Part shown: positions 1-64,000 of the stretch, piece by piece | How positions within the stretch are numbered: position 1 is the first letter of the stretch | Layout of the letters: each line of letters starts with the position of its first letter | Assembly (NCBI RefSeq): GCF_964204645.1 | Contig: NC_134025.1 | Span: forward strand, 5,952,001 to 6,016,000 | DNA: 64,000 nucleotides | Source: Tubulanus polymorphus | Lineage: Eukaryota > Animalia > Nemertea | Direction: 5' to 3' | Program-made: the position numbers and the translations under genes | The notes under the pieces: model-generated | What the model was told of the DNA's origin: nothing | Database searches by the model: none | Seen by the model: the letters and a program-made list of their open reading frames with translations, nothing else

Positions 1-2375
1 GAGAAATGCATTTTCAAATTTACCTATTTGCTCTGCGTCTAACTAATTAACCATGATAATCGATTGTTACTTGCGATTTGCTCATTATAAACTTTCAAAA
101 AGATAACACATTGGCTTCTGAAACAGGTAGCACGTGGGCTTCTGTAGGTATGTTACACTTTGATTTCTTCTAAAATCCTTTCAAGATCGGGGATAACTTT
201 CCCTACTTTATTGTCCTTTAATGGTGTACTAATGAGATATGGCGACTACTAATTCCAGAGAAATAGGCCCTAGTCGACAAATTTTGAAATATTGACCCCA
301 TGAGGCATTACTCATTTTTTATTAAAAAAAGAACTGGCCCTAATACTTTTTGTTTTGGTGCCCTTTAATTTTTTATTTCATTTCATATGGTTTTTATATT
401 TTTAAAGTTATTTTTACCGCTATTGTGTAGTCTACTCTTTGCATGTTAACACGTAAAAACTGCTCCTGAAAATTGGAATCGTGTTCAGTTTTGTACATGT
501 TATGAAATGGAATATTTTGATTAGTGGCGCGATTCAGACACTGATAACCGTGATAACTGAGGCAGGACCGTTTAAATTATAATGCTGTACTGAATAAAAT
601 ACATGCTTTATCAAAGATTATTATGAAGAGCTATCATGCATGCGTCCAACTCCGCAGGGTATATGCTAACAAATCACATTTTACAAAGCTGCTGTGATAT
701 CGTTCTTCAATTCTGATGAAAGTCAACTCGCTAGAGCTGCCGTTTCGCGGAATATTTCGCTTTGATGTTCTTTCGTGTTCACTGTTTCGCACAATAAGTA
801 TCATTTCCAATATATATATGAAGGAAAAATGTTTATTTGATTTTGTGATAATCTAACGAAATTCATAATGCTGAATGTATTGACCATTTTGTTGAATGTA
901 CTTCATCCCGTCCTGATAACATGTCTTCACTAGGATCCATCGGCCTTTGCAACCTATCCATTAAGCCGTGAGGACAGGTATGATTAGCTTGCTCTTCCTA
1001 TTTATCGGAAACATGAACTCTTTCTTTTATAGTCCATGCTCCTGGAAACCCACCACCCCAAGTACCATTGAGTATGGGACGCAAACATATCTGTTATATC
1101 GATACATGTAGTCACCAGAGAACATCACTTATGACAGATATAGGATAGTAGTGCGAAGTAAATCATTGATGTGTAGCTATGACTGACTTGCACTTGTACC
1201 CACGCTCACGATTAGCTTCATTCGTTTATTTCACGTAGTCCGTGCACCGCGGCGTCGATGGTCGTTTTTTTCGAGCGACATAAGCAATTTCCGAAGGACA
1301 ATCGTGACAGTAAATGAGTTATACTAACTGCTAATACTCATGTACGGTAATACACACAGCTCGTCGTTTTCATCTATTAGATCTATCATTATTATCACTG
1401 ATTGAAATCCTCTGAAGTACACGTTCTCAATTTGAGATACATTAGCTGCAACATTCTCATCATCGACTACGGTGAATGTGTATATCACTTGCTAAGTTGT
1501 CATTAATGGGAAACTTGTTCCTTAATTGTTATGGTAATTCTATGACCATGAGATACATGTTGCGTCTATGTGCATCAACGCTGTCTTATTTTTTCATCCT
1601 ACTGGGTCACAAGCCGATCATTCCTGAAGATATATTAGGGCGACGATATTAACGATGCAATGGGAGTATGTATATACGTTTTTTTCATAATTCATGGAAG
1701 ATGATCCTTCGTGAAAAGTTAATTCGGTGCAATGCAATAATCGTGTTGACGTATAACGTTCAATAATTTCAGTTGTGTGGATAAATTTCTATGCTGAAAA
1801 ACTCTTATATTCCTGATTTGATAGTTGAATTATATAATCTATACATTTTAAAACTCCATTGCATTCAGAATGTATCAACTTATGATGGAGCTTTTGTTTT
1901 TCACTTTTATCGCTTAAACTCTTAATTTTTCACATATATACTCTCTGAGTATGTGCGTGTTGGTGTAACAAATGTTATTGTGACAGTGGATGGAATTAAA
2001 GAAGACATAAGTTATTGGTGTTCAGATGAGCTCAACATATGCCAGCATAGGCTTAACATTCTGAGACGTGAAACAAAGCTGATTATACTTGGGGTAATTT
2101 GAAAGCACATGTGTCCTATTAGTATTAATTGCCGACATTATTGTTGCCAATGTGAGCCGAATTAGGCGGATATGGATTTCGAAGAATTCCTTCGTTATTA
2201 CCAGAACTTAATTGCTATCCATGAGCTACTTCTCTTCTCCATATTCTAAGTGTTAAACCTATTCCTTACGAGGCTTTTGGCATCTTTTTTTTTAACGATG
2301 ATGTACGGGTCGAAATTAGATAGAAAGATATGCAAAGGATTTCAGGACCGGATGCTATTTCAGTAGATGATTTGA

Positions 2376-2656
2376 GGTGTGTTCAGACTATCACTAGTTA
2401 GACCGTAGCTGGAATGGGCCAAATTTGGAACGGACCAAATCAAGAGTGTGCGTTCACACACGCATTGCTAAATTGGCTACAGATAGTTATCACTGGCCCG
2501 CACGATGTTGCCATGAGTCCCTGGCTGTTATCTATGAAACAATCAATCTGGACACAGTCACATCAGTCGATGGTGAATTTAGAGCGGACCTGGAACCAGT
2601 TTAGTCCGTTCCAAAATTCAGAACATACCTAGATCACTTTTCGCTAGTGTGAACGC
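2376..2656. mobile_element. Degenerate non-autonomous DNA-transposon/MITE-like repeat (GTTCACAC...GTGTGAAC family)
   Basis: Shares motifs (gttcacac, ctagttag, ggaccaaatcaa, ttttcgct..gtgaa[c/t]gc) with 32050-32477; related fragments near 3070-3320 and 5820-6000. Confidence 0.5.
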
Positions 2657-3143
2657 TTAGTCCGTTCCAAATTGGAATGTTTCAGGACTCACTTGGAAAG
2701 GGTTAAGGCACTAAATGCACTTTACCAATATCAATCGCCAAGAGACTTTACACCCTGAAAATTTTCAAGTTGAAGTCTTGGGGTGTGTTAGAATAAATAT
2801 TTAACTCCTTTACAGCATGTGTGATCGATATTTGCTCAAAATCCTTTGGTCGCAGTTCGCTGTGTGTTGAATAACGTATGTTTCAGTAAAACGAGGAGCA
2901 GATGAAATGAACTTGTAATCTAAATCCTATATTCACTAATCAATAGCTTTTTCTAATAGTCCTTCCTCTGTCAGCAACATATGCTGTCTGTTTATTCGCG
3001 GTGTTGGTTGAAATATTATTATTTTCTGGCTACCCCCTATTTTGAAATGTTTGAAGGTCTAGAGCAATAATCACTGACCCAGGCCAAATTTATGGCCGTG
3101 CTATGATAGACCAACTGTTCTTACTTGCCTGTTTGGAATTGGC

Positions 3144-3813
3144 TTAACTAAAAAATTTTGGACAGGGACAGGCCAAATTTTAGAACGGGTCACATAATTG
3201 AACTGTGTGAATGCTAATTTGTTGTTTCTGGAAGTGACGTTGCGTTGTTCTATAGGGTGAGTGATATACTGTGAATGCACTTTTTAGTGGCTAAGATTTG
3301 GCTGAGGTCTAGTGCGGACCAGTTTGATCTTTGATAACACAAATTGAAATCTGATTTAAATCCATATTTAGATGAATCATATCCAATTAATTTTCAATTG
3401 GACGACGAGATCAACTACTTTTAAACCACAATTGTGGAACTGGTTCTACTTAATTATGTTGTTGTATTGACATTGTTACATTAACTAAAAAATTTTGGAC
3501 AGGGACAGGCCAAATTTTAGAACGGGTCACATAATTGAACTGTGTGAATGCTAATTTGTTGTTTCTGGAAGTGACGTTGCGTTGTTCTATAGGGTGAGTG
3601 ATATACTGTGAATGCACTTTTTAGTGGCTAAGATTTGGCTGAGGTCTAGTGCGGACCAGTTTGATCTTTGATAACACAAATTGAAATCTGATTTAAATCC
3701 ATATTTAGATGAATCATATCCAATTAATTTTCAATTGGACGACGAGATCAACTACTTTTAAACCACAATTGTGGAACTGGTTCTACTTAATTATGTTGTT
3801 GTATTGACATTGT
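3144..3813 (+). repeat. Near-perfect tandem duplication, 2 x ~335 bp
   Basis: 3144-3476 is repeated at 3481-3813 (ttaactaaaaattttggacaggg ... gtattgacattgt). Confidence 0.92.
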
Positions 3814-4489
3814 CACATTCATTTATATATTTCATTTTCGTTATTGGCAACCCGTGTTTGAATTCTACCAATTTGCACATATGATATTTGGTGTTAGTTT
3901 TCTATATAATACAAGCTCATACCATTTGGATAAAAGAACACAATATTATATCTTTCCCGTGAAAAATACTCCACATTTTGCACATGCTATTTAATGGTTG
4001 AAATGTAACAGGAGAATGTTTTGCCGGATGTATTTTGAGAAACAAATTCTGCTAGATTCAGTGTTATTATTGTGCATGTCTATCGAACCTTGGATGCTTG
4101 GAAGAAATTTATTAGACATCATTTACGGTGCAGTGCTATGTTATTATGTTAAGCTCTCCTAGTAGACATCCTTTCTTTTTCCTGCTAGGTTTTCGACTGA
4201 TCTCAGTCATGGCAATGAATATCTTAGATGAATAATCCTTGACGCATCAATGTTATAGATTCCTCCTTCCACATGATGTCACCTAAGTCTAAAACAAAAA
4301 ATGGACATTATGGATTTTGGGAAAATGTTGCAAAGCTATTGTCCCAGCGAATGAGTAAAATAACCAGCTCATTGGTTTTTTGGGCTTATGTTACAAGACC
4401 CTTATTTTCATACTATCTGCCTGTATATCTTGTCTTTCAGCTACTTTGCTTCATTAATAGTGGGTTGATCTCGATGAAACCAGGGTACA

Positions 4490-4756
4490 GGGTTAGTATG
4501 GAGGTCTAGTTGTGCAGTGCAATGTTCCCAGTGCGCCACCTAGCGACAGAACTAGGCACTAAAAACTCTGTTTTCACTCACATGACCTTTAAGATGACCT
4601 CAACTGAGGAGAGGGGTCCAAATTCAAAAAGTTGTCTTGACAAAATTTAAATATTGGCCGTGGGTGCAACATATACTAAATGCAATGGGAACTAACGCAT
4701 GGTAATTTCAGAGTTCGAGCCTGAACCCGACAACTGTTGTCATTTGTGGCTTGTTG
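4490..4756 (+). repeat. Dispersed repeat, copy 1
   Basis: agtatgg.ggtctagttg ... aaattcaaaaa.ttgtcttgac ... aaatgcaatgggaactaacgcatggtaatttc.gagttcgagcct ... tggcttgtt is shared with 13490-13677. Confidence 0.8.
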
Positions 4757-5453
4757 TATTCATTTCCGAATAGTGTAATCCTAAAAGATTATCTTCAACC
4801 TCAGCTGCTTCTGATCATCCGAGTTATTAGATTGCTTTAAGAAAGATTGTTTAAGGAAAACATGCAAACAGTGTCACTTATCATGATCTTTCGTATCGAT
4901 CCTATTATTCATCATACATTCAGAGATTTTCAGTGAATTGAGAAAATGAGGGACAAATAATTTGACCTGTGTGAGCTGTAAGTTTCCGTGTCATTATTCT
5001 TCTGAAGCCTTCCTCCGTAGACATTGAGTTCGTGTGACTTCTTTAAACGTCATCCTTTTTGTTCCTCGAGGAAAAAAAGAATTATGCTATCGCGCAGCTC
5101 TTCTTCTACAAAGCTACTTAAACTCCGATTGATAATAACTTGCTTCGGTACCTATGTGCAGCAGATGAACCGACATAAATATCAGAAATATACCTGCACA
5201 TATAGCTTAATATAATATTCTTTATCCCAATGTCAATTTTCTGACGGACAGACATCGATATTGATTTCACGGTAAGTTTTTATCCGTATAGCAATTTCGA
5301 TGGTATCGAATTCGATGATGATGGACTCAGTCTGGCAGAAACCTGAATTTAATACTAGATATCCTATCGGTTTGCACCTGCATGTCTTAGCTATATATCA
5401 GATTCCTATTCTACAGATTGATCTCTAATATATATGAAAAAGATAATGAATGG

Positions 5454-5486
5454 GAGAGAGGAGAGAGAGAGGAGAGAGAGAGAGAG
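5454..5486. repeat. (GA)n microsatellite, interrupted
   Basis: Direct reading. Confidence 0.85.
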
Positions 5487-8400
5487 TGTACGTGTTCAGG
5501 AACTGATTCAGAAGATAATTTAGTCAACGGCACTGGTAGAAAAAATGTCGAATTGTGGACATGAAATTGGTAACCCAAGAGCTCAACTTGCATACCCAGT
5601 CACCCTAGACTATAGAAAACGAGCCCCTTACCTATGGTCTATGCAATTACTAACAGATATTTCACTAAGAAAAATATATCTAATATCTATCTATGGAAGG
5701 AAAGAAGAGCCATATACAAAGGTTATGGAAGATAGGCTTAGGCAAATCGGAATTAGAATTATTTTGTTTACTTGAATCAAAATATATTCCTTATTTATCC
5801 ATCCTACTTTATAGTTAAATTTGGCCCATGCCTAATTGGAAAGCGGGTTCACACATAAACCACTCACTCATACTAAACAATGCTTAAACAAAGCATAACT
5901 GTAAACAATTGCTATGATTTGACCTGTGGTAAAATTTGACTCGGGCCTGGTCCGACTTTTTTGTCTGGCAAAATAGGCATGGGCCCATTTGGCAAAATAC
6001 TTGTGTAATCGCGGATTGTACAGTTTTTATTTCTAACTGAATGGGGAAATTTCAATATCTGACCGGAATGTTACACGCGACAGTCCGAGTGAACCTACCG
6101 TTGATACTGAATTCAAGTAATCTCTAATCTCTGCGAGTTTCCTTCATTCCTTTATCAATATCTGTACTAGAAACAGGGATCGAAGGTAATGAGGTTATTA
6201 ATGAAGCATCGATGAAATATGGATTTAAAGATGCTCCGTTGGATCCATTGCAACTGGGAGAGGAAACAACGGCGATAATATGAGAAATTGTCTTGATCAT
6301 ATACATATCATACATATATCCATCTTCATATATATATATAAACAGTGATTGAATTGGTATTGGATGTTGGTGTATACCACTTCGTGCCATAGTGAACAGA
6401 AATTCAGCCTCATGCGCCAGGGTATCAGGTACTTATCGCCATATATTGGAGAGAGAAGTTATCAACGAAATTGCATTATGGTGTAATGCAATTTGACACT
6501 ATGTTACCATATACATTTATGTATAGATATAGATGTGCTGTTGATGTTGTCAGAGTGGATATTTCATCAAAGGCTTGTTCCCGGCAAGCGTGGACATCTT
6601 GCATTGTATCGATGTGGAAATTCATTTCCTTAATCTTAACAACGACAAATTCAGCGATGAATCGAATTAATTCATTCAATAAGCCACCATTAGCAAACTG
6701 CCGGCCTTCTATCATTGACAAGGATACAATTGTCTGCGGTTTAATAGTTTCAGATAGACTGACTGATCCTGTTTTTTATTTCGTCCCGACAATGATTTAA
6801 AATCTATGGTTTGAATTGAATAATTCGATACTTAATTGTCCTTTTGAAACTTAACACAATGCGCCATGTGATTTTAACAACCCGGATTCATATCCAACAT
6901 CTATGTCGCCCACCCATCTATCGATAACATCCTCAGTACTGGTCTGACCTTTTGTTCAGACAGTTCTGCTGACGTCCTATGACATTTTCTAGCTCGCGGC
7001 ATAAAATTTTTTATTTTTAATCCTGACGCAGTTTGCACCTAGCGTCGGGATACATTTACTTAGGTTACATCGATTTCACATCGATTGCCGAGTAAAATAA
7101 GTCAACAGCCAATAAAAAGTCAATATTGAAATCGATTCATAGCTTAAGGTCATTTAAATATTTGCATATTTCCTTTTCTTTCATATCTCCGTAATGGGTA
7201 TTGATATATTGTGGATTGTTAATTACGTTTTGACTGTGTCCATCACCTACAGTGTTATTGCTTACATCGGTAAACTACGCCTTGTATTGTCGGCTTTCAT
7301 ATTTGCACTTACTTAGATTTCGAATATGTAAAGGTTAGAATTCTCTTACAGTCGGTGTAAAAATCAACCAATGGAATAGTATTTCAACGAAACCGCATCT
7401 TATCATCTATTTTATGATGTCTGGGTGGTATATCCCTAAGCTATAACTATTACAGTTGCATGCTGCGTAATTCAATTTGATTGTCTTGATTTCATTCAAT
7501 AAATACTTCATCTGCTTTCAGCATCGCGAAATATTTCATGTTCGAATAATTAAATTTCCGCGAATATCGATTTCTGATTTCGAGCTAAAGTGTTTACCTT
7601 GGTGAAATCAAGGAGAAAAAAATGACAACGAATGTATACGGCTCGGCGCTTCTGACTGTCACTGGTTTCACTATTGGTAAAAACTCGGAAATACTTCCCG
7701 ATTTCTATTGAGATGAATATGGTTTTTCGATTCGGCGTCAATTCTGACCAAACCGTCAGATGGAATAGGGCAGCACTTCGATCAATAAGAGTGCGTGGAT
7801 GAAAAATTGCTTCAACTGTAGATGAAAACGAGAAAACTAACTTGAAAGTTTGTTGACGCCTTCAAAAAATGTATTGCTTAAATAAATGAATATGATATAA
7901 ATTATATAGCCTAATATTAATGATCTGTAAAGTAATTTCTGATTTGGACATCTATAATTGAATTGAATTGACTGGCAACCAGTCTAACCCTGATATATTG
8001 ATGAGGAAATGCACATCGTCTCAAAAATAATTATGAATTGAAATTATTAAAATCCATCAAAAACAAAAGGGTCATGAAATATATTTAGTTATAAGATAAA
8101 CGCCATGATTCGTAATTGTTATTTTGAAATGCCAATATTGATGACGTATGTCATGTTTTTTATGACGTCAAAAAGACACTTTTTGCCGTCTTACTAATGT
8201 ACATTAGGAAACGGACGTTATTCATTTTATTTCGGTGAAGTTTTGGTTTTCTTACAAATTTGAAATGTAGCCCTCGACCTTATTGAAGAAATGGTCTCGA
8301 TAGACTTAGAAATCAAGAGAATATCAAGAGAATTCATGTAAAATGTCCCTAGAGTGACCACGAGCATTTGGTCGATACTAGAATGAACTCATGTTCAAAT

Positions 8401-10860
8401 ATCACGGGTTCCTCCGAGTTATAGTAGTAAATAATCATTAATTTCCCGGTGAACTATAGCGTAATGAAATTCTCGATTTTATCAAAGAAATAATGGAGTT
8501 GATCGTGGAAGCATAAGAGAACACTATCGGCGTGATTGTATTACGATGATGCATCGTATAATTTCACTGCTGTTTGTCGAGTAATTGTTGATGGAAATGA
8601 AATACCGTCGATATATATCGAGTTGTGTGTCTATATATGCCTGCGATTCAGTAAGGAAAGTTTGTTTTATAATCACTAAGAAATGATAAGACCGGGTTAT
8701 GACCTTATTGCTGCTACCACCATTCAGGTTTCGATACTGGTGACAAAAGAAATGCAAAATGTTTGATAATTTCATCTTATCGAAATAGAGACAGTCTTGG
8801 TACGGCGTACGATTTTTTTCCTATTTGATCAGTTTCCATCGTTGTAATTTGACGCCGGAGTCTACTTGTAACCTTGACCTTGGATGCTGCGTAAGCACGC
8901 ATTAATCAATCATAGGCCACTGGAGCAGCACAAGAACTGTGCGAGTCTGACAACCAATGAATATAAATACTGCCCATAAAATGACGCACAAATTCAAACT
9001 GGAGTGCCTTGTTTCCTACCCCCGTACAGCAATAGCATATTATAAAGTCTGTGAATTGACAGTCTGCTGAAATGTCATGCTGCTTGATTGGTGTCATGAC
9101 GAGATTTTAACTCGTGCGAGTCAGTCTACAAATTGATACGCAGTCTTGCAGTATTCGAATGGTTTCAAATGTGCAATAGTATTAGAGTAGACCAGCTCCA
9201 TTATTTACAATTACCATGGTAGATGCGATGATGATAGTAAAATGGATGGTGGCATTGTCCTCTGGATTACGTCTGAAAGATGGATTAGATCGTTTTTATG
9301 AATGAGTGAGAGTGACATGTTTACCGGTCAAGTTAGCGGCAACTGTAATCTTTTGCCTTCTTATCGTTTAACTCATGTGCCCCATTGCTTATCGAGACCC
9401 AGTCTTTGAGGAAACCGTTAGAATTGTCTCTTCCTTAAGAGTTTCAAAAATTTTTGATGTTTGGTCATCCTCAAGTTAGGCTCTAGATAATTCTGAATGG
9501 CTACCTCATCATTTAAATTTTTGCGTGGATATTCGATATGCTGCTGCATTTGGGTATGTCTTGAGGAATGAATCCGGGTCCTTTCGTTACATTTCAATCA
9601 TTGATTTGTTGGGATTATTTCACTTAACATGCAATGGGAGACCAAGCATTCTTGGAATTTCTCGCGAGGCATTTTAGCCATGGTGCCATTAACATTCTGT
9701 GTAATAATATTCCCTTGTAAAAGGGGCTGTGTTTCAGCATCATGGAGTGTAATGTGATTGTAATGTTTACTGAACTAATGGCCTGTAGCTCTTCACGCTG
9801 CCTCGTCATCTGTGCTGTTGAAGATATGCAAATGGAGAAAAAGTCTAGCTTCAGTGATGTAGAGGAAGTGCTCGCTGACATAGAGAAGCCCGAAGAGGAA
9901 GCGCTGATTTTATGGTTACTTGCAATTTGGTTACAATTATGGAAGATGATGTGTTAAGTGACAAGCATTGATTATTGAAGTGGTCGATGAGAAAATTATT
10001 GAATCCCCTGCGAAGATTTGGATATTGTATATGTTTCATGATAGCTAAAAAAGAAGTGATATGAGGCAATATCTAGTGATGTTATTTAGGGAGTATTTGG
10101 ATGACTTTTCGACGACCCATATCCATTCTGCATCGATAATTTTGAGTTCCATGCAAGATTGCCTTGTTAAATACCAATCATTTCCACCAGAGATTCCCTG
10201 CTAAGCCCATTTATAAACCTCAACGCAACACGAAATAGCCAAGAATCTTTATTAGATGATTGCTCTCTCGCTAAGTAAACAGCGCCTGTTCCTGACAGCT
10301 CATAATACAGGTGTAATCATCATACACACACACATATTAAAATTAGCTGGGATTGAAATGGAAAGCAGGTCCACCTATAGTTGGGGGGATAAGGATGATT
10401 GATTCGGGTGAAGGCAAATGAGAATCCCAGCAGAATTATGTAACGCAAGAACAAAAACCAGTCGCACATTAGTTCTAGCTACGAGCAATTATCTCGTAGG
10501 TTCTAGTTATCATAGTTGGTAACTGTGGCAATCTAGGATCCACTAGGTGTGCTAGTGTCCCGTTAGTCCCGCACTCGTAATTCCATTTTGGATCAAACTA
10601 ATATACGATGAGTGAATCCATAATTGATTACAAAAATGCCAAACTGATACTGAAAATAAACTACTATCTGATACCTTCTAGCTAGCAATCTGGTCCTGCC
10701 AATTCCCCAATGATACAATCTGTTTCTATTTGTGAACAGTCTTTGGATATGTTTTACATTAACTTCGTTGTAGACATTACATCTGCGTCATTTACATTCA
10801 TTGGTTTCTGACTCTTCAAATCCTAATATGTTAATGGTTGGTGACGTTTTATCATTTCAG

Positions 10861-28932
<18,072 letters not shown>

Positions 28933-31900
28933 CGCTGCACCGTTCGTTCATATAAACAAGATCCTTACTGCTGCTCACACACATCAGTCTTCGCTCGATT
29001 TATCAACATTAATTGCTTGTATTGTTGCACTGTTAATCGATGATTATTGTTAACACTCTTTATCCAGTTGAAACCATTTCGACGTTTTTCCCTGATAGTG
29101 GAACAAAATCTAATACCGGATCTGTGTTAAAGAGTGTGCGTCCTTCACTTTATGCTTGTTAACTTACAGTGATGATTACTATCATTAGTATTATTATTAT
29201 CATTATCATTATTAATATTATTTATGTACCTTAACAATGATTATTTTAGAGGAGCTGCATTTCATGTGTATTTTTCATGTATTGATTATTGATAATTGAC
29301 ACAATTATGAGCATGAGAATGGTTGATAATCTTCTAGGTCCTATATTAGATTTCATTTTAACGTTTGTATCGGAGAGAGCTGTTTTTGATATGGAGTTGA
29401 TTTTTTGAATATAACTTCAGCTTTCTCCGAGATGGTTTGCCATCGCATTATCATGCGATGTTGCATATTCTTCTAATTCATGTTTGCATGGTCAGATGAC
29501 ATTGGTAACTACTTAGATAAATAAATTAAGTAAATTCATCTAATCGTGGAATGCAGACTCAAAATGTAACCTAGCAACCATAATCATCCTGATCGCACTC
29601 TTTTGCTGATGAACTTCCCGCAGACCTCATTCCAAACCATAAATGCACTACCGACATAAGACCAACTACCAATTTCTTCCAGATTAGCATTATTATTATT
29701 ATTATTACTATTATTATTATCATTATTAATATTATGTACCCGATACTTAGTCTAGTTGACATTAGGTTTAGTAATTTCATAGTTGGTATTTCTCTTGCAG
29801 CCAAATTATGATGTATCTAGTATTCCGATACATGTAGAACCAGACAAAATCCAAATGTACTCCAAAATCAGATCACATGATGTATTCATGATATACAAGT
29901 AAACTGCAGCTTTCCAGAAAACTTCATATTGAAAATCATTGATTGAAAATTATCATTCTTCCTTTCATCCTGGTTATTAAAATCATGTATAATGCATGCC
30001 AAAATAACAAAGTAAGCATGGTTTTGCATGTCGACACATTCAATGATATCAGTTATAGATAGATAAGTTTTGAAACAAAATGTGTATTCAGTAAATCTTG
30101 AGATAAATCGTGCATATTTATTATGCTTTGGTTGAATGATTGTACTTATAAATCTTTGAAATTGTTTGAGATCAATGGTGAAAACTCAATTTTAGTGATT
30201 AATTTGAAAAGTAGGTTTTCATTCATTCAGCTACTCTACCCCTATATAGATGTATCTAAGTATACAATCTAATGAATGCTCTCCACAAGCGCACTGCTCA
30301 GAATTTTTCATTTAATCGGGGTATTCACTTAAAAGCTACCACACTTACAATGTTCACACTATGTGACCCTCGCATGAGCCCTGACCAAAGCGCCAGCTAG
30401 CTACCATCGCTTGTGCTCCAAAATGACCGCTGCGTTCTTCTCTGTACTCTACCATTCCTTGCACATTAAACATCGAGTCAACTGTCTCCACCAAACCTAG
30501 CACCTAAATTAAATACATCTCGATTTATCATGAATACTTGTTCTCTCCTACCTAACTGTTTCAATCCATCTAACAAACAATGTCCAGTCTCCAAACAACT
30601 CCTTGATACAGGTCGCTGTTCTACAATGCATGTTTGTAGAAGAAGGGCCAATCATAGATGTACATGTATAATATGATAATAACTCTGTATTACATGCCCC
30701 ATGAGAGGCATCATATTCATATGTTACTGTTGATATCATATAAAGAAAGGTAATGGACTAATGTGAATGAGCCATCAGTGTAAATTGTACATTTGAATGT
30801 ATAACAGATGCTGATATCATGTTCCACTGCACTGACAGTGGCATTCAGAAGATGAATCTCCATATGCGGATGAAGTAAAAATTGATGCTAGATTATGAGC
30901 TACAATTTGCTAAACTCTCCTAATCAAATGGATGAATTTTCTTAGTTGACCATTAATGAATCGTATGAACATCTCTTCTACGTATTACTGATAATAGTGA
31001 AGGGTTTGGTGTGGTAATGTTGATCTCTGATAAAATAGATATGAGGGTTTGTTGTGTACATAGATGTAACCTGCGTATGCGCGATGCGTTTTTACATTCC
31101 GCGTGCTGATCTACGATCCTGCATGTTTTAAAAGGGACATAAATCCATTGGAACTAGTGATACTGATTCAGCTATCTCATTTATCTCATATATCTAGTTA
31201 TGGAACATCCCACGGAAAGCCAGCAGCAAGCTCTTGGAGTCCGCCACTATCAGACAGAACAGAAGTCAAACCACCTCCCAGGTTGTTAACATGCGTTATA
31301 TGCCTTTATTTTCAGTGTTCCCCTCGGTTTACTTGAAGAGCTCTTCAATATCTGATTACCTTAGAGTGCCACAACTTTATATTGGAAATCCCTCCATCCG
31401 AGATGCCTTGAATCCAAAATGTCCTTATCATACCTTAGTGATACATAGCTTTGGCATGTTTAATTCTTAAGATATTAAAGTTCCAAGAATTAATCGTTAA
31501 TTATATGATTCCCCGGTGCTAGAGACTTGTGAGATACTGTTGTTTCGTGCTCTATGTAAGAAAGCTTTGGGGAACACCGGTCTATTGTCACCTATGTTAC
31601 TATCCTCTGTTCTTACCAATATGTACATTTTTGATTAATCAAATCATATTATTCCTCCTTTGTTCTTAAAATATTTGTTTGCATTATGTTGTGTAACACA
31701 TATTATCATAATCATTAAGTCATTCATTATTTCTGACTTATTTCAAATTTGTGTTACTCATAAAGCGGTTTCTTCGTTTCCATCATTTGAATTATTGAAT
31801 ACCGGCAAATAGATACGGTTATTGGAATATTCTATTATTGTAGATATTTCATGTTGACATAAATCACTGTCCTTATTTACAGATTTTCTCTCATTTGTTC

Positions 31901-32049
31901 CTGTTATCATAAGTCTTAAACCGTTCTGTTTAGAATATGAATAATCACTTTTTGCCTCACCTCCTGACCCATACCAGGTAGGATTCCCTTTAAGACATAT
32001 TTACACCAATAAGCTGGTGTGACAACCATCAGGTCACTGACTTGAACCA

Positions 32050-32477
32050 TGTTCACACTATTGCTAGTTAGCCTGTTATAATTTGGCCAGTACCTGGAAC
32101 CTTGGAGTAATCAGACTGATTGCTCCAAGCTGGGACAGACCTAGTTAGAATGGACCAAATCAATAACTGTGATCACACAAGCGTTTTTGGGCCAAAACAA
32201 TGGTTCACACGTCGGACCATGCCTGAGCCAAATGATCGTATTTGAATTGCGACTGGTTCTGGAAATGACTTACTTTGCTTTAAGCATTATTTAGTATCAA
32301 GTGAGTGGTTGTCGAGCGAGCGCGCTATCTAATTTGGCACGGGCCGAATTTGACTCTGGCCTAGTCTGTGCCTATTCGGCTCGGACCAAGTCATCTCAGT
32401 GTGATCGCGGCTTAAATTGGTTAGTTCCTATATAGAATGGGCCAATTTAGGACGGACTTTTCGCTGGAGTGAATGCT
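32050..32477. mobile_element. Second copy of the same MITE-like family
   Basis: Starts tgttcacactatt and ends gagtgaatgc (imperfect inverted ends); internal GGCCAAAT/ATTTGGC motifs; similar to 2376-2656. Confidence 0.5.
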
Positions 32478-35400
32478 TGTTCCATTTTTAATTAGAATGG
32501 ATTGAATTAAGAAAGTTCTGTAGCGTGAACACGGCTATTGTTTCACCAATCTGTCCACACTGAAGGGCAGCAGATTCACTGACAAAATTCAATGTGGCTG
32601 CCACAGCTGAATTTTCTCTTACACTTTTCACCCGCTTCAAAGGCAGTTGTATTGTAAGGACTGGACATGTACTGACCAACACTCCTTCATACCACTTGAT
32701 TACATGAATCGTTTTTTCTAAGCAATCAGTGTAAGACGGGCCATTATGCTACAGCCAAAGATTCATTTTTGATTGCTGTCAATCACCTTGCCTGAGTTAT
32801 CAGGAGATTTTGGTGCAAACTCGCCTTAAAATGTGAAAACCATACATGTCTCGGCTTCAATATATCTGAAGCAAGCATCACCTTTATTTCAAATATTATG
32901 TTTATGATATTTTCCTTTATTTCGAGCTATTATCTTTCTCTCCTATGATATATAACCATGTATATTTATTTCAGTATTGTCTGGTGGTCCAACTTGTGGT
33001 GTGAAATCTACGTAATTTTAAATGTAAAAAAAATCATCTCATCTGAAGCTATATATACATATATAAACATAGCTTCTTCATTCTGATTGATAATCTTGTT
33101 ACCTATGGGATGATTGATAAGTGGTTCTTTTTCATGACTCAGGTTTGATGGTTTAGTGATGTTTTATCAAATATATAAGAAGGAATTCACATGACATGAA
33201 CTCACAAGGATTTATTTATTCATGAACCACTTGTCATCAGTCTGTTGGGTAAAAAAATGATTCTATCTTCATAAATAAATGTTTCGCTGGGGTAGGTGCC
33301 CTTAAAATGGTAGCTTTTAAGTTGAACATCTCTAATCAGTATTTGCTCCCTAAGCTTCGATATACTTATCACTATAAAACCATAAGTAATCATTTGAGCT
33401 CCGAAAAATTTGTGTTACATTGGAAAGATACCTTTTGGCTTGTGTGGATTACTTGGAAATATTATATCTGTATAGTGTTTGTCCTGCGCCTTAGGAAAGC
33501 ACTTGAACAACATTATAATAACCAAGTAGAATTGAAGAAATTGATTTAGTCTGTGGTTTTATAGTGTTATGTTTTTTTGTGGTGATCTGAATGATGTACT
33601 GTGATTTCCACGTAATGCTCAGTTTTGAATAAGTCACCAAATCTGACAAATTCTGTCGATATACATTAGGCTGAGGCTTCAGAGAAAGGTCTAACCTTCA
33701 TGGGCCATTATTCAGTGGAATCGCAGGATCAAAAGGATTTGATTTTGATTTTTTTCGTGTCATGATTGCGGCGGATGCAATTTTCATATATCAATAAGTA
33801 GGTAAATATGCTTGTTTACTGTTGATTGCAGAGCAAAAAGCGCATTGCAAGCGAAGTTAGAAGAAAATTAGAAAATAGTTGAGCGATGCGCGACCCCCGA
33901 TGTGCTGATTGATACCTAGGTGATAAGTAAAGGTGATAAGATGTTGTGTGTCAGGGTTTCCCTCAACCGTTTCGTACTCATTTGTGGACAAAAAAGACAT
34001 TAACACAGATGCGTAATTTCTAATATTTCACGCGGTTATATAAGTGTTAGCCGGAAAGGACTCTGCAACTACTGAGGGGGAACTGTACTCATTACATAAT
34101 TGAGAGAAAATGGATGATACATCCATTACGTGCATTAATAACCCCTTCTCTCTCTATCTCTCTATATACGTCTTGTGAATTGTTTGTTATAGAATGGTTC
34201 TTTTTAGAGACATTTATTTAAATCAGTATTCCAAAAGATGAGCAAACGTATCATTGTTGGACATGGTTTTATGGTTACTATGGTTACATTACGAGACGCC
34301 GGCTTCCACGATTTTTTGGATAGTCGTCTTGAGGTTATCGCAATTAGGCCACGAGAGTTATCGATCGATCATTCATATGTGAGGTTTTTCATCTTCCATT
34401 GAAGAGAGTAGTTGTGCAATGTTTTATTGTTGATCTCAAGTTTCAGTCCGAGAAAGAAACTTCATAATATCATCAAAAGTTAGTTTTACATTGGCGATGA
34501 GTTTGGAGCAGTCATATTACACCTTCAATTTGAAGCCTGCAGTAATAACTATTGTATCATTTATTGTACAAAAATCCAAATGAACCGATTATCGACTGTT
34601 TTTGGCCTCTATATGGTTATTGACATGTGATTTAGTGCTCCATATGTATATACATATATTCAAATACATATAAAGAAGTGTGCTTCGTGTTGCCGGAACC
34701 TGCTAGTGATTTCCCGTAAGTCTTCCAGAGAGCATGACGAATTTGTCAACTTTGTTTTGCTGAAATATATCCCATGAATGTGCATATAGTACATGCTTCA
34801 TAAATGTCTTTTTTCTTTATCTTCAGTCGATGTTAGCTCTATATTCTATTCTCACCTCACTCTGTCATGTACACATAGTGTTTAAAATGCAAGACAAAAA
34901 GATCTATCAAATTATATGCTTTATTGTAATAACCCTAACACGCTGCTTTACCCGCTGACGGTTTGGTAAGATTCTTACAAGCTTTGAGTTGGCAGTTCCA
35001 ACTTTCAATACCCACTTTCAACTATGATCATATAGAGGCCTCAACAGATATACCGGTACATACTTTTCATAATCATAATCAAGATATATGTGATTTATTG
35101 ATGTTATGTTAGACTCTTCCTTGGCCTGTTTTTTGCTGTGTAGTATGACTGGGAACTATCTATCCAAGCTTACCATGTAGACTTTGCCTTCTTTGTGATA
35201 GTTTATAGCCATTAACATATTGTGTTGTATTTGACTCTGTATTCAACTTGTAAACAGAGATTTGTATTCAAAACTAAAATAATCTGGAAATAATTTGTGA
35301 ATATTGGTGCATGTGATACAGAGAAAATCAACAGATTTATTCTAGTCATTTTTATGAAAAATGGAAAATGAATCTCTGGATGAGAACCTCAATTGAGAGA

Positions 35401-38400
35401 ATACTCCTTATGATAATGGTACTGACTTAATTTCCAAAGATACTCCATTCTTTTAAGCAATTTGGAAATCATAAACATGGAAAGAATCAACTAGCGGTAA
35501 AGTGAGATGAAGTCTATGCCATTTTCATGGTTTAACAATTTCTGATTCATCACGAAGTCTCCACAATCTATGAACTAACTGAAAGAAGTATTCTCCCATA
35601 GCAAATCATTGTAACTTATTTACTCTACATCTATTTAAATTGCACACTTTTTGGAAGGTGACGGGTACCAGGTGGCATAATATAAGATCTCAATCCTGTG
35701 TCTTAGGAAATCTTTCGTTTACTCAATTATTCATTCATTTATCTAAATGGGGTAACTATAGGAAATATTCAGGATTTTGTGTTTGGATGCTATATTATGT
35801 TTTTTTGCTATTGAATAATTTTTTCATCTCAATCATAATCGATTGAATGCATTTACTTAAACTAGAATCATCATTGTTAATTTGTTATAGTTATGTATAG
35901 TAGATATGAAATTATTTTTATGTTTTATGTTATTCGATGCAAGTCACCTGTAATTTGGGTGAAATTGGCTGCAGTTGAAAATGCATGTTTAGATTGCTAG
36001 TATTGGATGGTTCTTGTGCTATTGACAACTTGTTACGATACACTTACCTTAGATTCAGTGGAAGAGGTAAGGAACTGGTAGATTGATTCAACACAGTGTA
36101 TGTTATATGGGTATGCATTGCACGCTATGGCATAGATAATGAAAGATTGAGTAAGGATTCTATAACAATGTGTTTATTAATTTTTGGTAGTGAAATATTA
36201 GTTAGACATGAAGATGCCTGGTATGTTGTGAGCTACTGCAGGATGTGCTTCCTAATATTCATGGGAGAATATAGATACGAGAAGAGAATGGATTGTATAA
36301 AGCGTATACTGCTTATCCAGAGGCCCTTCTTGTAACTTCCTTCCCTTGTTTTGGGAATTTACCCAGCAAGCTGACCACGTTATACCTTAGAGCGATTGAG
36401 TGTAAAGCAAGTTGCTTAAGTATACTCTTTTTATGAGTATTTCCAACCTTCGACTTGAGACCTTGACCATTCAATACCAAGCGATCTTTCTTTTTCAATA
36501 TTGCTGGTGACTTCGTCTATTTAACCGAGGTGCTGAAAAATTATTTTACTGCTTGGTTTCATTCACTTTTATCACTGCTGTTTGATTATATATGAGAGAT
36601 TATCGATATGAATCCAATTGAATTACATTATGTTGATGTGTATTTTTGAACACATTTTGAAGATTTCACCAAATTTTAGCGCTGATATCTGATGGCAATG
36701 TTCATTATATTTTGGAGTCGAAAGCCTACAATTCCTACCTATCTCAGTATAATGTTCAAATGAAATATACATGTAATTTTACTGATTAGCCTGTGCAGCT
36801 TGAGCTTATATGACGAACAGGGAAGCTACAAGATTAGAAATGTTGATTCGGGCTAAATCAAAGAAATTTTGTAAATACAAAAAAAATGTATGGAACATAT
36901 TCCAATATAACCTTATATCCTATGTAACTGCAACCAACTCGTAAAGTTGAGTGTATAATAAAGAATGTACAATCAAAGATTTGTTAGTTCAAGCATTTGT
37001 ATATATATGTATATACATGTACATTGTGTACATTTTTCAAGCAAAGACTGCATACAAAACATTTTTAAAAAGTACTGAATTGGTGGTGGTGGCGATGATG
37101 GCATCAAATATTGCATTACCGGAGAAGAGGCTCTCTAAGGTGGATTCATCCTTGCGATGTGGCTTTGTCTTCTAGAAACTATTGATTAGTTCTATTCAGG
37201 AAATATGTGATATGTGCTTTACAAAAAGACTCGACTCTTCCATCAGAGAAATCAATTGTGTTGGAAAAAAGAGCCATGAAATTCAAAGAAGAACTCAAGA
37301 AGACATTATGATGATGGCATACAATTTATTGGGCAGTTTTTTGACAACTCTTAACTGCAACTGTTTCAATAGCTTCCATTATCTCCACATTACTACTATA
37401 ATATTATTATTGTTATTATTATTTATTGTTCACATACATAATACGAATAGTATTTTTCAATCCTTCATTCTATCTGTTCTTGTACATTAATATACATAAG
37501 AATAGTCCAGCTATTATCAATATATGGTAACTGTATATCTATATTGAAATTCTGTGCGTGCAGAAACAACATTATCAAAATCATATTGTGTCATCTTGTC
37601 AAATGCTATTATGCATTTTCATTTTCTGTAAAGGTTATTTTGTTAAGTATTTGAAGGTTTATTTTTATCATGGCCATCTCATTCTGTGATGGCTTTCCTG
37701 TGTTATGTACGTGTTGTATGTGTATCCATTAAACTGGAAATAGTCTTGTCTAAATGTACTCATCTGACGGGACGTCTGGTGACTGGGACTTTTGAAACCT
37801 GTCCTACCCATGTAGTAGTTTACTAGGCAACTTTTCTATGGTTTCAATGTCACTGTATATAAAATACATCAGTATTTGATATTGTAGATAAAGGCTTTGT
37901 CAGTGTCCTGTTACTCTTGGGTACCTAGTAGTCATTGTTCATATAACATTCAGATCAATTCTGTACTCGGTAGCTTCATGTTCATCACACTATATTTGTT
38001 ATATTAAATGGATCTTCGATTCACGAAGGTCGTGCTACACGTAAAAATCAAATTCAAAACAGGATGGAATACATATTATGTTTAATGTTTGAATAATTAT
38101 TGTGATCAAGTTGATTGATTTTTTTGATTGAGTTTGGGAATTTGTGAAAATATGAAGAAATGTTACTTCGTTACTTGGAACAACCTCTCGTCATGCATGT
38201 ATCATTCTTTATGAGCTCAGATTGTATATGGGTAATCCTATGTATCCAGAAAGCCATGTGAAAGAACAAAAGAGGCTTATGATATTGTCATAATAAACTG
38301 TATTTGTAATGCACAAAAGAAGAATCTGCACACTCCGGTTCAGCAGCCATAATAACATTTGTATGTACAGAGACGATGATGGTATTTGAAATCATACAAA

Positions 38401-39879
38401 CCATAGCAAACGTGTAATAAAGAATTAAAATATTCGATACAAGTTGAAATCAGGAATAGCAGTCTTTTTTAAGATGTTGTCGAGTGCTAATGGATACAGT
38501 TCCATCTGAGTTGTATAAATGTAGGTATCCGGATAGGTTCGTTTGGAAAACCTTTGAAAATGTTACGAACATTGATTGAAGCTAATTAATTTCACGTGAG
38601 TATACATGATCTTAGATGGAGCTGTATTTTTGATTCTTGCAACTAATTATTAGTTTGTGTTATGAACTATAATTTGTTCTCGGTGTTTCATCCTACCCAT
38701 TGTACATTAAAAAAACAGAAAATATTCTTTCTCTTTAAAAATGTGCTACAACTTTAATTTGTGAAGATTTGCCTCTAAAAATAATAAAAGCAATTAATAG
38801 TTAACTAATTTTAATTTCTGTTGTCAGTTTAACGTGTCCATAGTATCGCTGCATTTTGGACCACAAGTACATGAGGAACATAGGAAAATAAATACATGTA
38901 GTCCCGAAAAAAGCCCCTCAAGACATGCCCATGTCATTTATATTGGCAATCAAATAAAATACGAACATATTGATAGGATCGAGATAAATATTTACTTTTT
39001 CACCGAAAATTGTGTGTAACAGCCCAGCTGTCACCGAATAAATATCTTTCTTTGTGAAGCATGTATGACAAATTAATACTGATGCAATATTTTATAGTGG
39101 CTATAGGTTAACCCTACTATTGTATTTCATAGGCTGGGTGAATACTTTGTCTTGAAAAATCCGAGGGGTTATATTAGAATAACTCAAGAGTTTTTATTTC
39201 ATTCTCTTTCAAATAAATGATTAGGTAAAGGTACTGGGGGTCTTCTGGACTTGTGTATAAATCCTCATATGGTTTGTAGTAGTGAGGCTTAAGCAAAAGT
39301 AAGCACTTATTAGCAATTTTGGTGATCAAAACCAAAAACATATATACCTAATTGAGAATTGTCTTTGAACGGTCGAAGTGGACAAATTATGTGTCATTTG
39401 GGGCTGGACTCTTAAAACAGCGTTGAAACTACTTAACTGACAATTTTGTCTATAAAAGACTTATTTCTAAAGGGGTAAATTTCAATCTTAGTTTCTATTT
39501 TTGTTGAGGAGAGGACTACGGGTGTTTGCACTCTACATTGATTATTTTCTCTACATTGATTACTAACACTGTAGTTTGCACTTGCCTCAGATCGCACGGG
39601 ACCAATAAATTTTGATTATTTCATAATGTGCTGATCAACACTTCTGACAAACTTTTCAAATAACTTGTAATTCGATCAGACTTTTGTGAAAATGAAGCAC
39701 AAATCAGGGTCTTTGCAATTTTTTTCCCAAAAATTAGCGAGTTGACTTTGCTTCAAATGATGCCTCAGGCTTTCCACAGCTTTCATTGTCTTGTGGCTCA
39801 TTAACTCCTTATTTTTGACTGGATTGAAAAAATAAGAAACAAGTCACTATGTGCACTTTTATCATGACAGGTACTATGA

Positions 39880-39885
39880 TTTATT
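39880..39885 (-). terminator. Probable polyadenylation signal of NAA80
   Basis: AATAAA on - strand ~135 nt after the stop codon. Confidence 0.55.
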
Positions 39886-40017
39886 CAATAACAGTTTAAA
39901 ATTCTGTACAAAATACAAAGATAATCACGTATTAATTGTTAAAATGATCTAACTTTTCTAAAATTAGTTTCATACGGGTCTAAGTACATTTGTAGATATA
40001 AAAGATTGTGTATATGA

Positions 40018-40206
40018 CTACTTCAATATCTTTCTCATCCAGGCAATCAAATGACTGTTTAGCATTGTTGTAGTAGATGGAACTGGGGGTGGTGGTGGGG
40101 GTGGGGGTGGTGGTGCAGCAGTAGACGACCGACTGGTATGCGATGAAACACTCGACTCATGGGTTGAACTTGTAGTATTTTTCTGGCTGACGAAGAGATT
40201 CGCAAA
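40018..40206 (-). CDS. NAA80: NAA80 coding exon 5 (poly-proline loop, stop)
   Basis: ttttag|FANLFVSQKN..AAPPPPPPPPPPVPSTTTMLNSHLIAWMRKILK* (TAG at 40020-40018). Confidence 0.9.
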   Translation of the reverse strand, partial: FANLFVSQKNTTSSTHESSVSSHTSRSSTAAPPPPPPPPPPVPSTTTMLNSHLIAWMRKILK

Positions 40207-41750
40207 CTAAAAACAGAGAAGTCGAGTCTATTTTATCCGACAATTCCCTCAATAACAAGCCTCATTGTTATCTACAGACAGCCATGTATGAATATATATA
40301 TATATATATATAGATATTGCCAGTTATGATGGTCATATCAATTATTTATGCACACATGTTTGTTTCAGTAACAGATGTCCAGGTGGATTTTCATCCCTTC
40401 TATATACCAGAAGATAGAAGAGTCACTGAAATTGTGCAGACATATTTTCAACTCTGATTAACCACAATTTTCATGTTCAGCGCTTTTTGGACCATTAATT
40501 AACCATCAGAATTTTGGGCAAAATTACTTCTAATGTAAAATTATCTGTGTATAGCTAGATATAGTAACACCTGACAAATTTCACTGGCAATCTCATATCA
40601 ACCAATGAGTGGCTACCAGTAGGTCTACTGCGCTAGAATATATGCTAACCTTTTTATCAGCTATCAGATGAGAGCTATTGCCAAGAGACACGACTGGCTG
40701 ACAAAATTCATATCCTAGGTGTTGATAAAAGTTCTGTTTGTCGTGGGTAGTTAAATAACAGCTTGTGAAATTCAACCTACAAAATAATATCAACAACAAC
40801 ACTGAAACTGAATTGTTTAACAGAGATGTCAGTTGCTCTGAACAATTAATACTATTATCAGATCATTTCATAAATATTTTATGTTGGCAATGATATGATT
40901 ATTGGAGGGTGTAAAGATATACCAAACCAAGCTGTTATACATACATTACTGCATGCTGTTCAGTCATATTCATGAGAACTCTACCATAACCTTTGCCCCT
41001 TTCACTTTTACGAACTACAACTAAAATTACATGCAAATTATGATTAATACCAGCAAACAAAATCAATTACTTCAATTGAGGGTATTCTTTTCATTTAAAT
41101 CTTAGTTCCCACCCTTAGTCTCCAACATTCAGTTCTAACCCCTGGAAGAATTAAAATATTCACCAATTATCTTATCTGTTCACATGGAAAAGGTCACTTG
41201 GAAATGTACAGGGAACTTTGATCAGGCAGTACTTCTATAGTTCAAGCACACTGGAGTTTCTATTTATATGATATAATACCTGATTCAACGAAACAAGCTG
41301 ATGAAATTCCACAAACTGGACACAAACGACTGTATCCAATCACAACCTTATCTTTCAGCAATACCAATGAATACGGATAGTTAGCCGATGATTTCTCTAA
41401 ACTGTGTAGCCTGTAATGATATTCTTGAACTTAGGGGGTGCCAGTATAGGTGTATCGTATGAAGCCTAATTGTGAACAAAATTCTTTCTCACTCGCAGGA
41501 ATCATTGATTAAATGTTAGAGGGAGATTAAGCCAAGTTTCTGTTCTATTTATTGCACGATGGTTCTCCTATACTCAGTTATAGAAAGTTTATTCCAGATA
41601 GACTCGAATTATATTAACAATTTTCTTATAAACAATACACATATTCTTTACGAACCTTGCAGATAAACTACGAGGCCATTCTTCGTTTAGAATAAAGGCG
41701 GCAGCTTCTGTGAGATCACGATTCTCGTGTAATGGTACTAATTCGAACAT
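40018..41750 (-). CDS. NAA80: N-alpha-acetyltransferase 80 (actin-specific NatH, GNAT fold), 5 coding exons, 205 aa
   Basis: Exons 41750-41656, 41410-41280, 41020-40945, 40776-40650 and 40206-40018 join in frame: MFELVPLHEN..ILNEEWPRSLSARLHSLEKSS..VVIGYSRL..FVESVVVRKSERGKGYGRVLM (acetyl-CoA motif)..YLTTHDKQNFYQHLGY..(P)10..WMRKILK*. The WPRS, LTTHD, poly-Pro loop and terminal WMxK motifs match NAA80. Confidence 0.93.
40650..40776 (-). CDS. NAA80: NAA80 coding exon 4
   Basis: ttgtag|...|gttagc; LNFTSCYLTTHDKQNFYQHLGYEFCQPVVSLGNSSHLIADKK. Confidence 0.9.
40945..41020 (-). CDS. NAA80: NAA80 coding exon 3
   Basis: ttttag|...|gtatgt; VVVRKSERGKGYGRVLMNMTEQHAVM. Confidence 0.9.
41280..41410 (-). 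CDS. NAA80: NAA80 coding exon 2
   Basis: ttacag|...|gtatta; LHSLEKSSANYPYSLVLLKDKVVIGYSRLCPVCGISSACFVES. Confidence 0.9.
41656..41750 (-). CDS. NAA80: NAA80 coding exon 1
   Basis: ATG at 41750, in-frame TAA upstream, acceptor tttcag| before 41781; donor GCAAG|gttcgt. Confidence 0.9.
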
Positions 41751-44498
41751 ATCTAATTATCCACTCCCAGCTATCAGTGACCTGAAATTAGCTTAACATT
41801 ATGAGTATATATGCTTTAAATAGACAAATAATTCCTAGCCATAGATAAAGATTGATGCTCTACGGGTAGCACATTCAGAATTTTGACTTCCTGTTGTTTT
41901 GAAAAAATGATATAATCCTTCAATAGGCGCGCAAGAATGCTATTCCTGGAGATATGTTCCTCTGATGCAAAAGCAAGCAGCACTAAAAACTAAGTCTTAC
42001 CATATCAATTGTACGTTCAATCAACCTTTTATTAGTAGAATAATGGTTATAGAAGAAAAACACAAATAAATCCATATCTCTATTACATACATCGAAAACA
42101 CTTTCTCAAAATAATTAACACTGGTTGAAAATTTTGTCATAGCTGTGCATTACAAATTTGTTCCCTTTAAGGTACAGCCCAATATACATTTCTGTGGTGC
42201 TTTTTCTCATCATTTTTGAAGATTGGGTTGAAGGGTTTGGTGTCAATTTGAATAAATTCCACAGTAAAATCACATGTATATCAATACAAAACAGATAAAC
42301 ACACAGTTTATTCTCATAACAGCTCCCACAAATCTGTATAGTAAGCAAGGTTGAAAACGGTGCCATGATAAAAGTATGCAAGCTGGTGCTAAGTAACTGC
42401 AATTTTTTCCTGCATTTATTATCAGAACATTGTTGTGTACACTTAAACAGTTTAGTCACTATTCCCGTTGTTTTATGGGAAGCCATTCTGAGCTGTTCAG
42501 TTTGAACTAGCAGAAAGGGATAAATCCTATACAAAATATAACGATTTCATCTACAAAAATGTACTTTCTTTCAATATAACAAGCACATGACGTTGTCGGT
42601 TCCTTAGGAATTAGTCAGGGCAGTCGGCATGCTTATTCGATTCCTTACTTAAACTACTGGAATGATTTTTCTAATTAACTAATTAATATATTGCAACAAA
42701 GTCAATCAAGGTACCTTCTTTTCTTCCACACAGGTCAGGGTAACACCAAGCTATATGATACATATACATATATACAAAATGCTGCAACTGATGCATAGTA
42801 TACTCTTACACATAATAATACAATTTTTATTTCAAAATGGTCATTTCATCATTATAAAAGATTTAATTGATAGAAAACCCATTTGATGTTAGAAAAGGTT
42901 CCAGTTTTATCGATCCGTAACTCAGGAAATCATGTAGTAATAATAGCAAACTATGAGTGACAAATCGTGAAACGTTCCTGTCTATAAAACCAGCCCCAAT
43001 CATACATTTAGAAAGTTCTATGCATTTCATGCTAATTTCGACGTTTTCCTGACCATTTCAAATATGCCTAATGCAATACAAGTATCAATTTGTCATGCAT
43101 TTGCAATCATTGTACAACAGGCCAGACTTAAAATTAATATTAACAAATTTCATCTCTCACACCACTTCAAACACAGTCGAGAGATTAATTCAATTCTGAA
43201 CCCAATATAAACAATACTACATTATGAAGATTAATTTATAATTTACAGACTGCTAATATTATGATAAATACGAAGCTGTTTGGCACTGTACATAACATTT
43301 TATGAAAATTGATGTATGATTGCTTTCCCGATGATTAAACGTAAGGAAGAATGCACAGCAGGCTAGCACGCTTAGGAAATTCTGGCGAAGTGAGCACGGA
43401 TACTATTCCAACCGGTTACAAACAGTCTGATAATATCAGTGCACATTCCTCGATGAGAATGTTATTATCTATGGCAGAGAAATTCCGGTATTTCTATTTT
43501 CCCTCGAAATATTGAGCTAATGTATGCACAACGAATGGTTACAATGATGACATTAATTAAGCGATAATAATAGAAACCACATGACCGGGAAAAAATTAAC
43601 CTACAGCTAAACTACTCGAAGGGTCAGTGAATATAAGTAAATTGCATTTAACATCGGAGATCAATAAGCTAATATTTAATCATTTACTAATATTATGAAT
43701 TATATTAGCCCTGAGTAACATAATAACAATTTTGCCGTTGATTATTCATTTTAAATCAGTGCTACATTAATGCAGTTGAATAAAACTTGGTTCTCATTGA
43801 TGATCTCGTGAAACTGCCCATACTTTTGATAAAAAAAAACTTTTTCGGGAAGCCGGCCTTAGTCTTTATTGCATCAAAATTTGTATCAATTAAAAAACTA
43901 TGACACAGTATCACATCTGTGCTGTATGATTGCTTAATGATATGTCTATAAACTTCAATTTAAAGTTAAGAACAAAAGAGGCCATTCCACAGTCTAGAGC
44001 AAAGATAAAACCAGAGAACCCAGTTACAAAGTCATGACTTCAAGAGTTAAGTCGTGATGTCAAAAAGTGGAATAGAGCTATGGTTTTATACAGGTCTAAA
44101 ATCTAAGTCATGACCATGCAACTGGTCCCCGGATAAGTTGAATTTGGTTTCTGATCATTTAAGTTGGGCCAGTCCCGAGGATCTATTTACACAATACATT
44201 CCTTGATTGATAGGTTTAGGTATTACAGCGATATTTACGGAATATATCTTTAAGCAACGAAAAAACTAAATTTTACATAAGAAAGAGCACGCAACTGAAA
44301 ATGCATGCAAATTTCCGAAAAACGAACACTAGGAATATTACAGACGTCAAAATTGAATAAGGGGTGTTACAGTGAAAATCATTATTAACCTAGGTGCATT
44401 ATTTCGAATGAGTGAAAATACATAGATAATACTGAAAAACTAACTGGCCCATTTCCAGAGTTCAAGAGTCAACCATACAACGACCTGGAATTGGCTTC

Positions 44499-44563
44499 AG
44501 ACAGTACTGTGTATGCGACTGAGATGTAGTAAGACAGTACTGCGTATGCGACTGAGATGTAGT
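44499..44563. repeat. 2 x 33-bp tandem repeat in the probable atlastin 3' UTR
   Basis: agacagtactg[t/c]gtatgcgactgagatgtagta occurs twice. Confidence 0.85.
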
Positions 44564-44715
44564 ACTTAGAAATAACGGTTTTCACGGATGTAAATTTACG
44601 GGTGTATAAAATCGCGCTATTGATAGATTAAAAATGGCTAATTTGATTTCTTCAGGTTGTTCTTCGTAGCAAAAACAGTCCGGGGGGTTTTAAATATAGG
44701 TATTGAAAACGTCCA

Positions 44716-46362
44716 TCAGTGAGTCTTGGTTTTTTTATTACCCGAAGTCAGCGCCGAGTTTGCTAATTTGTGCTGAATACTTTTCTGCAACAGCTGCATA
44801 TAGATTGGACAGAGCACTTTTTCCCAGATATGATCCGCTAAACTGTCTATATGTATACCGATACCGCGACAGTCCCCGCTATAACGAACATACGACCAAA
44901 CGCTGAACAAAACCACTGATAATCCGAGAATAATATTGAACAGATTAGCCAACGATTCGAGCCCGATAAATCCGAACACGCCCGATACGATATAACAAAC
45001 GGCCATAATAACGAACAACGTGGCCGGGGTACGCGCTGCGCTGAATATATTTTTACTGTCGTTATGTTTGACGAAGTTCTCGTACAGTTCATCCAAATCG
45101 ACGTCGAGTTTCTCCGCGTACCGTTCGCTGAACGACGGCCCTCCCATTTTCTTTGTATTAATGAACAGCGACGTGGCGAGTCTTTTGCATCGATTGTGTT
45201 CGCTTTCTAATAACTGCGGACCCATGTACGGTTTGTCGCCGCCGCAAACTTTCTCCATCTCTTTGTTGTACGTATCTTTCGCGTTTGCTACAGCGGCGAG
45301 GTTATTTGCTTCGGCAGTTGCTTCTAACATCGATTTCGGTTCGGGTAATTCGTCGCCTTGATAGATTTTGACGTACGCCTTGAAATATTCGAGTAATTCT
45401 TTCCCCGTCACCTTACAGCCGTTGATTTCTTTGACGATCAGATTTTTCGGCGACAGAAGCGCTGGAACAAGTTTTTTCAACTGTTCCTGAAAGTCGAGTT
45501 CGATATCGGCGATACGACCGTCGAAATGCGGATTCGTAGCGACTTTCAAACCCGGGTGCGGCATCAAGAAACAACTTATTTTTTGAAAACACGAACGGAT
45601 ATGTTGACGAATTTGTTGCAATTCGGGATGTTGTCGGTCGCTCGGTTGAAGACGTCTTTCTAATATTATATCACCTCCTTCTTCGCCAAACGGGGCTTCG
45701 TAAGGAAAACACCAATCACGTACGAGGAATTGAAGCATCTGAAACGGTTTCGCGTTGTTGTTGTCTTCTAAAGCGAGTCGACCATATTCAGTAAATAGTT
45801 GTAAATGCTGCAAATCGTCTTCTTGTATATTCATAGATATATTGTATACTTGTACGGAGCTGACCATCGTGCTGAGCGCGAACACCGTTGCGCAGTCTTT
45901 CACCGTCGACTGACTATCGAACGCGCCCTGAGTATCCATCAACAGAAGGCTGACATCGTCTCCGTTCGGCAACTTGAACACGAATGGCTCGCTCCACATC
46001 AATATTCCAGTTGTGTCTCGTTCGGAACCGCCGCGCCATGAGAATCCCTCCAACGGAGTGTTAGCATCGCCGAGCCAGTTCTGATCTCCCGATCCTCTGA
46101 GATAGCGTAAAAAGAAATCAAGTAGAAACGATTTCCCTTTTCTAAATGCTCCGGCCACGGATACAATTACGACGTATTTGTCTCTAACCCGTTCATCGGA
46201 TAGAATTTCTTGGAGAGCTTCTTCATTTAATTCGAATGTGTGGTCGTCAGTTGCAGTTATTATCTGGATGGGCTGTCCTTTCAATCTAGATCCATTTAAT
46301 GAGAGTGGAGGTTGATAATTAGATGAATCTAACGCTGGTTTTTTCACTGAAGCGTCCGCCAT
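44716..46362 (-). CDS. ATL: Atlastin (ER-fusion dynamin-like GTPase), single-exon CDS, 548 aa
   Basis: First ATG at 46362 (MADASVKK; the ORF track starts earlier at a GTG). Motifs: G1 GAFRKGKS, G2 [10 protein letters not shown]3 DTQG, G4 RD, 3-helix bundle ([16 protein letters not shown]), TM hairpin, amphipathic tail and a terminal KxKxx (KTKTH). Confidence 0.97.
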
Positions 46363-47079
46363 ATTGAACAACAGGTAGGAGTATGAATGACGATTGAATG
46401 AAGACGTCAATGAAACCCCCACTTCCAGGAGGTGCTGCCACCCCTAGGAGGTAACTGGTACTATTCCACCGGTACCGTTTTGTGGAACCTATCTAAATTA
46501 CCTGGAATAAAACGTTATTGGGTAAAATCATCGGAATCATCGACAGTAAATTTACATACCTTGATAACTCGTGAAAATGTTATAAATATTTGTAATATCG
46601 CGAGAGACAAACAATCGAGTCCATATGGGCGCAGCCATATTCGGATTGCGAAGCGGACAGAACGGCGTTCGTACTCACGTGCCAGTGCCACATTGATGAT
46701 CATCCCTTGCCTTGATAGGTGCGGCCGGTTTTTGGAAAGGACAATATTTTTGCTTACATATGATTAAAGAAATTGAATATTACATTATGGTTATAAGGCA
46801 GGTGCGAGAATGATTTTGAGGTTAAGGGTGAGCTTTAGGCTAAGAGTAGCCGATATTCCGTAAAAAGTTACAAGTCCTGGTGTTCTGCTATTTTTCGATA
46901 AATTTTCTTTGATCTTTCTTGAATTGTCCAAGTCCGGTACCTCAGTGCACAATCAACATCATCAGTAACCAATCTGAATGAGCTGTATGCAAAATAGCGT
47001 TTTACAATTATTATGGCCATCCGATATTGACAAAATATCACCAACTACTAAGCATTTTTGCAACTACTCGGCAATACGA

Positions 47080-47085
47080 TTTATT
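47080..47085 (-). terminator. Probable polyadenylation signal of the calmodulin gene
   Basis: AATAAA on - strand ~190 nt after the stop codon. Confidence 0.55.
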
Positions 47086-47275
47086 TAGTAGATAGAAAAA
47101 TGTACAAAGAACCATAAAAGGAACCGACGATAAAAGAAAACAAAAAGATTGAGAATTTAATACATTTACAATAAGGTGGAACAAAAAACACCGCCCCAGT
47201 GGTCCGATATCACGATAATGCAGTCATCTAGGAGATATAGTATCCGTCCACTTGTCCAGCAGCGTTAAGCATGAA

Positions 47276-49004
<1,729 letters not shown>

Positions 49005-50230
49005 GATTATGAATCGTCAGGTCACTATGTTGTATAAAGCGTGCTGGTTCCTCGTAGGTTGACAGGTGAAGTGCGGCCTTAATGCTGGACGGTACTGCTA
49101 GTGGACAATATGGAAACGAGGCTGCCGATGGCGCATAGATGACCCTGTCTCGATCTATGCCCGTTCTAGGTGTAAACGTTTCCAATATATGTTGTCATTT
49201 CATTTATGAATATTTCATGAGGGACCCTTTTGTTGATTGCTTGTAGGTATGGGGTTTGCTATATATACGTTGGACATCCCATTAGTAATTAAATGCCTTT
49301 ATATCGACTAATTGTCATCAATAGTGTCCACGCAATCGAATTAAGCCGAAAATATGAAATATTCATGATTTTCTGTTAGCAACCGACGGTGAACATTTAT
49401 CATAGAAATTGAGAACAAAATATAGCATGCATTTAAGTATTGGAACTTTCGTGAATCCAGCCTGTATTGCTTAAATTTGGTTCAAAAAACTGCTGACGCC
49501 CATGCACAACGATGCACCGCAGTTGCGAATCACTTCACAGGCCCGTTGGAAGAAAAACAGGGTTGGCCCAAAATCTTAAAAGAAGGAGGACCCCAAGCCG
49601 ACTTTTAAATTTCTAATGCCATTAAATGCCATCGATGAGGCACCCTAGAATGTAATCATCCCCTGCAAATAAGACGACTTTTTCAAATGACCAACAATAA
49701 TCTATTCGATTTTCCAAAACAGATGGTGTATTGTCTGAAATGAAAATGTTTGCGGTCAACCTTCATATCCGTAGCCGGGTTGCACATGGATCAACGCCGA
49801 CAATTTAAAGCAGGAATCGTCCGTATCTGGCTATTCTGAGCAGAAAATGTGTTTTTGGAGAAAAAAACCCCGGATCTAAATAAAACGGGGCATCCTAGCG
49901 ATCCCCTTCCGATGGGATCTTGCTTCCGAGGGCCGGCGCGTGGAGAATCGTTCTCTCGATTTCTGATACCAATATGTATATATCATAAATGAACAGACGG
50001 AAGCTAAGGCTGACGTCCGATCCAGCCGAGGATGAACGACGGTAAAATCAACATATTTTTCATTAAAATGTTGGTCCGCTTTAAGCTGCTCCGGTTCCGG
50101 AACTGTTCGATATCATACCATTCTTTCCAATCGTGATTTTGACTCATCAAATTCAGTATTTTTCAAAATCTGTTACTTCCCGAGCACGTTAGTCCTCCGT
50201 CGTGGTGGTTGTGTATATTCTTCAAAGCTC

Positions 50231-50827
50231 GTTCAAACCCAGTAATTGCTGATACTGATTCAGAGTGGTCCTGATGCTGAATAGAGAATGTACAGGGGTG
50301 TCCCAGGTTCAAACCCAGTAATTACTGATACTGATTCAAAGTGGTCCTGATGCTGAATATATAAAGGTTGTACAGGGGTGTCCTGAATCAGTTATCAGTA
50401 ATTACTTTTGTTAAGATATCAACATTTTACCGTACGGTGCTGCCCCTATGCTCATCGTTAGCGGGATTTTTATACACTAACGTTAGTCAACTCTGGCAAG
50501 CTAAGGTCACGGAGACTGGACAGCACGTCGATTGCAGAGTTGACTTTAGTTAGTGTATGAAAATCCCGCTAACGATGAGCATAGCGGCAGCACTGTACGG
50601 TCTAGACACCCCTGTACATCCTCTATTCAGCATCAGAATCACTCTGAATCAGTATCAGTAATTACTGGGTTTGAACCCGGGAACCCCCGTACATCCTCTA
50701 TTCAGCATCAGAACCACTCTGAATCAGCAGCAGTAATTACTGGATTCGAACCCGGGACACCCCTGTGCATCCTCTATTCAGCATCAGGACCACTCTGAAC
50801 CAGTATCAGTAATTACTGGGTTCGAAC
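50231..50827. mobile_element. Foldback-like element: inverted arrays of 75-76-bp units around a central hairpin
   Basis: Left array has 2+ units (period 76) and right array has 3 units in reverse orientation; central inverted repeat at 50429-50495 / 50535-50601. Confidence 0.8.
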
Positions 50828-51468
50828 CTAAGAGACGATCAGGAGGTCATCGGCTACATTTACCGAAAGCATGAAGAAAATAAAAACAATGATTTTTACA
50901 AGAGAAACACAAATCTCATGTAATTAATCATGTAATGTTAACACCAAAAGAAGGATACTGGGTGCCACTTTTAAAGTTAACTATTCAGGACTCTGCTTCT
51001 GTATATAAAAATCAAACCGATCATCAGTGGAAATATCAAATTAGCGGGTGGTGAAATATATATGCCGTCACAAAATATTGCCGAAGGGCACTTAAATTTT
51101 AGACCGTACGAACAATGTATTGGGCAATACGGTCTGGATCCGCCCCTGATGGCTACAGTGACAATCAAAAATATTGCGTAATTACTCTTCGGCAGCTCAA
51201 CACTCGCTTCTAACCGGTCAACAAGTGTCAGTGTGAAGTTAAAGTTGTAAGCTGTATTGCCAATATTCGATTATCATATTTTCCGGACATTCTCGTCTCC
51301 GCACAATGTTGGTGGGAATATTGGTTTGAAAAAAGAGGTGGATTGCAAGATAACAAAAAACCACTGACTGGTGAACTAACAAAGTTCAGACAGAGTAGCT
51401 AAACAGATAAAGAATTTTAATCATATTTATTCTCATACAACAATTATACAAAATGCCAGGTTTGTGCT

Positions 51469-53690
51469 CGAGGAATTATAACGTAAGCTCCTCAAACACG
51501 TGGACTGTATTTCAAAAACAGTCCAACCATGGACGCATAAACTATAAACTAGAGTTTATACATCCATGGTCCAACCATAGACTCTAAAACAGAAACGTCT
51601 ATGGCCTACAACCATGGACTCTCGAGTCCATGGCTCCCCGCACTAAAACCAGAGATAAACCTGGCCAAATACTCTGGAAAGCGTAGGATTAAGTAATCAA
51701 TCTGATTTACATTTTTACATCATTTTATTTTCACATATCATATTATTATTTTTTAGCTTATTTTCTCAAATTTTAATAGTAATTTCATTTCTTTTACTAT
51801 GAATGAAATTGTAATAACTCTAAACCACAAAAGTAACATGTAAAGTATTTCGAAGTTTTAATATACAATACATCTCCACTACTACTGATTTTATACAATT
51901 TGCATCAATAGGAAAATAACAAAAATACACAAAGAATTATAAACTTTTATCCATAAAACACAGAAAATTGGACTAGTCTGAAAGTCTAAGATTATGAATT
52001 TGACAATTCATGAGGTCAATATAACCGACACTTTGTTATATTTCATGAAATATGAATCTACCAAGTCAACTTTTCAAATGACATTTAATTATCAAGAAAA
52101 AGCTCAACTAGAATCGATACGACCTTAATTCAGCGTTTGAAGAACAATTGACATGAACATTTCGTTTTTGATTTTAAACAGTCTTTGATTTAATTTTCAA
52201 TAACATTATTTTAAAAGATAACTAGAGTTTTGCCACCTTTGCCTTGTCTTAAGAGATTTTCAGACATGATCAAATTGGTTATTTTCTCAAATGTTACATT
52301 TAATGCAAAAGTATTTTGGAGGCATTCTCTTCTATGCATTCAGCAAGATAAATCGAGTATATAAATATTGTTCAACTGTCAATTTGAATAGAGCCAGGGC
52401 AATTACTACATGTTTAATAACTTATTGCTTAGATATCTACAAATAAGTTAGATTCAATAATTTTTTGAGGTGCTTCTCGTGCAGATATTTCAGGACCCAT
52501 ATAGACATATTTAAGCCATGGTTTTAGAGTCCATATATAGCTAGCACAATTTAATGATTAATACTGTTCATATATCCTCATTAATCAAGAGAATGCTCTT
52601 CTATTTTGCTCGTCCATTTTCCATAAGGACCTTAATAAAAATAGTATTTTATGAACCACTGAAAAGCACCACAGTGAAAAAGTTGCAATACACGTAACTG
52701 AACAATTGAAAAGTTTTAACATGAATGACGAACATGTCGTTTTTTTTTAATGAGTTATTTAAAAACAGTTCAGAATAAAAACATGAATACATTACACCTA
52801 CAAATTCACTCACACTCTGGAGAGCGTAAGGTTAACTAATTAATCTTACTTATTACAAGAAAACTAAAAACATTGCCAAATTTTCCTTGTCTTTAAGAGA
52901 TTTCTTCAAACATTATCAACTAGCTTATTTCACAAATGTTACATTTGAAATAAAGCACGGGTCTGATCTAAGCACTAGTTCAATTGCCCGGGACAAGTAT
53001 ATTTTCATTAGGGCAAGTAGGTTATCATTATCGCTCATCCACCGGGCTTGTGTAATTCTATATCTCAAAGCTTTTATCCCACTCGATGCAAGGGATGATT
53101 GTGTCACAATCGGACTGCTCATGTAGGGCACGTTGAGGGGGCAAGCGATATTACATATTATGCTTGCCCTGCGGTCGAATGGCATTTATTCCTTAGATCA
53201 AACCCTGCAAACTATTATAAAGGAAATTCTTCTTGTCCAGACATTACAGGCCCCACACAGACGCGTTTAAACCGATAATCAAAACAAAGCTTGGACGATT
53301 GACCAATTAGCACTGCATCCACAAGTTATCCTCTATTTTCAACAGAGCCTTAATTAAATCAGTATTTTATGAACGACTGATAAGCACCAAAGTGAAATTG
53401 TTGCTATAAAACTTAACAACTGAAAAGGTTCAACATGAATGATGAAAATGTACATTGTTTTATTCACACAACAATAATATCTTAATCGAGGAATCATCAT
53501 GTAAGTTCCTAATTTACAAACACGTGAACTGTATTACAATAACAGTCTCTAACATAAAGCGTTAAAACTAGAGATGAAACATACTGATTCACTCCAGAAA
53601 TCTTGGAGTATCAATTTATCATTCTTAATTTATTTTTCGTAAACATTACTTTCACTTGAAAACTAGAATTTTGCCAACTTTGCCCCGACT
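51469..53690. repeat. Diverged local duplications (mosaic of paralogous blocks)
   Basis: 51469-51525 resembles 53488-53548; 52643-52737 resembles 53361-53450; 52200-52300 resembles 52885-52948 and 53641-53685. Confidence 0.7.
51528..51632. mobile_element. Three stacked mini-hairpin elements with CAT[G/A]GAC...GTC[C/T]ATG ends
   Basis: 51528-51568, 51576-51603 and 51613-51632; the first is flanked by a 7-bp direct repeat GTCCAAC. Confidence 0.6.
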
Positions 53691-56403
53691 TTCAAGCACC
53701 TTGGCATTAAATACTAACTGTTCTGACGTTTTTTCTTCCAGTTTCGAAAACATCAACATAATTATACAATGGGTAACTAATCGATAACATCAATAACGTA
53801 AGTTTATAGCTGTTTTAAATTCTTTCTAAAAAGTAAAATGTATGTACATGATTTTAGATAGTAAGTCTGCCCCGTAAGTCTACCCCAGTATAACAATAAA
53901 CAGTCACAGCAGTGATTGAGCGCAGCTAGTTCTAAGGACGGGTCGATCTTTCATCACAGTTATTCAAAGCATTCTATCATATCAGTTATTTTTTTAAGTG
54001 TATTCGATTTAGTTAAGGTTTATAGTTATTTGTTTTGTTTATTACAGTAACTGAGTTGATAGAATGCTAAAAACAACAACAGAAAAGATCTCGGGTTTTC
54101 GCTATACTTAGGGAAGGTTGTTCGATAAATGAGAAAACCTTGTTGATAAATAAATATTTGAAAAAATGCCTTTTCATGTAAATAGAGTTTGTATTGTTTG
54201 TATTGTTGCTTATTATTTTATCTATTTAAAAAAAAAATATTATTCATTTATTTATGAACTTGCAATTTGTATTATTTACTATCTATTATTTATAATTTTT
54301 TATTTATTGGTTTTTCTTATTTATTAATGTACTTGTATTTTGTATCATGTATTATTTATACTCCTCTATTTACAACTGCAGGCATTTTTTCACTGTAAAG
54401 TTCTGGGCCATTTTAGAAAAGCACTACTGATTCACTGCCGCTCCTAAATAATCATTATACACCCGATTTGAAGCTAAGTAATAATTAATGAGAGCCATCT
54501 CGTGATATGGATTTACCCATTACAATAAAAGAAGTTCAAACAGCTATAAACAATGTTAAAACGTTCAAAATTAGTCCTAGCTATAACTTTAGCTTTACCT
54601 CTCAAATGTAAATAATGGTCTCCTTTTAGATAAAGCTTTTGCTTTCAAATACGTAGCATCGAACAGATTGATGGAGGCTCAAAGTTACAACTCCATGTGA
54701 AAATCGACATATATGATTCATTTCTCAAATTGGTTACACGGGCCTTCCAAAATATCAATGCCGTCAAATTAGTACATCTTCAATTCTGCAAATACTTATT
54801 TGTACATAGAACGTTATGTTCTATGTTTCCTAACCATGTGATATCTACAGGGCAAAGCCACTGTGTTGACTCTGTTTAACTATGGTAAGCACAATAAAAC
54901 TTACAATATCATGTTGAAACTATATCTCAGTTTAGGCGTTAACTCAACAGACCTACGACTCAAAACTAGGCGCTCGACGGGACCATTTACTCCTAGTGAC
55001 TAACCAACTCGACTTATCTTTCAACCTAAGATCGAAGACCAATATTGTGAATTAATTGAGCTTAGCTTTTATTAGACTCTAAGAAGGATATTTCTGTCAC
55101 ATTGCAAAACACATGACACATCTTTTTACAAACGCATTATAAAATAGTTTTCTCTATATTGAAATATTCAAACATAGAGTTCCTTTCTCAGGCCAAAGGA
55201 ACCTAATTATCTAACTAATTATCTAACTATTTTCAATATTCGACTCAACAACTATTTTCATACTCCATTCCACGCAATCAGGTAAATTTTTTAAACTATG
55301 TTACCTATCAGACTGGTCTGAAAAAGGGTGATATTAGTAAAAAGAATCAATACTTTACTACAGAGGTCTTTGCCGCTGCTAGATCTCAGTGTTCAAGAGA
55401 TAAACCATTGTCTTTGAATCAGATTTTATAAGATAATCCATTGTCTTTGCTGCGCGAATCGGTGTTTATAAGATACACTATCATCTCTGCTGCTCCTGAT
55501 AAAATGTTTTATAGAAATCAACCACCGATTGTAGAAGATTCCATCGTTGAGTGATTAATCCGTCGCTGGCTCCTAAACTTCTCATCTGGGCTTCTGCAGT
55601 TTTCATCAGCAAATGGGTCAATGGGTATTTGTCTACTTGTGTCTTCTTCAGGCCATTATTTCCGGGATGTAGTTTGACTGAAACAAAGTGAAGAAAGCAA
55701 AACATTTTAGACAGATTTATCATAACTTACATGTCATTTCAAATTACAAGCCACCGTGTTTTTCACTTAGTTAATATAGTTATTTCCAAAATCAGAATTA
55801 GGTTCATTGACGTCAATTGCCGATTGAAACCCCAAATAATAATTGCAGTAGTAGGACTAGTTCATTAATGTTTAAGCTTGGAGTAATCATTTGAAAAATT
55901 TATTACTCCAAGGTGCAAGACTAGTAAAGATAAAAGTTCTAAGATCAGCCATGTGGACAGGTAAATAGATTTCGATGATAATCACTTATCAAATCATATT
56001 CATATGAGGCCTGAAATTTCTATATACCGGTAATTTCCATCTAATGAGTTTGATTCTTCTGTGGGTTGTTCAAATCCGTAGATTTCAGATGAGTAGTTGA
56101 TTTTAAGCTGGTCTCTTTCTTATAGTTGAAACTTAGCTGCAATGAGTAAATAAATATATCCTGTAATCACGACATTTAGAAATCATTGTAATAACTCCAT
56201 GTGTATCAAGTTACCTTTTATGATTGCTGGTTTCATCATCGACGAGGATCTCCTAAGTCGGTTGGTTTCTGTGCACTGTTTTCTCTAATTGGCAGATTTT
56301 TGATGAGTTGTTGACCTCAAGCTCTCGTTTGACTTTTCGAGTTGGTGTCCCTTACAAACCTACCACACCTGGCGGGAGCGATACGGCGGTTTTTTCAAAA
56401 TCG

Positions 56404-57188
56404 GAAATCGAAGTACAGATATAGTTGCGTGATCGGCGGTCGTTTTTACAGATCTTTTTTTTTTTAAGTCCAAGAACATAATTGGTAATTCGGTTCCGGT
56501 TCATTCAAACAATCTTTTATTCTGCCTAATTCTGATTTTGGAAATAACTATATTGTTGAAGATAATTTTACAATATTTAGTCTTTTTTAATGTAACTAGT
56601 CCGAAAGTTTACAATGTTTAATAATTTTGTCTAACTTCAATTTTTTTTGGTCGTTTTCACCGTTTAAATAGTCGAAGCACATATTAAGTGACTGATTGGG
56701 GTTAACTTTTTTTGTGCCTAATTTAATACATCGAGATTTTGGAAATAACTATATTTTACAATATTTGGTCTTTTTTTCATGTAACTAGTCCGAAAGTTTA
56801 CAAGGTTGAATAATTTTATCTATTTTTTTCTGCCTAATTTAATACATCGAGATTTAGGAAATAACTATATTTTACAATATTTGGTCTTTTTTTCATGTAA
56901 CTAGTCCGAAAGTTAACAAGGTTGAATAATTTTATCTATTTTTTTTCTGCCTAATTTAATACATCGAGACTTTGGAAATAACTATATTTTACAATATTTG
57001 GTATTTTTTTCATGTAACTAGTCCGAAAGTTTACAAGGTGGGAGAATTTTGTCTAACTTGAATTTTTTTGTCATTTTCACCGTTTACATTTGTCTAATTT
57101 TTTAAAGTTTATTGTAGTTTTTCGCGAGTATGTCTGAAATCGAAGTACATAATTGGGAAATTCGATTCCGGTTCATTCAAACTATCTT
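56404..57188. repeat. ~116-bp minisatellite (3 near-identical units plus 1 degenerate) bracketed by a direct repeat
   Basis: gcctaatttaatacatcgaga...gtaactagtccgaaagt units start at 56716, 56832 and 56949 (degenerate unit at 56524); gaaatcgaagtaca...ttccggttcattcaaac at 56404-56510 and 57136-57182. Confidence 0.88.
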
Positions 57189-60100
57189 CCAATCAGTCTG
57201 AAACGGCAAGCTGAAGAAAAGAGCAGAACCTTTTGAGCAGAAAATCCTTTGGAATATCACTGATCATAATTATCATGTCAATTCATATATAAGATCAGCA
57301 ACGTGGATCCATACGTAGATTTTAATAATAGTCTTAAATGATATTTATGAGATTCAACTCATATAGTAATTCATCTATATTCTAAATATCTAAGCAATGG
57401 TTGATTATTATAGTTTAACAACAATTCAACTAAAGCATCTATAGTCATCTCTAGGAATACCAGAGTTACAACAAATTTAGTAATGCATAATCAATCTTAT
57501 CAAATCGTTTTTGAACTGTTTTCTCTTCTATCTTCTTGAAATTCTTGATGTGTCTTTTATTGAAACCCAGGCCCATCATACAGTGCAAACCTGCTAGTAA
57601 TATTGGCCTATATATATTTCGATTGTCAGCTAAACCATGTTCGTATTATCAAATTTACTTAATCGTCAGTTAATAAACTTAAGAGATGTTTTCTACCCAC
57701 AGATGGCGACATCTGTACCCAGTGAATGGTATTCTAATCCATTTCATTAATTCTAAATATTGCTCCTAATATATACAATGATTTTGTAATTATGATAATA
57801 TAACTAACTGAAGAGTGAGTGCGCTGCCAGCATTGAGCACACTGATCCTATAAGTAACATGGTTCTACAGATTTAAGAAACCTCGAATCATTCCCACAAC
57901 TCGACAAATCCAGAATTCTGCAAAGCCTTAAAGATTCAATAAATCCCACGCACAAGAGACAGAGTTAAAACATACCCAGTATTCTTTATATATCAACCAA
58001 TATTGAATTATACTTATCAACCCCTATGGTTTAGATTTGAGCACTTTTACCTTATATGAAGATGCTGAATTAGATACCTAATCTATAAGTTAATTGATAA
58101 TGCCCTAGCTATAATTGAAATTGTCTCGGACAATATTTCATATGGGGCTTGAAATTTCTACACGAGAAGAATTTCAGATCCGGTACGAATTTGAATTAAT
58201 CACTATTTGAACTGCTAATTTTGCATCAGAGCTTTTGATACCTAGCTTAACTAACCCATAATCCCCCAAAACCTAACTGATTCAACAGATCCCACACACA
58301 CATGTGGCCCAGTTAGACGCAGATGACATTGCGCGATACAGTCGTCTCATCCACTGTGCAATTTTGAATAAGTTTCACTTATATTCATTATATTGAATTA
58401 ATTTTAATCAAATTCTAGGTATCTAAGCGAACCAATAATTAGTAATCATACTAGCTATATTTTAATAGTCAGTTGAACAATATTTATATGGAGCCTGAAA
58501 ATCTACATGAGTAGAATTTCAGATGTGGTGAATTTGTCACTATTTGAATTCATCAGAAATTAACGATAAAAAAGCATATTTTTAGTGGTAAATTAGAAAT
58601 TCCCTTAGCCGAATGGCTATTATATAGTTCACTGTGTATAAGGACCAAAAGACCTTGTTATGACCGGACCTCCCTGGTGTGGTGCGAGTCATGATGCTAG
58701 AAAATAGTTTGAAGGAGAGGGGTTAGTAAAAGAGAGCTATTAGCAAGAGGAATAAGACCTAAGTTTAGGATATCCTGTCACAATAAGGCTTTCAATCTGA
58801 TATACACAGTGAAATTGAAATATTCCCCCTTCCAAATCCAGGAATGTATTTGTGCACAGATTCGATCGGAAGTAAATCTGCGTTTTTGGCAATATGATTT
58901 TGGCAATATGTATCAAAACTAATACAGCTGTGAGAAGACACCATAGGTTCACTTAGATACAGATAAATAAATGTGCTCAGATACACATGTATCAGCTACA
59001 TTTTAAATGTCCATGGAATTAGAAATAATTTCACATAACAATTGAATTAACCTTAATCGATCTAAGTAATACGTTAATGAGTAATTTATCTTAGATTCTA
59101 ATTTTCAGTTAAACTATATCTAATATGGGTCACTTGACACACAGTATGGCTTTTAGATATTAATTGAATCAGTTAGGTTTGAGTAAATTTTGCAAATAAT
59201 GAAAAGCATGGGTAGTCGTCGTAAGCGCGGCAGTTGGCGTTACAGAACTGATCAGTCAATGAGACTGATTCACTTATAGATGTGCTCAAATATATTATAT
59301 ATTTCAGCTATATTTCAATAAATAGGCTATTTATGATATAAAAAGTTTTTGATCTAACATCAAATATTGAATTCATCTTAATTGTGAATATCTAAGCCAT
59401 TTTTCCTGGCTGTATGCTAATTGTCAGTCAAACAACAATTATCATGCATCAGCCAAAACAAGACGCAGTGTTTCAGGAATGAATTAAATCAATTAAAGCT
59501 TTGGTTTATTCTGGATTTATCAAAGTGTTCAGACCAAATCACTGTTTCATAAAGACCTGTAGTCCATAGTTTTCCCCATATAACACCAGACCTCGATAGA
59601 GCCCTAGACACTATCTTATGAAATTCATAACTGTTATGTGTGAGGCAGCACACAGTATATATTGTAAAATACCTCAATCTTAATAAATTTATCAATATAT
59701 TATTTGTAAAGAAATATCTATCAACCAACGATATAGTTTAATTGATATATCTTTTAGTAAAAATTGTCCTATCTAGATCTTGATTGTCAGTTAAACAATA
59801 GTCATATGAGGCCTGAAATATCTACGGTACATTCGAATAATTTCAAATGTCACATAAGATATTGAATTTACCTTAATTGTACGTACTTACAAAATCTTTT
59901 AATCAATAACTGACCAATCTACATTTTAATTATCAGACCAAAGAATATTTAAAGGACCTCACTCAATCATTTTGTCTAATATTGTAAATATTCAAGCAAT
60001 CATTGCCTAGCTATATTTCAATTTACTACCGGCCACAGAGCCTCAATAAAGTAGTGCGGAGATGGTGAGCTTGACCAGCGCCTATGCATTCTACCCCAGA

Positions 60101-60495
60101 TATGAAAAATCAACTTAGCTTTATGTATGTATGTATTCCTGTTGCCATGCGGGATGAGCCATGCAAGACTGCCAGGTTTGGTTGCGACAGGTCTTTGCGA
60201 CAGGTGTTTGGTGGTACTTCAAGGTGGAGTCTTTTGTGGGCACTTCTGGTGGGCAGATTTTAGATGGGCCTTTCCGGATTAACCTGAAATGAGTAAAAGA
60301 ACGATATTCTGTAGTTACACAATCCTTTCCGTATCACGCATCGTAATTTACATGTGTATCAATTAACTTTCAATATTGCTGAGTTCAGTGTTCTTTTTTG
60401 GCATCGTCTTCGTTGTAGTCACCTTCAGCATCTTCTTCAACTTCTTGGGAGTCCTGAAATGAAAAAAAAGAGAAGAGCGATGAAAACCTGGTACA

Positions 60496-61269
60496 GAACA
60501 AAACTAATGTTCGAAAGCTTTTCAGCTCTCCGTCGCCGGTCACATGCCGAGAACACCAGACAATGAGCCAGCCAGGAATATACTGCCCTCTACACGCCCT
60601 CACACAGAACGCGAAAACCAGAATGACAACGCCTCACATTCCCCATCTAACTGCAGGATGTACTGGGCGACGTCAGTAACTGACAAACCTGTAAAATTGC
60701 ACGAAACACAAATAGCGCAGTACAACCAGCTTGACCGGGTTGAGATTCAGGATCTCAACTAGCACTCAAAAGCGTGACAAGAGACTTCATCCACTGACCG
60801 AGGTTGTCACAAGGACACAATGAAACTAGCACTCACAAGCCGACAAGAGACTTCATCCACTGACCGGGGTTATCACAAGGACACAATGAAAACTAGCACT
60901 CAAACTAGAAATCAAAGAGCGTGACAGTAGAATCATCCCTCAGCCGACTCAGAATACCAGAAACAAAGAGCGTGACAGTAGAATCATCCCTCATCCGGGC
61001 GGTCACAAGGACACAATGAATGCTAGTAGCGTGACAATCCAGTATAACCGCTCCATTTGTATCCCGCGCAATCCCGCAGATATGCCCGTCATTGACATCA
61101 CTCAGCACACTTTGTAGATAGGTGGGGGCAGTGAGGCCTCGTCATCCTGGTTTTCGTGTTCCGTATGAGGGCGTGTAGAGGGCAGAATTTCCTGACCGAT
61201 TCTTTGTCTGACATCCTCGACACATGACCGGCGAAGGAGAGCTGACGCTTTCGGCCATTAGTTTTGTTC
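60496..61269 (-). repeat. Long diverged inverted repeat (arms 60496-60680 and 61088-61269) with ~65-bp tandem repeats in the spacer
   Basis: The arms align at roughly 78% by eye and share gaacaaaactaatg, cagctctcc.tcgccggtca and ctgccctctacacgccctca; the spacer has repeated gacaagagacttcatccactgacc / cacaaggacacaatgaa. Confidence 0.88.
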
Positions 61270-62972
61270 CAGCAAACGTCGAAATTCGACAGAGAAATCG
61301 GCCCTGAAAAACAAAACGGGTTAATTGCTGAAAAATAGAACGGATTAATGAACACGGAACAGTACAGGACAGCACGGAGACAAACAGTAACACATAAAAC
61401 ATAAAGACGTCGTTCCTCAGGAAGCAGGAACAGGAGCAGGAGCGGGAGCGCAGCGAAAATCGCCAGGAGGAGAATCCACGGTAGCATGTTCACAGTGTGA
61501 GTAAGCTGAGGTGAATGGTCTTGCTTGTGTACACCGTGGTCAGCCGGTGACGTATTCAATAGCGCGTGTCAGAATGATATCAACAACTCTGAAAACCCGC
61601 AATTGTGTCTCTATTGTTGAATGGATTTACATTATGAGGTTCCACCGCCGGGTTGAATACGCGCCAGTAGTCAGCTGAACAATATAGTGGAGGAACTTTA
61701 TTAAGGCCATGAAATAAATTACTTGATTCCCAACAGCTACTTCCGAATTTATAAGCATCCGCCTGTTTTTTTTTCTTAAATTCTAGAATAATTTATAAAT
61801 TATACCGACCGATAGCACTTCCAGTACAGATTCACACCAACACAGGTCTTCCTATCATAGAAACCGCGTAAACATTTACTAATGAAATTAGTTTATTAGT
61901 CACGGACAGTTCATGCACCCCGAGATAACTACCTCACATGCACGAGGAAAGCGGTCTATTTGAGTCATTGGGGGAAAACCCACTAATACCATGTATTCAC
62001 GATTATTCATCATTCATACTGTTATCACAGAATCCCGTCAATAGACAGATTTTCATTAAAAAAAACTCCTCGATGCAATTGACGGGAGATATATGAGGCA
62101 TTTTTAATTACTTGAAGCCAGAAAATGAACGATCATGAAATGCGGCTTGAAGGTGAACTTTTTTGGGCGCGAAAAAATTGGACAAAACGAACGTAAAGTC
62201 AAAGACACATGCTAACATTTAATATGATAGAAAACCATTCAATAAACATGTGAAGGGGCAACGGGTTGTTAATTTTCGGGTTTTAGGATCGCTAGCCCTG
62301 TTACGTTAGAGATTGTACTGAATGTCTCAATGCGTCAATATTCCCTGATACGCTACAAAAGCGGTCGTCACCGTAATAACGACCTACATATGTATCTACG
62401 GAGGTCAATCGCTGAGTGCTGGTACTTAAGTAATTAAAAACTAATTAAAAATTAAGTAATTTTAATTACTTTGAACTTTCAAGTCGTGGAGTCTCTTTTC
62501 TCTCATGGACCCCTTTCGGTGAGGCCAGTGAACCCCGACCGCCACCACCCCGCCTACCGCCAGGCTTTCTCAATGTACTCCTCTATACAAATTCATAAAA
62601 ATTAACCCCATGATATTTTGTGAATATTCTTTGTAAATATTCTGAAAATTATACAAAATCATTTTGTTATCCTTAATTCACGTATTTAAACTACCAGTGC
62701 GACGCGGCCCGCGAGTATTGACGAAATACGTCCGTGACCATCATTTTCGTTGCCGCGATTTAGCCAATGCCCATGTGTCCCGGATGTAAACTACACTTTT
62801 TGAGAAGGACGTATGGAATACCTCAAGGGCCATACGACTTATGAGTTACGTTTTACGAGTTACGATTTACGTTTTACGAGTTAATATGTCAAAGTCGAAA
62901 CTTGGTGAAGCGCACAGCCAGAGTTTTATCGATTTAAATAGAGGCGAGTGCCCTTTCGGCAACTTATATAGA

Positions 62973-63520
62973 ATTCTACGTTGTAAAAAACATAGGTTTT
63001 GCGGGGGGGCACGTGTTCGGTGTGGTCCGTGGCCAAAGAAAATCACCCAAAATGTCGAAGATCTATTCAAGCGAAGATTCGCCGTGATCAAATACATGTA
63101 TAGAAAAGGAATTCCTTTTTGCGAAAAAAAACATGCTTTGAGAGTGTTGATTACAAATTGATAAGCCTTGTTTGTTTTATCTTTCATACCAGAATAAATC
63201 TTTCTGTATCGTCAGATATCTTCTACGAACGGCTTTAACAGTTATGTTTTACACAAGAAATTTGTTTCCAAGTTCTACATTGTAAAGAATGTAGGTTTTG
63301 CTGAAGGAAGGCACCCGGTGGCGTGACCAAAAAAAATCACCCAACATATGATAGACTCGAGCGAATAAAGGGACCCGTGATTAAAGAAGAAAAAAAAAAT
63401 CATTTTCTGCGAAAAACAACGTGGGAGTTTGGGGATGTTGATTACATATTGAGAGCCTATTGTTTTATCGATTATACGAGAATAAATTTTTCTGTAGTTA
63501 AAAAACGTCAGATTTCTACA
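62973..63520. repeat. Two diverged ~300-bp-period direct repeats in TE-like sequence
   Basis: ttctac.ttgtaaa..taggttttgc ... aaaatcacccaa ... ttgattaca.attga ... agaataaat ... cgtcagat at 62973-63226 and 63273-63520. Confidence 0.75.
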
Positions 63521-64000
63521 TTAAATCTCATGGCTTCAATAGTTTTATACGTTTTACACTAAAGATTTGTTCCTAAGTATTACAACGGGTTGCATGGGTA
63601 CGGAATTAATGGAACAACGGTATTTTAAATACGGATTAATAGCGAATTTTACTCGAAACGGAAAAGGGGATAACGTTTGAAAAACGGGAGTAAAAAACAC
63701 ATAAAGATACGATATGTTAAAAAACGAACGGCATTTTACTCCCAAGGATTGGCAAAATTTTTAGTTAATTATTCAGTTCTTGTGTGTGGGGCGGGTCGGT
63801 CATTTTGTAACACGCGGACCGCGCGCGCGCGCGTTATTCTCCGGGACTCGACCCTTAGTGATGCTGTGAAACCGGCGCGCTTGTTATTCTAAAAAATTCG
63901 ACCCGTTGCTAAGGGACTGTGCTTTTTGTGGGATTCGAATCCAGTCTTCCAATCGGTTTCTACGGAGAAATACGAACTAAAAATAACATTTTTTGACAAT

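Follow-up and report, generated by a model that had tools for sequence, protein, structure and literature searches.

Is the inverted repeat near the right-hand end of the window, the 64,000-bp stretch of Tubulanus polymorphus DNA analysed here, the stem of a selected RNA or the remnant of a mobile element? A first-pass annotation had treated it as a single locus with a selected double-stranded stem on the minus strand, possibly a Dicer or ADAR substrate, and had named as alternatives the CpG decay of an old foldback transposon and the fixation of edited sequence through retrotransposition.

The inverted repeat and the minus-strand unit

Local alignment confirmed the inverted repeat, with two arms of ~225 bp each (approximate limits in Table 1) rather than the ~185 bp first described; the identity of ~78% was borne out (76-78%). 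The extended local alignment (60496-60768 against 61017-61269) contained 193 matches, 44 transitions, 16 transversions and 20 gap columns. The G-U excess noted for the minus strand was also found, as 32 of the 44 transitions give G-U pairs on that strand and 12 on the plus strand. The predicted fold of the 831-nt region 60480-61310 had an energy of -436.5 kcal/mol (z -28) on the minus strand and of -324.7 kcal/mol (z -14) on the plus strand. For the consensus arms of one set of copies, subfamily A (see below), the duplex asymmetry was -72.6 kcal/mol, and strand-neutral decay simulated with the same number of changes gave 0.4 ± 21 kcal/mol (most extreme value in 200 runs, -56.9). The asymmetry thus lies beyond all 200 simulated decays, and the greater stability of the minus strand holds against these controls.

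Only 11 of the 44 arm transitions are located at CpG, and CpG decay was rejected as the source of the differences between the arms. Kilobases of sequence on both sides of the hairpin are common to its copies; the arms are therefore internal and not terminal repeats, and an identity as a foldback element or MITE was likewise rejected. Thus, the arms are neither the terminal inverted repeats (TIRs) of an old foldback transposon nor different at CpG sites alone. Among copies, CpG sites were more often variable than other sites (56 of 124 against 90 of 441).

The inverted repeat forms the 5' part of a unit on the minus strand (Table 1). The right-hand limit of the unit, 62118, is a recurrent break, found with unrelated flanks in five copies; a few copies share the flank as far as ~62535 or 62873. 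The 5' block contains two 24-bp repeats, each ending in TTTTCAG, and its open reading frame (ORF) starts with an ATG at 61487, has 129 codons and extends into the 5' arm. Both splice acceptor motifs described before are present, with unequal conservation: TTTCAG/GGCCGAT at 61303 is intact in 80 of the 89 copies, and the exact ttttacag/gt before 60688 in 49 of 89, with a variable pyrimidine tract. The exon-like units behind the stem have acceptors at 60454 and 60284 and a donor-like GTTAA at 60367. Further downstream lies a chain of short exon-like units, variable in number, each followed by GTAACTTGAT or GTTAAGTTGAT and an intron; these introns end in TCATTTCAG or a similar sequence. Tandem repeats of 116 bp inside the unit (56534-57055) vary in number between copies. 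The G+T skew across the unit ranged from 0.41 to 0.64 by region, and a uniform skew was not seen. Rfam covariance models run over 49500-64000 gave one chance match (E 0.23), outside the hairpin unit. The sequence of the loop repeat differs among subfamilies A/C/D, B and E. The loop folded better than shuffled sequences in A, B and E (z -2.6 to -8.5) and no better than shuffles in the C and D copies tested.

Table 1. Features of the hairpin unit in the window
Feature	Position	Strand	Evidence
Whole repeated unit in the window, ~12 kb, multi-exon	50228..62118	-	Shared flanks among copies
Conserved U-rich 5' block with ATG-led hydrophobic ORF	61304..61487	-	Sequence comparison of copies
Stem 5' arm, ~225 nt	61047..61270	-	Alignment, fold, covariation
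Loop of ~66-bp tandem units	60722..61046	-	Repeat analysis; covered by X5 contig
Stem 3' arm	60496..60721	-	Alignment, fold, covariation
Candidate A-to-I site, UAG context, 3' arm	60648..60648	-	X5 compared with genomic copies
Two exon-like units behind the stem	60120..60453	-	Homologous to spliced units further down
GT-AG intron	56137..56214	-	Spliced out in X5 contig
GT-AG intron	55678..56027	-	Spliced out in the same X5 contig as 56137..56214
AATAAA, likely poly(A) signal	51426..51431	-	Between-subfamily homology stops ~10 nt behind; X5 cover ends in the region
75-bp satellite, both orientations, around a palindrome with 67-bp arms	50228..50828	.	Left edge of the window copy

Transcription was assessed with run X5, which consists of unstranded contigs from another sample and is not on record as RNA. 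Its contigs cover the single-copy atlastin gene and the hairpin unit from ~51,000 to 61,800, not spacer DNA, and the depth over the 75-bp satellite was ~2, as against 4,098 in run X1 and 70,891 in run X2. One X5 contig joins 56136 to 56215 and 55677 to 56028, and both joints are GT-AG on the minus strand. Loose ends of X5 contigs match exon ends of other subfamilies that precede GT in the genome. No clean genomic junction corresponding to the joints was found in 179 loci (28 with both sides of the first joint, 3 with both sides of the second), among which there was one weak partial match of 32 nt. No splicing of the exon-like units directly behind the stem was seen among the X5 matches listed. 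Run X6, guessed to be RNA, gave no cover on the unit and three poor pieces on calmodulin. Together, the cover and the two joints strongly suggest, by one run from another sample, that the unit is transcribed and spliced, in line with the first-pass annotation. The annotation had also suggested removal of the loop as an intron; since an X5 contig spans 60699-60942, such simple excision is not borne out. Elsewhere in the window, the atlastin gene (44719-46362, minus strand), whose product is identical to a database protein labelled Tubulanus polymorphus, has a coding sequence without interruption and is covered by X5 contigs; a calmodulin-like gene with introns (47300-48100, minus strand) is almost without X5 cover; and 26016-26894 is an 880-bp (AT)n tract.

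Position 60648 read as G on the minus strand in all five X5 contigs and in none of X1 or X2; in the genome it is A in 88 of 89 copies and T in one. We regard this position as a lead for ADAR editing and not as proof: it is at least one candidate site, seen in X5, another sample. To that extent the proposal of an ADAR substrate is sustained, and editing of the stem by ADAR seems to us somewhat probable.

Copies, mobility and coding potential

The hairpin is not a single locus. Of 175 candidates for the 831-bp region in the same genome, 40 were scored, and each was full-length at 98-100% identity. A 20-mer present in both arms had 218 exact matches in the genome, a second such 20-mer had 287 hits, and the region of the 5' ORF had 153 matches. 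These counts, which are lower bounds, suggest a family of ~150 dispersed copies. All but one of 100 listed 20-mer positions on contigs 1-6 lie below 8.6 Mb or above 20.8 Mb. At least five subfamilies can be told apart, between which the identity of the arms is 72-92%, and the copies are mosaics that exchange segments. Among 99 loci examined, 89 had both anchors and entered the 89-copy alignments, the ten without an anchor being omitted; L054, with a deleted 5' arm, was left out of the tests. As 79 of the 99 loci were picked by hairpin match, retention rates are biased upward; among 20 divergent loci picked through the 5' region, 18 had the inverted repeat. No family like this one was found in the literature, as far as the texts available to us extend.

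The copies retain introns and carry no A tail behind the AATAAA. A processed retrocopy was therefore rejected, edited RNA was not fixed by retrotransposition as the first-pass annotation had allowed, and the copies spread as DNA. Eight subfamily-A copies have, behind the satellite, a segment of 770 bp that stops abruptly at a CATTATG terminus, beyond which the flanks differ. This segment is the left end of a separate, non-coding element of 5.9 kb, which has short, symmetric TIRs and occurs in at least 40 copies. The hairpin unit has one fixed and one variable end, and the window copy is without the CATTATG end. A target duplication would span one base at most: a match of this length was present in 6 of the 8 TIR-element copies and in 4 of 8 copies that carry the hairpin. 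Sequence comparison thus points to a likely one-ended mobilisation of subfamily-A copies, joined to the TIR element through the 75-bp satellite. That satellite is the 3' flank of subfamilies A and B; other subfamilies have different 3' flanks, so that the hairpin gene is older than its TIR partner. A Helitron carrier was rejected, because the partner end belongs to an element with symmetric TIRs and no long ORF; the genome has 58 Helitron matches, mostly mid-chromosome.

The 5.9-kb element has CATTATGAG...CTCATAATG termini, subterminal hairpin motifs and 110-bp tandem repeats; its loci include G000:C4:18690953-18696843 (L246), L244, L248, L250-L253 and L255, many of them mid-chromosome. The 75-bp satellite carries a GGTTCGAACCC palindrome, which we take to be tRNA B-box-like, interleaved with the palindrome of 67-bp arms. 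An 18-mer of the satellite has 254 exact matches, often in arrays near contig ends (e.g., G000:C2:444909-450231).

Could the unit instead encode a small membrane protein, read from the ATG at 61487 and followed by a structured 3' region? The frame is open for ~100 codons in most copies, and it had 2 stop variants against 6-8 in the other frames. Its dN/dS of 0.76, however, resembles that of the five other frames (0.77-0.85), and of 24 distinct indels 16 cause a frameshift. No Pfam family reached the cut-off in nine ORFs taken from the unit; proteins of 70-226 residues, queried with the 129-aa ORF, yielded 14 candidates, none at E 0.01. The downstream exon units contained stops and frameshifts on inspection. 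The 5' ORF thus shows no coding selection, and the gene family is apparently non-coding, as judged from these comparisons; a membrane protein is most improbable.

Covariation and G-U bias in the stem

The stem is preserved in every subfamily. Fifteen copies were compared across its 226 pairs. Both sides had changed in 54 pairs (41.4 ± 3.6 after shuffling), and 133 cells were double-changed (67.1 ± 6.7 after shuffling); none of 500 shuffles reached these counts, which overstate the independent events because the shuffle control ignores the relatedness of the copies and the copies are mosaic. The number of further pair types equalled that of the shuffles (263 of 500). RNAalifold returned the same helix, with double changes at 41 of 168 pairs. 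A and E108 differ by 27 double changes where 14.4 are expected; 16 replace one Watson-Crick pair with another. Double changes exceeded independence in 21 of 21 pairwise comparisons. At least two different Watson-Crick pairs occurred in 51 columns, in 13 by transversion. The basal 20 columns of the stem are the most conserved; a conserved basal 24-mer had no match in metagenome and viral contigs. Within subfamilies, the stem is more variable than the loop.

The pairs are biased toward G-U. Each of 14 representatives had 158-175 Watson-Crick, 19-34 G-U and 6-14 A-C positions; G-U exceeded A-C in all 14, by 2-3 to 1, and distinct G-U states outnumbered A-C states (107 against 66, p 0.002). Of 7 duplexes compared, all were more stable on the minus strand. 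Some G-U pairs are common to nearly all copies, and G-U pairs adjoin double changes. Private mutations in the stem of subfamily A were strand-symmetric (C>T 22, G>A 24, A>G 10, T>C 8); strand-biased mutation was therefore rejected as the source of the G-U pairs, and a simple mutation bias does not explain their excess. Within subfamilies, variants shared by several copies showed no significant excess of pair preservation over private ones (p 0.16, 0.17).

The two arms diverge alike between subfamilies, with 5'/3' identities of 92/89, 85/87, 81/79 and 72/74. In a tree, the 5' and 3' arms of subfamily E cluster together, and those of A-D cluster by side. Since both arms drift equally, it seems to be pairing that is kept, rather than a fixed guide sequence, and the family to be maintained on its structure. 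Equal drift fits a self-targeting or decoy role better than one outside target. Conversion of DNA from arm to arm, or template switching, can also produce double changes, but no strand-specific excess of G-U. The covariation across subfamilies backs the selected double-stranded stem postulated for the minus strand, and we consider selection on the stem at the RNA level quite probable.

Possible roles of the hairpin RNA

The genome has one Dicer_dimer match and two RNase III loci. The Dicer scored 525 bits to fly Dcr-1 and 127 to Dcr-2, and no Dicer-2 was found in the genome, a search in which a very divergent copy could be missed. The second RNase III locus is presumably Drosha. With only a Dicer-1-type gene found, the Dicer-2 route of the Drosophila hairpins to which the first-pass annotation had likened the locus is not supported here. 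There are four adenosine-deaminase loci, one closest to ADAR2, and six Argonaute-family loci, by inspection three PIWI-like, two conserved AGO and one divergent AGO; an AGO-clade gene lies at G000:C1:4.26 Mb. This Dicer and Argonaute set agrees with the available portion of PMC11114477, in which nemerteans have siAGO and no DICER2; that portion also reports a single nemertean small-RNA library with no endo-siRNA signature, and leaves open whether DICER1 supplies siAGO.

We propose that the stem is the 5' part of a spliced, apparently non-coding minus-strand RNA, its arms changing together and keeping a G-U-rich pairing. This RNA would be a long double-stranded substrate edited by ADAR, and the single Dicer-1, or Drosha, would cut the stem into small RNAs; were the cut to be set from the base of the stem, the first 5' end would, speculatively, fall near 61257. 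The natural match of these RNAs would be the opposite arm of the family itself, by which the family may restrain its own transcripts, and the young subfamily-A copies likely move as DNA with the left end of the 5.9-kb TIR element. To this reading, a multicopy family of spliced hairpin RNAs that is edited by ADAR, cut by Dicer-1 and self-restraining, we assign a probability of about 0.5. Processing by Dicer-1 and self-silencing, taken by themselves, are tentative proposals. It is unlikely, in our estimate, that ~150 self-propagating hairpin genes yield, independently of Dicer-2, small RNAs that load the siRNA-type Argonaute of nemerteans.

A stable, ADAR-edited long dsRNA might also escape dicing, and bind or titrate proteins such as Dicer, ADAR or dsRNA sensors, or retain its transcript in the nucleus, like rncs-1. 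Such a role would suit a structure that is kept while both arms drift, a branched, repeat-built loop assembled together with the arms in X5, the candidate site at 60648, and a host in which no Dicer-2 was found and from whose phylum one library, in the available text of PMC11114477, had no endo-siRNA signature. It leaves the upkeep of ~150 copies unexplained, however, and the siAGO proteins of nemerteans (same source) need some RNA source; we regard it as rather unlikely. The unit might, alternatively, have no RNA function and be an inverted duplication within a selfish mobile unit, re-matched now and then by template switching or conversion; G-T would be favoured over A-C during copying, being better tolerated in single-stranded DNA hairpins. 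The mobility of the unit, with its one fixed and one variable end, the mosaic copies and the scant sign of pairing selection among young copies all speak for it, and template switching restores hairpins in one step, according to the part of bioRxiv 10.1101/2023.04.19.537475 that was available. Yet conversion has no strand preference, and all 14 representatives favour G-U on the strand with the splice sites and poly(A) signal; moreover, G-U pairs lie beside the double changes, some in nearly all copies, and the hairpin predates its present TIR partner. On balance, we find an absence of RNA function decidedly unlikely.

The arms might, finally, derive from another gene or transposon, which a classical hpRNA would suppress in the manner of Nmy and Tmy. 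The anatomy of D. simulans hpRNAs matches, with a spliced transcript, as X5 suggests here, a hairpin near the 5' end and satellite-linked amplification (PMC10317233, PMC12224907, as far as their available text goes). Against this, a search of 271 loci (1.7 Mb) plus the window, together less than 1% of the genome, revealed no outside target or solo-arm homologue, and genome-wide the family's own copies saturated the matches; two unpaired matches to the arm pattern were damaged family copies, neither arm is more conserved, and Dicer-2 was not found. Suppression of an outside source is very improbable.

Most known examples of long endogenous hairpin RNAs with selected pairing come from flies and nematodes. 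Fly hpRNA stems are reportedly rich in G-U pairs and show compensatory change. The family shares with foldback elements and MITEs a high copy number and inverted arms around a repeat-filled loop, and differs in that its arms are internal, with kilobases of flank common to the copies. Maize Mu killer and transposon-derived hairpins are inverted repeats tied to a DNA transposon and proposed to silence their own family. The hairpin family is likewise tied to a DNA transposon system, but its arms match neither the partner TIR element nor any transposon in the loci examined, and here the hairpin gene itself was multiplied. C. elegans rncs-1 is a single gene, whereas the hairpin family is mobile, has at least five subfamilies and has a more imperfect stem. 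According to the available part of PMC4408787, rncs-1 and editing-enriched dsRNA loci of C. elegans are long non-coding dsRNA edited by ADAR, as is proposed for the hairpin family, and the latter are enriched on distal chromosome arms, as is the family here. Drosophila hpRNAs (hpRNA1, Nmy, Tmy, hp-tHMG cluster), in the available text of PMC10317233 and PMC12224907, likewise have a long inverted repeat near the 5' end, in a spliced, probably polyadenylated transcript such as X5 suggests for the hairpin unit, and are also young and lineage-specific; an imperfect inverted repeat that folds on the transcribed strand is a further feature in common. In contrast to their few loci or 13-copy cluster, the hairpin family has ~150 dispersed copies in a lophotrochozoan host, with both arms drifting equally and no Dicer-2 or target gene found, and because Dicer-2 was not found we do not file it in that class. 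It probably works like Drosophila hpRNAs or rncs-1.

The hairpin family is a real and unusual family of structured-RNA genes, the mechanism of which we in part infer. The load of the nemertean siRNA-type Argonaute is an open question in the available portion of PMC11114477, and the family provides a high-copy candidate substrate; if its small RNAs did load that Argonaute independently of Dicer-2, this would be a mobile hairpin-RNA system outside insects, and would explain the survival of that Argonaute after the loss of Dicer-2. The five subfamilies form a natural covariation series for long dsRNA within one genome, and the family would exemplify a non-coding gene that spreads through a satellite by means of one transposon end.

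Several individual copies are of note. L188 (G000:C4:20948000-20954999) lacks nearly the whole hairpin and keeps the 5' block and exon chain, and is a possible natural control. LINE elements lie within or beside family copies, a CxC5 (KDZ-type) ORF lies inside one, and a Polinton-like gene set adjoins one TIR element (among L052, L084, L078/L190, L053 and L245). A family copy and an exon of the ADAR2-like deaminase (G000:C6:22408192 and C6:22412835) lie ~4 kb apart on opposite strands, a closeness that is probably due to chance.
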